Shown one piece after another: positions 1 through 64,000 of a stretch of DNA of 64,000 bases. The DNA comes from an uncultured Verrucomicrobiae bacterium (GTDB taxonomy: Bacteria > Verrucomicrobiota > Verrucomicrobiia > Chthoniobacterales > Terrimicrobiaceae), in assembly GCA_963706955.1 (NCBI GenBank), contig CAVPOC010000003.1:352001-416000 (forward strand), given 5' to 3'. A program made the position numbers and the translations under genes. Numbering within the stretch: position 1 is the first letter of the stretch; each line of letters opens with the position of its first letter. Below the pieces are notes generated by a model. That model did no database searches and was not told where the DNA came from. It was given only the letters and a program-made list of their open reading frames with translations.

Positions 1-140
1 CCAGGCCGGGCTGGAGCTTGAATCGGGAGCGAAAGTCAACCCGCGCAGACGATTCCAACCGGGATGACAAAGGCCGACGGCACGAAGCAATTCCACGCGT
101 GCATTCGCGTTGTCGAAAACAGTCGAGCCATTGGTTCCCG

Positions 141-602
141 TCATTGATCCCGCGAACATACCACCCGGTGTGCCATTTTGAAAATCTGTTCCTGCTTACG
201 GCGCATATCTTTTGCGTCGTGATCCGTTTGATCATCCCAGCCGGCCAGATGCAGGAGTCCATGGATAAGGCAAAGCGCAGCTTCCTCGTTGGGAGTGTTG
301 CCGAAGCGAGCCGCGTTGCCGGCGACAACACCGGCTCCGATCAGAATCTCTCCGTTCGGGAAGGTAATAACATCGGTCGGAGTGGGATCATTGAAGAAGG
401 TTCGGTGCACTCTGGCGATTGCCCGGTTACTGACAATCGTCGCCTCGATCTCGTCCAACTCAATTAAGGGCGCTCCGTCAGATCGCATCGTTCGAAGGCA
501 AGCAGGCAACGCGCACTCCGCCATCGACCGGACAAAGGTCACGTTGAAGCGGACCCTTCTTTGCCTATTCCTGACTACGACCAGACCTGCCACGATTGCC
601 AA
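141..602 (-). CDS. ybeY: rRNA maturation endoribonuclease YbeY
   Basis: PTDVITFP and HGLLHLAGWDD motifs; downstream of phoH and 7TM-HD genes as in the usual operon. Start uncertain (TTG 602 or GTG 593). Confidence 0.9.
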   Translation of the reverse strand: MAIVAGLVVVRNRQRRVRFNVTFVRSMAECALPACLRTMRSDGAPLIELDEIEATIVSNRAIARVHRTFFNDPTPTDVITFPNGEILIGAGVVAGNAARFGNTPNEEAALCLIHGLLHLAGWDDQTDHDAKDMRRKQEQIFKMAHRVVCSRDQ

Positions 603-668
603 GCGGCCCCTTAGAAAAAGGCGCTACTCCTCAACAGGAGACAGCCTTCGCGCGCACCGGGCACGCAG

Positions 669-2258
669 TTAGGCGGCCGATTTTTGTTCGCCGCGGATAG
701 GGGAGGCGGGCGAATCTTTTTCCTCCCGCTTGGGGTAAGCAATACGAGAGTGGAGCATGTTGATTAGCGTGAAGCGGAAGCTTTCGGCGATCTTGCGGAT
801 CTCTGCGAGGGTCAACGGCGCCTCGTCAAGCTGATGCTCAGCAATGCGCACATCGATCAAGCTGTTGATCAAATCTTCGATGCGTTGCGGAGTGGGTCGC
901 TCCATCGAGCGAGAGGCGCTTTCGACCGCATCTGCCAAGCTGACGATAGCCGTCTCCTTGGTTTGCGGCTTCGGCCCAGGATAGCGAAAGCTCTCCTCTT
1001 TCACTTCCGGAATATCTTCCGGGCGCATCTTCATGATCTTGCCGCCGAGACGCGCATCACTCTGCTGCTGGAGAGCACGCTGGTAAAAATAGGAAACTAG
1101 CGACGTGCCGTGATGCTCCTGGATGACGTCCACAATCTCGGAATTTAGGCTATTCTTGAGAGCCAGATCCACTCCTTCCTTTACGTGAGCGATAATGATC
1201 AGAGCGCTCATCGTTGGGGTCAGCTCGTTATGCGGATTTTGACCCGGACGCATGTTTTCCGTGAAATACTCAGGCTTCACGAGTTTGCCGATGTCATGAA
1301 AATAGGCGCTAACCCGAGTAAGCGTCGCGTTCGCTCCCACCACCTCAGCAGCTTTTTCAGCCAGGTTGGCGACGGCCAGGCAATGATGATAGGTGCCAGG
1401 CGCCTCCAAGCTGAGACGCTTGAGCAAGGGATGGTTGAGGTCCGCCATTTCCAACCATGAGATGTCCGTGGTGATGCGAAAAATATTTTCCAGCACCGGA
1501 AGGATCCCGCTGGCCAAAACCGCGGTGCCAAAACCGGTGCCAATCGCAGCAAGGCTCTGCCAACCGACCATCTTCCAGTCCGTCTGGGAAGGGTTTTCCC
1601 AGACCAGAGGTCCAATTTGACCAAAAGCAGCCGCCAGCACCCACAAGGCGATGCCTACGTAGACGCCAGCCCGAATCAACCGACTGCGGCGACGCACCTG
1701 AATGGTGACATAAACCGCGATGAACCCGGTAATCAGAGAGATGACGAGGAATATCGGATCAATGCGGCCCACCAGCAGCGATCCCCACAAGCTCGCGAAG
1801 ACCGCCGCGTAAAGCCCGTGGTTCTTGCCGAGTAAGACCGAGAGAACAAGCGGAGCAAAGGCGTAGGGGACGAGGAGCGGAGCCAACTGGAGATCGATAT
1901 TCCCGGCTGCAGCCTGGGCGAGGATGATCTTTATCGCGGCAAGCTGGACGAGCAAGACCCCAAAGATTAGCGCGATGCGAGAATTGCCCCCAAGGGTCTT
2001 CGGCTGATTAATCCAGAGCTGCGCGACCGCGGTGACAAAAATCAGAAGACAGAGCAAAAACTTCTTCGCTGGTTCTTCCTGCTGGCCGGTAAAGATCAAG
2101 GCGGCGAGACCGCCCACAAAGCCGCCGAAAATCAGCAGCCGGATGGGCCATGCACATTCGAGAGCTTCGGTGAACTTGCTGTCGGTAGCCGTTCGCCGGG
2201 TTTTGCCGCAGGCCATGCCTTTACCAACAAGCCGGCGGCGCTGGAAAAAGTTCCACAT
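669..2258 (-). CDS. Membrane HD-family phosphohydrolase (7TM-HD, PgpH/YqfF-like)
   Basis: Several hydrophobic helices, then APGTYHH...YFHDIGK...IAHVKEG...EHHGT...LADAVE HD-domain motifs. Confidence 0.88.
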   Translation of the reverse strand: MWNFFQRRRLVGKGMACGKTRRTATDSKFTEALECAWPIRLLIFGGFVGGLAALIFTGQQEEPAKKFLLCLLIFVTAVAQLWINQPKTLGGNSRIALIFGVLLVQLAAIKIILAQAAAGNIDLQLAPLLVPYAFAPLVLSVLLGKNHGLYAAVFASLWGSLLVGRIDPIFLVISLITGFIAVYVTIQVRRRSRLIRAGVYVGIALWVLAAAFGQIGPLVWENPSQTDWKMVGWQSLAAIGTGFGTAVLASGILPVLENIFRITTDISWLEMADLNHPLLKRLSLEAPGTYHHCLAVANLAEKAAEVVGANATLTRVSAYFHDIGKLVKPEYFTENMRPGQNPHNELTPTMSALIIIAHVKEGVDLALKNSLNSEIVDVIQEHHGTSLVSYFYQRALQQQSDARLGGKIMKMRPEDIPEVKEESFRYPGPKPQTKETAIVSLADAVESASRSMERPTPQRIEDLINSLIDVRIAEHQLDEAPLTLAEIRKIAESFRFTLINMLHSRIAYPKREEKDSPASPIRGEQKSAA

Positions 2259-2282
2259 AGAGAAACGAGCCTCAACTAATAC

Positions 2283-3266
2283 CTAGAATCGCTCCTCCTG
2301 CAATCCGCGATGTTCGCGATAGGCATGAACAATCGCCTGAACCAACCGATGGCGGACGACGTCGGTTTCGTCGAAACATTGGAAGGCGATTCCCTCCACA
2401 TTGCTCAAAGCCTCGACGGCCTCGATGAGCCCGCTGCGCTTGCTCCGCGGCAGGTCGATCTGGGTTCGATCCCCCGTGACCACGCACTTGGAATCCTGAC
2501 CGAGCCGGGTCAAGAACATAAACATCTGCTCGGTAGTCGTATTTTGTGCTTCATCCAGAATAACAAACGCCTGGCTGAGCGTTCGCCCGCGCATATAGGC
2601 CAGCGGGGCGATCTCGATAACTCCGCGATCCATATACTTCTGAATCTCCTCTACCTCAAGCATATCGTAAAGCGCATCATAGAGCGGACGTAGATAAGGG
2701 AGAATTTTCTCCTGAAGATCGCCTGGCAAGAAACCGAGCGCCTCACCTGCCTCGACGGCCGGGCGAGTTAGTATGATGCGATCGACTTTTTCCTGCTTCA
2801 GCGCGGAAACGGCCAAGGCCACCGCGAGGTAGGTCTTCCCTGTTCCAGCGGGGCCAATCCCGAAGGTGATGTCTCGTGACTGCATCGCGAGGATGTAGGC
2901 CTTTTGGCCGTCGGTCTTCGGAACGATCGAAGGCTTTCGCGGGGAGGTTTGGATGCGCAGGTCAAGAAGCCGTCCTAACTCTGTGCCGCCATTTCTCCCG
3001 GCCGCATGCATGGCATAGCTAAACTCGGGCCTGCGGATGACTACGCCGCGTTTGCGCGCCTCATCCAACTGCTCGAAGACCTTACGCGCCTTGCTGACAC
3101 CATCCTCACCACCCTCGATGCGTAGCCAACCATCGCGCGAGGTGACGCGCACGTCGAGCGCCGCTTCCAACTCGCGCAGAAGCTTGTCGTCCCCACCGTA
3201 GAGTGCCTGGACAGCACGGGCGTTATCGAACTCGAGGGTGAGCGTTTCCAGATTACCTGTAGCCAT
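2283..3266 (-). CDS. phoH: PhoH-family ATPase
   Basis: GPAGTGKT Walker A, LTRPAVEAGE, LGFLPG, RGRTL, DEAQN, DVVRH motifs. Confidence 0.95.
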   Translation of the reverse strand: MATGNLETLTLEFDNARAVQALYGGDDKLLRELEAALDVRVTSRDGWLRIEGGEDGVSKARKVFEQLDEARKRGVVIRRPEFSYAMHAAGRNGGTELGRLLDLRIQTSPRKPSIVPKTDGQKAYILAMQSRDITFGIGPAGTGKTYLAVALAVSALKQEKVDRIILTRPAVEAGEALGFLPGDLQEKILPYLRPLYDALYDMLEVEEIQKYMDRGVIEIAPLAYMRGRTLSQAFVILDEAQNTTTEQMFMFLTRLGQDSKCVVTGDRTQIDLPRSKRSGLIEAVEALSNVEGIAFQCFDETDVVRHRLVQAIVHAYREHRGLQEERF

Positions 3267-3684
3267 AGACGAGCGCCCAGTTGGAGCGCTCTTGAGGCGA
3301 CTTCTCCACGGTGACGATAGCGTAATAGGCCCCCGTTTTAGCTGGAGTGACTTTGGCCGCCGCGAAGCGGCCCTTTTGCCAGAATTCGGATTCTGCTAGC
3401 TTGCCGTCGGAGTCGTAAACATGCACCGTGATCACTGCTCCGCGGGTGTCGGTGGCCAGCCAGAACCAATATTCGTTGCCCCTAAACAATTGGGCCGTCA
3501 CGGCCTGCTGGTCCTTGACTCCAAGATCGCCGCCCCACGCGTCCTCGCGGATAGTAAATCCTTGCTTGGCGTAGGGTGCGGCAGCCTCCTTGGCGAACGA
3601 AAGAGCATCGTTCACCGTTGCCACAGCCATGGGAATAGCCACGGCGAGTGCAAGCGGAACCAGAAGAGCTAATCTGGGCTTCAC
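3253..3684 (-). CDS. Hypothetical exported beta-rich protein
   Basis: Signal-peptide-like N-terminus (MKPRLALLVPLALAVAIPMAVA); overlaps the phoH start; co-oriented in the operon. Confidence 0.7.
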   Translation of the reverse strand: MKPRLALLVPLALAVAIPMAVATVNDALSFAKEAAAPYAKQGFTIREDAWGGDLGVKDQQAVTAQLFRGNEYWFWLATDTRGAVITVHVYDSDGKLAESEFWQKGRFAAAKVTPAKTGAYYAIVTVEKSPQERSNWALVYGYR

Positions 3685-3691
3685 GACGGAC

Positions 3692-4504
3692 TCAGGCCTC
3701 CTCGGAGGTGATTACGACGACGACCTCATTGGTCATCTTATTGATTTTCTCAACGCTCGCCTGCGAGATGCCGCCCTTGCCGATCAGCGGTCGGATGTCG
3801 CGAAGAAGTTTCCGAACGCGCCCAACAAGATCCTCTTTCTTCAAACGCGAGCTGCGCATCTCGTCAATTCGCCGCGTGAAGTAGTTGAGCAACTCGGGCT
3901 GGTTCAGGAGCTCTGCTCCGGTCGCGGAGTAATTCTTGCCGACAATTGAGGTGAGCACCTCCGTTCCGCGAATCCACCCGCCGATGCTCACGAGTTGAGC
4001 GAGGTCCGCATCCCCAAGCTCCACCATCGCGGAGCGAACGTCTTGCAAGGCGCCGTCGAGTTCGTCGCGCACCGATCGCCAGTTTTTCGAATCGGCCTTG
4101 TCCATAATGCTCTTGCTGCGGGCCAGCACGGCTTTGCGCACGTTGATTGCGTCGGCGAGGTTCAGCACTTCCTGGCCGATCTGTTTCACACTTTCCGAAT
4201 TCTCAGCTTCGACGGCGATGAACCCGTCCGCGATCACTGTTCCCAGCAGAAGCGCCACCTGGGCACGGTTTCCAGTGTTCTTACCGAGATTGTCCCGCAT
4301 CTCGGCCTTCCAGTTCGGCGATCCTAACTTGTCGAGGACGTTGAAGATCTCGCTTGGGACTGGCACGACCACCTCATCAACGGCCGCAGCTGGGAATTTC
4401 GAGAGGTCAATTGACGCGGGAGGAGTGGCTGCCGAAGTGGTTTGCCCCAATGAACTCACTAAGGTGAGACCATAAGATAGGAGGAAGAGGAGGCGTGACA
4501 GCAT
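3692..4504 (-). CDS. Hypothetical exported alpha-helical protein
   Basis: 270-aa ORF with signal-peptide-like N-terminus; 7 bp from the next gene; first gene of the phoH operon. Confidence 0.75.
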   Translation of the reverse strand: MLSRLLFLLSYGLTLVSSLGQTTSAATPPASIDLSKFPAAAVDEVVVPVPSEIFNVLDKLGSPNWKAEMRDNLGKNTGNRAQVALLLGTVIADGFIAVEAENSESVKQIGQEVLNLADAINVRKAVLARSKSIMDKADSKNWRSVRDELDGALQDVRSAMVELGDADLAQLVSIGGWIRGTEVLTSIVGKNYSATGAELLNQPELLNYFTRRIDEMRSSRLKKEDLVGRVRKLLRDIRPLIGKGGISQASVEKINKMTNEVVVVITSEEA

Positions 4505-4561
4505 GAGAAATTAAGCTTCGCGTTGGAGCCGCAGCCCCGTTAAAAGCGCCGGCATCATTAG

Positions 4562-5572
4562 ATGAAAGTTGAAAGAATACAATACCTTCTTGACGAGGCA
4601 CGCAAGCAACGGTTGCTGGTCATCGGGGACGTCATGTTAGACGAATTCGTCTGGGGAAAGGTCTCTCGTATTTCTCCAGAGGCACCGGTGCCGGTCGTGG
4701 AGGTCCAGAGCGAGTCGTTCTATCCCGGTGGTGCGGCGAATGTTGCGCGAAATCTCCGGCCGTTCTGCAACGCCGTCCAAATAAGCGGCATGGTGGGTCC
4801 GGATGCTGCGGCCGGCCGGCTGAGGAGTCTTCTGCACGACGAAGGCATCGCCACCGAGGCGCTTGTCGAGTCTGCCGAAATCCCGACTATCGTGAAAACG
4901 CGAATTATCGCGCGCCAACAGCAAGTTGTGCGGGTGGATCGGGAGCGTCGTTTAGGTGCGCCGAAACCTGTCCACGAGTCAGTGCTTCGGCGGCTCGAAT
5001 CGTTGCTCCCGCAGGTCGAAGGAGTGATCTTTGAGGATTACGGCAAAGGATTTCTCACTCAGGATTTCGTTGATCAAGTTGGCGCGATGATCGCAAAAAC
5101 CGGCAAGGTCTTTACCGCAGATCCGAACCCCGGCAACCCGCTGCGGTGGACGGGCGTAACAACGATTAAGCCCAATCGTGCCGAGGCATTCGCCATGGCA
5201 GGAATGGTAGACCCGGGAGCGTCTGACAGTCCGCTTGAGGACAGCGCATTACTCCAAGCCGGGGCGGCTCTTCTCGAGAAGTTTGGCATTCGTTCGGTGC
5301 TGGTTACTTTGAGCGAGCACGGGATGATCTTGTTCGACCGTGAAGGCCCGCCGTATTACACCCCGACCCGCGCCAAGGAGGTATTCGACGTATCAGGCGC
5401 CGGCGACACGGCCATTGCCCTTTTCACCCTGGCGCTCTGCGCGGGAGGCACCCTGCAGGAAGCAGCTGAGATTTCCAACCATGGCTCCGCCGTCGTGGTT
5501 GGCAAATTTGGAACGGCCACCCTCACGCCGGATGAACTCCTGGCCAGCTTCAAGAAAAACCACTTCTTCTAG
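4562..5572 (+). CDS. hldA: D-glycero-beta-D-manno-heptose-7-phosphate kinase (HldE kinase domain / RfaE1)
   Basis: GDVMLD, RISPEAPVPV, GGAANVARN, DYGKG and DVSGAGDT PfkB-type motifs; next to gmhB. Confidence 0.92.
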   Translation: MKVERIQYLLDEARKQRLLVIGDVMLDEFVWGKVSRISPEAPVPVVEVQSESFYPGGAANVARNLRPFCNAVQISGMVGPDAAAGRLRSLLHDEGIATEALVESAEIPTIVKTRIIARQQQVVRVDRERRLGAPKPVHESVLRRLESLLPQVEGVIFEDYGKGFLTQDFVDQVGAMIAKTGKVFTADPNPGNPLRWTGVTTIKPNRAEAFAMAGMVDPGASDSPLEDSALLQAGAALLEKFGIRSVLVTLSEHGMILFDREGPPYYTPTRAKEVFDVSGAGDTAIALFTLALCAGGTLQEAAEISNHGSAVVVGKFGTATLTPDELLASFKKNHFF

Positions 5573-5578
5573 CCGCTA

Positions 5579-6124
5579 ATGAATCGAGGCGAACATCTCC
5601 ACGAAAATCGAGCCGTCTTCCTCGATCGAGATGGCACGCTCATGGAGGAAATGCACTTCTCCGCGGATCTCTCCAAGGTGCACGCAATACCCGGTGCCGG
5701 CGAAAGTCTCGCCAGCCTCCGCCGCAACGGCTGGCTCAATGTAATGATCACCAACCAAAGCGGCATCGCTCGTGGATTTTTCACCGTCAAGGAATATGAA
5801 GCGGTCAATGCGGAGCTTTTCCGACAGCTCGGCGGCGAGATGGATGCAATCTACTTTTGTCCGGACCACCCTGCAAACGCGACCGCTCGTCGGAAACCTG
5901 GCATCGGGATGCTCGAGGAAGCTAAGCGCGATCATCAGATCGCACTGGAGAAATCATGGTTCATCGGCGACAAGGACACCGATATTCTTTGCGGCCGAAA
6001 GGCTGGCTGCAAAACGATCCTCGTCTTGACTGGCTACGGCAAGGACCACCGAAATTGTTCTCCGCATTTCATTGCGAAGGACATCGTCGAGGCGGCCCGT
6101 ATCGTTCTTGCCGAAAAAACGTGA
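5579..6124 (+). CDS. gmhB: D,D-heptose 1,7-bisphosphate phosphatase (HAD IIIA)
   Basis: FLDRDGT, TNQSGI, RKPGIGM and IGD..TDI motifs. Confidence 0.9.
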   Translation: MNRGEHLHENRAVFLDRDGTLMEEMHFSADLSKVHAIPGAGESLASLRRNGWLNVMITNQSGIARGFFTVKEYEAVNAELFRQLGGEMDAIYFCPDHPANATARRKPGIGMLEEAKRDHQIALEKSWFIGDKDTDILCGRKAGCKTILVLTGYGKDHRNCSPHFIAKDIVEAARIVLAEKT

Positions 6125-6873
6125 AGGCCGCCGCGATCATCCCGGCGCGCTGGGCGTCGACACGGTTTCCCGGGAAGCCACTCTTCCCCATTCTTGGCAA
6201 GCCACTTCTCCAGCATGTTTGGGAGCGCTGCCAGACCGCGAAAGGTCTTTCCGAGGTGATCGTCGCCACCGATGACATGCGCATTGCCGAAGCTGCTTTC
6301 GCCTTTGGAGCAGCAGTCTCTTTGACCTCGTCCAAACATCAGAGCGGGACCGATCGAGTTGCCGAGGTGGCTGCGCGGCTGCGCGGTTTCCGGCACATCA
6401 TCAACGTTCAGGGTGATGAGCCGGCCGTCGAACCCCGCCTCATCGACCGGCTCGTTCACGTTCTTCAAAACGACCCCACCTTGGAAATGGTCACCGCCGC
6501 CAGCCCGTTTGAGAATGAGGCTGAAGCCGCCAATCCGAACAATGTCAAGGTGGTCACTGCGCGCGATGGCCAGGCTCTATATTTTTCGCGGAGTCGCATC
6601 CCGTTCAAACGGGACGAATCTGGTTCGGCGGCCTCGCCACCGCTCTGGCACATCGGGATCTACGGATATCGTCGCGATTTTCTCGCGCGATTCGTTCAAT
6701 GGAAACCAACTCCGCTCGAGCGCATCGAAAAGCTCGAGCAACTCCGCGCCCTCGAACAAGGTGCCGCCATTCATGTCATCCTCACCCGTCATCGGGCGCT
6801 GGGTGTCGACACGCCGGAAGACGTGGCCCGCGCCGAGGCCGCCCTCGCAAGCCGCCGCGTGACGACTTCCTGA
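6121..6873 (+). CDS. kdsB: 3-deoxy-manno-octulosonate cytidylyltransferase
   Basis: IIPARWASTRFPGKPL, SGTDR, NVQGDEP and EKLEQLRALE motifs; GTG start overlaps the gmhB stop (GTGA). Confidence 0.95.
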   Translation: MKAAAIIPARWASTRFPGKPLFPILGKPLLQHVWERCQTAKGLSEVIVATDDMRIAEAAFAFGAAVSLTSSKHQSGTDRVAEVAARLRGFRHIINVQGDEPAVEPRLIDRLVHVLQNDPTLEMVTAASPFENEAEAANPNNVKVVTARDGQALYFSRSRIPFKRDESGSAASPPLWHIGIYGYRRDFLARFVQWKPTPLERIEKLEQLRALEQGAAIHVILTRHRALGVDTPEDVARAEAALASRRVTTS

Positions 6874-6997
6874 AAATCAGTTAAATCGAGCCGCTGATAA
6901 GCTGCTTTTTGGCCGGCGCTGCGACATTTTTCTGCGCCCGCCCGCTAGGCAGTTCCCTCCCTTGCCAATTCGCGACCCTGCCATAAACTCCCCGCAC

Positions 6998-8599
6998 ATG
7001 AAATACATTTTCGTGACTGGCGGGGTGGTGAGCTCCTTGGGTAAAGGACTTGCCGCGGCCTCGCTGGGCACGTTGCTCGAGCGGCGCGGCCTCAAGGTCG
7101 TCTTACAAAAGCTCGACCCGTATCTGAATGTCGATCCAGGCACGATGAACCCCTTCCAACATGGTGAAGTCTATGTGCTGGCCGATGGAGCAGAGACCGA
7201 TCTTGATCTTGGACACTACGAGCGTTTCACAAATTGCGTGCTCACGCGGGCCAACAACGTCACCAGTGGCCAGGTCTACGAAACCGTTCTCGCGAACGAG
7301 CGCCGTGGTGATTATCTCGGCAAGACCGTCCAGGTAATTCCTCACATCACCGATGAAATCAAGAATCGGATCCGCGCGATCGAGGCATCCTCCGAAGCCG
7401 ATGTCCTCATCACGGAAATAGGCGGAACCACCGGTGACATTGAAGGATTGCCGTTTCTGGAGGCCATTCGACAATTTCAGCTCGAGGCTGGGGTCGGCAA
7501 CGTGCTCGTCATGCACGTGACATTGATTCCGTTCATCAAGGCCGCCGGCGAACTCAAGACCAAGCCGACTCAACAAAGCGTCGCCAAGCTCCGGGAGATC
7601 GGCCTGCAGCCGCAAGTGATCCTTTGCCGCACCGAGATGCCGATCGACGCGGAAGTTCGGCAGAAACTGTCTCTCTATTGCAACGTCCCGATCGAAGCGG
7701 TCATCGAAGCAGGTGATGTTGAGAATACCATCTACGAAGCGCCCCTCAACTTGCAGGCCGAAGGGCTCGATGAATACGTTTGCCGGATCTTGAATCTCCA
7801 AGCCAGCGAGCCGGACATGAGCGATTGGCGAAAATTCGTCGAACGCGTCGTCAATCCGAAGAAAAGCGTCCGGATTGCTGTGGTGGGCAAGTACATTGAA
7901 CTTCAGGATGCCTATAAGAGCATCTATGAATCGCTCACGCACGCCGGAGCCGCCCACGATTGTGCGACGAACCTGGTGCTCGTCGATGCTGAAGATCTGG
8001 GAAAAGAAGGCGCCGACAAATATCTGCGCGGAGTGGCCGGGGTGCTCGTGCCAGGAGGATTTGGGGACCGGGGAGTAGAAGGCAAAATCGATGCAGCCCG
8101 CTACGCTCGCGAATCGCGCACACCCTATCTTGGTCTCTGTCTGGGAATGCAAACCGCCACCATCGAATTTGCGCGCCACGTCTGCGGGCTGGAAAATGCC
8201 AACAGTACCGAATTCGATCCGGAGACCCCCCATCCGGTCATCTGTATCCTCGAGGATCAAAGAGACGTCACCAGAAAGGGAGCTTCCATGCGGTTGGGAA
8301 CCTGTCCGACCATGCTCGGCAAAAACACGCTTGCTCACCAAGTCTACGGGCGCGCGGAAATCCTCGAACGGCACCGGCACCGCTATGAATTCAACATGGA
8401 ATACCGCGACATCATGGAAAAAAGGGGCTTCATCATTTCGGGCACTTCTCCGGACGGGGCCCTAGTCGAACTGATCGAGCTCCAGAGCCATCCCTGGTTC
8501 CTTGCCTGTCAGTTCCACCCAGAATTTCAATCGAAGCCGAACGCTCCCCACCCGCTCTTCAAGGGCCTCATCGCCGCATGCCTCGCACATCAGGACTGA
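6998..8599 (+). CDS. pyrG: CTP synthase
   Basis: MKYIFVTGGVVSSLGKG, DPYLNVDPGTM, GLCLGMQ, ERHRHRYE and QFHPEF motifs. Confidence 0.98.
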   Translation: MKYIFVTGGVVSSLGKGLAAASLGTLLERRGLKVVLQKLDPYLNVDPGTMNPFQHGEVYVLADGAETDLDLGHYERFTNCVLTRANNVTSGQVYETVLANERRGDYLGKTVQVIPHITDEIKNRIRAIEASSEADVLITEIGGTTGDIEGLPFLEAIRQFQLEAGVGNVLVMHVTLIPFIKAAGELKTKPTQQSVAKLREIGLQPQVILCRTEMPIDAEVRQKLSLYCNVPIEAVIEAGDVENTIYEAPLNLQAEGLDEYVCRILNLQASEPDMSDWRKFVERVVNPKKSVRIAVVGKYIELQDAYKSIYESLTHAGAAHDCATNLVLVDAEDLGKEGADKYLRGVAGVLVPGGFGDRGVEGKIDAARYARESRTPYLGLCLGMQTATIEFARHVCGLENANSTEFDPETPHPVICILEDQRDVTRKGASMRLGTCPTMLGKNTLAHQVYGRAEILERHRHRYEFNMEYRDIMEKRGFIISGTSPDGALVELIELQSHPWFLACQFHPEFQSKPNAPHPLFKGLIAACLAHQD

Positions 8600-8680
8600 A
8601 ACGCCCCGTCGCACGAGCCGATTCGCACTGGACTGGGGGCCCTCCTACAACATTCTTCCACAGTCCCTAGAGAGCTGCTC

Positions 8681-9760
8681 ATGCTCGAGCGCGTTTCTGT
8701 TCCTGTTGCCAGCAGACAATACGAAAGCATTGTTGGATGGCAGATTCTCCATCGAACGGGAGAGCTCGTTCGGGAAGTGTTGCCGCCAAGCCGCTGCGCG
8801 GTGATCACCGATTCACATGTCGGCCCATTGTACGCCGACGTGGTCACAAGGTCCCTGGAACAAGCCGGATTTGAGCCGACGGTGATCGCTGTTGCCGCCG
8901 GGGAAGAATCGAAATCGATGGGAAGGGTGGAGACAGTCTGCGACCGGATGATCGAGGCGGGCCTGGATCGGGGCACCTTCGTGGTCGCACTTGGAGGCGG
9001 CGTCATCGGTGACTTAGCCGGATTCGTCGCTTCGATTTATTACCGAGGAATGCCACATGTGCAGATACCGACGACCGTGGTCGCCCAGGTCGACAGCGCA
9101 ATCGGGGGCAAGACAGGAGTAAACGCACGCGAAGGGAAAAACTTGATCGGCTCCTTTCACCAGCCGGTTCAAGTCATTACAGATCCGGCGCTGCTCGCGA
9201 GCCTGCCAGACCGGGAGTTTAACGAAGGAGTCGCCGAAATAGTGAAACACGCGGTCATTCGAGACGCCGCCATGCTTGCCGATCTGCCGGCGGCGATCGA
9301 CTCCAATCCCGTCGGTTTGATCGCGCGAAACCAGCAGATCAAGGCGCAGATCGTCTCCGAGGATGAATTCGAGAAAACCGGTTTGCGGGCCCTCCTCAAC
9401 TTTGGGCACACGATTGGCCATGCGATCGAAAATGCGGCAGGCTACGGACGGTACCTTCATGGCGAAGCGGTGAGCCTTGGCATCTCCGCGGCACTCGCCC
9501 TCTCCGTTGAGAAAGCCGGCCTCCCCCTTCACCAGGCGAAAAAGGTGCGCGCTGCTTTGAGCGTGTTTGATTTACCGACTCAGTTGCCAGAGGAAGTTTC
9601 CGGAGAGGCTCTGATGAACGCTCTGCGCAAGGACAAAAAGTTCGAGGCCGGATCCATCCGGTTTGTCCTCACGAGAAGCCTCGGAAGCGCTTTCGTCTCC
9701 AAGGAAATTACCGAAGCGGATGTCCGGTGGGCCATCCAGAATCTCAAGGAAGCGGGATGA
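8681..9760 (+). CDS. aroB: 3-dehydroquinate synthase
   Basis: GGGVIGDLAGF, QVDSAIGGKTGVN, LNFGHTIGHA and LHGEAV motifs. Confidence 0.96.
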   Translation: MLERVSVPVASRQYESIVGWQILHRTGELVREVLPPSRCAVITDSHVGPLYADVVTRSLEQAGFEPTVIAVAAGEESKSMGRVETVCDRMIEAGLDRGTFVVALGGGVIGDLAGFVASIYYRGMPHVQIPTTVVAQVDSAIGGKTGVNAREGKNLIGSFHQPVQVITDPALLASLPDREFNEGVAEIVKHAVIRDAAMLADLPAAIDSNPVGLIARNQQIKAQIVSEDEFEKTGLRALLNFGHTIGHAIENAAGYGRYLHGEAVSLGISAALALSVEKAGLPLHQAKKVRAALSVFDLPTQLPEEVSGEALMNALRKDKKFEAGSIRFVLTRSLGSAFVSKEITEADVRWAIQNLKEAG

Positions 9761-11126
9761 TCGTCTCGGCAAGAACGTCGTAAACCTGAGATCCTGTGAT
9801 GAGCACATCCACAAATTCGCCCACGGGCGCGCTGCGCTTGAGAATCACGCGGCAATCCACCTCAGGCGCATCGTGTTCGCTCCTGGCGATCCGCGGCTGA
9901 TCGACAAGAACGCGAACGGTCTTTCCCTTTTGTGCGGCGGCCAGCTCGGCGGCGATTCGCTGCTGAACTTGCATCGCTTGCCGATATCTGCGGTCCTTTA
10001 TTTTGGCTGGCACCTGATCCGCCATCTTGGCGGCGCGCGAACCCTCCTCTTGCGAGTAGCAAAATATGCCAAGCCGCTCAAAGCGAGTCACCTCGATGAA
10101 ATCAAGCAAACCGCTGAAGTGCTCCTCCGTTTCACCAGGAAATCCGACGATGAAGGTGGTTCGAATCGCCAGTCCGGGAATGCCGACGCGGAGCCGGTCA
10201 ATCAGATCCTCGATATGTGCCCGCGATGTTTCCCGCCGCATCGCGCCCAGCATGTCGGCATGAATGTGCTGCAAAGGCATATCCACGTACCGCGCCACTT
10301 TCGGGTTACGAGCAATCGCCGCGATCAGCTCGTCACTCCAGTGAGCCGGATGGGTGTAGAGAAGGCGAATCCAAAACTCTCCTTCGATGCCTGCAAGCTC
10401 ATCGAGCAGTCGGATAAGAGTTGGTCCCCGCCGGGAATCTACCGGCTGGCGCGATCCCGCCTTCTCTGGCCATAAATCCATTCCAAAGTAAGTGGTATCC
10501 TGACTGATCAGATTGACCTCCTTGACTCCCTCGGTGACCAGGTTCTGCACTTCGGCAACTACCGAATCAACCGTACGGCTCCGGTGCCGCCCGCGCATCT
10601 GTGGGATGACACAGAAGCTGCACGGATGATTGCATCCCTCGGCAATCTTGACGTAGGCAAGGTGGCTCGGAGTAAGTCGAAATCGCGCCGTGTCGAAGTC
10701 GGGTATGTAGCGAGACCGCTCCGAAATGAGGATAAGCGGATCCTTAGCCTGCTGAGCGGACAAGACCCGGTGAAAAATCTCGCCGGCAGATGCGACTTCG
10801 TCTAGGCCGACGAAAGCGTCCACCTCGGTAAGTTCGCGCGCCAGTTCGCGCCGATAGCGTTGCGCTAAGCAACCGCTAACGATTAACCTTTGCTCCGGTC
10901 TCTGACGTGCCGCGAGGATTGCATCGATCGACTCCTTTTTGGCGCTATCAATGAAGCCGCATGTATTAACGACCAACACATCCGCCTCGCCGGCATCCGA
11001 TGTAACCTCGAAGCCGCCCGCACGTGCGCTCCCAAGCATGATCTCGGCATCGACAAGGTTCTTGGCGCAGCCCAAACTAATCATGCCAACCTTGGGAGGT
11101 CGGCTTTCGGCGAAAGCCCCAGCCAT
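9744..11126 (-). CDS. rimO: Ribosomal protein S12 methylthiotransferase
   Basis: SLGCAKNLVDAE, NTCGFI, EGCNHPCSFC (CxxxCxxC) and C-terminal TRAM domain with APEVD. Confidence 0.95.
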   Translation of the reverse strand: MAGAFAESRPPKVGMISLGCAKNLVDAEIMLGSARAGGFEVTSDAGEADVLVVNTCGFIDSAKKESIDAILAARQRPEQRLIVSGCLAQRYRRELARELTEVDAFVGLDEVASAGEIFHRVLSAQQAKDPLILISERSRYIPDFDTARFRLTPSHLAYVKIAEGCNHPCSFCVIPQMRGRHRSRTVDSVVAEVQNLVTEGVKEVNLISQDTTYFGMDLWPEKAGSRQPVDSRRGPTLIRLLDELAGIEGEFWIRLLYTHPAHWSDELIAAIARNPKVARYVDMPLQHIHADMLGAMRRETSRAHIEDLIDRLRVGIPGLAIRTTFIVGFPGETEEHFSGLLDFIEVTRFERLGIFCYSQEEGSRAAKMADQVPAKIKDRRYRQAMQVQQRIAAELAAAQKGKTVRVLVDQPRIARSEHDAPEVDCRVILKRSAPVGEFVDVLITGSQVYDVLAETIIPLP

Positions 11127-11134
11127 CCGTGGCC

Positions 11135-11809
11135 CTAGCGAAGATGATTGGCTTGACCGACGTCGGTTCCGACCAGAAGGGCGGCCTCGGCTTCAGCCGG
11201 GCCATTTCCGCCAATAGGAACCTCAGTTGATGGCGCCGTGCCTTCCTCTAGAGGAGCGCTGTTCGGATCCGAGATCGTTGGGGCACCCAGCGACTCTGGG
11301 ACATCCTGGACATCGGGGACCGTCAACATTGCCTTGTCTTCCAAGGCCATGCGATTGAGGCCTAGTCGTTCAATGTCGCGAATAGTCGTCCAGACTTTGA
11401 GTCCGCCAACGCTAAGGAGGAGCAGCAGAGCCGCCGCGACCATCCTTCGGGCGAGGCGTTTGCGCCGACGAAACGGACGAACATTCGTTCGCATGTAGTC
11501 GCAAGCAGCCTCCTGCAAGTATTGGTAACCCTCGGTCCCGCATTCGCCGGCATCCGGGAGCTGACGGCGAATTCGGGAAATTGGAATCCCGAGATATTTG
11601 GCGTAGTCCATGGCGAACATCCGCGCGTAACTCGGATGGGCAAACCGGGAAAGATCGTCGCGCTCGATCTCGCGAAGACGCTGAAGACGAATATGGGTCT
11701 CACTCGCGACTTTCTCAAGGGTTAGACCGCGCTTCTGCCGAACGGCGGTAAATTGCGCTCCGAGCGATCTGGACCCATCTCTGCCTCTTGCCGCGACACC
11801 TTCTCTCAT
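11135..11809 (-). CDS. RodZ-like HTH membrane protein
   Basis: Xre-type HTH (GLTLEKVASETHIR...EIERDD...YARMF...YAKYLG) followed by one TM helix; lies between ftsK and rimO. Confidence 0.75.
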   Translation of the reverse strand: MREGVAARGRDGSRSLGAQFTAVRQKRGLTLEKVASETHIRLQRLREIERDDLSRFAHPSYARMFAMDYAKYLGIPISRIRRQLPDAGECGTEGYQYLQEAACDYMRTNVRPFRRRKRLARRMVAAALLLLLSVGGLKVWTTIRDIERLGLNRMALEDKAMLTVPDVQDVPESLGAPTISDPNSAPLEEGTAPSTEVPIGGNGPAEAEAALLVGTDVGQANHLR

Positions 11810-11973
11810 TGCCGGAAAGTTGTGGAAAATAGCTAACTAAGTCTGCTCACCGCTGTTCCGGGAGCAAAGATTAGCTGAAGCAGGTCACACAACGCTTCGC
11901 TGACACACTTCATACTTCCCTTATTATCTCTTAATACAAAAATACAAGGGAAATTGAAGTCCTTGCATTATTT

Positions 11974-14385
11974 TTAAGGCAAAGTGTCCAAATCGACGAG
12001 AATTTCGCGGTCCTTGGCTCCATCTCGGGGCCCGACAATGCCACGCTGTTCAAGCACATCGACCAGGCGAGCGGCCCGTGTGTAACCCAGACGCAGGCGT
12101 CGTTGGAAAAGTGACGTCGAGGCCCTGCGTTCCTGTCTTATGATTTCGAGAACTTTGCGGAGAAGTTCCTCGTCTTCTTCGGTCACGTCTTCCTCGGGCG
12201 GAGCGCTGTTGAGCTTCTCATGAATGCTCGCCTCGAAGGTCGGTTTGCTCTGGGAACAGACGTAGCCGACTAGCCGCCGAATTTCCTCGTCCGTGACCAG
12301 CACGCCTTGCGCACGCACCAAGGTGGACGTTCCGGGAGGGAGGTAGAGCATATCACCCTGTCCCAAAAGCTTCTCGGCCCCTTTCTGGTCAAGGATCACC
12401 CGGCTGTCCAAACCAGAAGCCACCTGGAAGGAGATCCGGCTTGGGATGTTCGCTTTGATGATACCTGTGACGACGTCGGCGCGCGGCGTCTGCGTTGCCA
12501 CGATCAAGTGAATGCCGGCTGCGCGGGCCATTTGTGTGATCCGCGCAATCGCGCCTTCAACATCGGCCGGAGCCGTTTGCATCAGATCGGCCAACTCATC
12601 AACAATCACGACAATGTAAGGCATGCGATCTGGAATGACCAGATCCTCATCCCGAAGGACCCTGGCTTCTGGCTCTTCCTGAGCGGAATCTTCCCCATCG
12701 CTCGGAACAGCCTCCTTTCCTTCAACATCTTCGCCCGAAATCTCTTCGGCATCAGATTGCTCTTGGGATTTTGGCGGGGGACGATCATTGAAACCGGCAA
12801 TGTTGCGGACGCCGCACTTGGCAAAGATCTGGTAGCGTAGCTCCATCTCGTCAACGACCCAGCGAAGTGCCAGCAGCACTTTCTTTGGATCGGTGACCAC
12901 CGGTGTCACCAAGTGAGGCAGGTCATTATACACCTGCATCTCGACGACCTTCGGATCGATCATGATGAAGCGCAGTTCCTCGGGCGTGTATCGAAAAAGC
13001 AGGCTCGCGATCATCGAGTTGATACAGACGCTCTTGCCGCTGCCCGTCGTGCCCGCGACAAGGCAGTGCGGCATCTGGGCGAGGTCGGCAATGATCGTTT
13101 GCCCATAAACGTCTTTGCCCAAAGCAAGGGGGAGTCTGGTCGCCGAGTGCTCCCAATCCACGGTTTCCAAGACTTCACGCAGGGCGACCTTTACCTTGGT
13201 GGGGTTGGCGATCTCGATTCCGACCGTATCCTTGCCCGGAATCGGTGCCAGGATGTTGATTCGTTGGGCGCGAGTCGCTCGGGCGATGTCACGCTCCAGG
13301 CTGGTGATCCTATCTACCCTCACTCCACTGTCGGGATATACCTCAAAGCGCGTGATTGTCGGTCCGCGGGTGATGTCCCCCGCCTTCGCGCGGATGCCGA
13401 AGTGCGCCAACGTCTCTATAATGACGCCCTGGACCGCTCGCAATTCGTCGTGATCGGCCGGGCGCCGTCCAGCCTCGTCCAGCGGATCGAGGAGGTCAAT
13501 CAACGGGAGGTGATAGTTCTCCAGGCGTAATCCACTGAGGCTCGGCTTGGGCTCCCCCTTCTTCTTGCGTCCGCCTTCGATCTCCGCCAACGAGGGACGC
13601 TTCTCCAGCGGGAAGGTGGCATCGATAATGCGTGGTTCGGGAATCTCCGGCTCGGGCGACTCCGGAGAGCGCGGAAGACTGCTTTCCCCCTTCTTCTTGA
13701 GCTTGCGCTCGAGCTTTTCAGCCTGGCGCGACAATTTGCGCCTTTCGAATTCCATCCGCTCGGTCTCTTCCATCGCAGCGAGACGTCGCTTTTCCCGATC
13801 AGCGAAAAACGCCTGGAGGGCCGACCAGCCGCGCTTGAGCACGTTGACCGGATGAAAGCCGATCGCCAGGACCAGGCTGGTCAGGTAAATGACCCCGAGC
13901 ACCACCGGCGCGCCGACTTCACCCAGCGATGCGCCGAAGACCCGCTCGCCTACCCACTTGCCAAGCCAACCTCCGGGCCCCTCGATGTGGAATCGCGTCT
14001 TCCAGTCCGTAAAGAACCAGTCTTGCAACTGCAGCAGGCACGCGCCGGACAAAGCAAAGAGAAAGCTCCACCCGAGTCGCTCCCGGATCAGAAAATCCCT
14101 CGTTGTCAGCTTGGCAATGCCGTATCCGGCGAAGACAATGATCCAGAGATACGAGGCAGCTCCAAAGAAAAAGTAGAGATAACCCGCTGCGACGGCACCC
14201 ACAATGCCGCAGAGATTATGAACGATGGGACTGCGGACGTTACTATCATAAATTAGTTTGGCCCAGGGCGGCAGATCACTCGGCTGATAGGAAACGAGCG
14301 CGAGGAAAAGCAAGATGGCAAGGCCCGTCAGCACGAGCCCGAGCGCGGCATCCCAGGTTCCATAACCTTTCGGTTTGTTGGCCAT
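11974..14385 (-). CDS. ftsK: DNA translocase FtsK
   Basis: N-terminal 4TM region; GTTGSGKS, IDPK, VDELADLM, ATQTPR, AEKLLGQGDML motifs; C-terminal gamma domain (QRRLRLGYTRAARL). Confidence 0.96.
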   Translation of the reverse strand: MANKPKGYGTWDAALGLVLTGLAILLFLALVSYQPSDLPPWAKLIYDSNVRSPIVHNLCGIVGAVAAGYLYFFFGAASYLWIIVFAGYGIAKLTTRDFLIRERLGWSFLFALSGACLLQLQDWFFTDWKTRFHIEGPGGWLGKWVGERVFGASLGEVGAPVVLGVIYLTSLVLAIGFHPVNVLKRGWSALQAFFADREKRRLAAMEETERMEFERRKLSRQAEKLERKLKKKGESSLPRSPESPEPEIPEPRIIDATFPLEKRPSLAEIEGGRKKKGEPKPSLSGLRLENYHLPLIDLLDPLDEAGRRPADHDELRAVQGVIIETLAHFGIRAKAGDITRGPTITRFEVYPDSGVRVDRITSLERDIARATRAQRINILAPIPGKDTVGIEIANPTKVKVALREVLETVDWEHSATRLPLALGKDVYGQTIIADLAQMPHCLVAGTTGSGKSVCINSMIASLLFRYTPEELRFIMIDPKVVEMQVYNDLPHLVTPVVTDPKKVLLALRWVVDEMELRYQIFAKCGVRNIAGFNDRPPPKSQEQSDAEEISGEDVEGKEAVPSDGEDSAQEEPEARVLRDEDLVIPDRMPYIVVIVDELADLMQTAPADVEGAIARITQMARAAGIHLIVATQTPRADVVTGIIKANIPSRISFQVASGLDSRVILDQKGAEKLLGQGDMLYLPPGTSTLVRAQGVLVTDEEIRRLVGYVCSQSKPTFEASIHEKLNSAPPEEDVTEEDEELLRKVLEIIRQERRASTSLFQRRLRLGYTRAARLVDVLEQRGIVGPRDGAKDREILVDLDTLP

Positions 14386-14483
14386 CAAAATTTCGATTCT
14401 CGCGAAAATCGCCAAAGCCGCAAGCACCACGAAAGCTTGGAAAAGGAATTGCGAAGCGTCCCTCGCTCGGAGAAATAAGAGGT

Positions 14484-15440
14484 ATGGCTACTACAGAACC
14501 CGTCATTTTCGAACCTCTCGCCATGGAACGTGTCTGGGGAGGACGCCGCCTCGAAACCCTCTACGGAAAATTTCTCCCGCAGGGGGTGCCCATAGGAGAA
14601 TCCTGGGAAATTGTTGATCGTGAGGATGCGCAAAGCGTCGTCCATAACGGACCTTACCGCGGAACGACCTTGCATGAGCTCTGGACCTCGAAGCGGGAAG
14701 AGATTTTCGGCAGCGCCTACTCGGACCACGCTGCGCCGCGTTTTCCCATCTTGATTAAGCTTCTCGACGCGCGCGAGCGTCTCTCAATCCAAGTCCACCC
14801 ACCTATGCAGATGAGCGCGACTCTCGGGGGCGAACCGAAAACCGAGATGTGGTATTTCGCAGATACCCAACCGGGTGCGAACATATATGTTGGCCTTAAG
14901 GCGGGCGTGACGCGGGAGCAATTCGAAGCCTTGCTTCGTGAGGGTCGAGTCGAAGAGGCGGTTCACATCATCCCGGTGGAAAATGGCGATAGCATTTTCA
15001 TCCCGAGCGGCCGCCTTCACGCGATTGGCCAGGGGAATGTCATCGTCGAGGTTCAACAAAACAGCGATACCACCTATCGGGTTTTCGACTGGAATCGCAC
15101 CGGCCTCGACGGGGCGCCCCGCAAACTCCACATCGAAGAATCGATGGCCTCGATCGATTTCAATGATTTTGAACCCAAGGCTGATCACATCGAACAGGGC
15201 GTGATCGCAGAGTGTCCCTACTTCAAAGTCGAGAAAATCTCAGTTGGGTCGCCGATTGCGGCCAGCTCCGATGGGAAATTTGCCATCTTCAGTGTCGTCG
15301 CGGGTGGTGTTTCCGTTGCCGGAAAAAAATTCGCGCCCGGGAACTTCTTTTTGGCGCCAGCCTCCATCGGCGATGCCGCCGTTGAGCCTACAGAAGAAAA
15401 CACCCAGGTCTTGAGGAGCACTCTTCCGCTCGCCGCTTAG
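14484..15440 (+). CDS. manA: Type I mannose-6-phosphate isomerase
   Basis: RVWGG, GESWEI, FPILIKLLDA, LSIQVHP, KTEMWY and EVQQNSDTTYR motifs. Confidence 0.9.
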   Translation: MATTEPVIFEPLAMERVWGGRRLETLYGKFLPQGVPIGESWEIVDREDAQSVVHNGPYRGTTLHELWTSKREEIFGSAYSDHAAPRFPILIKLLDARERLSIQVHPPMQMSATLGGEPKTEMWYFADTQPGANIYVGLKAGVTREQFEALLREGRVEEAVHIIPVENGDSIFIPSGRLHAIGQGNVIVEVQQNSDTTYRVFDWNRTGLDGAPRKLHIEESMASIDFNDFEPKADHIEQGVIAECPYFKVEKISVGSPIAASSDGKFAIFSVVAGGVSVAGKKFAPGNFFLAPASIGDAAVEPTEENTQVLRSTLPLAA

Positions 15441-15482
15441 GGCAGTTTGACCAAACCGTCTGGTCACGGTGTTCCGAAAGTT

Positions 15483-15547
15483 TGTGGAGGCGCTTGTGCC
15501 AAGCGCCTGTTTATTTTCGCTGGGCGCTTGACACAAGTGCCCCTACA
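15483..15547. repeat. REP/REPIN-like inverted doublet, family B
   Basis: TGTGGAGGCGCTTGTGCCAAGCGCC...GGGCGCTTGACACAAGTGCCCCTACA between convergent genes; a degenerate inverted copy lies at 36289-36351. Confidence 0.75.
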
Positions 15548-15622
15548 ACGCCGATCGCCAACCGAGTGGAGGTTCCGGTGACAGGCGACATCAGCAGTTT
15601 CAGGGCAACGACCCTGCAGCCA

Positions 15623-16330
15623 CTAAGCCCCGAGATATGCCTCCCGGACTTGCGCGTTCTGAAGCAATTCCGCACCGCTGCCGGTCAGTGAGATTCTCCC
15701 GTTTTCCAGGACGGCCGCCCGTTGGGCGAGGCGCAGCGCAAGATTCGCATTCTGCTCCACAAGCAGAATGGTTACCCCAGTCTCATTGATATCCCGAATG
15801 ACCTTGTAGACTTCCTTCACTAGTTTGGGTGCCAAGCCCATCGAGGGTTCGTCGAGCAGAAGAGTGCGAGCGTCGCTCATGAGCGCGCGGGCGACGGCGA
15901 GCATCTGCTGCTCGCCGCCCGAAAGGGTCCCGGCAGCTTGGTCGCGGCGCTCACGGAGGCGCGGCAGAAGTCCGAAAACACGCTCCATATCGCGCGCGAC
16001 GCCTTTGCGATCGGCGCGAACCCACGCTCCCAAGCGCAGGTTCTCGGTTACGGTTAAATTGCCGAAAATTCCCCGCCCTTCCGGAACGTGGGCCATGCCC
16101 AAGGCGACGATTCGGTCGGGCGCGACGCCCTCCAACTCTTGTCCCCCAAAGCTAACGCGGCCGTCATGGCGCAGAAGTCCCGAGATCGCCCGGAGGGTGG
16201 AAGTTTTCCCGGCTCCATTTGCACCGATCAAAGTGAAGACCTCTCCTTCAAGGACTTCGAACGAAATGCCCTTCACCGCATGGATGTCGCCATAGGAAAC
16301 CTTCAAATCCACGACGGAGAGCGCGCTCAT
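15623..16330 (-). CDS. livF: Branched-chain amino acid ABC transporter ATPase
   Basis: GANGAGKTS, HVPEGRGIF, LSGGEQQM, LLDEPSMGLAP and AYLG motifs. Confidence 0.93.
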   Translation of the reverse strand: MSALSVVDLKVSYGDIHAVKGISFEVLEGEVFTLIGANGAGKTSTLRAISGLLRHDGRVSFGGQELEGVAPDRIVALGMAHVPEGRGIFGNLTVTENLRLGAWVRADRKGVARDMERVFGLLPRLRERRDQAAGTLSGGEQQMLAVARALMSDARTLLLDEPSMGLAPKLVKEVYKVIRDINETGVTILLVEQNANLALRLAQRAAVLENGRISLTGSGAELLQNAQVREAYLGA

Positions 16331-17097
16331 TCGTCGGTCTCTCCGAGGTATGCCTCGATGACTCGTGGGTTGTCGCGGATCTCCTTGGGAGTACCTTCGG
16401 CAATCGTTTGGCCGAAATCGAGCACGGTGATGCGATCACACAGATTCATAACCAAGTGCATGTGGTGCTCGATGAGAACCAGCGTCAGTTGGAATTCCCG
16501 GCGCACCCAGCGAAGAAATTCCGTTAGTGTGGCCGTCTCCGCCGTGTTCATACCGGCAGCCGGTTCATCCAGAAGAAGCAGGTCGGGCTTGAGGGCGAGG
16601 GCCCGAGCTATCTCAAGACGTCTCTGGGAACCATAAGACAATTCACCGGCCAGTGAATGGGCCTGCTCGGCCAGCCCGAAAGGCTGCAAGAGGCGGAGGC
16701 TCTCGTCGATGGATCGCCGCTCATCACGAGCTTGCCGCGGCAAGCCAAAAAAAGCCTCAAATGGCGAATAGTGCAGCTGGGAATCAAAGGCGACGCGGAC
16801 GTTTTCCAGCACCGTCAGATTCCTAAACAATCGGATATTCTGGAAGGTGCGCGCGATGCCGAGAGCGGCAACCCGGTTGGGGCGAAACCCACTTATGCTC
16901 TCGCGCTTGAACCGGATATCCCCGGAGGTCGGCCGGTAAATCCCAGTGACGAGATTAAAGAGGGTCGTTTTCCCTGCGCCGTTCGGCCCGATGATCCCGT
17001 GGGTGCGACCGGGTTCAACATCGATGCTGCAATTCGCGATAGCACAAAGGCCGCCGAAGCGCATTGTCACATCCTGAACTTCGAGCAACGCACTCAT
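16327..17097 (-). CDS. livG: Branched-chain amino acid ABC transporter ATPase
   Basis: GPNGAGKTT, IARTFQNIRLF, LSYGSQRRLEIARAL and DEPAAGMN motifs. Confidence 0.93.
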   Translation of the reverse strand: MSALLEVQDVTMRFGGLCAIANCSIDVEPGRTHGIIGPNGAGKTTLFNLVTGIYRPTSGDIRFKRESISGFRPNRVAALGIARTFQNIRLFRNLTVLENVRVAFDSQLHYSPFEAFFGLPRQARDERRSIDESLRLLQPFGLAEQAHSLAGELSYGSQRRLEIARALALKPDLLLLDEPAAGMNTAETATLTEFLRWVRREFQLTLVLIEHHMHLVMNLCDRITVLDFGQTIAEGTPKEIRDNPRVIEAYLGETDE

Positions 17098-18074
17098 GTC
17101 TGTCGCCCTCGGGAAAGCTCTCGCTCAGGGAGAAACCAAATCAGCTCGCGCAAACCCAGGATGCCTCTTGGACGAAAGAGCATCAGAAAAACAAGGATCA
17201 ACGGCATGATCACCATCCGCCAGGTGCCAAGCGGCTGAAGGGCCTGCGAGAGAAAGGTGAAGATCACTGCCCCCAGGATCGACCCCGCCAGTGAGCCGAT
17301 ACCTCCCAGGTAAACCATCACCAGGATCTCGGTCGACTTGATGATGTCGAAGGATGACGGGTTGATAAACTGGATTTGGTGGGCAAAGAGCGCCCCCGCT
17401 ACTCCGCCAAAAAAAGAGGACACGGCAAAGGCGAGGATTTTCGCTTCGCGTGTCCGCACCCCCATCGCATTCGCCGCAATCTCATCTTCGCGAATGGCCA
17501 CCACGGCGCGCCCGAACTTGGAATAGACCAGGTTTCGAATCACCCACAGGGTCACTACCACCCAAAAGAAGGTCGAAACGAGGGTCGTGTACTTGTCGAT
17601 CCCCAGCAAGCCTCGCGGTCCCCCTACATAGGGGATGTTTTCAAAGGCCGACTTTACGATCATCAAGAACGCTAGAGTGATGATCGCGAGGTAGTCGCCC
17701 CGCGTCTTGAAGGAGAGCACCGCCAGGAGGAACCCAATCAATGCCGCGATCATTCCCCCGAAGAGCACGGAAGGGAAAAATGCCCATGGAGTATCCGGGA
17801 GCCATTTGGTTGTGAGCACGGCCGAGGCGTAAGCTCCAAGGCTCATGAACCCCGCATGGCCAACGGAAAATTCGCCCATGTAACCGTTGACCAGGTTCAA
17901 ACTCGTCGACAGGATGATATTGATCCCGACCGTGACCAACACGAACTGCGTGTAGCTGTTGATCACGGGATAATTTTCGGAGATCAACGCAAAAACAAAC
18001 CCGCCGGCGATCAACACCGGAAGCGCCCACCGCCACCGCGACGCTGAAGCCAAAAAATCGCGAGCACTCATCAA
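17094..18074 (-). CDS. livM: Branched-chain amino acid ABC transporter permease
   Basis: SLNLVNGYMGEFSVGHAGF, RGDYLAIITLAF and AIREDEIAA motifs. Confidence 0.92.
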   Translation of the reverse strand: MMSARDFLASASRWRWALPVLIAGGFVFALISENYPVINSYTQFVLVTVGINIILSTSLNLVNGYMGEFSVGHAGFMSLGAYASAVLTTKWLPDTPWAFFPSVLFGGMIAALIGFLLAVLSFKTRGDYLAIITLAFLMIVKSAFENIPYVGGPRGLLGIDKYTTLVSTFFWVVVTLWVIRNLVYSKFGRAVVAIREDEIAANAMGVRTREAKILAFAVSSFFGGVAGALFAHQIQFINPSSFDIIKSTEILVMVYLGGIGSLAGSILGAVIFTFLSQALQPLGTWRMVIMPLILVFLMLFRPRGILGLRELIWFLPERELSRGRQT

Positions 18075-18077
18075 AGC

Positions 18078-18953
18078 TCAGACTTTCTGATTCGGCGGTC
18101 GGCCGAGCAGGCCATAAGGTTTGAATATTAGAATGACCAGCAGCAGCGAATAGGAGATCAGGTCACGGTAGGTGGAAGGTAAAAAAGCTACCGACATCAC
18201 TTCGACTGCGCCGAGAAGAAATCCGCCAAGGACCGCACCGCGGATGCTCCCAATACCTCCAATAACCGCCGCCACAAACGCCTTCCAGCCCACTAGAATT
18301 CCCATCGAAGCAGAAATCACTGGATAGGCGAGGCCATAGAGCATGCCCGCCGCGCCACCGAGACCCGCGCCAATAAAAAAAGTCATCGAGATAATCCGGT
18401 TCACTGGCACACCCATCAGGGGAACGGTCGCTGCATCAAACGAGATCGCTCTCATCGCGATGCCGTAGGAAGTTTTCCGAATAAGAAAGTCCAGACCGGT
18501 CATGAGAACGACCGCGACGCTGATAATCAGAATCTGCAGGGACGAAATCGTCAGCCCGCCAAAGTGATAGCTGGTGCTAGTGAAGAGTGCCGGCATCGGC
18601 TGCGCATAGGGGCTGAGGCTAAGCGTCGTGTTCGCAATAACCAATCCGCAGCCCAAAGCGGTGATAATCGCCGAAACGCGCGGCGCTTTTCGGAGAGGTC
18701 GATAAGCAAACCGTTCGATCAGGGCTCCCAGCATGCCGGTCGCCAGCATCACCATTACGAGAGTGACCGGGAATGGAAGCGAAACAACCGAGGCCAAGAG
18801 CAGACAAAAGAATGCGCCGACCATAAAGATGTCGCCATGAGCGAAATTGATCATCGTCAGCACCCCATAAACCATGCTGTAGCCAAGAGCTATCAGGGCA
18901 TAAATCGAGCCCAACTGGATTGCATTGATCGCCTGCTGCGCGAAATAGGTCAC
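18078..18953 (-). CDS. livH: Branched-chain amino acid ABC transporter permease
   Basis: GSIYALIALGYSMVYG, INFAHGD, KAFVAAVIGGIGS and KPYGLLG motifs. Confidence 0.92.
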   Translation of the reverse strand: MTYFAQQAINAIQLGSIYALIALGYSMVYGVLTMINFAHGDIFMVGAFFCLLLASVVSLPFPVTLVMVMLATGMLGALIERFAYRPLRKAPRVSAIITALGCGLVIANTTLSLSPYAQPMPALFTSTSYHFGGLTISSLQILIISVAVVLMTGLDFLIRKTSYGIAMRAISFDAATVPLMGVPVNRIISMTFFIGAGLGGAAGMLYGLAYPVISASMGILVGWKAFVAAVIGGIGSIRGAVLGGFLLGAVEVMSVAFLPSTYRDLISYSLLLVILIFKPYGLLGRPPNQKV

Positions 18954-19051
18954 CGGCGGCGTCCGAAGCTCACGTAAATTTCTGAACCATATGTCCCGCA
19001 GTTACCAGACTCGCCGGGAGGTCCGGGCTTTTCTTCAACGACTCCGCAGCT

Positions 19052-20206
19052 CTATGGCTGCGCATTGGCCACCCAGGCAAACTGCCCATCCTTGATCTGC
19101 AGGATAACGGCGCTCTTAATCGGGTCGCCGGTGCCCGCAAACTGCATCGTGCCGGTGACCCCCTCGTATTTTTGGATCTTGGCCAGAGCATCACGAATCG
19201 CTTGTCGATCCAGCTTCCCGGCCTCCTTGATGGCTTGGGCCAGCAGACCGAAGGCGTCGAAAGTTAGTGCGGCGACATCGTCGGGGGCCATGCCGTACTT
19301 TGCCTTGTAGTCGCTGACAAACTTCTGCGCCACCGGTGTGGCGATCTCCGTCGAGTAGTGATTGCAAAAGTACGAGTCGATGATGTCGGCTCCGCCCAGC
19401 TTGATTATCTCTGGCGAACTCCACGCGTCGCTGCCGACCAGTTGCGCATCGATCCCGAGCCGCCGCGCCTGCTGCGCGATCAAAGGAACATCGTTGTAAT
19501 ACGCTGGAAGAAAAATCACGTCGGGATCTACCGCCTTGATCTTGGTAAGCTGCGCGGAAAAGTCGCGATCGCCGGTCGTGTAAGTTTCAAAAGCGACCAC
19601 ACTGCCCCCGCTTTCCTCAAAAGTTTCCTTGAACAGGTTGGCTTGGCCGTTGGGCGCTTCGGAGGCGACATCGTAAAGGACCGCCGCAGTTCTAGCGTTC
19701 AAGTTATTCAAGACGAATTTGGCCAGGACGCGGGCTTGGAAGGTATCGATAAAACAAGCTCGAAAGACGTACTGCTTGGGCTTGCCGCTGGTCGCGTCAA
19801 CCGTTGTCTTCGGATTCGTTGACCACGGCGAGATCATCGGGCATTTCAAACTCTCGGCAATCTCCGATGCCGGGATGGCGCAGGCGCTGGCATCCGGGCC
19901 AATCATCGCGATGACGTTGTCCTGGGAGATGAGCCGCTGGGCCACCGCAGCCGCTTGATCCGCCTTCGCGGCATTGTCACCGATGACCAACGTGAGGGGC
20001 TGCTTCTTGCCGGCAACGTCGAGCCCGCCCGCCTTGTTAATCTCGTTAACGAACATTTCGGCGGCGTTCTTGGCGGAGGCGCCCACCGCCGGCATTTCGC
20101 CGGTTAGCTCGATGTTCAAGCCAATTTTTGCCGAGGAACTACCACCCCCGCAACCGGCACTCACCGCCAGGGTCAATGCGGCAAAAAGCAAATAAAGATT
20201 TTTCAT
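19052..20206 (-). CDS. Liv-family ABC transporter substrate-binding lipoprotein
   Basis: Lipobox-like SAGC after a signal peptide; Peripla_BP_6-type motifs (YVFRACFIDTFQ, DFSAQLTKIK, GVTG); first gene of the liv operon. Confidence 0.9.
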   Translation of the reverse strand: MKNLYLLFAALTLAVSAGCGGGSSSAKIGLNIELTGEMPAVGASAKNAAEMFVNEINKAGGLDVAGKKQPLTLVIGDNAAKADQAAAVAQRLISQDNVIAMIGPDASACAIPASEIAESLKCPMISPWSTNPKTTVDATSGKPKQYVFRACFIDTFQARVLAKFVLNNLNARTAAVLYDVASEAPNGQANLFKETFEESGGSVVAFETYTTGDRDFSAQLTKIKAVDPDVIFLPAYYNDVPLIAQQARRLGIDAQLVGSDAWSSPEIIKLGGADIIDSYFCNHYSTEIATPVAQKFVSDYKAKYGMAPDDVAALTFDAFGLLAQAIKEAGKLDRQAIRDALAKIQKYEGVTGTMQFAGTGDPIKSAVILQIKDGQFAWVANAQP

Positions 20207-20259
20207 AGGGAATCTGACTCGGAAATGGAGCATTCGAAGCGAAGTGGCAAGCTGCTTTT

Positions 20260-20949
20260 CTAATCACTCTGACTCTGCGCGGCCAAGCGCAAGATATCGT
20301 CGGCGGCACAAGCCGCGCCAAAACCATTGTCGATGTTGACGACGGTCACTCCACTGCCGCAGCAGTTCAACATACCGAGGAGCGCCGCGAGTCCGCCAAA
20401 ACTCGCTCCGTAGCCAACGCTGGTGGGCAACGCGATAACCGGCTTATCTACCAAGCCGGCGACGACGCCTGGGAGCGCGCCTTCCATACCGGCAGCAACG
20501 ATCAAGACTCCGCAAGAGCGAAGGCGGCTGGTCTCCGCAAGCAAGCGGTGCAGGCCGGCGACGCCAACATCAACAATCCGTTCGACGCGCCAGCCGAAGG
20601 ATTCAAGAGAGACAGCAGCTTCCTCCGCGGCCGGCAAGTCCGCCGTTCCTGCAGAGACAATTCCCACCTTCCAGAGGTCGGTGCGAACGACTGCGGTGCC
20701 CACGGTGATGCATCGTGCCCGCTCATGAAAGACCGCGTCCGGAAGTCGGCTCTGGATTGCGGCGAAGTGCGCGACTTCGGCGCGGGTTGCGAGCACCTGT
20801 TGATTGTTTTGCCGTAAGGTCAGGGCGATTCCACAGACCTCTTCAGGCAATTTGCCCTGACAAAAAATGACCTCAGGTCTGCCGCAACGTCGAAGGCGAT
20901 CGAGGTCAACACGGGCATAGCCAAGATCACGCACCGGTTCAGGGCTCAT
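20260..20949 (-). CDS. larB: Nickel-pincer cofactor biosynthesis protein LarB (PurE-like)
   Basis: DLDR..RCG.PEVI, AGTADLP, DVGVAGLHRL, AGMEGALP, PTSVGYGA and VNIDNGFGAA motifs. Confidence 0.92.
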   Translation of the reverse strand: MSPEPVRDLGYARVDLDRLRRCGRPEVIFCQGKLPEEVCGIALTLRQNNQQVLATRAEVAHFAAIQSRLPDAVFHERARCITVGTAVVRTDLWKVGIVSAGTADLPAAEEAAVSLESFGWRVERIVDVGVAGLHRLLAETSRLRSCGVLIVAAGMEGALPGVVAGLVDKPVIALPTSVGYGASFGGLAALLGMLNCCGSGVTVVNIDNGFGAACAADDILRLAAQSQSD

Positions 20950-21409
20950 TTTCACGAAAATACATGCGCATCGGGATCATCTCGCTTTCGATGAAGCCAT
21001 TCTTGAGGAAGAATCGCTTCAGGCTCTCGTTCGATTTGTCGGTCAACAGCGTAATCCGCAGGAAGTTCTTCTTCTTGGCGAAGTCCACGGCGTAATCAAG
21101 CAAGCGGGTGCCGAACCCCTGGTGCCGATAATCCCGGTGGATGATCAAATCTTCAAGGACGAGCACGAAACCACCCTCGGCAGTGCTAATCGTAATGAGC
21201 AGGTTGATCATTCCAATGATTCTGCCTGGCCCACGCAGGACAAAGATTCTTCCGCGTGATGGCTGCTCCAGCAGCAGCCTTAACCCGCGCATTTCCTTGT
21301 CACGATTGGGTATGAAATCCGCCTCCTGAGAAAAGAGCTCGAAAAGGAGTTCGATCAACTCAGGGAGGTCGTCCAGGGTCGCTGGTTCTATTCGCAGGCC
21401 TGCAATCAC
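20939..21409 (-). CDS. GNAT family N-acetyltransferase
   Basis: EDLIIHRDYRHQGFGTRLL (acetyl-CoA motif A); FFLKNGF. Confidence 0.88.
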   Translation of the reverse strand: MIAGLRIEPATLDDLPELIELLFELFSQEADFIPNRDKEMRGLRLLLEQPSRGRIFVLRGPGRIIGMINLLITISTAEGGFVLVLEDLIIHRDYRHQGFGTRLLDYAVDFAKKKNFLRITLLTDKSNESLKRFFLKNGFIESEMIPMRMYFRENEP

Positions 21410-21460
21410 GCAATCTCCGTATTAGAAAAACAATTACGATGCAATTGCGGCGGTAGCTAC

Positions 21461-23164
21461 TCAAGCGGGGCGACCGAATTTGCGATCCAGTTCGGCAAAA
21501 GAAAACTGGATCATCGTTGGCCGTCCGGATGGGCTGGCGTAGGGGAGATCGCAGCGAAGCAATTCGTCGAGTAACTTTCCGGCACGTGTTTCGTCGTTGG
21601 GGAAGTCGTCGCCGGCGGCCAGCCGAGAAACCGAGCGAGCAACCGCTTCATGCACATCGCGTCCATGGGGAAGTCGGCCTGCGGCGCGGAGGAGGGCGGT
21701 AACTTCATGCAGCAGCCGTCCCGGCTCCTTTTGTGCCGCCCAGGCAGGGAGCGCTTCGACCTTCAGTGTCGTTCCTCCGAAGGGTTCCAAGAAAAATCCA
21801 GCAACCCGCAAGTCTTCCAGATGATCGAGAACCCACGCGTGCTCGCGAGAGGGAATGTCCACGACCGCCGGAATCAGCAGACGTTGGCTGGGAGCGTTTC
21901 CTTCCGCGATCTGTCGCATCATTGCTTCAAAGAGAATCCGCTCCGACGCTGCGCGCGTATCCAGGAGGACAAGACCTTCGTCGCCTTCGAGAACCAGATA
22001 CCCTTTGCCAACCACTCCCATGAACCGAAATCGTGTCCTCCCGGTCACTGTCGTTTTTAGTTGGTGATTGGAAGCCAAGGCCTCCTCCGGGAGGGGAATG
22101 ACCGCCTGCGGAGGCTCGGGAACGAAGGCGGTTTCCCTCCGAGGCGCTAGTGGTGCGGGCGCGATGGCTTGGCGCGGCTGCACGAGGGCCCCACGCGCCG
22201 CATCAAAGAGAGCCCGCTGCAACACCTCGGGCCGCCGGAGACGCACCTCTCGCTTCGCAGGATGAACGTTGCAATCGACGAGTTCGAGATCCATCTCGAT
22301 GTGAAGCACACAGGCTGGATGCTCACCGCGTTCGATAACGCCCAGGTAAGCTTCTCGAAGCGCCTGTTGGACTGCCAAACAGTGAACGGGTCGCCCGTTG
22401 AGAATCACGAACTGGAAAAGCCGGTCCCGACGTCCCTGTCCCGGACGTGCCAGAAATCCGCCAAGCCGCACTCCGTCTCCCGTAAAATCACCAATCTCGA
22501 GAAGCTTGGCCAGGTATCCGCCACCAAACAGGTCTCTGATGCGAACCGCCAGGCTTTCCGCTCGCGGCAGTGCCGCAATCTCACAGCCTTCACGCCTGCA
22601 CTCGAAGGCGACCGATGGGTGCGCCAGCGCTATACCCTGTAGCCCATGGATGATGTGCGCGGACTCTGTCTCCTCGCCACGAAGAAACTTCCGTCGGGCC
22701 GGAAGGTTATAGAAGAGGTCCCGCACCTCGATATGCGTTCCGACCGGAACCCCGACTTCACGGACCGTCTCGATCTTGCCTCCGGCCACCATGACTTCGG
22801 TGCCCGCTTCAGAGCCAGGCTCGCGAGTCGCCAGCCGGAATCTCGACACGCTGGCAATGCTGGGTAATGCCTCGCCGCGAAAACCCATTGAGCGGACGTG
22901 CGCAAGATCCGAAGCCTGGCGGATCTTGCTCGTTGCATGTCGCTCCAGGCAGAGAAGAGCATCATCCCTGTCCATGCCGCAACCGTCATCACGCACCGAC
23001 ACATAGCGGCATCCGCCGCAGACAAATTCCACCCAGATTTTCCGGGCCCCGGCGTCCAGGCTGTTCTCAACCAGTTCCTTAACCAAAGAGGCCGGGCGCT
23101 CAACTACTTCCCCCGCCGCAACCTGGCTGGCAACGTCATCCGGCAGCAGACGAATTTTTCCCAT
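21461..23164 (-). CDS. mutL: DNA mismatch repair protein MutL (C-terminal nuclease motifs degenerate)
   Basis: AAGEVVERPASLVKELVENSLDAGA, DDGCGM, ATSKI, GFRGEALPSI, FYNLPARRKFL and DCNVHPAKREVR motifs. Confidence 0.95.
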   Translation of the reverse strand: MGKIRLLPDDVASQVAAGEVVERPASLVKELVENSLDAGARKIWVEFVCGGCRYVSVRDDGCGMDRDDALLCLERHATSKIRQASDLAHVRSMGFRGEALPSIASVSRFRLATREPGSEAGTEVMVAGGKIETVREVGVPVGTHIEVRDLFYNLPARRKFLRGEETESAHIIHGLQGIALAHPSVAFECRREGCEIAALPRAESLAVRIRDLFGGGYLAKLLEIGDFTGDGVRLGGFLARPGQGRRDRLFQFVILNGRPVHCLAVQQALREAYLGVIERGEHPACVLHIEMDLELVDCNVHPAKREVRLRRPEVLQRALFDAARGALVQPRQAIAPAPLAPRRETAFVPEPPQAVIPLPEEALASNHQLKTTVTGRTRFRFMGVVGKGYLVLEGDEGLVLLDTRAASERILFEAMMRQIAEGNAPSQRLLIPAVVDIPSREHAWVLDHLEDLRVAGFFLEPFGGTTLKVEALPAWAAQKEPGRLLHEVTALLRAAGRLPHGRDVHEAVARSVSRLAAGDDFPNDETRAGKLLDELLRCDLPYASPSGRPTMIQFSFAELDRKFGRPA

Positions 23165-23342
23165 GAATCCAAATGGTGCCGCAGTTGCTAAATGGCTGCA
23201 GCAAAAACCGGACAATTCTGAAGAACAATCGCCAACTCAGCTGCAGACTCAGCGGGCTGGTTATCTTAAGCTAAGCCCTGTTTTTGGGCGCTTTCTCGCA
23301 CGCTCATTTGACTTCATACCAATTCATCTTTAAGAGAACAAT

Positions 23343-23687
23343 ATGATCGAACTGACCGCCAGCGCAGCCGCGCAACTCCATGTCCTCGTGCAAGAGAAAG
23401 GCCTTGACGCGAAAACATCGGGGCTTCGGCTTTCCGTCGAAAAGGGCGGATGTGCTGGTCTGCAGTATGCGATGAGCGTTGGCGCGCCAGAAGAGAACGA
23501 CTTGATCGTTGAACGCGACAATGCACGGCTCTTTATCGATGCCGAAAGTCTCAAATGGCTCGATAACTCGGTGATCGACTATGAAGATGGCTTGTCGGGC
23601 GCGGGCTTCCGCGTTAGAAATCCCTTGAGTGCGCGCAGTTGTGGTTGTGGCACATCGTTCGAGCCCGCAGGCAGCGCGCGCTCCTGA
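23343..23687 (+). CDS. A-type Fe-S cluster carrier (IscA/ErpA/HesB family)
   Basis: GGCAGLQY and NP...SCGCGTSF motifs. Confidence 0.93.
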   Translation: MIELTASAAAQLHVLVQEKGLDAKTSGLRLSVEKGGCAGLQYAMSVGAPEENDLIVERDNARLFIDAESLKWLDNSVIDYEDGLSGAGFRVRNPLSARSCGCGTSFEPAGSARS

Positions 23688-23698
23688 ACGAGATCTCC

Positions 23699-25198
23699 AT
23701 GGCGCGAGAACGCAAAGGACAACCCTCCGACACCAGCGCGCGGAGCACCGAGTTCTCCTTTCGCACGGACGATCCAGCTATCCAAAAAGGGGGTAACCTT
23801 TTTGTTTGGACGGTCGTTATTCTCCTGCTGATCGGTTTTGCGATCTGCTGCTGGGTGTTTAGCTTCTACGTTTTTGGACATCCCGAAAAGCCCTTCAGTT
23901 ATTCGATACTTGCGAAGCTGAAGAAGCTCGATGCGCCAAAGCGTTTCGAGATCACCGCCGCACCCCAAGGGGAGTTCCTGACCGCGCAGCAGCTCTGGGA
24001 CCGTTACAACAAGATGACCAACCGCGAGCTGGCACGAACCAGCCAGACTTTGCTGAGGAACTACCTTCGTAACTACAGACTGACCGCCGACAAAGTCCCT
24101 TACATCATCGGGTCCTACAATATTCTCGATTCCTACGAGCTGAACGATTCCAATCTTTTCCCCTCGGGAGTTGTTGCTCTCGCGCAAGCAACTGATGCGC
24201 CGCAGGTGCTGGTTGAGCACGTATTTACGGCAGATAAACGTGTCATACCCGTCCTCCACCGCATGCTCTTGACTGGCCTTAATCTGCGCTTCGACAAGAC
24301 CGTGGATCTCTCCGCGCTGGTCAATGTCACCCGATTGAAGGATGGGCGGCTTCAGTTTACCGCTGTGCCGCTTCTTTACGGCAGCTACACGACGAGCAGT
24401 GGTGCGGGATCGTTTTCGCTGGAGCCTCCCAGTCACTTGAACATAGCTAAGGGCCTTCCTGTGGTGAATCAGCCGACCCTCGCGGAGGCGATGGATAAGC
24501 TGGCCGTGCATCGCAATCGCGCGGGCTTGGAGGGCACCGAAACGGCCTCCGCAACGCCTCGACCGCAAATGCAGCTTGTTCGTGTCGAGCGTCCCAAGCC
24601 GGTGACCGAGAACGCAACCCCTCCGGAAACTGCGGCTGCTTCTCCGACTCCGGCGTTGTCGCCTACTCCCCGCCCGGCGGAATCCCCGGTTCTCCCGGCA
24701 GTTCCCGTTAAATCGCCCGCCTCCACTCCGGTTCTCGCGGCCGCCACTCCCGTTGCTAAGCCCACGCGGACACCGCTTCAGCCTTTTCTGTCGCCTACGC
24801 CGGGGTCCATCGCCACCACCGCGAGCGGCAATTGGCCCACGTATTCGCCGGGGCAAATGCCTCGGGGACGCCTCGCGAACGTGCCTGACATGAGTGAATT
24901 GGCGGGCCGCGGAGTCGCTGGGGAACGCATTTACCTCCAAGGCAGCTTCGTCGTGACCGCGTCGGGACAAAATCGGGCGGTCTTGCGCTCTCAAGCAGCT
25001 CTGCCGGAAAACTTGGGAATCGGAGGACGCAGGAGCAACACACGCATCATTGTCGAATTCCCTTCGGGAAGTCGCCCGCCTTCCGAGGGCTCGACGTTGT
25101 CACGCGACTCGCGCCGCCCATTCCTGGTGACAGAAGTTCGCAGAACATCGGATGGCCAGGTGAATGTCTATGTGCGCGAAGTCACTCGCGCACCGTAA
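23699..25198 (+). CDS. Hypothetical membrane-anchored protein with Pro/Ala/Thr-rich linker
   Basis: One N-terminal TM helix, a globular region, a PAT-rich linker and a C-terminal beta-rich domain; about 499 aa. Confidence 0.75.
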   Translation: MARERKGQPSDTSARSTEFSFRTDDPAIQKGGNLFVWTVVILLLIGFAICCWVFSFYVFGHPEKPFSYSILAKLKKLDAPKRFEITAAPQGEFLTAQQLWDRYNKMTNRELARTSQTLLRNYLRNYRLTADKVPYIIGSYNILDSYELNDSNLFPSGVVALAQATDAPQVLVEHVFTADKRVIPVLHRMLLTGLNLRFDKTVDLSALVNVTRLKDGRLQFTAVPLLYGSYTTSSGAGSFSLEPPSHLNIAKGLPVVNQPTLAEAMDKLAVHRNRAGLEGTETASATPRPQMQLVRVERPKPVTENATPPETAAASPTPALSPTPRPAESPVLPAVPVKSPASTPVLAAATPVAKPTRTPLQPFLSPTPGSIATTASGNWPTYSPGQMPRGRLANVPDMSELAGRGVAGERIYLQGSFVVTASGQNRAVLRSQAALPENLGIGGRRSNTRIIVEFPSGSRPPSEGSTLSRDSRRPFLVTEVRRTSDGQVNVYVREVTRAP

Positions 25199-26312
25199 GA
25201 TCGTTTCTGAGATCCAGGCCCAGGGCCTGATGACATTTGCCCGGTTCATGGAGCTCGCGCTCTATGATCCCGAAGCCGGCTATTATGCTTCCGGGCGTGC
25301 CAGGATCGGCAAACAGGGAGACTTTTTCACGAACGTCAGCGTGGGCCCGGTCTTCGGACAGATCCTGGCGAGTCAATTTCAGGAGATGTGGTCCCGACTC
25401 GGCAAGCCCGCACGCTTCGCACTGGTTGAGCAAGGGGCGAACGATGGGCAACTTGCCTTAGATATCCTCCGCGCGATGGCCAGCGAGATCCTCGAGAGAG
25501 TCGAATATTGGATCATCGAGCCGTTCCCAGCCTTGCGGCGGCTTCAAGAGGAGAAACTCCACGATTCCAAAGCGAAGGTGAAATGGGTCGACGATCTCGA
25601 CGCGCTTCCCAACTTCGATGGAATTCATTTGTCCAACGAATTGGTAGACTCGTTTCCCTTTCATCTGATCCGTTCCAATGGCGCCCGGTGGGAAGAGCTT
25701 TGCGTCTCAACCAATCAGGACCGGTTGGCGTTCGAAGTTGCCAGCCCTTCAACTGTCCTCGCAGACACGCTCAAAGCGCTCCCTCCACGCCCCGCCGGGA
25801 CAATCGCTGAGCTTCGCCCCAGCGCCTGCGAGTGGATTCACGCTCTCGCGGGCCACGTGAACAGGGGTTTCGTACTCATCATCGACTACGGATTCCCTCG
25901 CTTCGAACTGCTCGCTCCGCACCGAACAAGCGGCACGTTCTGTTGCTATCGTTCTCATCATCGTGACTCTCAACCCCTAGAAGATCCGGGCGAAAAGGAT
26001 ATTTCCGCCCACGTCGATTTCACGGCAGTCGCCGAAGCTGCACTTGCCGCAGGATTTCGCATCGAAGGCTTCGCCGATCAGCACCATTATCTCGTCGGCG
26101 CCTCGCGCGACCTCCTCGCCGAAGTCAGCATTCCGCCGAACGAGCTGTCGCAAAAGAGCCTTCGCGCACTCCAAACACTTCTCCATCCCGAGAGCATGGG
26201 TACCCAATTTCGCTACCTCGCTCTGTCAAAGGGAGTAGGTCTCACACCGCCGCTGTCTGGCTTCGAATTCTCTCGCGATGCGCAGCAACAGTTGTTTGCA
26301 GAAGGCCCATAG
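25164..26312 (+). CDS. SAM-dependent methyltransferase, MidA/NDUFAF7 family
   Basis: FARFMELALYDP..GYY, GDFFT, EQGANDGQLA, SNELVDSFP, IDYG and DISAHVDF motifs. Confidence 0.9.
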   Translation: MSMCAKSLAHRKIVSEIQAQGLMTFARFMELALYDPEAGYYASGRARIGKQGDFFTNVSVGPVFGQILASQFQEMWSRLGKPARFALVEQGANDGQLALDILRAMASEILERVEYWIIEPFPALRRLQEEKLHDSKAKVKWVDDLDALPNFDGIHLSNELVDSFPFHLIRSNGARWEELCVSTNQDRLAFEVASPSTVLADTLKALPPRPAGTIAELRPSACEWIHALAGHVNRGFVLIIDYGFPRFELLAPHRTSGTFCCYRSHHRDSQPLEDPGEKDISAHVDFTAVAEAALAAGFRIEGFADQHHYLVGASRDLLAEVSIPPNELSQKSLRALQTLLHPESMGTQFRYLALSKGVGLTPPLSGFEFSRDAQQQLFAEGP

Positions 26313-26353
26313 GCGAAACTCGGCGATCTCCAAAAAGGTCCGCGAGCGCTAGC

Positions 26354-26417
26354 TGCAGCGACGATGTCCCCCATCGTCGATGGGTGCACGATCGGCGGCG
26401 GAGACGCCGCCGCTACA
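26354..26417. repeat. REP/REPIN-like inverted doublet, family A (copy 1)
   Basis: TGCAGCGACGATGTCCCCCATCGTCG ... CGGCGGCGGAGACGCCGCCGCTACA; related copies at 28077, 30907 and 57341. Confidence 0.75.
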
Positions 26418-26529
26418 GCAACAAAACGAGCCGCCGACAGTCCGTCTCAACTATTTCTTTCCGTATCGCTGCCTCCGCCCACCCCATCCGTCAACACGCG
26501 AAGTTCAGCTCAGGTGCGAATTGCCTAGT

Positions 26530-27324
26530 ATGAAATCGCAGCAGAAGCTTTCCGGGCGTGTCGCACTCGTGACGGGGGCTGGCTCCGGCATCGGCGAGGC
26601 CGCGGCTCGTCTCTTCGCAGCCGAAGGCGCCAAAGTCGGTGTGCTCTCGCGCACCACCCGCGAGGTGAAGCAGCTTGCCCGCGACATTGCCAAGGCGGGT
26701 GGCGAAGCCTTGCCTCTCACGGCGGATGTCGGCGACGAAGCTGAAATGAAGGCGGCCTTGGCAAAGTTGCACCGCAAGTGGAAGCGTTTGGATGTGATCT
26801 TTGCCAACGCCGGAATAAACGGCGTCTGGGCCCCTCTTAGTGAACTGAAGATCGAAGAATGGGACGAGACGATGCGCATTAATCTTCGGGGCACGTTTTT
26901 GACAATGAAGCTCGCCCTCCCCCATTTTGCCTCGGGCGGAGGCTCGATCATCGTTACTTCTTCAGTGAATGGGACAAGAATGTTTAGCAACGTGGGTGCC
27001 AGCGCCTATGCGACGACGAAAGCCGCCCAAGTAGCGTTCGCCAAGATGTTGGCGGTGGAGTTGGGGCGGCAGCAGATCCGTGTAAATGCCATCTGTCCCG
27101 GCAGTATCGAAACCGAGATTGATGAGAACACGCAAGATCGTGCTCCCGAGGGTCTCGCACCGAAAGTGGAATTTCCCGAGGGCGAAATTCCGCTCACTGG
27201 CAAAGTGCCTGGAACTGCTGAGCAGGTGGCGGAGTTGGCCCTCTTCCTCGCCTCCGACGCTTCAAGCCATATCACCGGTACAGAAATTTTTATCGATGGC
27301 GCGCAGTCGTTGCTTCAAGGCTGA
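26530..27324 (+). CDS. Short-chain dehydrogenase/reductase (SDR)
   Basis: TGAGSGIG, NAGING, YATTK (YxxxK) and RVNAICPG motifs. Confidence 0.93.
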   Translation: MKSQQKLSGRVALVTGAGSGIGEAAARLFAAEGAKVGVLSRTTREVKQLARDIAKAGGEALPLTADVGDEAEMKAALAKLHRKWKRLDVIFANAGINGVWAPLSELKIEEWDETMRINLRGTFLTMKLALPHFASGGGSIIVTSSVNGTRMFSNVGASAYATTKAAQVAFAKMLAVELGRQQIRVNAICPGSIETEIDENTQDRAPEGLAPKVEFPEGEIPLTGKVPGTAEQVAELALFLASDASSHITGTEIFIDGAQSLLQG

Positions 27325-27484
27325 TAGCTGCAAGCCTCCGGACCCTCCGCCAGGAGCCACTCATCACCCTTCCGTCAGGCTTGCTGCCCGCATTGACACA
27401 CCGTCACCGATCTCCCACCTGACCTGCCGCTCCGGTATTTGGAGTATACCTGAGAGGTCTGGCTGATCCGAACCAGGAGGTGTT

Positions 27485-27805
27485 ATGAACACATTAAAGA
27501 GAATCACACGGATTGCGATTTGCCTCGCAGCTGCTTTGACGACATCGCTGCAAGCTCAATCGAGTGGCTCAAGCGGCTCCGGCTCGGGCTCGGGAACCAG
27601 CGGGACTGGAACGAGCTCGGGTGCCGCCGGCGGCTCCGGGTCCGGCACCAGCACGAGTGCGGGAAGCGGGACTAGCGGGGGCTCCACGTCAAGCGGAACA
27701 AGCACCGGAGCGAGCGCCGGATCAGAGCGCGACGAGGACGAAAAGCGGCCAGCCGGCGATCCTCAGGGAAGCTCCTCAGAGAGCAAATCGCAGGATAAGA
27801 AATAA
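27485..27805 (+). CDS. Small exported Ser/Gly/Thr-rich low-complexity protein
   Basis: Strong SD (AGGAGG at 27475-27480), signal peptide ending LQA-Q, SG/GT repeats and a charged tail. Confidence 0.75.
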   Translation: MNTLKRITRIAICLAAALTTSLQAQSSGSSGSGSGSGTSGTGTSSGAAGGSGSGTSTSAGSGTSGGSTSSGTSTGASAGSERDEDEKRPAGDPQGSSSESKSQDKK

Positions 27806-28076
27806 CCCACAAACCCGCCTAGACCCAGCGACAGCAAAACAACTCAACACAAGGTTCCGCTTGATCAGATATCTAACGAGAAACGTCTCTAAGTTTTCCG
27901 GATAAGAACCGAAGGAGCTCGCGCGTCAGCAAGGGAAATTCAGCAAACTAACACCTCGGCCGTCCTCGCGTGGCTTCAAGAGTGCGATTTGGCACCAGGC
28001 AGCCCGAGGACGGCGTCCTTCCAAACAGTTCTTCCCGCAAACTTGGCAAGCCCTGAGAGGAGACCTTTCGCGTTTC

Positions 28077-28135
28077 TCTAGCGACGATGTCCCCATCGCG
28101 AGTGTCCCTCCGGCGGGTGGACGCCGCCCTCTACA
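28077..28135. repeat. REP/REPIN-like inverted doublet, family A (copy 2)
   Basis: TCTAGCGACGATGTCCCCATCGCG ... CGGCGGGTGGACGCCGCCCTCTACA. Confidence 0.7.
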
Positions 28136-28138
28136 ACT

Positions 28139-29023
28139 CTATTGCGGGGGCATGGTCACCGCCGCGGGGTCCTTCTTGGCCAACTGAGGCGGAACTTCCA
28201 TCGCAATTAGCTCGGAGACGGTCACAAACTTGTAACCCTTGGCCAGAAGGGCATCCAGGGTTGCCGGCATCGCCGCGACGGTGGTTCCGTGAATATCATG
28301 CGCAAGAATAATCGAGCCGGGCCGGGTGCCTTGAATAATCGAGTTATAAACTCGATTGGAATTGCGATATTTCCAGTCCAACGGATCAACCGACCAGAGG
28401 ATAACTTTGAGTCCGAACTGATCGTTCAAACGTTTATTCAGACTCACGCTGGTTGCGCCATAGGGCGGCCGCATTAAGACAGGACGCTTCCCGGTCGCCT
28501 TCGCGATCGCTTCATTAGTGTTTTCGATCTGCTTTCGAAAACTCTCGATACCAAGCTTCGTCAAGGTCGGATGACTCCAACTATGATTGGCGACCTCATG
28601 ACCCTCTGTGGCCATCCGTGTCACGATCCCCGGATATTCTTCTACGTTCTTGCCCACCACGAAGAAGGTCGCCTTGATGCCACGCTCCTTCAGCATGTCG
28701 AGAAGCTTTGGCGTCAACTCCGGGTTGGGACCATCGTCGAAGGTAATGGCGATGGACATTCCCTCGACGTTACATGAATTGTAAGTCGTTTTCTCCGGCA
28801 CGATCACAGGACCCGGCGTCGGTTGTGGAACGCTGGTGTAATTGGCAGGTGATGGCTCCGGGCTAGGCGAGGAACGGAACGCCGGTGCCGGTGCCACGGA
28901 AGGATCACGAGACAATTCGTCGGCAGGAACCACGAGGACCGGAGCAACTCGTTGCGCCCGCGCACTCTGGCATGCCGGCAGAAGCAACGAGATAAGCAGG
29001 ACCCCAAAAGAAAGGCATTTCAT
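28139..29023 (-). CDS. Polysaccharide (peptidoglycan/chitin-type) deacetylase, CE4 family, probable lipoprotein
   Basis: TFDDGP, HSWSH, RPPYG, DPLDW and LAHD NodB motifs; LPAC lipobox-like signal. Confidence 0.93.
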   Translation of the reverse strand: MKCLSFGVLLISLLLPACQSARAQRVAPVLVVPADELSRDPSVAPAPAFRSSPSPEPSPANYTSVPQPTPGPVIVPEKTTYNSCNVEGMSIAITFDDGPNPELTPKLLDMLKERGIKATFFVVGKNVEEYPGIVTRMATEGHEVANHSWSHPTLTKLGIESFRKQIENTNEAIAKATGKRPVLMRPPYGATSVSLNKRLNDQFGLKVILWSVDPLDWKYRNSNRVYNSIIQGTRPGSIILAHDIHGTTVAAMPATLDALLAKGYKFVTVSELIAMEVPPQLAKKDPAAVTMPPQ

Positions 29024-29180
29024 CGTTCAGCTCTTTGGGAGAGTCATCTATCGCATGGATCGGTGTGAAAGCCATCACGATTTTGTCGAAGAAAAATAAC
29101 CTCACGATTCCCTACAAACAATTGGCTGCGCGCCGCTTCGAAGTTGCGTGCAAAGCGGCTCACGATGGAAAGGAGCAGAC

Positions 29181-30089
29181 TTACTCCAAGCTGGGACGCG
29201 AATCGGACGACTCCTTGGGTGTGAGCAATTCGAGAAACTCTCGCAATGCAGGCGAGATACGCGCCGAGCGCCGAATCAAAGCTCCTAAAGGCCGCCGAAA
29301 AGTCGAATCGCTGAACTCAATCGCGGCAAGCGCGCCGGTTTCCACCTCAGCTTGGATGGCTGCTTCCGGAACAATGGAAACTCCATTCTCAATCTCGACG
29401 GCACGTTTGACCGTCTCGATATTGTCAAACTCGAGGACCAGCTTCACCTTGACTCCCTCCGCCCGCAGCTTGCGGTCGATCTCTCTGCGCGTCGGCAAAT
29501 CCGGCTCGAACGCGATGAACTTCTCGCCCTGCAAAGCGGAGAAAGAGAGTCGCTTTCGGGAAGCAAGCGAATGCGTCGGCGAACAGATCAACACGAGCCG
29601 ATCACTCCAAAACGTCATTGCCTTGATGCCCCTGCGGGTGGAAGGATATGCGACCAAGCCGATGTCGGCTCGACCATCCAACACGCTCAGGTAAACTTCC
29701 GAAGAACGACGATATTCGACGCGAACGTCCACTTCCGGATGCGCCTGCCGGAAAACCTTCAAGTACGGCGGCAACTCGTGCAGTCCAATGCTGAAAATCG
29801 TCGAAATGCACAACTCGCCGGCTACCAGGTTTTGCAGGTTGTTAATGCGGCCTTCCAAATCCCCCAGAATATCCATCACTTGATGGCTGGCTTGTAGAAA
29901 CTCCCGCCCCTCCGGAGTCAGAGAAAAATTTTTCCTGCCCCGCTCAATAAGCTTCACGCGGAAACGTCGCTCCAAAGCGCGTACTTGCTGGCTCACAGCG
30001 CTTTGCGTGATGCCATTCATCTGCGCCGCCTTGGAAAAACTCGAGCTTTCCGCCAGATTGGAAAAGACCTTGAATGATTGAATATGCAT
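29181..30089 (-). CDS. LysR family transcriptional regulator
   Basis: SFSKAA..NGITQSAVSQQVRALE HTH, LTPEG, and a substrate-binding domain ending DNIETVKRAVEIENGVSIVP. Confidence 0.93.
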   Translation of the reverse strand: MHIQSFKVFSNLAESSSFSKAAQMNGITQSAVSQQVRALERRFRVKLIERGRKNFSLTPEGREFLQASHQVMDILGDLEGRINNLQNLVAGELCISTIFSIGLHELPPYLKVFRQAHPEVDVRVEYRRSSEVYLSVLDGRADIGLVAYPSTRRGIKAMTFWSDRLVLICSPTHSLASRKRLSFSALQGEKFIAFEPDLPTRREIDRKLRAEGVKVKLVLEFDNIETVKRAVEIENGVSIVPEAAIQAEVETGALAAIEFSDSTFRRPLGALIRRSARISPALREFLELLTPKESSDSRPSLE

Positions 30090-30101
30090 TTAAAAAATCG
30101 G

Positions 30102-30116
30102 ATAAGAATAACTTAT
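30102..30116. promoter_or_regulatory. LysR-type T-N11-A operator (ATAAG-N5-CTTAT)
   Basis: Perfect interrupted palindrome in the AT-rich 55-bp gap between the divergent LysR and yggS genes. Confidence 0.65.
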
Positions 30117-30144
30117 ATCGAAGCTTTGTAAATAAGTTTATTTT

Positions 30145-30834
30145 ATGAGTGACATTGCCCGTCGCATTGAAGTAGTTGAGGAGCAGATTGTCCGAATCGC
30201 GGAAAGGTGCGGGCGTCTTCGCTCCGAGATTGGCCTCATTGCGGTATCGAAGTCGCAATCTGCCGAAACGGTGCGGGAAGCCCTCGGCGCAGGCCATCTG
30301 CTCTTTGGCGAAAATCGCGCCCAGGAATTGATCGCCAAAGTGCCCCTGCTGCCGTCCTCAACTCATTGGCACTTTATCGGACATCTTCAAAAAAACAAGG
30401 TCCGCAAGGTCCTCCCGTTGGTTGACCTTGTCCACAGTGTTGATTCAGTGGAATTGGCATTGGACATCGATCGAATTGCTTCCGAGCTTGGGCTCTTTCC
30501 ACGCGTCCTGCTGGAGGTGAATGTTTCGCAGGAAGCAACCAAGTTCGGCTTCATCCCCGAGGTAGCGCGGCGGGAGGCGCCACGCCTCCTCGCGCTCCCG
30601 CGAGTGCAGTGGGAGGGCCTCATGACCATTGCTCCGATTATGGATGCGGCTGACAAAGCCCGTCCGTTCTTTGCGCAGCTGCGAACGCTCCGCGATCAGA
30701 TCGCTGCGGAGAACCAAATTGACTTGCCCACGCTCTCGATGGGCATGAGCGATGACTTTGAGGCAGCCATCGAGGAGGGCGCCACACTCATTCGCCTCGG
30801 AACCGCCATCTTTGGGCCTCGCGGGAAAGTTTGA
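30145..30834 (+). CDS. yggS: PLP homeostasis protein (YggS/PLPBP)
   Basis: IAVSK, FGENR, WHFIGHLQKNK, HSVDS, GLMTI, LSMGMSDD and IRLGTAIFG motifs. Confidence 0.95.
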   Translation: MSDIARRIEVVEEQIVRIAERCGRLRSEIGLIAVSKSQSAETVREALGAGHLLFGENRAQELIAKVPLLPSSTHWHFIGHLQKNKVRKVLPLVDLVHSVDSVELALDIDRIASELGLFPRVLLEVNVSQEATKFGFIPEVARREAPRLLALPRVQWEGLMTIAPIMDAADKARPFFAQLRTLRDQIAAENQIDLPTLSMGMSDDFEAAIEEGATLIRLGTAIFGPRGKV

Positions 30835-30906
30835 CGAAAACTCAATGGGAGAACCACCGTGCCGGCTTTCGAGATCGACCACGTGGCGTCGAGGAAGAAA
30901 ACCAAC

Positions 30907-30974
30907 TCTAGCGACCGTGTCCCCGCCAGGGGCGCACCTAGGTTGGCCCACCGGCGACGGACGTCGTCGCTACA
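30907..30974. repeat. REP/REPIN-like inverted doublet, family A (copy 3, degenerate)
   Basis: TCTAGCGACCGTGTCCCC ... CGGCGACGGACGTCGTCGCTACA between convergent genes. Confidence 0.65.
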
Positions 30975-31038
30975 AAAGCGGCCTTCGACGATAGTCACAT
31001 GATCACTACGAGGACACTCACCTGTAGCAACACGGAGG

Positions 31039-32322
31039 CTACAGAGTGCTCTGCTCGGGCAATCCAAGCGCGACGCTGGAGTAGGTGAGTAATCCAGCGA
31101 ATCTGCCCCACCCGATAATTGTTCTGGCAAGCTCCGGGAGATTTTCCCTCGGGCACCATTCTCTGAGATAGTCAAAGAACTCGAAAATCGATATTTGTCT
31201 GTCGGGATTGGTCTCGATCACGCGGAGCAAACGAGCAAAGAGCGGAAGCACGAGCATCCTCTCCCGAAGAATCGCCTTGCGCCCGGGGACATCAGCGGCC
31301 AAAAAGCGGCGGCCGGTGTCGGTGAGCAGCACGTTCTCGCCGGGAGTTGTCACAAGATCTAGCATTTCGCCTGCCTTGATGATGACAAGAAGCTTTGAAA
31401 ATTCATAACCCAAGTCGCTTCCAAGATCGAAAATGTTGCCAGGCTGTGCGGAAACCACGCTGGTGAGGCCGACAATCTCGTTCACATTGACAAGCGGAAT
31501 GGGATGAACCGGCGCAGAGGATGGCGCTGGGTGGTGAGCAGGTTCGGGTAACTCCTGGTGCGTCAAGACAGCGTGAATTCGCGACACGATTGCACTGAAT
31601 TCAGGGCTCGACGGCTCACGAGGGTATGGCAGCGGGTTCCGAATGTCGATGGCCACCGTTCCGGGGCGGGCCGTGAGAACAAGAATTCTCTTCGCCAGAT
31701 AGACGGCCTCTTCAATATTGTGCGTCACCGAGACCATTGTGCGCAGCGGATTTGTCGCATCCGCGCATAATCGCCCTAGCTCATTGCGTAATGATTCGGC
31801 CGTGAGCACGTCGAGCGCGCTGAACGGCTCATCCATGCAAAGAACTTCGGGGTGGACAGCCAAAGCGCGCGCGATACCCACGCGCTGTTTCATTCCACCG
31901 GAGAGTTCGCGCGGATAGGTGCTCTCGTAACCAGTCAAACCGACCATTTCGAGGGAGCGTGAACTGCGCTCTCCAATTACCTCTTTGGAAAGTCTCAACT
32001 GTTGGAGGGGAAGGCGGACATTACCTGCAACGGTCAGCCAGGGAAAAAGCGCAAAATTCTGGAAAACCATGGCTACTCCCGGGCAAACACCTTCGAGCTC
32101 CTGATCATGAAACTTCACCACGCCGCGCGTCGGTCTGATCAACCCTGCGATCAGGCGGATGAGCGTGCTCTTGCCACACCCGGAAGGCCCAAGCAAAGCG
32201 ATGATGTCATTTTCCCAGACCTCTAGATTGATGTTTTCCAGGACAGTCGTCGGATGAGCGCCGTTTTCGCCGGCATACTCCAACCACACGCTGTCAAGTG
32301 CAATGAGCGGCGGCGTCTTCAT
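31039..32322 (-). CDS. Nitrate/sulfonate/bicarbonate-type ABC ATPase with C-terminal AAA-associated domain
   Basis: [36 protein letters not shown] and THNIEEAV motifs plus a C-terminal extension. Confidence 0.9.
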
Positions 32323-34121
32323 CCACCAAACCGGCAATAGTCGTCTCCAAGCCGCTGCAGGCGCTTCCAAAGACTTCGGTTAATGGTCACCACCATTACC
32401 GCCATCACCACGACGGCGGCGGCGAGAACGTCAAATTTTCCGGCACTCGTCGCCTGGCTGATAAGATCGCCCAAACCAAAGGCGGTGTAAGTCTGGCCGC
32501 GCTGCTGCACGTATTCGGCGACAATACTGGCATTCCACGCGCCGCCGGCCGCAGTGATCCAACCGGTGACCAGAAACGGAAAAATCGCTGGAAGAATAAA
32601 ATACCGCCACCGCTTCCAATTCGCCATCTTGAAGACATCGGCGCACGACACCATATCTGCAGGAATGGACTGCGCGCCGGCCGCCACGTTGAAGAGAATA
32701 TACCACTGCGCTCCCAGCATCATCAAAAAGACCGCCCCCCATCCCAGATTTCCGCCCATGGCAAGCACCCAGCCAAAAACCAGTGGATAGAGCATCGGCG
32801 CAGGAAAGGAGGCGGCAAATTGGATGATGGGTTGCAGGAAACGGGAAATGCGTGGATTAAAGCCAATCCAAACGCCCACCGGAATCGTCCAAAGCGAGCT
32901 CACCATCAAAGCGGCTAGAACTCGCAGAAACGTTGCGGCGGCGCTCGAGAGGATGAGCAGCCACTCATGAAAGTCCACCTCCGCGATCAGAAAGAATAGG
33001 CCATACAAACCGTAGCCTCCCAGAGTGAGAACCGCAGCGAGAACAAGAAAATAGAGTCCTTGTCTGAAGCGTCCTGAGGAACCCTTCGAATGAGACCGGA
33101 AGACCAAAGGGCGATTCGTTCGAGTTAGACCAGCAGTGGCTCGTCCCAACCACGCGCCGATGGACGCCAGCGCTCGGGGCAGCCAGGCCCCGGCCAGGAT
33201 GCGTTGAATCACGGTAGTTTCCAACGGACCACCCGCAACATCTTCGAGCTTGAATTTTCGCGACCAGATGACCAGCGGCCACCATACGAGACGATCCATG
33301 GTGATGATCATAAGGCCCATCGCGACTACGGCGGCGATTTGAGCGGAAACGTCCCCGCGAGAGATGGCCAGACTCATGTAAGAGCCCAGGCCAGGAAGCT
33401 GAAAGTTCTTATCTCCCAGGGTGAACGCTTCGATGATAGTGAGAAAAAACCAGCCGCCCGCCATTGACACCATGCAGTTGTAAATCAAACCCTGCGCTGC
33501 AAACGGCAGCTCGATCTTCAAGAACCGGTGAAGAGGTCCAAAATGGCAAAGCTCGCCCATCTGGCGCAACTCAGCCGGAACGCCTTTGAGGGCGTCGTAG
33601 TAGCTAAACACCATGTTCCAAACCTGAGCAGTGAAGATCATGAGCACGCAGGCGAGCTCGAGGCCGAAATTGCTCTTCGGAAACAATGTCACCAAGGCTA
33701 GAACCAACCCCGGCATGAATCCTAAAACCGGGATGCTCTGGAGAATGTCCAAGGCAGGCAAGAGAACGATTCGCGCCCTCCGATCGTAATATGCCCAGCT
33801 CGCGTAAAGAATCCCGAAGACAAATGAGAGTCCCATAGCCACCCAGCTACGCGCCAGCGAGTAGAGAGTGTATTGCGGCAGTTTCCAGAACGAGAGATCG
33901 ATTTGTGTCTCCGCTTGAAAGGGGGCTCTCCATTCATCGGCTACATCCAAGATCGCCGTCAAAAGACCAGCGACAACAAGCACCAGAACGACGTCTGCGA
34001 GAAGTGACCTCCGAACCTTTGGTTTTGCGATGGAGGATTCAGTCTCCAATCGGAACCGGTCGTTTCTGGGGAAAAGCCGGGCGCCAAAGATTCTATCGCT
34101 GATACTAGATAGACCAGCCAA
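32319..34121 (-). CDS. ABC transporter permease with two BPD domains (nitrate/sulfonate type)
   Basis: [31 protein letters not shown] and [14 protein letters not shown] motifs; start uncertain. Confidence 0.88.
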
Positions 34122-34217
34122 CCGTATCTTCCGTTCGGTTTACCTGCCTTTGCCATATTCGGCTTGAAGCACTCCGCGAAGGGTCTAGGTTTCTCGCGAA
34201 CTCAGACGAAAAAAACC

Positions 34218-34850
34218 ATGGCTTACGAACTTCCACCATTGCCCTATCCGACAAACGCTCTTGAACCCAGCATCGATGCCAAGACGATGGAGATTCATCA
34301 CGGCAAACACCACGCCACCTATGTGGCGAATCTCAACAAGGCTCTCGAAAACCAGCCCGAATTGGCCAAAAAATCAGTGGATGACCTCATCGCCGACCTC
34401 GCTGCAGTCCCAGAGGCTGCCCGCGGCCCTGTTCGCAACAATGGCGGGGGACACTCCAATCACACGTTCTTTTGGAAAATTATGGCGCCGGATGCCGGTG
34501 GTGCCCCCAGCGGCGCGTTCGCCGATGCGATAAAGTCGAGCTTTGGGAGCTTTGACGAGTTTAAGACAAAGTTTGAAGCCGCCGGTCTGGCGAGGTTTGG
34601 AAGTGGTTGGGCCTGGCTCGTTGTCAATCCTTCCAAGCAGCTCGAAATCGTCTCCACTGCTAATCAAGACAGTCCTCTCATGGGCAAGGCGATCGCCGGA
34701 GCTGCAGGGGTCCCCATCATTGGCGTGGATGTCTGGGAGCATGCCTATTACCTCAATTATCAGAACCGCCGCCCCGACTACTTGAAGGCTTGGTGGAATG
34801 TTGTCTCCTGGAGAGCGGCGGAGAAAAATTACCAGGCCGCCCAGAGCTAA
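34218..34850 (+). CDS. sodA: Superoxide dismutase (Mn/Fe family)
   Basis: [22 protein letters not shown] and DVWEHAYY motifs; the GGG motif points to the Mn type. Confidence 0.95.
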
Positions 34851-34979
34851 CCCAGAATACTGTTTCCGCTAGGATGCTCCCCCGCCGTTGCGGAGGTAAC
34901 GGACGGCAGATCCGAGCGTGCGCCTTTGGCTACCGCCTAAGTGAGCGCCGCTAGGTCGGCGATTCTTGGACTCGAGCCG

Positions 34980-36218
34980 ATGGCGCACCTCAACTCGCAC
35001 TATCTCAAACTAAAGGCCGGATATCTCTTTCCGGAGATCGGCCGGCGCGTGAAAACCTTTGCTGAGGCACACCCGGACGCCGCTGGACGATTGATCCGTT
35101 GCGGAATTGGAGACGTCACGGAACCGCTACCGGCAGCAGCGTGCGCAGCAATGCACCGCGCGGTCGATGACCTCGGTCAAAGGGAAACGTTTCACGGCTA
35201 CGGCCCGGAGGGAGGCTATGAATTTCTCCGCCATGCCATCGCGGAATTCGACTACCGCTCCCGCGGCCTCGAGGTCAGCGATGATGAGATTTTCGTTTCC
35301 GACGGCTCGAAATGCGATTGCGCAAATATCCTCGACATCTTCGGTTACGACAACCGAATCGCCGTGATGGATCCCGTCTATCCGGTCTATGTCGATACCA
35401 ACGTCATGGCCGGCCACACCGGACCAGCCGAGGATAGCGGCGTCTACAGCGGCCTTCTCTATTTGGCGTGCACTCCAGAGAACGGCTTCATGCCGGAAGT
35501 TCCTGATGAGCCGGTCGACCTTGTCTACTTGTGCTCGCCGAACAACCCCACCGGCGCAGTTGCGACTCGCGAGCGCCTCGCTCAATGGGTGGAATTCGCG
35601 CTGCGACACCAGGCGGTCATTCTCTACGATGCCGCCTACGAAGCATATATCAGCCAGCCTGACATTCCCCATTCCATTTATGAGATCGACGGGGCTCGCC
35701 AATGCGCCATTGAATTCCGCAGCTTCTCCAAGAATGGCGGGTTCACCGGAGTGCGGTGCGCGTTTACCGTAATGCCAAAGGAACTGCGATGCTGTGCCAC
35801 CAACGGAGAAAAGTTTCCTCTCCATCCACTCTGGAACCGCCGCTTTAGCACAAAGTTTAACGGCGTTTCTTATGTGACCCAGCGCGCTGCGGAGGCCCTC
35901 TACTCGGAGGACGGAAAGGCGCAGGTATCCACCCTGGTTTCCCACTACATGGAAAATGCCAGGATTCTTCGCGAGGCAGTCACGATGAGCGGACTGGCTG
36001 TCTACGGAGGCGTCAACGCTCCTTACATCTGGGTGCGCGGCCCGGAGGGGGTAACGAGTTGGGAGATCTTCGATCGGCTCCTGAAAGAGCAGCACATCGT
36101 CGTCACGCCGGGAAGTGGATTTGGAATGTCGGGCGAAGGCTACTTCCGCATCTCCGCATTCAATAGCCGCGCCAACGCCGCTGAGGCCGCACGAAGATTC
36201 TCCGCCATAGGGTGGTGA
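34980..36218 (+). CDS. dapL: LL-diaminopimelate aminotransferase
   Basis: [45 protein letters not shown] and [12 protein letters not shown] motifs. Confidence 0.95.
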
Positions 36219-36288
36219 GAGGCTATCACCTCGCGCGGCTCAAGATCGCTCTTTAAGCACGATAGCTATCTCGCCGAATTTGAGGCGC

Positions 36289-36351
36289 TGTGCGGGCCTT
36301 GGGTCAGGCACCCAGCGACATCGACAGGCGCTTGGCACAAGCGCCTCCATA
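36289..36351. repeat. REP/REPIN-like inverted doublet, family B (degenerate inverted copy)
   Basis: Contains ACAGGCGCTTGGCACAAGCGCCTCCA, the reverse complement of the first arm at 15485-15510. Confidence 0.7.
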
Positions 36352-36502
36352 AGACCGCCGAATTCATCGCTATGCTGCGCTTCAGGCGGCGGCTTTCCGT
36401 CCATAGTTCTAGCTTTCGTCCAAAGCGAGATGCTCGCACCAGCTTTGTAGCCGTCGCAAAGCACGCGCCAAGAAATCGCAATTAACCCAGGGTCTGGCAC
36501 GA

Positions 36503-36590
36503 GCGCTGAAAGCGATCTCATAACAGCCTGGGGCAACCGCCCCAGGGAACCCGAATACAAATCGTCGCCCGGCGCTGAAAGCGCGACTCA
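36503..36590. repeat. Palindromic repeat unit: GCGCTGAAAGCG direct repeats flanking a CCTGGGGC-AACC-GCCCCAGG hairpin
   Basis: Direct repeats at 36503-36514 and 36572-36583; perfect 8-bp stem at 36527-36546. Confidence 0.6.
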
Positions 36591-36599
36591 AACTAGCGC

Positions 36600-36968
36600 T
36601 TAGGTCTTGCGAAGACCAACCCACGGCTGCTCGCCACCTACGTCGACCATCTCCCAGCCATGAGTCTCGGTCATTCTCCACTCCTCCGGAACATCGCGGA
36701 TCAGTGGGCTCAGAATGTTGAGCAGTTTCACCGGCTGTTGCGAGACGTTAAAGTTGGCGTGCACTATGCCCGCGGGAGCAAGCATCATATCGCCAGGTCC
36801 GATAACGGAGCAGTCCTGACCAACCCAAGCGTCCATCTTGCCCTCGATGACGTAAACAACCTCGTCTTGACGCGAATGATAGTGGAAATTGAAGCCATCT
36901 CCAGGACCCAGGATTAATGTGCCACAGTATCTATCCGAGGAAGCGGCAATAGGAAAGGCGGTGCCCAT
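36600..36968 (-). CDS. Cupin domain protein
   Basis: FHYHSRQDEVVYVIEG and PAGIVHANFN cupin motifs. The frame stays open upstream without ATG/GTG/TTG, so the true start may be earlier. Confidence 0.8.
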   Translation of the reverse strand: MGTAFPIAASSDRYCGTLILGPGDGFNFHYHSRQDEVVYVIEGKMDAWVGQDCSVIGPGDMMLAPAGIVHANFNVSQQPVKLLNILSPLIRDVPEEWRMTETHGWEMVDVGGEQPWVGLRKT

Positions 36969-37539
36969 TCCTGGAGGAAGTGCGACCGGAGCAAGTTGTT
37001 CGCCTCTCGAGATTCCCGGCTTTGCAAACAGATCTTTGGTCCCAGAATTTTCCGACGTTTCTGCTAGCTCACTCGTCGCTGGCTCCTGTCGTTCAGCAAT
37101 GCATTTGAATCCGAGCTCTCGAGAATGTCGAGCTTCGGTGAGATGGCGTAAAAAGCAGCCTGGATACTCAGCCGCTTGCGCTCAGGTCCTCAGCAGAAAG
37201 TTGGTTCTCTGTTTCGGGTGGCTCATAAGTCACTCTACCCTACAAAAGCAAAACTGGTTTGTTCCTTGTCTGTACCGCGTCGGCACGCAGCAAGCCGAAG
37301 TTCGCGCCGAACCTGTAACAAGAGTAAAATGCACTACCTTTTCCGGCGACTCGAAGTTGGAGTTTTTTGCGTAGCCGCGCGACTCGGTTTGCGCGACTGC
37401 AAATAGTTGCGATCAACCCCTTAAACAGCTGATCACGTCTCTTTCCGGCTGATTCCGCATTTTGCACAATCTTTCCCCCGAAGCCCTCACAATTATCTGA
37501 TTGATTCACTAGAATTTGGATTGACTTTCCGCCCCCTAG

Positions 37540-37563
37540 GTGGTGAAAAGTGGGGCGTTGTGG
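37540..37563 (+). promoter_or_regulatory. MraZ-binding boxes (three GTGG repeats, 10-bp period) in the dcw promoter
   Basis: GTGGTGAAAA GTGGGGCGTT GTGG directly upstream of mraZ; TTGACT -35-like hexamer at 37521-37526. Confidence 0.75.
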
Positions 37564-37593
37564 CGGAAAATGTCACGCGAGCCCTTTACTGGA

Positions 37594-38043
37594 ATGAGTC
37601 AGGATGCGAAAACGCTCTATTCGGGGACTTTCGAGCGTTCAATGGACGCGAAGAAGCGCGTGGCAATACCTGCGCTGTGGCTTACTAGGGAGGAGGGCGA
37701 GGTTTTCTATGTTATTCCCCACCCGTCGGAGGGGTATCTGATGGTCATGCCCCCCTCAGAATTCGACCGTTGGGAGCAACGGATTCAGGACTCTCCAGCG
37801 ACTGCTACGGAGAAGCGCATGGCCATTCGAAAGTTTTACAGCGAGGCCCACACGACGACGACGGACAAGCAAGGCCGCATTCTCCTGAGCGATAAACACT
37901 GCGACCGCGCCGGGATCACCAACGAGGTGATCTTCGCCGGCGGTCGAAGCCGCTTCGAGATCTGGAGCAAGCCACGCTACAGCGACGTCGCTGTCGGTCA
38001 ATCCGACGTCTACCGGCGCGTGGCAGACACAATCGGCCTCTGA
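37594..38043 (+). CDS. mraZ: Transcriptional regulator MraZ
   Basis: DAKKRVAIP and DKQGRILL (two DxxxR motifs), FEIW; first gene of the dcw cluster. Alternative ATG at 37570. Confidence 0.93.
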   Translation: MSQDAKTLYSGTFERSMDAKKRVAIPALWLTREEGEVFYVIPHPSEGYLMVMPPSEFDRWEQRIQDSPATATEKRMAIRKFYSEAHTTTTDKQGRILLSDKHCDRAGITNEVIFAGGRSRFEIWSKPRYSDVAVGQSDVYRRVADTIGL

Positions 38044-38186
38044 TCCAACAAACAGATGCAAACTTTAACTTGATGAACGGAATCGGATGACGCGGCGGAG
38101 ACGCCTGTTCTGCTTTGGTTTCAATCCGAACAGGGGCTCCGACAAGAAACCGCAAGGCCACGCCGCGATCAGAATCCGCTCACGCA

Positions 38187-39161
38187 ATGCCTATGAACTC
38201 CTGGGACTTCGACGACCCTGCACTCCAAACGTTGCAAAGGCCTGATGGTTCTTACCACACCCCTGTCATGGCCGAGGAGATCGTGGCGCTCCTGCGGCCC
38301 GCGCTCGGCATGATCTTTCTGGATGGGACCGTCGGAGGCGGCGGCCACACCGAAAAGCTTCTTCAATATGGGGCCGAGGTAATCGCCCTGGATCAGGACG
38401 CTGATGCGATCGCCAGATGCCAGCAGCGACTGGCGGCCTATGCCTGCCGGTTGCACCTCTGCGAGGCGAATTTCGAAGAAGCCGATGCTGTCCTTGATCA
38501 ACTGAACGTCCGCTCGCTCGGAGGTGCCCTGCTGGATCTCGGCGTCTCCTCCTACCAGCTCGATACCGCCAGCCGGGGATTTGCCATGATGAAGGATGGC
38601 CCATTGGACATGCGAATGAGTGACAAAAATCCGCGCACCGCGGCCGATATCGTCAACACGGCCGCTCCCGCCGAGTTGGCGCGCATTTTTCGCGAATACG
38701 GGGAGGAACCCCGCGCGATGCACATTGCTGCTCGCATCGCCGCCCTCCGGGAGCAGCGCCCGATCCGGACAACGTTCGACCTGGCCGCCGCCGTCACCTC
38801 GGTGGTCCAGCGAACGGGAGCGAGGCATCCGGCCACGCGCGTCTTTCAAGCGCTCCGGATCGCCGTCAATGACGAGCTTGGCGTGCTGGCCCGCGGGCTG
38901 GAAACAATTGCATTCCGCCTCGCTCATGGGGCGCGCTTTGCAGTCATCAGCTTCCATTCGCTGGAAGACCGGATTGTGAAGACGTTCTTTCGTGATCGAA
39001 GCGCTGAATGGATCGATCGGCCTGAGTGGCCCGAGCCTCGACATAATCCCGCTCGCATCTTCCGCCTTCTCACTCCCCGCCCGATGGACGCCTCGGGCGA
39101 GGAGATTCAAGCCAACCCCCGTGCACGCAGCGCCAAGCTGCGCGTCGTCGAACGCATCTGA
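38187..39161 (+). CDS. rsmH: 16S rRNA m4C1402 methyltransferase
   Basis: HTPVM, DGTVGGGGHT, DLGVSS, GPLDMRM, FQALRIAVNDE, SFHSLEDR and NPRARSAKLR motifs; start approximate. Confidence 0.96.
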   Translation: MPMNSWDFDDPALQTLQRPDGSYHTPVMAEEIVALLRPALGMIFLDGTVGGGGHTEKLLQYGAEVIALDQDADAIARCQQRLAAYACRLHLCEANFEEADAVLDQLNVRSLGGALLDLGVSSYQLDTASRGFAMMKDGPLDMRMSDKNPRTAADIVNTAAPAELARIFREYGEEPRAMHIAARIAALREQRPIRTTFDLAAAVTSVVQRTGARHPATRVFQALRIAVNDELGVLARGLETIAFRLAHGARFAVISFHSLEDRIVKTFFRDRSAEWIDRPEWPEPRHNPARIFRLLTPRPMDASGEEIQANPRARSAKLRVVERI

Positions 39162-39166
39162 CTGCC

Positions 39167-39541
39167 ATGACCTCGATTGAAAACCGCCGCAAATACGCGA
39201 ACCCCATTCATGTCGCTCCGCTTTTCAGGTGGCTGCTCCTCGCCTCGTTCGTGGCGGCATGCGGTCTCCTCTTTGTTTTTATCAAAAACCAGCAGCACTT
39301 CCTTGGCGAACAAACGCGCGAAGTAGAACGCCAGATTCATGACGTGCGTGCACAAAACGAAGTGCTGCTGGCCAGGATTTCTGCCTTGTCCTCGCGGGCG
39401 GAGCTCCAGCGCAAGCTCAATCAAGGCCTGATTGCACTGCAGCCCATCCAAGATCACTACATCGCTCGCATCGGACAACCTGTCACGGCCGACAAGGGCG
39501 GCGGAATGCGCACGGCGGCAAACGAGAGGTTTCGTCCGTGA
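39167..39541 (+). CDS. ftsL: Cell division protein FtsL-like
   Basis: Short bitopic protein (TM plus coiled coil) at the syntenic position between rsmH and ftsI. Confidence 0.75.
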   Translation: MTSIENRRKYANPIHVAPLFRWLLLASFVAACGLLFVFIKNQQHFLGEQTREVERQIHDVRAQNEVLLARISALSSRAELQRKLNQGLIALQPIQDHYIARIGQPVTADKGGGMRTAANERFRP

Positions 39542-41319
39542 GATGGAAGGCATGCCGACGGGCCATGATCGCCAGCGGAGTCGTCGGGATCATTTTCACC
39601 GGCTTTTCGGCGCGCCTTATTGAACTGCAAGTCGTCAAGTACGAAGAGTACACCCAGCTCGCCGCGCAAAAACATTCCATCCGCCTGACGGTCCCGGCGC
39701 ATCGCGGAATGATTCTGGACCGCAACGGCGAAATCCTTGCGGCCAACATCCCGGTGCGCAAGGTGGTCGTCGACGGTTCCCACGTCAAGAAACCCGGGGC
39801 GCTCGCCACTCTCGCGGCACCATACCTAGGCATACCGCGGGAGACGCTCCTGGCTGAGCTGCGAACGCGCAGCAAGTACAAAGTCCTGCTCCCGGAATTG
39901 GACGAAGAAAAGGCCATGGCTCTCCAACACGCGATGGAGGAAAAATCGTTGCGCGGCCTCTACTTTCATCAGAATACGACGCGGACCTATCCGAATGGTC
40001 CGCTGCTCAGCCACGTGCTCGGTTTCCTCGGACGCAAGGATCCCAACGATGAGTTCGTCGTTGGCGTCGAGGGCATCGAGAGGAGCATGGAAGACTATCT
40101 CAAAGGAATCGACGGATTTCGCCACATCGAACGCGATCGCACGGGACGCGAGATCGTCATCTACCGGGGGCAGGAACAAGCTCCCCGCCACGGGATGAAC
40201 GTCCAACTCACGATTGACATGAACCTTCAGGCTATCCTGGAGGCCGAGCTCGACAATGCCTTTCGAGAGCTCAAGCCAGACAATGCCACCGGGATCATTA
40301 TGGATCCCAATACCGGCGAGATTCTGGCGATGACCAGCAGGCCTTCCTTCAATCTCAATCAGATCGACTCCGCCAAGCCCCCAGAGATGAAGAACCGGGC
40401 CATCTTTGACATGGTCGAGCCGGGCTCCACCTTCAAGATTGTCGTCGCCTCGGCAGCGCTAACCGAACGGGTGGTCTCCCAAAAGAGCATCATCTACTGC
40501 GAAAACGGCGCCTTTTCCTATGGGGGACGTATCCTGCGCGATCATCACGGATATGGGCAAATGAGCGTCCACGATATCCTGATGAAATCGTCGAACATTG
40601 GCTCGGCCAAGATGGCTCTGATGCTGGGAGATGAGAAGTTTTACGAGTACGTGCGCCGTTTCGGTTTTGGAGAACGCACCGGCATTGCCCTTCCAGGCGA
40701 AATCCCCGGCCTGGTCCATCCCCCCTCTCGCTGGGACCGACTGACAATTACACGCATGCCGATGGGGCAAGCGGTGGCAGTCACGCCACTGCAAATGGCC
40801 ATGGGCATGTCGGTGATCGCCAATGGCGGAAAACTTATGCGTCCGCAGATAATCAAGTCCATTCAGGACCGCGATGGCCAGGAGATTCTTTCCATAAAGC
40901 CAGAGGTCATTCGCGAGGTTATCCCTACCTCGACGGCCAAGTTCGTCAGCGCAGCACTGACCGAAGTAGTCAGTGAACGTGGCACTGCGGCGCTAGCGCG
41001 AGTGAGCGGGTTTTCCGTGGCTGGCAAAACGGGAACAGCTCAGAAGGTGGATCCGAAAGGAGGTTATGCCGCCGGCGAGTATATCGTTTCCTTTGTCGGC
41101 TACATTCCGGCGGAGCAACCACGCTTCGTTTGCCTCATCATTGTCGACGACGCCAAATTGAGCTCTGGTCTCAATTATGGCGGCCTGGTCGCGGCGCCGA
41201 TTTTTTCGCGAGTCGCCGAAAAGGCTGCCCGCTACCTCGACTTGGTGCCCGCGCCGGCCGCCACGGCGGCTCTTCCTGTTGCTCTCGGGCAGAGTGGTGC
41301 TACCAAATTTCGACAGTGA
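39538..41319 (+). CDS. ftsI: Class B penicillin-binding protein (FtsI/PBP3)
   Basis: RGMILDRNG, EPGSTFK (SxxK), SSN (SxN) and KTGTAQ motifs. Confidence 0.93.
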   Translation: MRWKACRRAMIASGVVGIIFTGFSARLIELQVVKYEEYTQLAAQKHSIRLTVPAHRGMILDRNGEILAANIPVRKVVVDGSHVKKPGALATLAAPYLGIPRETLLAELRTRSKYKVLLPELDEEKAMALQHAMEEKSLRGLYFHQNTTRTYPNGPLLSHVLGFLGRKDPNDEFVVGVEGIERSMEDYLKGIDGFRHIERDRTGREIVIYRGQEQAPRHGMNVQLTIDMNLQAILEAELDNAFRELKPDNATGIIMDPNTGEILAMTSRPSFNLNQIDSAKPPEMKNRAIFDMVEPGSTFKIVVASAALTERVVSQKSIIYCENGAFSYGGRILRDHHGYGQMSVHDILMKSSNIGSAKMALMLGDEKFYEYVRRFGFGERTGIALPGEIPGLVHPPSRWDRLTITRMPMGQAVAVTPLQMAMGMSVIANGGKLMRPQIIKSIQDRDGQEILSIKPEVIREVIPTSTAKFVSAALTEVVSERGTAALARVSGFSVAGKTGTAQKVDPKGGYAAGEYIVSFVGYIPAEQPRFVCLIIVDDAKLSSGLNYGGLVAAPIFSRVAEKAARYLDLVPAPAATAALPVALGQSGATKFRQ

Positions 41320-42876
41320 GCGAAACCCTCTTGAAACTTCTCGACGCCACAGAAGTTATCGAATCGACCGCCGACCCGCAGACGCGGGTCGAATCGCTTT
41401 GCTATGACTCACGCCAGGCGAGCCCTGGTGCGCTGTTCTTCGCCTTACGCGGAGCACGGCTCGATGGCGCCCACTTTGCCGCGCAGGCCGCTGAAAAAGG
41501 AGCGGTCGCGATCGTCTCCGATGTTGCCTTACCGACCTGCGCGGCACCTTTGATTCGCGTGCACGACGGCCGCACCGCCATGGCCGACATCGCCGCCGCG
41601 TTTTACGATTATCCCGCCCGCAAGCTGAAGGTCATGGGGGTCACCGGCACAAATGGGAAGACGACGACCGCTTTCCTGGTCAAGCATTTACTGGATGCTG
41701 ACCAGCGCCGTTGCGGCCTGATCGGGACGGTGAAATATTGCATCGGAGAATTGGAAGTGGATGCGCCGCGCACTACCCCTGAGTCTCTCGATCTTCAAGA
41801 ACTTCTCGCCCGGATGGTCGATGCAGGAAATAAGGCTGTGGCAATGGAGGTTTCCAGTCACGCGCTTGTCCAACATCGTGCCCGTGGAGTCCAGTACCGA
41901 TACCGCCGTCTTTACGAACCTCACTCAGGACCACCTCGACTACCACAAGACGATGGAGGATTATTTTGAGGCGAAAACGGCGCTTTTTGAGGGACTTGCC
42001 GCCCAAAGAAAGAAGGCGCGCGCCATCATTAACGTGGACGATCGCTACGGACATCGCCTGATTGAGCGCTTCAAAAAAAAGATCGCCGTGGTCACCTACG
42101 GTCAGCGCGTAGGTTGCGACTATCGGGCAACTGACGTTCGCTTCGACGCAACCGGCAGCGAATTTCATCTGGAGGCCAAAGGCCGCAGTTACCTTGTACG
42201 CCTGCCCCTTATCGGTTCTTTCAACATCTACAATTCACTCGCCGCCATCGCAGCCGCTGCCTCGATGGGTATGGAACTTCGCTCCGCCGTCGCCGCCATC
42301 GCTAGGGCACCGCAAGTTCCCGGTCGACTCGAGCGCGTGCCAGCAAAGCGTAGCTTCCAGGTATTCGTAGATTATGCGCACACCGACGATGCACTGCGAA
42401 ATGTTCTGCGAACTCTTCGTGAGCTCAAACCCACCCGCCTGATCACGGTTTTTGGATGCGGCGGCGACCGGGACCGCGCCAAGCGCCCGCTCATGGCCGC
42501 CGCATCCGAGGAATTTTCGGATTGGTCCATCCTGACCTCGGACAATCCACGGAGCGAAGATCCCGCGCGCATCATCGCGGAGATGCGCGCCGGTCTTCGC
42601 GGCAATCGTCACGAGGAGATCGTCGATCGAACCGAGGCCATCCGGCGGGCAGTGAACCTCGCCGGCGCCGGTGATATCATTCTCATCGCCGGCAAAGGTC
42701 ATGAGCGATATCAGGAGTTCGCCGATAAGAAAATCGCCTTCGATGATTCCGCGATCGCCCGTCGGGCCATCGAAAGCAAACGAGTTGAATTGGAAGGGGA
42801 AGGCCGCGCCAGCGGAAGCGACGATACCGCCACGCCGACTGATCGTCTGCCGCTGAGACGCCCAGGGGATTCTTGA
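41316..42876 (+). CDS. murE: UDP-MurNAc-tripeptide synthetase MurE, split by a +1 frameshift at about 41897
   Basis: The first frame has GVTGTNGKTT, TTPES and MEVSSH. The second frame has FTNLTQDHLDYH, DYAHT, FGCGGDRD, DNPR and AGKGHE. Removing one C from TACCGAT restores ...RGVQYDTAVFTNL. Confidence 0.93.
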
Positions 42877-44234
42877 TCGTGGATGCGCTGACGCTCACTG
42901 AGCTCGCCGACATGTGCCAAGGCACCCTCCATGCCGGAACTCCTTCCCAAACGGTGCGAAGAGTTTCCAAGGACACGCGGACACTCGTGGCGGGCGATCT
43001 TTATCTGGCCTTGAGAGGCGAAAATCACGACGGCAACGTCTACGCCGAGGAGGCTGCCGCCAAAGGCGCAGCCGGCGCAATCCTCGACGCCGTGCCGGAT
43101 GGCCTGCCCCCGGACTTCCCGATCATCCTCGTAGATGATACCCTCCTCGCCTTGCACCGCCTGGCGGCGGCGTGGCGCGATCGATTAGCACTGAGAGTCG
43201 TCTGCATCACCGGAAGCAGCGGAAAAACCAGTACCAAGGAGTTCACCGCGGCCGTCCTCTCCGTCCGTTACCGCGTTGTCAAGACCGAGGGAAACTTGAA
43301 TAACCACATCGGCCTGCCCCTCTCGATTTTGTCGGCTTCCATTTTCGATGATGCCGCGGTGTGGGAAATTGGCATGAATCATCCGGGCGAAATCGCGCCG
43401 CTCGCGCGGCTCGCCAGACCAGATCTTGCCATAATAACAAACATCGGCGTCGCGCATATCGAGTACATGGGCTCGCGCGAAGCCATTGCCCACGAGAAGG
43501 GCTCGCTCGCCGAAGCTGTCGGAACGCGCGGCGCTGTCATTCTTCCGACCGAGGACGATTTCGCGATGCAAATCGCGACTCGCGCCACCGGGCGAGTGAT
43601 TCGCGCGGGTCTCTCCTCAGGCACGCTCTGGGCTTCAAACATCGTGATGAGCGCTGAAGGGTCTCGTTTCACGATTCATACCGAAGCCGCGTCCTGCCCC
43701 GCCGAGGTGTCCGCTCCGGGGGAGCACATGGTGCGTAACGCGCTCCTCGCGGTCGCAGCGGGACTGGAGCTAGGTCTTGACTTGGAAGAATGCGCCGAGG
43801 GCCTCGCCACTGCGCGTCTCACCGGCGGTCGATTGGCCCGCCGCATTCTCCGCGGGGTCACCGTGCTCGACGACACCTACAACGCGAATCCGGATTCGAT
43901 GGAGGCCGCTCTGCAGACGCTGGGCGCTCTGCCGGTGGCGGGTCGCCGGATCGCAGTCCTGGGCAAGATGGGCGAGCTCGGCGAGCACGCCGCCGCCGGT
44001 TACCAGCGCGTCGGCCGCAACGCCGCCAGAGTCGCCGACGCGCTCATCGCAGTCGGCACTGAAACGACGCCCCTCTCGGACACCGCGCGTGCGGCCGGAC
44101 TGAAGGAAGTGCACACGACAGCCGACACCGCCGAAGCGGCCGGTCTGCTGAGAAAGATGGCTCGCGAAGGCGATCTCGTCCTTGTCAAGGGTAGTCGCGC
44201 CGCCCGCATGGAGCGCGTGATCGAGAACTTCTGA
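42873..44234 (+). CDS. murF: UDP-MurNAc-tripeptide--D-Ala-D-Ala ligase
   Basis: ITGSSGKTSTK, GNLNNHIGLP, EIGMNHPGEI, DTYNANPDSM and KGSR motifs. Confidence 0.95.
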   Translation: MIVDALTLTELADMCQGTLHAGTPSQTVRRVSKDTRTLVAGDLYLALRGENHDGNVYAEEAAAKGAAGAILDAVPDGLPPDFPIILVDDTLLALHRLAAAWRDRLALRVVCITGSSGKTSTKEFTAAVLSVRYRVVKTEGNLNNHIGLPLSILSASIFDDAAVWEIGMNHPGEIAPLARLARPDLAIITNIGVAHIEYMGSREAIAHEKGSLAEAVGTRGAVILPTEDDFAMQIATRATGRVIRAGLSSGTLWASNIVMSAEGSRFTIHTEAASCPAEVSAPGEHMVRNALLAVAAGLELGLDLEECAEGLATARLTGGRLARRILRGVTVLDDTYNANPDSMEAALQTLGALPVAGRRIAVLGKMGELGEHAAAGYQRVGRNAARVADALIAVGTETTPLSDTARAAGLKEVHTTADTAEAAGLLRKMAREGDLVLVKGSRAARMERVIENF

Positions 44235-45364
44235 TGCTTTACTACCTCTACGAGCTTGGCGAGTGGGCGCGCAAGGCCGGCTACGAAAGTGATTTCCTCA
44301 AAGCGCTAAACGTTTTCAGTTATATAACCTTTCGCGCGATCTGCGCCGCGGCCACCGCTTTCCTGATTTCCATTATCTTCGGCAGCTGGACGATCCGACA
44401 GCTGATCTCACTAAAATTCGGCCAGCCTATTCGCAGCAAGGAGGAAGTAAACAAGCTCTTCGAGCTGCATGGCGCAAAGAAAGGCACCCCCACCATGGGA
44501 GGCCTGCTGATCATCGGCTCGATCGTGATTGCGACTCTCCTCTGGGCACGGACCGAGAATCCATTCGTCTGGCTTGTGCTCTTCAGCACTTTGTTTCTCG
44601 GCGGAATTGGCTTCTATGACGATTGGCTCAAGGTCTCCAAGAAGAGTTCCAAAGGCATTAGCAGCCGCCTGAAGTTCGGCCTGCAGTGCGTCTTGGCGGC
44701 GATTTTCACGATCTTCTTTCTGACCAGCCCAAGGCTGTCTGAAATTGCTAAGCAACTCTACATCCCCTTCCTAAAGGAGCCGCTCATCTTCAGCCTCGGC
44801 TGGCTCACCTTCGTCTTTTACCTACTGGTCATCGTCGGAACCTCCAACGCGGTCAACCTCACTGACGGACTCGACGGCCTGGCGACAGGATGCACGGCAA
44901 CCGTGGCCGCCACCTACGCCGGCCTGGCCTATCTCGCCGGCAATGTCCGCGCCGCGGAATACCTGCAGATCCCCTACGTCCCCTTTTCGGGCGAGCTCGC
45001 GGTTGTTTGCAGCGCCTTGCTGGGGGCGTGCCTCGGGTTCCTTTGGTGGAACGCATTCCCCGCCCGCGTGTTCATGGGCGACACTGGGTCGCTCGCCATT
45101 GGGGGGATGCTTGGCGCGGTGGCCATCTGCTGCAAGCAGGAGCTTCTTCTCGTTATCGTGGGAGGAGTCTTCGTCATCGAAGCAATGTCAGTGATCTTGC
45201 AAGTTCTAAGCTTCAAGATGACCGGCCGGCGGATCATCAAAATGTCGCCGATCCACCATCATTTCGAACTGAGCGGGTGGAAAGAGAATACCGTCATTGT
45301 CCGCTTTTGGATCGTCTCCATCCTCTTCGCCCTCCTCGGGCTGGCAACCTTGAAACTGCGATGA
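44234..45364 (+). CDS. mraY: Phospho-MurNAc-pentapeptide translocase
   Basis: KKGTPTMGG, GFYDD, NAVNLTDGLDGL, FMGDTGS and PIHHHFE motifs. Confidence 0.97.
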   Translation: MLYYLYELGEWARKAGYESDFLKALNVFSYITFRAICAAATAFLISIIFGSWTIRQLISLKFGQPIRSKEEVNKLFELHGAKKGTPTMGGLLIIGSIVIATLLWARTENPFVWLVLFSTLFLGGIGFYDDWLKVSKKSSKGISSRLKFGLQCVLAAIFTIFFLTSPRLSEIAKQLYIPFLKEPLIFSLGWLTFVFYLLVIVGTSNAVNLTDGLDGLATGCTATVAATYAGLAYLAGNVRAAEYLQIPYVPFSGELAVVCSALLGACLGFLWWNAFPARVFMGDTGSLAIGGMLGAVAICCKQELLLVIVGGVFVIEAMSVILQVLSFKMTGRRIIKMSPIHHHFELSGWKENTVIVRFWIVSILFALLGLATLKLR

Positions 45365-46677
45365 TCTACTCCGGAAAGAGGGCCGTCGTTCTCGGCCTCG
45401 GGCACAGTGGCGAGGCTGCGGCCATCCTGTTGCGCGAGGAAGGCGCGGAGGTCACCATCTGCGAAAGCAGTGACAATTCTGCGCTCCGCGAGAAGGCAGC
45501 CAAGCTCAAGGAACAAGACATCCGCATTCTCCTTGGTCCCGCCGCCGACACCGATCCAAGTTCCTACGACGTCTGTATTCTCAGTCCGGGAATCGACCCG
45601 GCCGTTCCGCTCGTGCAGAATGTTCTCCGCAAAAGAATTCCGATCATCGGAGAACTCGAGCTTGCCTTCGAAGAATGCATTTGCCCGGTGGTGGCCATCA
45701 CGGGCACCAATGGAAAGACGACGACGACCGAGCTAACCACCGCGATGCTGCAGGGTTCAGGCGTCCGGACCATGGCGAGCGGCAATATCGGTCTGCCCTT
45801 TGCGACTGCTGTGCGGCAAAGCCACGAGCTCGACGTGATGGTTCTCGAGGTTAGCTCTTTTCAGCTCGAGACGATCGATGCCTTCCGCCCTCATGTCTCC
45901 GTATGGCTGAACCTCAGCCCCAACCACCTCGATCGCTACCGTGACATGGATGAATATCGCACGGCCAAACTTCGAATCTTCCTAAATCAGACGTCCGACG
46001 ATTTCGCCGTCGTCAACGCTCGCGAGAACCTGCCCGCGCTCGCCGCCCGGCGCATCACCTTTAGCGCCTATGATCCGGACGCCGACTTTACACTGCGCGA
46101 TCGAGTCATCCATTACCGCAATGAACCCGTGCTTGATCAGCGCGCGACCAAACTCCCCGGAATTCACAACGCAGAGAATCTCATGGCCGCCATGGGAATC
46201 GGCCTCGCCCTTGGCCTAGACTTCGAAAAGATGTCCGGAGCGGTTCATGAGTACACTGCCCCGGTGCACCGGTGCGAGTTCGTCCGCGAGCTCAGAGGTA
46301 TCCGCTGGATCAACGATTCAAAGGCGACAAACCTCGACTCCGTTGAGAAGGCCATCCTCTCACAGGCAGGGCCGATTGTGCTCATCGCCGGCGGCAAGGA
46401 TAAAGGATTCGAATTTGATTCAATCGCGCCTCTCGTGCGTGAGCGGGTTCGTCAGGCCGTCCTGATCGGCGAGATGAAAGAGCGAATAGCCCGTTCCTGG
46501 AGCGGGCTTGACTGCCGGCTGGCCGACTCTCTCGAGGAGGCCGTCAGCTTCGCCTCTCAGGTCGCCACGGAAGGCGAGACGGTGCTCTTTTCCCCCGGAA
46601 CGTCGTCTTTTGACATGTTCCGCAACTACGGCGAGCGCGGCAACCGCTTCAAGGAGGCGGTGAACGCTCTCGGCTAA
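45361..46677 (+). CDS. murD: UDP-MurNAc-L-Ala--D-Glu ligase
   Basis: GLGHSG, ITGTNGKTTT, EVSSFQLE, NDSKATN, GGKDKG and SFDMFRNYGERG motifs; ATG overlaps the mraY stop. Confidence 0.95.
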   Translation: MIYSGKRAVVLGLGHSGEAAAILLREEGAEVTICESSDNSALREKAAKLKEQDIRILLGPAADTDPSSYDVCILSPGIDPAVPLVQNVLRKRIPIIGELELAFEECICPVVAITGTNGKTTTTELTTAMLQGSGVRTMASGNIGLPFATAVRQSHELDVMVLEVSSFQLETIDAFRPHVSVWLNLSPNHLDRYRDMDEYRTAKLRIFLNQTSDDFAVVNARENLPALAARRITFSAYDPDADFTLRDRVIHYRNEPVLDQRATKLPGIHNAENLMAAMGIGLALGLDFEKMSGAVHEYTAPVHRCEFVRELRGIRWINDSKATNLDSVEKAILSQAGPIVLIAGGKDKGFEFDSIAPLVRERVRQAVLIGEMKERIARSWSGLDCRLADSLEEAVSFASQVATEGETVLFSPGTSSFDMFRNYGERGNRFKEAVNALG

Positions 46678-46704
46678 CCAACAAAGTCAATCAAACCGCA
46701 GATC

Positions 46705-47565
46705 ATGAAAATGAAGAAAATCCTGAAAATGCCGCTCCGACGAATGCAGCGGCAGCCTTCGCCTGCCGAAGCTTTGCGGGCCAAGGCGACCGCCAACTCG
46801 GGAGCATACGACAAAGAGGACTACGAGGTACAGGAGGAGCCGAACATGAAGTTTTCGCATGCGCTCCTGGTTGTTCTCGCGCTGCACGTTATCGCGGTCG
46901 GCGGCGTCTTCGCCTTCAATTCAATCAAAGCCGGACAAGCCGCCGCCGCTAAGAATGCTGCCAAGGAAGAAATCGCTCGCGCAGTTGCGCGGACGTCCAC
47001 CCCAACAAAACCCTCGGCGCCGGACAGCGTCACGGCGGGGTGGCAAGGCCGAACCCATACGGTTCAGGCGGGCGATACACTGAGTCGGCTCGCTTCGCTT
47101 TACAAGACCACCATCGAGGCGATCGAGAACGAGAACGGCATCACCACGTATTCGATGATTCGTGTCGGGCAAGTGCTGAAAATTCCCGCCGCCAAGACCG
47201 AAACCAGCAGGCCGGCAACCGACCCAGCAAGCGCCTCCGCCAAGCACGCTTTTCTGGCCACGAAATCCGACCTGCCCAAGCCGCCAACTACTGCGGCTGC
47301 CAAACCGGAAGCTCCCAAATCGCCCGCCGTCGCCGCCACTCCACCGCCCAAGCCTGTCGCCCAATCAGCCGCTCCGGTTAAGGAGGAAGTCCCGGCGGCG
47401 CCCACCAATGGCAACACCTACACGGTCGCCAAGGGTGACAACCCCTACAGCATCGCCAAGAAATTGCACGTAAGCTACAACGAGCTCATCGCCATCAACG
47501 AAATCAAAGATCCGACACGGGTGCGAATTGGTCAGAAGCTGAAAATACCGCCACGAAAAAATTGA
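46705..47565 (+). CDS. Membrane-anchored protein with two LysM domains
   Basis: TM helix, HTVQAGDTLSRLA...GQVLKIP, a Pro/Ala linker, then YTVAKGDNPYSIAK...GQKLKIP. Confidence 0.9.
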   Translation: MKMKKILKMPLRRMQRQPSPAEALRAKATANSGAYDKEDYEVQEEPNMKFSHALLVVLALHVIAVGGVFAFNSIKAGQAAAAKNAAKEEIARAVARTSTPTKPSAPDSVTAGWQGRTHTVQAGDTLSRLASLYKTTIEAIENENGITTYSMIRVGQVLKIPAAKTETSRPATDPASASAKHAFLATKSDLPKPPTTAAAKPEAPKSPAVAATPPPKPVAQSAAPVKEEVPAAPTNGNTYTVAKGDNPYSIAKKLHVSYNELIAINEIKDPTRVRIGQKLKIPPRKN

Positions 47566-47618
47566 TGCGTTGGCGACGGGCGATGCGGCCTGGCCGCACG
47601 TGACGTCCCCTTTCGAAG

Positions 47619-48761
47619 ATGCAACGGAACGCTATCTACGCCCTTCTGCTCACCGTTGTTACGTTGACCGCTCTCGGCATCGTCATGCTTTTCAGCACCA
47701 GCGCCTTTGCGCAGGAAAGCCACGGCGATATCTATTTTTTCGTCAAGCGCCAGGCATTCTGGCTCACCATTTCCCTGCTTTGTGCTCTCATCGGGGCACT
47801 GGTGGACTACCATTGGTGGAAGAAGAGCTGGTGGCTGGTCTTTGTCCTTTCCTTGGCGCTTCTCATCCTTTGCTTCGTTCCCCCGATCGGTCTAAAGATC
47901 AACGGTTCCCGCCGCTGGATTCAAGTCGGGTTCGGGACCTTTCAGCCCAGCGAACTGGCCAAGGTCGCCGTTGTATTTTTTACGGCCTGGTGGTTCGAGA
48001 AATTTGAAAAGGATGCCGGCCGGTTTTTCAAGGGATTCGTCTTCCCCTTCGCGATCGTCAGTCTGATCCTCGTACCGATCTCTCGCCAGGAGGACCTCGG
48101 CTACACTGCGCTTATCGGTGCCGCCGTGCTCTGCGTGATGTTCGTTGCCGGAATGCGGCTACGCTGGATTCTGCCGATTGTCCTTGTCGGTGTCGTCGCG
48201 ATTCTCTACTTGGCGATTCATATCGAAGAACGGCGCGACCGTTTGCTCGCTTTTCTCAACCCTGAGGAGTACCAGGCCAGCGGTGGTTACCAGCAGTTAC
48301 AGGGTCTCATCGCGATTGGCTCCGGAGGCGTTGACGGACTCGGCCTCGGCGAGGGGCGGCAGAAGATGCTTTACCTTCCCTACGCGCATACGGATTTCAT
48401 TTTTCCGATGATCGGAGAAGAATTGGGTTTGCGCGTCACCTTGGTGATTGTTTTTTGTTACCTGCTCATCTGCTTATGTGGAACCTTGATTGCCATGAAT
48501 GCGCCGGACCGGTTCGGGATGTTGCTGGGGTTCGGCTTTGTGATGATGATCACTCTGCAGGCGATTGTGAATATTGGGGTGACTACATCGGTGTTACCGA
48601 ATAAGGGAATGCCGCTGCCTTTCATCAGTTTCGGCGGCTCGAATCTGGCGATTTGCTACTTCATGGTCGGAGTGCTCGTGAATATTCATCGATTCGGAAA
48701 CCCGCTCCTCGAGATGGCTTCGCCTGCTCTGCGCCGTGTGCGAAATATCTGCAGGCTATGA
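47619..48761 (+). CDS. ftsW: SEDS peptidoglycan glycosyltransferase FtsW
   Basis: NGSRRWI, QPSELAK, GYQ..Q..IAIGSGG, PYAHTDFIF and LPFISFGGS motifs. Confidence 0.95.
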   Translation: MQRNAIYALLLTVVTLTALGIVMLFSTSAFAQESHGDIYFFVKRQAFWLTISLLCALIGALVDYHWWKKSWWLVFVLSLALLILCFVPPIGLKINGSRRWIQVGFGTFQPSELAKVAVVFFTAWWFEKFEKDAGRFFKGFVFPFAIVSLILVPISRQEDLGYTALIGAAVLCVMFVAGMRLRWILPIVLVGVVAILYLAIHIEERRDRLLAFLNPEEYQASGGYQQLQGLIAIGSGGVDGLGLGEGRQKMLYLPYAHTDFIFPMIGEELGLRVTLVIVFCYLLICLCGTLIAMNAPDRFGMLLGFGFVMMITLQAIVNIGVTTSVLPNKGMPLPFISFGGSNLAICYFMVGVLVNIHRFGNPLLEMASPALRRVRNICRL

Positions 48762-49864
48762 AGCCATTCCGCGTCGTGATCGCCTGTGGCGGAACGGGCG
48801 GCCATCTCTTTCCCGGTCTGGCCGTCGCGGAAATACTCAAGGAACGAGGACACGAGGTGCTCCTGGTTGTCTCCGAAAAGGAAATCGACACCATTGCTCT
48901 AAAGGCGCACCCCGACTTTCGTGCCGAGAAACTGCCCTCAGTGGGGATGCCGAACCTCCTCTCCCCGGCTTTCGTTCGCTTTCTGCGCCGTTCGTGGGAA
49001 GGGTATGTTTACTGCAGAGGCAGTTACCGAAAGTTTCGTCCGTCGGTCGTTCTCGGCATGGGAGGCTTCACCTCGACCGCACCCATCCTGGCAGGACGCC
49101 GCTTGAAATTGCCGACTTTGATCCACGAGTCGAACGCTATTCCCGGACGCGCTAACAAACTCACGGCGCGCTTCGTCACGCGCGTGCTGCTCGGCTTCCA
49201 AGCCTGCGCCCCCTTTTTTCAGAACCTGGACTGCGTCGTCACGGGGACCCCGGTCCGGCGAAATCTCGGATCTCCGCTGAGCCGCGCGACCGCACTGGCC
49301 GCGTTCCGCCTTGAAGAAAACCGGCGCACTCTCTTGGTGATGGGAGGAAGCCAGGGCGCCTCAGGCATCAACCAAGCGCTCTTTAAGTCGGCGCCCCTGC
49401 TCACGGACCAGCCGCTCCAAATCATTCACCTCACCGGTGACCGCGACGACCGCTTAGCAGCCGCCAACTATCAGCGGGAAAATATTCCCCATTACGTCGC
49501 CCCGTTTCATCACCGGATGGAGGAGGTCTACTCTGCGGCGGACCTTGTGATTTCTCGCGCCGGGGCCGCCAGCCTCAGTGAGTTATCTCAGTTCGGTCTG
49601 GCCTCGATCTTGATCCCGTATCCTTACGCAACTGATGATCACCAGACATCCAACGCGAGCGTCTTCGCCGACGCTGGCGCCGCCGAACTTCTACCCGAGC
49701 GCCGTTTAACTCCGGAAGCCTTCTCCGCACTGATCACCAGTCTGCTCAGCGACGATGCTCGGCGCGAAAAAATGTCGGCCGCGGCACACACGATTCTCCC
49801 GCGAGACGCGGCTGGCAACGTTGCCGACGAGATCGAACGAGCGGCCGCGCCTCAGAACCCATGA
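48758..49864 (+). CDS. murG: Lipid II GlcNAc transferase
   Basis: GGTGGHLFPG, HESNAIPG, GGSQGA, SRAGA and HQ..NA motifs. Confidence 0.95.
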   Translation: MKPFRVVIACGGTGGHLFPGLAVAEILKERGHEVLLVVSEKEIDTIALKAHPDFRAEKLPSVGMPNLLSPAFVRFLRRSWEGYVYCRGSYRKFRPSVVLGMGGFTSTAPILAGRRLKLPTLIHESNAIPGRANKLTARFVTRVLLGFQACAPFFQNLDCVVTGTPVRRNLGSPLSRATALAAFRLEENRRTLLVMGGSQGASGINQALFKSAPLLTDQPLQIIHLTGDRDDRLAAANYQRENIPHYVAPFHHRMEEVYSAADLVISRAGAASLSELSQFGLASILIPYPYATDDHQTSNASVFADAGAAELLPERRLTPEAFSALITSLLSDDARREKMSAAAHTILPRDAAGNVADEIERAAAPQNP

Positions 49865-52146
49865 ACCTTGCCTCGCTCACCGCGTATCTGACCGGACCAC
49901 CGCATCGCGTTCATCTGATCGGAGTGGCCGGATCAGGGATGAGTGGCATCGCGGGACTTCTTCTTGCCTTAGGCCATCGCGTCAGTGGCTCGGACAAGGT
50001 CGCCACGGTTGAGGTGGGACGTTTGGAAAAGAAGGGACTTCGATTTGGCGTGCCGCACCAGGCGGTTGAGGTTCTAGAGGCCGAGCTGGTCGTCTACTCA
50101 TCCGCCATCAAACCGGGCAATGTCGCCTACGACGAAGCGAGAAGGCTGCGCATCCCGATGGTGCGGCGGGCCGATGCTTTGGCGGCCATTATGAATTCGA
50201 AGAAGGGCATCGTCATCTGTGGCATGCACGGCAAGACGACCACTTCTTCGATGACGGCCCACGTGCTGCGCAGCTGTGGGCTCAAGCCATCGCATTATGT
50301 CGGTGCAGAGATCCCGATCCTTGGCTCGAATGCACGGTGGGACTCGGCCGGCGAATACTTTGTCGCCGAAGGCGACGAGAGCGACGGAACCCTCATCAAC
50401 TACCATCCCGAACACGCCATCGTCCTTAATGTCGAACCCGAGCATCTTGATTTCTACAAGGATCTCGCCGCGATCGATGCTGTTTACGGCAAGCTAGTCG
50501 CACAAACTCGCGGTCAGGTTGTTTATTGCGGAGACGATCCAGGCGCGACGCGCGTCTGCGCTGCCCACCCGGGCGCGATCTCCTACGGGCGAACGGAAGG
50601 AAATCGCTACCGGCTCACCAACCTGGTGACTGAAAATTTTTGTTCGCACTTTCAGATCGAAAGAGGTGACGAGGTCCTGGGGCCAGCGAGGCTAAACATC
50701 CCGGGCGCTCACAACGCCGTCAATGCTCTTGCCGTAATTGCCCTTGCTCTGGAAATGGGCCTCCGGTTCGAAAACGTCGTCGCCGCGCTTGAGGGATTCC
50801 GCGGTGCGCGACGAAGATTTGAGATTTGCTATGAATCGCCTCGGAACCTGGTGGTCGATGATTACGGACACCATCCCACGGAGATCGCCGCCACGATTGC
50901 AACCGCCAGGACCGGTCATTGGAAACGCGTGCTCGTCATGTTTCAACCGCACCGTTATACGCGCACTCTGGCGCTCAAGGAAGAATTCGGCCGGGCGTTC
51001 GATGGCGCCGACCTCGCCTTCATTGCGGACGTTTATCCAGCCAGCGAGAAGCCGATTCCGGGCGTCTCCGGCCAGATGATCGCGGAGGCGATGCGCTCGC
51101 ATGGCCATGAACACGTCGAATTTCGACCCGATGTGCGGCAAATTCATCAAAGCGCAGGGGCCGAAATCGAAGATGGTGACCTGATTTTGAGCCTCGGCGC
51201 CGGAAATATTCACGAAGCCGCCAGCCGCCTCGTTGCCGACCTCACTTTGCGCGACCGGCTGCTCAGTGCCATGGGCGCCGGTAGCATTCGGCTCTACGAG
51301 CCTCTTTCTCGCCATACCACTCTGCGAGTCGGCGGCCCGGCGCAGTTCTGGGCGGAGCCAGAGACCGAAGAGGGCTTCGCGGACCTGGTCCAAATGTCCT
51401 TCGACGAAGACATCCCTTTTATGGTGATGGGTCGCGGCTCCAACCTGCTCGTGCGCGATGGCGGAGTGCCCGGCGTCGTCGCTCACCTTTCAAAAGGCGA
51501 GTTCGCGCTCTCTGCCGTCAACGGCACTGAAATCACGGCTGGCGTCGGCCTGAAACTGAAGAAGCTCACCGCCATCGCCCGCAATGCCGGCATCGGCGGC
51601 TTCGAATGGATGGAGGGTATTCCCGGAAACCTTGGAGGCAGCCTCAGAATGAACGCCGGCGCGATGGGCGGGGAAACTTTCGACCAAGTCGTCGCTGTCC
51701 GCTTCTGCGATCAGGATGGCAACATTTTCACGCGTGCGCCCGCCGAAATGGAAGTCCATTATCGCAATGTCCCCACTCTGCAAAACAATTATGCCCTCTC
51801 GGCCACGCTCCGCGGAACGCCCGCCGATCCCCGGGAAATCGAGGCCCGAATCGCGACCGCAGAACGGAAGCGGCGCGAATCTCAGCCTGTCGCCGCGAGC
51901 GCCGGTTGCATTTTCAAAAATCCGGACCAGACTCCCGCTGGAAAACTGATCGAGGAGCTCGGCTTCAAGAATTTCACCGTCGGAAGGGCGCGCGTTTCTG
52001 AGGTGCATGGCAACTTCATCGTCAACGACGGAGGAGCCACCGCGGAGGAGATTCTCACCCTTATCGCAGAGATCAAGGCCGCCGCCGCCCGCGAGCGTGG
52101 CATCGATCTCCAAACCGAAGTTCAGATCGTTGGCATTGACGCATGA
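49861..52146 (+). CDS. murC: Fused MurC (L-Ala ligase)-MurB (enolpyruvyl reductase)
   Basis: N-terminal part has GVAGSGMSGIA, GMHGKTTT, EGDESDG, DDYGHHPTEI and FQPHRY. C-terminal part has HTTLRVGGPA, GSNLL, GIPGNLGG.LRMNAGA, SAGCIFKNP and HGNFIVN. Both lie in one 761-aa ORF. Confidence 0.95.
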   Translation: MNLASLTAYLTGPPHRVHLIGVAGSGMSGIAGLLLALGHRVSGSDKVATVEVGRLEKKGLRFGVPHQAVEVLEAELVVYSSAIKPGNVAYDEARRLRIPMVRRADALAAIMNSKKGIVICGMHGKTTTSSMTAHVLRSCGLKPSHYVGAEIPILGSNARWDSAGEYFVAEGDESDGTLINYHPEHAIVLNVEPEHLDFYKDLAAIDAVYGKLVAQTRGQVVYCGDDPGATRVCAAHPGAISYGRTEGNRYRLTNLVTENFCSHFQIERGDEVLGPARLNIPGAHNAVNALAVIALALEMGLRFENVVAALEGFRGARRRFEICYESPRNLVVDDYGHHPTEIAATIATARTGHWKRVLVMFQPHRYTRTLALKEEFGRAFDGADLAFIADVYPASEKPIPGVSGQMIAEAMRSHGHEHVEFRPDVRQIHQSAGAEIEDGDLILSLGAGNIHEAASRLVADLTLRDRLLSAMGAGSIRLYEPLSRHTTLRVGGPAQFWAEPETEEGFADLVQMSFDEDIPFMVMGRGSNLLVRDGGVPGVVAHLSKGEFALSAVNGTEITAGVGLKLKKLTAIARNAGIGGFEWMEGIPGNLGGSLRMNAGAMGGETFDQVVAVRFCDQDGNIFTRAPAEMEVHYRNVPTLQNNYALSATLRGTPADPREIEARIATAERKRRESQPVAASAGCIFKNPDQTPAGKLIEELGFKNFTVGRARVSEVHGNFIVNDGGATAEEILTLIAEIKAAAARERGIDLQTEVQIVGIDA

Positions 52147-53051
52147 CTGGCATTCTCAAAGGAAAAAAGGTGGCCGTCCTCCTGGGAGGGCCCGGGCCGG
52201 AACGTGAAGTATCGCTACGCTCGGGCGCCGCAGTGGCCCGCGCGCTTCGCTCGTTGGGCGCCCTCGTCCAGGAGGTCGACGTCAAGAATTCCCGCCTTGC
52301 GCTGCCGGAGCCGATCGACCTGGCCTACAACATGATCCATGGCACCTTTGGCGAAGATGGTCAGATCCAGGAAATTTTGGAACAACAAGGCATCCCCTAC
52401 ACCGGTGAAGGAGTCGCGGGCAGTCAGCTTGCATTTGATAAGATACTCAGTAAGAGAAAATTCGATGAGCATGGTGTCCCGACCGGTCGGTGGCACGTCA
52501 TCGCTGCCGGCCAAAAGCCGCGTTTCGAAGTGCCGTTCGTCGTGAAATCGCCTCGGCAGGGATCAAGCGTCGGCGTGCATATCATCAAAGATTCCGCAGA
52601 TCTGGATGCCGCCCTCGAAGACTGCTTTCGCTTCGGCGAAGCAGTGATTGTGGAGGAATTTTTTTCCGGCCGCGAATTGACGGTCGGTATTCTTGGGGAC
52701 GTCGCTTTACCGGTGATCGAGATCGTTCCCCGTGAGGGATTTTACGATTACCAGCACAAATACACCAAAGGGGCCTCGGAATACTTCGTTCCCGCTCCGA
52801 TCGGCGACGAGGCCACCCAAGCGGTCCAATATGCCGCCCTGGCTGCCAAGCGTGCCCTCGGTCTAGAAATCTATTCGCGTGTCGATGTGATTCTTGCTTC
52901 GGATGGCAGCCTGAACGTATTAGAGATTAATACCATTCCGGGGATGACGGAAACCAGTCTGCTGCCAAAGGCGGCCGCGGCAGCGGGATTAGACTTTCCG
53001 ACGCTCTGCGAACGGATCGCCTCACTTTCCATGCAACGCACTCACCACTGA
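52143..53051 (+). CDS. ddl: D-alanine--D-alanine ligase
   Basis: EREVSLRSG, HGTFGEDG, GSSVG, FYDYQHKY and EINTIPGMT motifs. Confidence 0.96.
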   Translation: MTGILKGKKVAVLLGGPGPEREVSLRSGAAVARALRSLGALVQEVDVKNSRLALPEPIDLAYNMIHGTFGEDGQIQEILEQQGIPYTGEGVAGSQLAFDKILSKRKFDEHGVPTGRWHVIAAGQKPRFEVPFVVKSPRQGSSVGVHIIKDSADLDAALEDCFRFGEAVIVEEFFSGRELTVGILGDVALPVIEIVPREGFYDYQHKYTKGASEYFVPAPIGDEATQAVQYAALAAKRALGLEIYSRVDVILASDGSLNVLEINTIPGMTETSLLPKAAAAAGLDFPTLCERIASLSMQRTHH

Positions 53052-54017
53052 ATGGCTGATCAGCGTCAACCACGTCGAGTGAATCGAAGGTTGCGCAGCA
53101 ATTTGACGCGCGCCAATCTGCTCGATGTCCGCATGCGCACGGTGACCGCGCGTCGCCGGCGCCGAGCCATAATCTTTCGTTGGGTCACCAATGTTTTTCT
53201 GGTTGGAGCGGTCGGCGCCGGCTCGTTTTTCGGCCTACAGGCGGCCCTCGACAAGTTCTTCTTCAAGAATCCGGAATACACCTTGCGGCGAATTTCCTTC
53301 GAGCTCGACGAAATTCTCACCCGGGACGAGGCTCTCGCCGTGACCGGCCTTCGCGAAGGCGTAAATATCTTCTCGGTCGATTTCGCAAGAGTTGAGGCCG
53401 CGCTGCGCGAGATTCCGCAGGTGCAGGATGTTCGCCTCGCGCGCAAGCTTCCGGACCAGATCGACGTCAGCATTACGGCGCGGCGGCCGATCGCGTGGGT
53501 AGCGGCGCCGGGCGAGACGGGAGATCCTTCCGCCTCGGAGAAATCGCTCCTCGTCGACGCGGGCGGCTTCCTGATGCGGCCACGCCACATCATGCCCGAG
53601 TATTTCCATCTCCCCGCCATCTACGGTGCGAAGAGCGACAACGTGCGTGATGGAGAACCGCTCCCAGGCGAGGACTTGCGCCTGGCCGTTCGTTTGATCG
53701 AAACAGTTGCTCGGCATCCGAACTCGCTCTTGCACATTCGGGCGATCGACGTATCGCGAGGCTATTGTCTCGAAGTGGTCAATGACTCGAATGCACGTAT
53801 TTTATTTGGCACAGGCGACTTTGAAGAGCAGCTTGCCCGCTTGCAACAACTCCTCGCCCATTGCAACGAAACCGGACGATCTCTTGAAAAAGTCAATTTG
53901 ATGGTGAAGCGCAACACCCCGGTGAACTTTGTCGCAGTGTCAAATCCATTGCCGGAGGATCCCGTGGCTATTCCGGCTCCATCGGCGCAACCAACCCCGA
54001 AGACGCGGAGAAACTGA
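53052..54017 (+). CDS. ftsQ: Cell division protein FtsQ/DivIB
   Basis: Basic cytoplasmic N-terminus, TM helix and POTRA-like region (NIFSVD...IPQV...RKLPD); located between ddl and ftsA. Confidence 0.85.
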   Translation: MADQRQPRRVNRRLRSNLTRANLLDVRMRTVTARRRRRAIIFRWVTNVFLVGAVGAGSFFGLQAALDKFFFKNPEYTLRRISFELDEILTRDEALAVTGLREGVNIFSVDFARVEAALREIPQVQDVRLARKLPDQIDVSITARRPIAWVAAPGETGDPSASEKSLLVDAGGFLMRPRHIMPEYFHLPAIYGAKSDNVRDGEPLPGEDLRLAVRLIETVARHPNSLLHIRAIDVSRGYCLEVVNDSNARILFGTGDFEEQLARLQQLLAHCNETGRSLEKVNLMVKRNTPVNFVAVSNPLPEDPVAIPAPSAQPTPKTRRN

Positions 54018-55237
54018 TGGCTCGACCCGATATTCTCGTGGGGGTGGAGGTGGGAACGTCAAAGGTCTGCGTCGTCGTCGGCGAGATCGGGCGCGAAGGC
54101 ACACTCCGAATTCTTGGCGTCGGCCTGGCTCCGTCGCGCGGTGTGCGCAAAGGGGAAATTGTTGACCTGGCGATCGCTACCGAATGCGTGCATGATGCCC
54201 TGGCCGATGCCGAAACCAACAGCGACGCCGAGATCGGCAGCGTCTTCGTCGCCACCACCGGCAGCCATATTCGCAGCTTCAACAGCCGTGGCGCTATCCT
54301 CATTGCCTCGGACCGCTACGAGATCGACGATGGAGACGTCCAGGAAGTCGCGGTAAAGGCGCGTGAGGTAAACATTCCGACCGAAAATCACTTCCTTCAC
54401 TCCATCATCCAACATTACTACGTCGATGGACAAGAGGGCGTATTGAACCCGATCGGGATGGTTGGCAGGAAGCTGGAGGCCGACTTTCATATCATTCATG
54501 GCGTGCGGACTCGCATGCAAAACACGCTGCGCTGCATCCGTGAGAGTGGCGTCGAGATCGACGAGATCGTTGTCAATTCTCTCGCCTCTGCCCAAGCCGT
54601 GCTCGATGAACATCAAAAAGAGCTCGGCGCCGTCGTCATCGACGTAGGCGGCGGAGTCACCGACTACATCGTTTACGAAACCGGTGTCGTCCGCCACAGC
54701 GGGGTGCTGGCCGTGGGTGGCGACCACATCAGCAATGACATTTCTTTAGGGCTGCGGATTCCGCTCACCCGGGCGGAAAAGCTCAAGGTCGACGAGGGCT
54801 CGGCAAAACTTGGAACTTCCACTCCGGGAGAGAAAATCACCCTCAAGAATGACGCTGGGTTCGCTGGCAAGGAAGTTGAGCGTGAGATGCTCAATACGAT
54901 CATCCATGCGCGCCTGCGCGAAAACTTCGAGCTCATAAAAAAGCAAATCGAACCGGAGGTCTCCATGCGCATGCTCGGCGGTGGCGTGGTCCTTACCGGG
55001 GGATGTAGCCTGATGCGCGGCATCAAGGAAGTCGCCGAATCCGTTTTCGAGCTGCCGGTGCACCTGGCACGCGACACCGGCGTCTCCGGACCGAAGTCGG
55101 TGCTCAACAATCCGCAATATTCCACCTCGATCGGCCTCATCAAATTCGCGCAAGCGCTCCGCGCCGAAGTAGAAAGGCCCGGTCTGATCGGCTCGGTTCT
55201 GGAAAAAATCGGCGGTATTTTCCGGAAGAGAGGCTGA
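54017..55237 (+). CDS. ftsA: Cell division protein FtsA
   Basis: EVGTSKV, GVRKG, IDVGGGVTD, GGDHISNDI, AEKLK and VLTGG motifs; C-terminal amphipathic helix. Confidence 0.95.
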   Translation: MARPDILVGVEVGTSKVCVVVGEIGREGTLRILGVGLAPSRGVRKGEIVDLAIATECVHDALADAETNSDAEIGSVFVATTGSHIRSFNSRGAILIASDRYEIDDGDVQEVAVKAREVNIPTENHFLHSIIQHYYVDGQEGVLNPIGMVGRKLEADFHIIHGVRTRMQNTLRCIRESGVEIDEIVVNSLASAQAVLDEHQKELGAVVIDVGGGVTDYIVYETGVVRHSGVLAVGGDHISNDISLGLRIPLTRAEKLKVDEGSAKLGTSTPGEKITLKNDAGFAGKEVEREMLNTIIHARLRENFELIKKQIEPEVSMRMLGGGVVLTGGCSLMRGIKEVAESVFELPVHLARDTGVSGPKSVLNNPQYSTSIGLIKFAQALRAEVERPGLIGSVLEKIGGIFRKRG

Positions 55238-55396
55238 AGGAAAATGTCTGCCTTCCAGATGGAATGATCGAATCGACCACCGTCATGGAAGCGCTCTTGG
55301 CCCATCAAAATTTTGTTTCAACCGCCGTTTGTTTTTCCCTGCGCCGCGCAAGTTTGCTAGCCTGCTTTCCCGTCGACTCGACCAACTTCTAAAGTC

Positions 55397-56719
55397 ATGA
55401 TTTCTTATCCAAGGTCTGATACTGCCTCTGAAGGCATCGAACCCCCGACTGTCCGCATCATCGGGCTTGGAAACGCCGGAACACATTTAGCGGACCGTCT
55501 GCAAATGAACGGCCATGCTGATGTGGTGGTGATGAACACTGACGCGCAGTCGTTGCAATCATCCATCGCCTTCAAGAAGACGCCCGTCGGTCAGATGACG
55601 ACGCGAGGGCTGGGCACCGGCGGTGATCCGGAGATTGGTTATGAGGCGGCCCTTGAATCGCGTGATGCCATTCGTTCGACGGTCGAAGGCACGAACATTG
55701 TTTTCCTTTGTGCCGGGCTTGGCGGAGGCACTGCCTCCGGCGTGATTCCAGTTCTCGCGGAGGCGGCTCGCGAGGCCGGAGCGGTGGTCTTCTCGATTGT
55801 GACTTCGCCCTTCAGCTTTGAGGGTCGCCGCCGCTCCAGGCAGGCTGGCGATGCGATGGCGCTTTTGTCTAAGCAATCAAACGCGCTGATCCATTTCGAG
55901 AATGACCGCATGGCTGAACTTTCCTCGCCTCGCTCGGGCATTGAAGAGACGTTTGCTGCTTCCGACGCGATGCTCTGCGCCTGCGTCACTTCGCTGATCG
56001 CTATCCTGCGGGGCGGAAATCCGATGCCCATTGGACTCGCTGATCTGCTGGTCGCCGTCGGGGGCGGTTCACCCGCAGGCTTATTTGGACGCGGCGAGGC
56101 GACGGGGGATAATCGCGCGCATGAAGCCCTCGAACGCGCTCTAAAGAGCCCCTTGCTCGATCGCGGACGGTTGATCGGAGACTGCCATGCCGTCATTGCG
56201 CACCTCGTTGGTCCGACTTCGCTTTCCTTCTCGGAGGTCGCCGCCGTCATGCGCGAGGTAAGACGGCACACCGCAGATGAGGCTAAGCTTTTCCTGGGCG
56301 TCACCACCGTCAGTGATCCTTCAGCCCAGCTCAGCGTCACTCTCTTTGGCAACTATTCTTCGCCACCGGTGGTCGAGTCCGCGCAACCTCAGGCTGCAGC
56401 TAGCGGCGTCGCCGGGGCCGTGCCAAGCACGGCTGCGATTCCCGCTGGGACTGCCGCGGCCGGAGAAGTTGCCGGTTCGCCGCCCGAGGCTCCCGCAGCG
56501 GCCCCGGTCTCGGCCGACGCGCAGACGCCGGGAGAAGAGTCCGACAGCTCGGACGACCCCTCTAAGGCCAAGGCAGGCTCGAAAACGAAGCCAGCCAAAC
56601 AGGAGACTTTGCAGTTTGAATCTACCACTCGCGGACGCTTCGACAAAAGCGAGCCCACCATCGTCGAAGGCGAAGACCTGGACGTCCCGACTTTTCTGCG
56701 CATGCGCAAGCCTAATTAG
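55397..56719 (+). CDS. ftsZ: Cell division protein FtsZ (divergent)
   Basis: NTDAQSL, TRGLGTGGDPEIG, GLGGGTASG and PFSFEGRRR motifs; C-terminal DLDVPTFLR core peptide; follows ftsA. Confidence 0.92.
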   Translation: MISYPRSDTASEGIEPPTVRIIGLGNAGTHLADRLQMNGHADVVVMNTDAQSLQSSIAFKKTPVGQMTTRGLGTGGDPEIGYEAALESRDAIRSTVEGTNIVFLCAGLGGGTASGVIPVLAEAAREAGAVVFSIVTSPFSFEGRRRSRQAGDAMALLSKQSNALIHFENDRMAELSSPRSGIEETFAASDAMLCACVTSLIAILRGGNPMPIGLADLLVAVGGGSPAGLFGRGEATGDNRAHEALERALKSPLLDRGRLIGDCHAVIAHLVGPTSLSFSEVAAVMREVRRHTADEAKLFLGVTTVSDPSAQLSVTLFGNYSSPPVVESAQPQAAASGVAGAVPSTAAIPAGTAAAGEVAGSPPEAPAAAPVSADAQTPGEESDSSDDPSKAKAGSKTKPAKQETLQFESTTRGRFDKSEPTIVEGEDLDVPTFLRMRKPN

Positions 56720-56837
56720 CTGTCCAGGTCGGCCAAGAAACTCGCCTCATTTTTAAGTCTGTGCGCTGGCGAGGTCGAATTGGCTTGCCCTTCGGAATCG
56801 CTCCTCTAAGATCGCCTCACAAAAGAAAGCAACTCGC

Positions 56838-57293
56838 ATGAGCTTCACGGTTACGAAAGTTGATATCTGGAGTGCCAAAATTGAAGATAGACCTGGCGGT
56901 CTCGCGAAGGTTCTCGGCGCGCTGGGAAACACCGGAGCAAGTCTTGAGTGCGTCATCGCACGGCGCGATACAGCGAAGTCCGGCACCGGCGTAGTCTTCC
57001 TCACCCCGGTCAAGGGTTCTCCGGCGCGCAAAGCAGCGCAAGCGGAGGGCGTCGCCCCAGCGAAGAATCTAACCACGCTCAAAGTCGAAGGAGACGACTC
57101 TCCCGGTTTGGGCGGGCGCATCGTCGCCGCAATCGCCGACGCCGGCATCAACTTGCGCGGTGTCTCCGCAGCGGTGGTCGGAAGAAAGTTTGTCGCCTAC
57201 CTTGGCTTCGATGATGCCGCTGATGCGACCAAGGCCGGCCGTGCGTTGCGCACTCTCTCGACGCAAAAGGGCTCCGGAAAGTCCAAGCGCTAA
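56838..57293 (+). CDS. Tandem ACT-domain protein
   Basis: Two ACT-like motifs (IEDRPGGLAKVL; GDDSPGLGGRI...AGINL) and a basic tail. Confidence 0.8.
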   Translation: MSFTVTKVDIWSAKIEDRPGGLAKVLGALGNTGASLECVIARRDTAKSGTGVVFLTPVKGSPARKAAQAEGVAPAKNLTTLKVEGDDSPGLGGRIVAAIADAGINLRGVSAAVVGRKFVAYLGFDDAADATKAGRALRTLSTQKGSGKSKR

Positions 57294-57340
57294 GCGCACG
57301 TCATTTGTAAAAACCGTATTCTACAGTAAAGCGATTTCGT

Positions 57341-57395
57341 TGTAGCGACCGTGTCCCCACGGTCGAGGGTCCCCGGCGGTGGGGACACCGCCGCT
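57341..57395. repeat. REP/REPIN-like inverted doublet, family A (copy 4)
   Basis: TGTAGCGACCGTGTCCCCACGGTCG ... CGGCGGTGGGGACACCGCCGCT between convergent genes. Confidence 0.75.
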
Positions 57396-57507
57396 GATCG
57401 CTCGCTCTCCGAAAGTTAGCTTCATAAGCGGGATTTCGCTCGGAGCTTGAGACAAGCGTCCAGACAATTGTTTCATCGATTGTCGGCTGCGAATTTTCTT
57501 CTGCTAT

Positions 57508-57858
57508 CTAGTGTTTCTTACGCGTGAGCATGAATTCGTTGCCCTCGGTATCTGCGCACATGGCTAGGTGAGGCGGCTCTCCTGCGGCATCAGACATCGG
57601 TTCTCTGAGGAGCTGACCACCCGCTGCGACCACTTCGCGCGCTCCCGCAACGACATCCGCGACTTGAAAGCTTAGCCCGGTCCAGGTCCGCTCTCCCTCT
57701 CCGCCGGCGTGGATTCCAATGGTCGCCCCGGCAATCTCCAGCTCGCTGAGGACGTCGCTCTGACGAAGGACGTTCGCGTTGAATGCAGTCCGATAAAAGC
57801 TGACCGCGCGCGGCGTTTCTGCCGCCCAGAGAATGTACTTTGTCCGCTCTACATCCAT
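57508..57858 (-). CDS. VOC (glyoxalase/bleomycin-resistance) family protein
   Basis: RAVSFYRTAF, LSFQVADV, AAGGQLLREP and ADTEGNEFML motifs. Confidence 0.85.
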   Translation of the reverse strand: MDVERTKYILWAAETPRAVSFYRTAFNANVLRQSDVLSELEIAGATIGIHAGGEGERTWTGLSFQVADVVAGAREVVAAGGQLLREPMSDAAGEPPHLAMCADTEGNEFMLTRKKH

Positions 57859-57908
57859 GCAGTAGCGATACACAATGAGCTGATGCGGTGAAAGGAAAAC
57901 GGTCTGCT

Positions 57909-58769
57909 TCACGCCAAGAGCAGATCGGTGCGATCAGCACGCCCGATTTGATCATGCCAAGCGAGAAGCGGCTCGATTTCCGGATGAATTTGCCCGGATC
58001 CGACGCGCTCCAGCAAGCGAACAACCGAGTAGTCCCGAATCCTCCTGAGGTATTCGCTCTCCCAAACCTCGAACCTTTTCTCGGTTTTGGCATCCAGAAA
58101 CGGCCAGCGTTCACTCGGCACGTGGTGGCCACAACGCCACGGCTTGGGCGTCAAGCGCGCGCGGAATGATTTTTGACTACGACACAGGCGAAGGTAGAGC
58201 GGATCGCTCCCAACGAAGTCGAGAGTTCGCGCCGCCTCGTCGGAGCAAGGGTCGATTTTCCGATGTGCCAGAATTACCCTTAACCCGCCCGCGGTCTCAT
58301 AAATAAAGGCGAGGCCGGCAGGTTCACCGCCGATCACCTCCACTACTTTTCGAAGGACGGAACTCGCGGACAGGTCTTTGCCGCGTCTTGTTTCTGCCGA
58401 TTTCCGGTTCCGAGTGAAGAAGCTCTGCAGAATCCCTGCGCGCGGCTCTTCCGCTTCAGTTGGGGGATGATCGACGTCGGCAATGAACATCCGCGCCGCA
58501 TTGAGGACGACGCACCCATAGCTGTTGCGCGTGATCGCTCCAGTTGGTTCCCCTGAGGTTGAACTCGCCATCACCTGCAAGACCGGCTCCCGCATCGGAC
58601 GATCGGGATAGCCGTAACGCTGGAGTGCCTCCCCTGACTGAAAGCGCTCTGCAAGGACGCGCGCCCGCTCCTGCGCACGTTCACAAGCGTCTTCGCTGCT
58701 TTGATCCGAGAAGCCCCAGCAAATAAATCCATCGTGCGCTCCGCGCTGCCAGAATTTTGGAAAATACAT
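57909..58769 (-). CDS. Hypothetical protein (possible AEP/primase-like fold)
   Basis: 286-aa ORF with protein-like composition; motifs FIADVD, YETAGGLRV, DPLY and FRARLTPKPWR. Confidence 0.75.
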   Translation of the reverse strand: MYFPKFWQRGAHDGFICWGFSDQSSEDACERAQERARVLAERFQSGEALQRYGYPDRPMREPVLQVMASSTSGEPTGAITRNSYGCVVLNAARMFIADVDHPPTEAEEPRAGILQSFFTRNRKSAETRRGKDLSASSVLRKVVEVIGGEPAGLAFIYETAGGLRVILAHRKIDPCSDEAARTLDFVGSDPLYLRLCRSQKSFRARLTPKPWRCGHHVPSERWPFLDAKTEKRFEVWESEYLRRIRDYSVVRLLERVGSGQIHPEIEPLLAWHDQIGRADRTDLLLA

Positions 58770-58847
58770 GGGACCTGACTAGCGCATCGACTCGGTTCGT
58801 CCAAGCTGTCGAAATCCGCCGGCTGCCGTCGACGTGAAGCTTGAACG

Positions 58848-59096
58848 ATGATTTCCATCCATACGACCGACCCGGCGAATACACAGACGTTGGTGGCGAT
58901 CGCCGGGACTGGTTTTGGACAGGGGGCCAAGCTCGATCAGCAAAATACTATCTGGCAAGGCGAAAAGGCCTGGGCTCAGCTTTCGCAAAATCCCGGCACC
59001 GGCGAAGGAACGCTCTTCATCGGCGATTGCGAGTTAAGCCGCCAATTGGGCGAATACGAGCAGCGCGCCGCGGCGGAGGCGGCCGCGCAACTCTAA
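58848..59096 (+). CDS. Small hypothetical protein upstream of the RiPP precursor
   Basis: 82-aa ORF with plausible composition; its TAA overlaps the precursor ATG (TAATG). No family recognised. Confidence 0.45.
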   Translation: MISIHTTDPANTQTLVAIAGTGFGQGAKLDQQNTIWQGEKAWAQLSQNPGTGEGTLFIGDCELSRQLGEYEQRAAAEAAAQL

Positions 59097-59470
59097 TGGA
59101 CCAAAGCATGAAGAACACGTCGCTCACAAAGTCACTTCCCGCGTTGCTTGCACTCACCGGCGGAGCGATGCTCGCGACCAGCGAAAAGACCGAAGCCGCG
59201 AACACCACCGGCCAAAGCACATCACACCTCGACGCACTGGAAGTCCGTATCAAGAATGTCCAGGAAAAACTTGCCAACCAGCAGCCTGGCCTCTCCTTTG
59301 ACGAGCGGACCTCCGAGGACGGTCTCACTACATTCTGGTGGGGCAATTGGCGCAACGGCGGATGGGGTCCGGGAATGTGGCACAATTGGGGCAACGGAGG
59401 CTGGCGCAACTGGGGCAATGGCTGGGGCAACGGTGGCTGGCACAATTGGCACAATTGGGGTAACTGGTAA
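59096..59470 (+). CDS. RiPP precursor peptide, GrrA/OscA-like (triceptide), with ten W-x-N motifs
   Basis: Signal-like N-terminus and leader, then the core FWWGNWRNGGWGPGMWHNWGNGGWRNWGNGWGNGGWHNWHNWGNW; directly upstream of a radical SAM gene. Alternative ATG at 59108. Confidence 0.88.
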   Translation: MDQSMKNTSLTKSLPALLALTGGAMLATSEKTEAANTTGQSTSHLDALEVRIKNVQEKLANQQPGLSFDERTSEDGLTTFWWGNWRNGGWGPGMWHNWGNGGWRNWGNGWGNGGWHNWHNWGNW

Positions 59471-59516
59471 GCCCCTCTCGAACCTCCCTGAAGGTTGTCA
59501 GGAGAGCGCGAATCCG

Positions 59517-60680
59517 CTGGAAGCAAACGGCGGATTCTTCAAGTCGTCGGAAATCGAACCGTGGGCGACGCTCCTGGTCCTCCAAGCCTCACCGTTCTGC
59601 AACATCAACTGCGACTATTGTTACCTACCGAATCGGACATCGACGCGCCGCATGAGCATGCCGGTCCTCGCATCGGCGATCGAGAAAACCTACGCGTCCG
59701 ACCTGGTTCGGGGCGAATTGACGATCATCTGGCATGCTGGGGAACCATTGGCAGTGCCTATCGCGTGGTACGAAGAAGCACTCGCAACCATATCGCTGAC
59801 CGCTCCGAGTGGGGCGAACATCGTTCATTCCATTCAGTCCAACGGCACCTTGCTGAACCAAGCATGGTGCGACTTTATCCGGAGCCATGACATTCGTATG
59901 GGCCTCAGTATCGACGGTCCGGATTTTCTTCACGATGTGCACCGCAAGACCAGGCGGGGCGACGGCAGCCACCGCTTGGCCATGCGCGGTCTGCAACTGC
60001 TGAAGGACAACGACATCCCCTTCCACGTCATCGCCGTGATTACCGGCGAGGCCCTTGGTTACGCCCAGGAGATCTACGACTTCTTCGAGGCCGCGGGTGT
60101 CGAGCGTCTGGGCTTCAATATCGAAGAAGTTGAGGCGGAGCACGGCGTTTCCACTCTTGGCTCCGGACACGAAGAAAGTGTGCGCGAGTTCTATCAGACC
60201 ATCTTCGAAAATCAGAAAAGACGCCGAAGCATCACCATTCGTGAATTCGCGGCAGCAGAGCAAAAGATCCGCTCGGGCATCTCTCTGCGGGAATTTGATT
60301 TCCCGTGGTTCAATGAACAGGTGCGTCCATTTGGGATCATCAGTGTCGATTGGCAGGGAAATTTTTCCACGTACTCGCCGGAGCTTCTTGGGATGTCGCT
60401 CGAGCCCTACGGTGAGTTCTCTTTTGGGAACGTCCTCCGCGACCATTTCGCGGATGCGCTGGAAACTCCAAAGTTCCGCCAGGTGCTGGTGGACATTCAG
60501 ACCGGGATCAAACGATGCGCCGAGACTTGCCCATATTACGGATACTGCGGAGCAGGCGCCCCGGCGAATAAGTATTATGAGAATGGCTCGTTTGCGTCCA
60601 CACAGACCCTCTATTGCCGCTATTCGGTGCAAATGCCGCTCGATGTCGTCTTGAATGATATGGAGACGGCTTTGAGCTAA
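59517..60680 (+). CDS. GrrM/OscB-like cyclophane-forming radical SAM/SPASM peptide maturase
   Basis: LQASPFCNINCDYCYLP (CxxxCxxC), WHAGEPL, QSNGTL, SIDGP, FNIEE, FSTYSPEL and C-terminal CAETCPYYGYCGAGAPANK...TLYC. Start uncertain (CTG 59517, or ATG 59418 inside the precursor). Confidence 0.9.
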   Translation: MEANGGFFKSSEIEPWATLLVLQASPFCNINCDYCYLPNRTSTRRMSMPVLASAIEKTYASDLVRGELTIIWHAGEPLAVPIAWYEEALATISLTAPSGANIVHSIQSNGTLLNQAWCDFIRSHDIRMGLSIDGPDFLHDVHRKTRRGDGSHRLAMRGLQLLKDNDIPFHVIAVITGEALGYAQEIYDFFEAAGVERLGFNIEEVEAEHGVSTLGSGHEESVREFYQTIFENQKRRRSITIREFAAAEQKIRSGISLREFDFPWFNEQVRPFGIISVDWQGNFSTYSPELLGMSLEPYGEFSFGNVLRDHFADALETPKFRQVLVDIQTGIKRCAETCPYYGYCGAGAPANKYYENGSFASTQTLYCRYSVQMPLDVVLNDMETALS

Positions 60681-60780
60681 GCCACCTGAGGCAGGTTGCG
60701 GAAAACCGACGAGCAGGCTGCTCTATCAGGCGCTTTTGCCTCGTTGCCCTTCGACAACATGTTAAATTAGGGAGCGTCGT

Positions 60781-63348
60781 ATGAGTCCTGAAAAATTCAC
60801 TGCCAAGATGCAAGAGGCCTTCAACGCCTCTCTGGACCTGGCCTCAAAAGCGAATCATTCTGAAATTTCCACCGAGCACTTTCTGCTGGCTCTGCTCAGG
60901 CAAGGGGATGGTCTCGCTCGGCCGCTGCTCGAGGGTTTGGGAATAAATCCGACTCAACTCGAAAAGCAGCTCGAAGCCGAGCTCTCCCGACGCGCAACCG
61001 TGCACGGCGGCGCGTCCCCGCACCTGGGCGCAGATCTTCGCAAGACGATCGATGCCGCGGAGGGCGAGATGTCCAAGCTTAAGGACGAATTTCTCAGCGC
61101 CGAACACTTCCTGCTCGCGGTGCTGAACTCTGGAACTCCTGCGGCGGCGATGCTCAAGAATGCAGGCATCAACCCGCAGAAGCTCATGCAGAGCTTGCAG
61201 AGCATCCGCGGCAACCAGCGCGTGACCGATCAGGACCCAGAAGGCAAATACCAGACTTTGGAAAAGTATGGCCGCGATCTCACCGAGCTAGCTCGTAAGG
61301 GAAAGATCGATCCGGTGATCGGCCGCGACAATGAAATCCGACGGACCATGCAGGTCCTCTCCCGTCGGACCAAAAACAACCCAGTCCTCATCGGGGAGCC
61401 AGGCGTTGGCAAGACTGCCATCGTCGAGGGACTCGCCCGACGCATTGTCGCCGGCGACGTGCCCGAATCCCTCAAGAACAAACGCATCATCGCGATGGAC
61501 ATCGGCGCCATGATCGCCGGCGCCAAGTTCCGCGGCGAGTTCGAGGACAGGCTGAAGGCCTTCCTGAAAGAGGTGACCGCCTCTGGGGGCAAGATCATCC
61601 TCTTTATCGACGAGCTCCATACCATCGTCGGCGCGGGCGCAGCCGAAGGTTCCGCGGATGCTTCAAATATGCTCAAACCCCAGCTCGCTCGCGGCGAACT
61701 GCACACCATCGGCGCCACCACGCTCGACGAATATCGCAAATACATCGAAAAGGACGCTGCCCTCGAGCGACGCTTCCAACCAGTCATGGTCGAGGAGCCA
61801 AGCGTGGAGGATACCATCGCCATCCTGCGCGGCCTCAAGGAACGTTATGAAGTGCATCATGGCGTTCGCATCCAGGATGCCGCTCTGATCGCGGCCGCCA
61901 CGCTCTCCCATCGCTACATCAGCGATCGATTTCTGCCAGACAAGGCCGTCGACCTCGTCGACGAAGCTGCCTCGCGCTTAAAGATCGAACTTGATTCGAT
62001 GCCCACCGAGATCGACCAGCTCGAACGCCAGATCATGCAACTCGAGATGGAAAAACAGGCGCTCAAGAAAGAACGGGACAACGCTAGCAAGGAGCGTCTC
62101 TCCAAGCTGGAGAAGGAGCTCGCCGATCTCAAAGAGCAGTCGAGCCGGCTCAAGGCGCAATGGCAGAAAGAAAAAGAGGAAATTACCAAATCGCAGAAAT
62201 TCGGCGAACAAATCGATCAGCTCAGAACCGAACTCGAGCAGGCGCAAAGAAGAGGAGATCTCCACCGCGCTTCGGAAATCCAATATGGGAAAATCCCGGA
62301 GCTGCAAAAGGAGCTGGATGACTTGAAAAGCAAGGAAACGGCCGGCAGCCATATCCTCCTCAAAGAGGAAGTCACCGAAGAGGACATTGCCAAGGTCGTC
62401 TCCAGCTGGACTGGCATTCCCGTGTCCCGCCTCCAGGAAGGCGAACGCCACAAGCTCGTCAAAATGGAAGAAAGGCTGATGGAGCGTGTCGTCGGCCAGG
62501 AACGGGCCATTCGCGCCGTCTCCAACGCGGTCCGCCGTGCCCGGGCGGGACTACAAGACGAAAATCGTCCGATCGGTTCCTTCATGTTCCTTGGACCGAC
62601 CGGGGTCGGAAAAACGGAACTCTCCAAGGCATTGGCCGAATTTCTCTTCGATGACGAGCGGGCCATGATCCGAATCGATATGAGCGAGTACATGGAGAAA
62701 CACACCGTGGCGCGACTCATCGGCGCACCCCCAGGCTATGTTGGCTACGAAGAGGGCGGGCAACTTAGCGAAGCCGTTCGTCGCCGACCCTATTCTGTCG
62801 TGCTCTTCGACGAGATCGAAAAAGCGCATCACGACGTCTTCAATGTCTTGCTCCAGGTGCTTGATGATGGGCGAATCACCGACGGCCAAGGCCGAACCGT
62901 TGATTTCAAGAATACGGTGATCATCATGACCTCAAACATCGGCAGCCAATATATCATGGAAGACCTCCCGAAGGAGGAGCGGGACCGCCGCGTCACCGAA
63001 GCGTTGCGAGCACATTTCCGTCCCGAGTTCCTCAATCGGATCGATGAGATCATCATCTTCGACCGTCTGGATGATCGACAGATCACCAAGATCGTCGACT
63101 TCCAACTCAAGCGGCTCCTTCAGCGCCTCGGTGATAGAAAGATCAGCTTGGAGCTCTCCGATGACGCCAAACGATTCCTGGTCAAGGAGGGTTATGATCC
63201 CGCTTACGGTGCCCGCCCCCTCAGGCGTGTCATCCAAAGAGAAATCCTCGACCCGCTAAGTCTGGAGATCCTCGACGGCAAGTTTCAGGAGGGAGATCGG
63301 ATCAACGTCCACGCCGCCGACGGCCATCTCACCTTCAAGAAGACTTGA
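60781..63348 (+). CDS. clpB: ATP-dependent chaperone ClpB
   Basis: Clp N-domain, GEPGVGKT (NBD1), long coiled-coil M-domain, GPTGVGKT (NBD2), GAPPGYVGY and GARPLRR motifs. Confidence 0.97.
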
Positions 63349-63397
63349 TTTCGGCAGAAACGCACCACCGTTTTCTGCCAAACTTTCCCAACTTTTT

Positions 63398-63428
63398 CTC
63401 TTGCTTAGGACTAGCAAGAGTTTATTTT
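63398..63428 (+). terminator. Putative intrinsic terminator after clpB
   Basis: CTCTTGCT-N7-AGCAAGAG stem followed by TTTATTTT; overlaps a possible TTGCTT-N16-TATTTT promoter. Confidence 0.5.
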
Positions 63429-63462
63429 CTCACTTCCCGCACGATTGTCGGGGAACTGGCGG

Positions 63463-63485
63463 AAGCACCTGAGCGTGCTTTTTTT
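63463..63485 (+). terminator. Terminator-like hairpin in the rpsJ leader
   Basis: AAGCAC-CTGAGC-GTGCTT followed by a T tract. Confidence 0.5.
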
Positions 63486-63639
63486 GTCCCCATATTCCGG
63501 CGGAATGCACCGAGACAATGATAGGACCACATCCATGCACGATGGCAGCGCTCCAAAAAGCGGCGGTCCGTCTTTGTCGTCGAAAGCGAATCTCTTAAGA
63601 CTACAAAAAGGGTAAACCCTCAACCGTTCTTTATAAAAA

Positions 63640-63957
63640 ATGTCAACTCCCGCCGGCCAACGCATACGCATCCGCCTGAAGGCCTTTGATTATCGCATCT
63701 TGGATGCTTCGGCCGCCGAGATCGTCGAGACGGCCAAGCGCACCGGCTCGAAGGTAACCGGGCCGATTCCGCTGCCGACCCGCATCGAGAAGTTTACCGT
63801 TAATCGCTCCCCGCACGTCGACAAGAAGGCGATGGATCAATTTGAGATCCGCACGCACAAGCGACTGCTGGATATCGTGGAGCCAACCGCCAAAACCGTT
63901 GATGAACTTCGCAAGCTCAATCTGCCCGCCGGAGTCGACATCACCATCAAGATCTAG
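63640..63957 (+). CDS. rpsJ: 30S ribosomal protein S10
   Basis: [34 protein letters not shown] and LPAGVDI motifs. Confidence 0.98.
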
Positions 63958-63959
63958 CC

Positions 63960-64000
63960 ATGAGCATAGGACTTTTAGGCAAGAAACTGGGAATGACCCG
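63960..64000 (+). CDS. rplC: 50S ribosomal protein L3, N-terminal fragment (runs off the window)
   Basis: ATG 63960 gives MSIGLLGKKLGMT, the typical L3 start, directly after rpsJ. Confidence 0.85.
   Translation, partial: MSIGLLGKKLGMT

Follow-up and report, generated by a model that had tools for sequence, protein, structure and literature searches.

What does a short tryptophan-rich reading frame make when it lies directly before a radical SAM gene between ftsZ and clpB of an uncultured verrucomicrobium, and is the system still whole in this organism? OscA/OscB, the same as GrrA/GrrM of the GRRM system, are the precursor and enzyme of the triceptides first characterised from a cyanobacterium. 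OscB (IPR026357) links Trp-C7 to the beta-carbon of Asn or Asp, as described in PMC11002830. The window (the whole 64,000-nucleotide stretch of DNA that was analysed) had been read from its letters as carrying a minimal locus of this kind. The evidence as a whole is best explained by a triceptide system of a GrrA/OscA1-type precursor and a GrrM/OscB-type enzyme, in which the upstream gene for a secreted protein has lost its 5' part, and which sits at an old site undergoing piecemeal loss. We put the probability of this joint reading at about 0.85.

Six ORFs lie between ftsZ and clpB (Table 1). The predicted placement between these two genes is correct, but three other genes separate ftsZ from the cassette. 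The remaining three ORFs are the cassette itself, all on the plus strand and touching or nearly touching. Position 58848, from which the original prediction ran, is not the precursor start; it opens a separate 82-aa ORF that had gone undescribed. The GC content of the locus is unremarkable (57.2% vs 57.9% for the window). Scans of 58600-60900 found no sigma-70 promoters, and terminator-like sites were at chance level (4 vs 3.0 expected). Rfam gave nothing credible at the locus (a single match, E 0.89), and Tandem Repeats Finder detected only the codon-level periodicity of the W-x-N motifs.

Table 1. Features of the ftsZ-clpB region, in window coordinates.
Feature	Position	Strand	Description	Basis
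ftsQ-ftsA-ftsZ	53052..56719		Upstream flank of cassette	Pfam
ftsZ	55397..56719		Upstream flank	Pfam
ftsZ-cassette gap, gene 1			ACT-domain gene
ftsZ-cassette gap, gene 2		-	Glyoxalase-like gene
ftsZ-cassette gap, gene 3		-	286-aa ORF, no family
Shortened intergenic stretch	58770..58851	none	Ends at deletion junction 58851/58852; about 370 bp missing vs closest relatives
Accessory-gene remnant, 82-aa ORF	58848..59096	+	Last 81 residues of conserved secreted protein
grrA precursor	59108..59470	+	120 aa; alternative ATG at 59096 gives 124 aa
grrA core region	59327..59467	+	47 residues, used for motif count and composition
grrM radical SAM maturase	59517..60680	+	387 aa if start is CTG 59517
grrM, gene-caller reading	59418..60680	+	ATG start, 420 aa, 53-nt overlap with grrA
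clpB	60781..63348		Downstream flank	Pfam

The precursor ORF had been described as ending in a core made almost only of W, G, N, H and R. It is real, and these five residues make up 42/47 of the core (G14, W13, N10, H3, R2, with T2, F1, P1 and M1). Ten non-overlapping W-x-N motifs (W-G-N, W-R-N and W-H-N) are present, and the Gly-rich composition with repeated aromatic-x-Asn is the core feature of GrrA/OscA1. The NCBIfam model for GrrA/OscA1 (TIGR04260) matches residues 7-123 with 45 bits, over its curated cut-off of 31 (E 1.4e-11). Three parts can be distinguished: an N-terminus that resembles a signal peptide as judged by eye, a conserved leader helix, and the W-x-N core, whose columns are nearly invariant across 21 aligned sequences. 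Relatives start grrA at the homologue of 59108, and the frame of the closest relative (L038) opens just one codon earlier. Because the N-terminus looks like a signal peptide, the GrrA precursor appears to be exported by Sec.

The enzyme gene directly after the precursor bears the features that were first noticed in it. In the 420-aa numbering these are the CxxxCxxC motif (CNINCDYC, 61-68), WHAGEP (105), FSTYSPEL (316), and C-terminal cysteines at 367, 371, 377 and 400. Past the N-terminal extension the enzyme has eight cysteines, each conserved in 31/31 aligned relatives: the three cluster cysteines of CxxxCxxC, Cys 151, and the four C-terminal ones. TIGR04261, titled 'cyclophane-forming radical SAM/SPASM peptide maturase GrrM/OscB', matches with 436.4 bits against a cut-off of 310 (E 7.6e-131) and covers profile positions 1-362 of 363; a six-frame search of the genome with this model gave the same result as the protein search. 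Pfam Radical_SAM scores 58.9 bits (cut-off 29.5). For a C-terminal auxiliary cluster domain the picture is mixed: the four C-terminal cysteines and Cys 151 are conserved, but Pfam SPASM scores 14.7 bits, under its cut-off of 21.5. The proposed pairing of a GrrA/OscA1 precursor with a GrrM/OscB radical SAM enzyme is thus borne out by curated NCBIfam cut-offs for both proteins, which places the gene pair, as judged by sequence, in the named and characterised triceptide family and not in a new system.

The start of grrM required separate consideration. Gene callers choose the ATG at 59418, which sits inside the grrA core. Between the grrA stop and the first TIGR04261 profile position there is no in-frame ATG, GTG or TTG. 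Codon 59517 (CTG), which follows the grrA stop by 46 nt, aligns with ATG in L039, TTG in L040 and CTG in L038, and L042 and L044 have GTG one codon away from this position. We favour CTG 59517 as the probable start.

The description of the locus as minimal does not hold, since the 82-aa ORF before the precursor is a 5'-truncated remnant of a third conserved gene. A tblastn search with this ORF found a match in 23/30 related loci, in every case immediately before the precursor, and in these loci the matched part is the C-terminal portion of a longer frame. The full-length accessory proteins (n=20, 179-202 aa with starts set by us) align well, and every one has a hydrophobic start that resembles a signal peptide by eye. 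The profile built from this family matches the window ORF over positions 106-188 of 190 only. These N-termini suggest that the accessory protein has an extracytoplasmic role.

The accessory protein belongs to no named family. Neither Pfam nor NCBIfam has a model that matches it, as remnant or full length; its 119 database homologues are all unnamed or 'hypothetical', and a search of a language-model atlas returned unnamed clusters only. The AlphaFold model of the full-length protein from a genome of the same genus (G677) has two beta4-alpha units (pLDDT 88.3, pTM 0.79). Foldseek found no match for it in the PDB at E <= 0.001. The top structural match is the double-wing domain of E. coli YdcD (8wj5_A; Z 8.5, rmsd 3.6, 111 residues), and the Rhs immunity protein RhsI1 (6xtd_B) aligns at Z 6.8; both values are in the borderline range. 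No sequence family ties either protein to the accessory protein, and a shared fold is not a shared function. A literature search on YdcD and double-wing domains yielded nothing relevant. A predicted complex of accessory residues 28-179 with precursor residues 30-123 scored 0.02 (mark 0.32), which is uninformative either way.

Linkage between the accessory gene and the grrA-grrM cassette is strong. We compared, by hand, sets of genomes from the order sample, of which 48 are GrrM-positive and 353 GrrM-negative. Accessory-profile matches at E <= 1e-50 occur in 35 genomes, all 35 of them GrrM-positive, and at this threshold in 0/353 GrrM-negative genomes. Counting the window and one genome in which the gene is cut by a contig end (G778), 37/48 GrrM-positive genomes have the accessory gene. 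A further 36 genomes with weak matches (1e-32 to 1e-7) are GrrM-negative. Among the best 80 loci from a wider scan for relatives of the enzyme, the accessory gene lies upstream in 37, of which 36 are of the Verrucomicrobiota type found in Chthoniobacterales and one is from Bryobacterales. It is absent within the 3 kb fetched from the Verrucomicrobiales, Pyrinomonadaceae and cyanobacterial loci of this set.

The extent of the truncation can be read from the relatives. The 179-aa protein of G677 matches the window by tblastn over residues 99-179 only (93% identity), and no match to its earlier residues was found upstream in the window in any frame. The 81 bases at 58771-58851 of the window replace 444 bases of G677. 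Compared with L038 by blastn, window 57509-58806 corresponds to L038 707-2010 and window 58854-63656 to L038 2434-7254, leaving 47 bases in the window against 423 in L038. About 363-376 bp of DNA have therefore been lost relative to these two relatives. With them went some of the intergenic DNA, the native start, the signal peptide and the N-terminal half of the fold. In relatives, the sequence that corresponds to the ATG at 58848 is intergenic. A deletion of about 370 bp has thus taken away the ribosome-binding region, the start codon, the signal peptide and the first 98 codons of the accessory gene.

Metagenome contigs settle that the truncation is real and not an assembly artefact. One contig from run X8 (record 18) covers 58538-58884 across the junction, without mismatches and with a gap of one base, and the junction therefore exists outside the assembly, unless X8 is the source run. 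Coming from the right, two X6 contigs, one X8 contig and sequence from the RNA-library run X15 extend to 58852 and include codons of the missing part. From the left, one X15 contig and one X6 contig diverge at 58852 into sequence that resembles the G677 intergenic region. The bridging and diverging contigs together indicate that deleted and full-length forms coexist in soils.

Gene neighbourhoods bear on the age of the cassette. The locus had been described as an islet; the cassette is at the same ftsZ-clpB site in four other genomes, representing three genera of the family (G677 in the same genus; G537, G610 and G521 in two others). The comparison of neighbourhoods that had been suggested thus reveals a fixed site within the family, with states from intact through remnant to absent within the genus. 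Among 18 other genomes of the genus, cassette DNA is at the site in five (G781, G677 and G796 and, within the limits of their contigs, G792 and G793), remnants only are found in five (G715, G682, G645, G760 and G787), and eight have no cassette there. Locus L051, with a pattern like that of G715, lacks the precursor, and deletions have removed an internal piece of its accessory gene and left a 540-nt gap in grrM. From these patterns the cassette looks ancestral and decaying, not inserted; it would be old at the ftsZ-clpB site and subject to piecemeal loss within the genus.

Loss on this scale raises the question of whether the pathway still works here. It may be impaired in this strain, because the accessory gene is truncated and the cassette of the same-genus locus L051 is badly degraded. 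A stronger version holds that in this strain the cassette is a relic in decay, no longer functional and yielding little or no mature peptide. The truncation, the remnant-only and empty sites of the genus, the state of L051, and the lack of a canonical grrM start, with CTG where relatives have ATG or TTG, all favour it. We nevertheless regard a relic as rather unlikely, as grrA and grrM are full length without stops and all conserved cysteines of the enzyme are present. The CTG codon is not specific to the deleted form, since L038 has it too and its accessory gene is intact. Silent changes also dominate among metagenome-contig variants of grrA (5 synonymous, 0 non-synonymous) and grrM (15 synonymous, 5 non-synonymous), although the contigs that bear them may derive in part from strains whose accessory gene is full length; the accessory remnant has 6 synonymous and 2 non-synonymous variants. 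Contigs of run X15 cover 58591-59089 only, and as this RNA library may contain DNA, its lack of cover over grrA and grrM is uninformative.

The enzyme is widespread, and the lineage, for which the original prediction knew of no characterised example, is not an unusual one for it. Of the 8000 candidates scored in a protein search with it, 4384 matched at E <= 1e-20. Among homologues with a name, the closest are labelled 'GrrM/OscB [Terrimicrobiaceae]' (80-82% identity), and NCBI applies the label 'GRRM system' to homologues in Spartobacteria bacterium LR76 (71% identity) and Verrucomicrobia bacterium LW23. In the order sample, GrrM is over cut-off in 47/400 other genomes, including 25/71 of the family and 4/12 of the genus. 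An even sample of the phylum gave 0/400 other genomes, only nine of them from this order; this zero reflects sampling and rarity, not absence, because a later scan found a clade in Verrucomicrobiales/Akkermansiaceae. That pattern scan of species genomes, based on the enzyme alignment, confirmed at least 570 relatives, the best 80 of which are from Chthoniobacterales/Terrimicrobiaceae, Verrucomicrobiales/Akkermansiaceae, Acidobacteriota, two cyanobacteria and a few others. The enzyme tree, a midpoint-rooted quick search of the window and 78 of these 80 loci (L081 and L051 were left out as partial), has the window as sister to L038 (91% identity). Both fall within a 41-row clade (SH-aLRT 87) nested in a 62-row Verrucomicrobiota clade (95), and the cyanobacterial rows are far from the window.

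A literature search on triceptides and cyclophanes in Verrucomicrobia, with the primary triceptide papers (Nguyen et al. 2020; Sugiyama et al. 2022) and their supplements outside its scope, found no characterised member of the phylum.

By analogy to OscB, the chemistry would proceed as follows. GrrM would bind the GrrA leader in the cytoplasm, and S-adenosylmethionine would be cleaved at the cluster that the CxxxCxxC cysteines bind. The radical so formed would take a hydrogen from the beta-carbon of the Asn at i+2, and this carbon would be joined to the indole of the Trp at i. Up to ten three-residue cyclophanes could form in GrrA, one per W-x-N, and each ring would lower the mass by 2 Da. The modified precursor would then be exported by Sec. 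The ring position and ring number of this peptide are thus predicted from OscB.

A cross-link unlike that of OscB (at a different indole carbon, or through a C-N or C-O bond) would place the product outside the classic Trp-C7/Asn-C-beta triceptides. Identity of the enzyme to the cyanobacterial members L112 and L117, which were compared in place of OscB itself, is just 44-46%, and related enzymes vary in ring position; XncB uses Trp C6 (PMC11002830). Against this, the GrrM/OscB model matches over its full length and 126 bits over cut-off, and W-x-N is OscB's own substrate motif according to the same text (PMC11002830), and we consider a different cross-link improbable. From the sequence it is scarcely credible that the enzyme is instead a maturase of anaerobic sulfatases or some other non-peptide SPASM enzyme, with the Trp-rich ORF unrelated. 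The anaerobic sulfatase maturase model (TIGR03942) matches in part, its 156.9 bits falling far short of the cut-off of 349.45, whereas the GrrM/OscB model is over its own, and in 30/30 related loci fetched from the same order a W-x-N precursor stands immediately before the enzyme. The grouping with sulfatase maturases that would have counted against the original prediction was not found, and the family assignment therefore stands.

The triceptide assignment itself is ordinary: this is a pair from a named family that is common in this group of soil bacteria. What the Chthoniobacterales version adds is a third gene, tightly linked to the pair, whose secreted product belongs to no known family. 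Together with the Sec-like precursor, this protein points to an envelope or extracellular role of the Trp-stapled peptides, as opposed to a small product that is released from its leader inside the cell and diffuses away. We tentatively propose that the secreted protein of about 180 aa is a dedicated extracytoplasmic partner of the exported cross-linked peptide, serving as binder, chaperone or self-protection in the place that GrrP has in cyanobacteria. The deletion alleles would then be natural knock-outs and the system conditionally dispensable; we hold this as a possibility on the weaker side of even odds. The genus shows every stage of cassette loss at one fixed site, and both forms of the accessory gene occur in soil metagenomes. 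These stages and coexisting alleles are natural material for probing the function of the peptide and its partner.

Several characterised systems are related to the one described here. AmcB (NF041718), a radical SAM maturase that forms cyclophanes, is the second-best model for the enzyme, with 304.9 bits over nearly its full length, but this is under the cut-off of 425 and the enzyme is not a member. The three-residue cyclophane enzymes XncB/XyeB, MscB/FxsB and YhhB, along with DarE/DynA, belong to the same superfamily and have the same aromatic-to-C-beta type of chemistry (PMC11002830, PMC11499958). Their models all score well below cut-off on the enzyme (XyeB 65.8 bits vs 450, FxsB 105.2 vs 370, YhhB 130 vs 445, DynA 134.7 vs 450, and DarE 64 vs 650). 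Compared with GRRM systems that contain GrrP, a partner resembling periplasmic binding proteins, the relatives of this locus encode another secreted protein upstream, one without a name, and its gene is truncated in this genome. The lack of GrrP noted for the window holds genome-wide, the best match to TIGR04262 being 39.7 bits (cut-off 190) on another contig. OscA/OscB are the closest comparison: both proteins of this locus are over the family cut-offs (TIGR04260, and TIGR04261 with IPR026357), the Gly-rich core with aromatic-x-Asn is common to both systems, and the precursor is directly upstream of the enzyme in each, whereas the locus described here is verrucomicrobial (order Chthoniobacterales).

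Metagenome contigs carry sequence changes on both sides of grrA, the precursor gene. Contigs from two runs, X5 and X8, fuse position 58551 of the window straight to 58855, with 303 bases absent. The join, whose shorter flank spans only 45 and 28 letters, would delete the whole intergenic region together with the start of the minus-strand 286-aa ORF (see table). It may represent a further deletion variant or an artefact of the contigs. Downstream of grrA, one X5 contig from a more divergent strain has 4 letters in place of the 40 bases that run from the grrA stop to the codon at 59517 (window 59474-59515). The replacement removes a net 36 bases and ends two bases upstream of the proposed CTG start of grrM, the maturase gene.

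The 286-aa ORF belongs to no family in Pfam or NCBIfam. It is kept in G677, a genome of the same genus, and at L038, the sister locus on the enzyme tree. All five of its variants in the metagenome contigs are protein-changing (one creates a stop), and three of the five, which lie near contig ends, may be errors. The GC-rich element is multicopy, with 14 more copies in the window's own genome among the matches listed and many in other genomes of the genus. Its predicted fold is a long hairpin (-43.1 kcal/mol, z -3.6), and the element looks like a dispersed palindromic repeat of the REP type.

Features near the cassette and at a second Trp-x-Asn peptide locus of the same genome
Feature	Location	Strand	Size	Remarks
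GC-rich element	window 57339-57396		~56 nt	between ACT gene and glyoxalase-like gene
286-aa ORF	window 57909-58769	minus	286 aa	upstream of cassette
Locus L002	contig C5, 57400-60876			outside the window
L002, first ORF			105 aa	Tat-like leader; W-[ILV]-N repeats in a Gly-rich core
L002, second ORF	after 105-aa ORF		280 aa	C-terminal Cys; no family
L002, radical SAM/SPASM gene	after 280-aa ORF		186 aa + 228 aa	two overlapping ORFs

The same genome (G000) encodes a further Trp-x-Asn peptide at L002. The split of the radical SAM/SPASM gene at this locus has the appearance of a frameshift. Among radical SAM maturase models its best match is TIGR04261, the GrrM/OscB model, at 63.4 bits, well under the cut-off of 310 bits.

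Another, divergent type of GrrM occurs at other sites in the genus, at loci L003 (G686), L004 (G672), and L005 (G781). These enzymes are 43-48% identical to the GrrM of the window, and their precursors are unlike that of the window. The L003 and L004 precursors mix W-x-N with W-x-D and end in a C-terminal tail rich in His and Asp. The gene for the conserved, probably secreted accessory protein was found upstream of none of the three loci.

Among the best 80 of at least 570 relatives, only one locus from outside Verrucomicrobiota has the accessory gene upstream of its GrrA/GrrM pair (E 3.7e-40). This locus, L099, is from Bryobacterales (Acidobacteriota), and in the tree its enzyme is placed among Acidoferrales enzymes, on a long branch.
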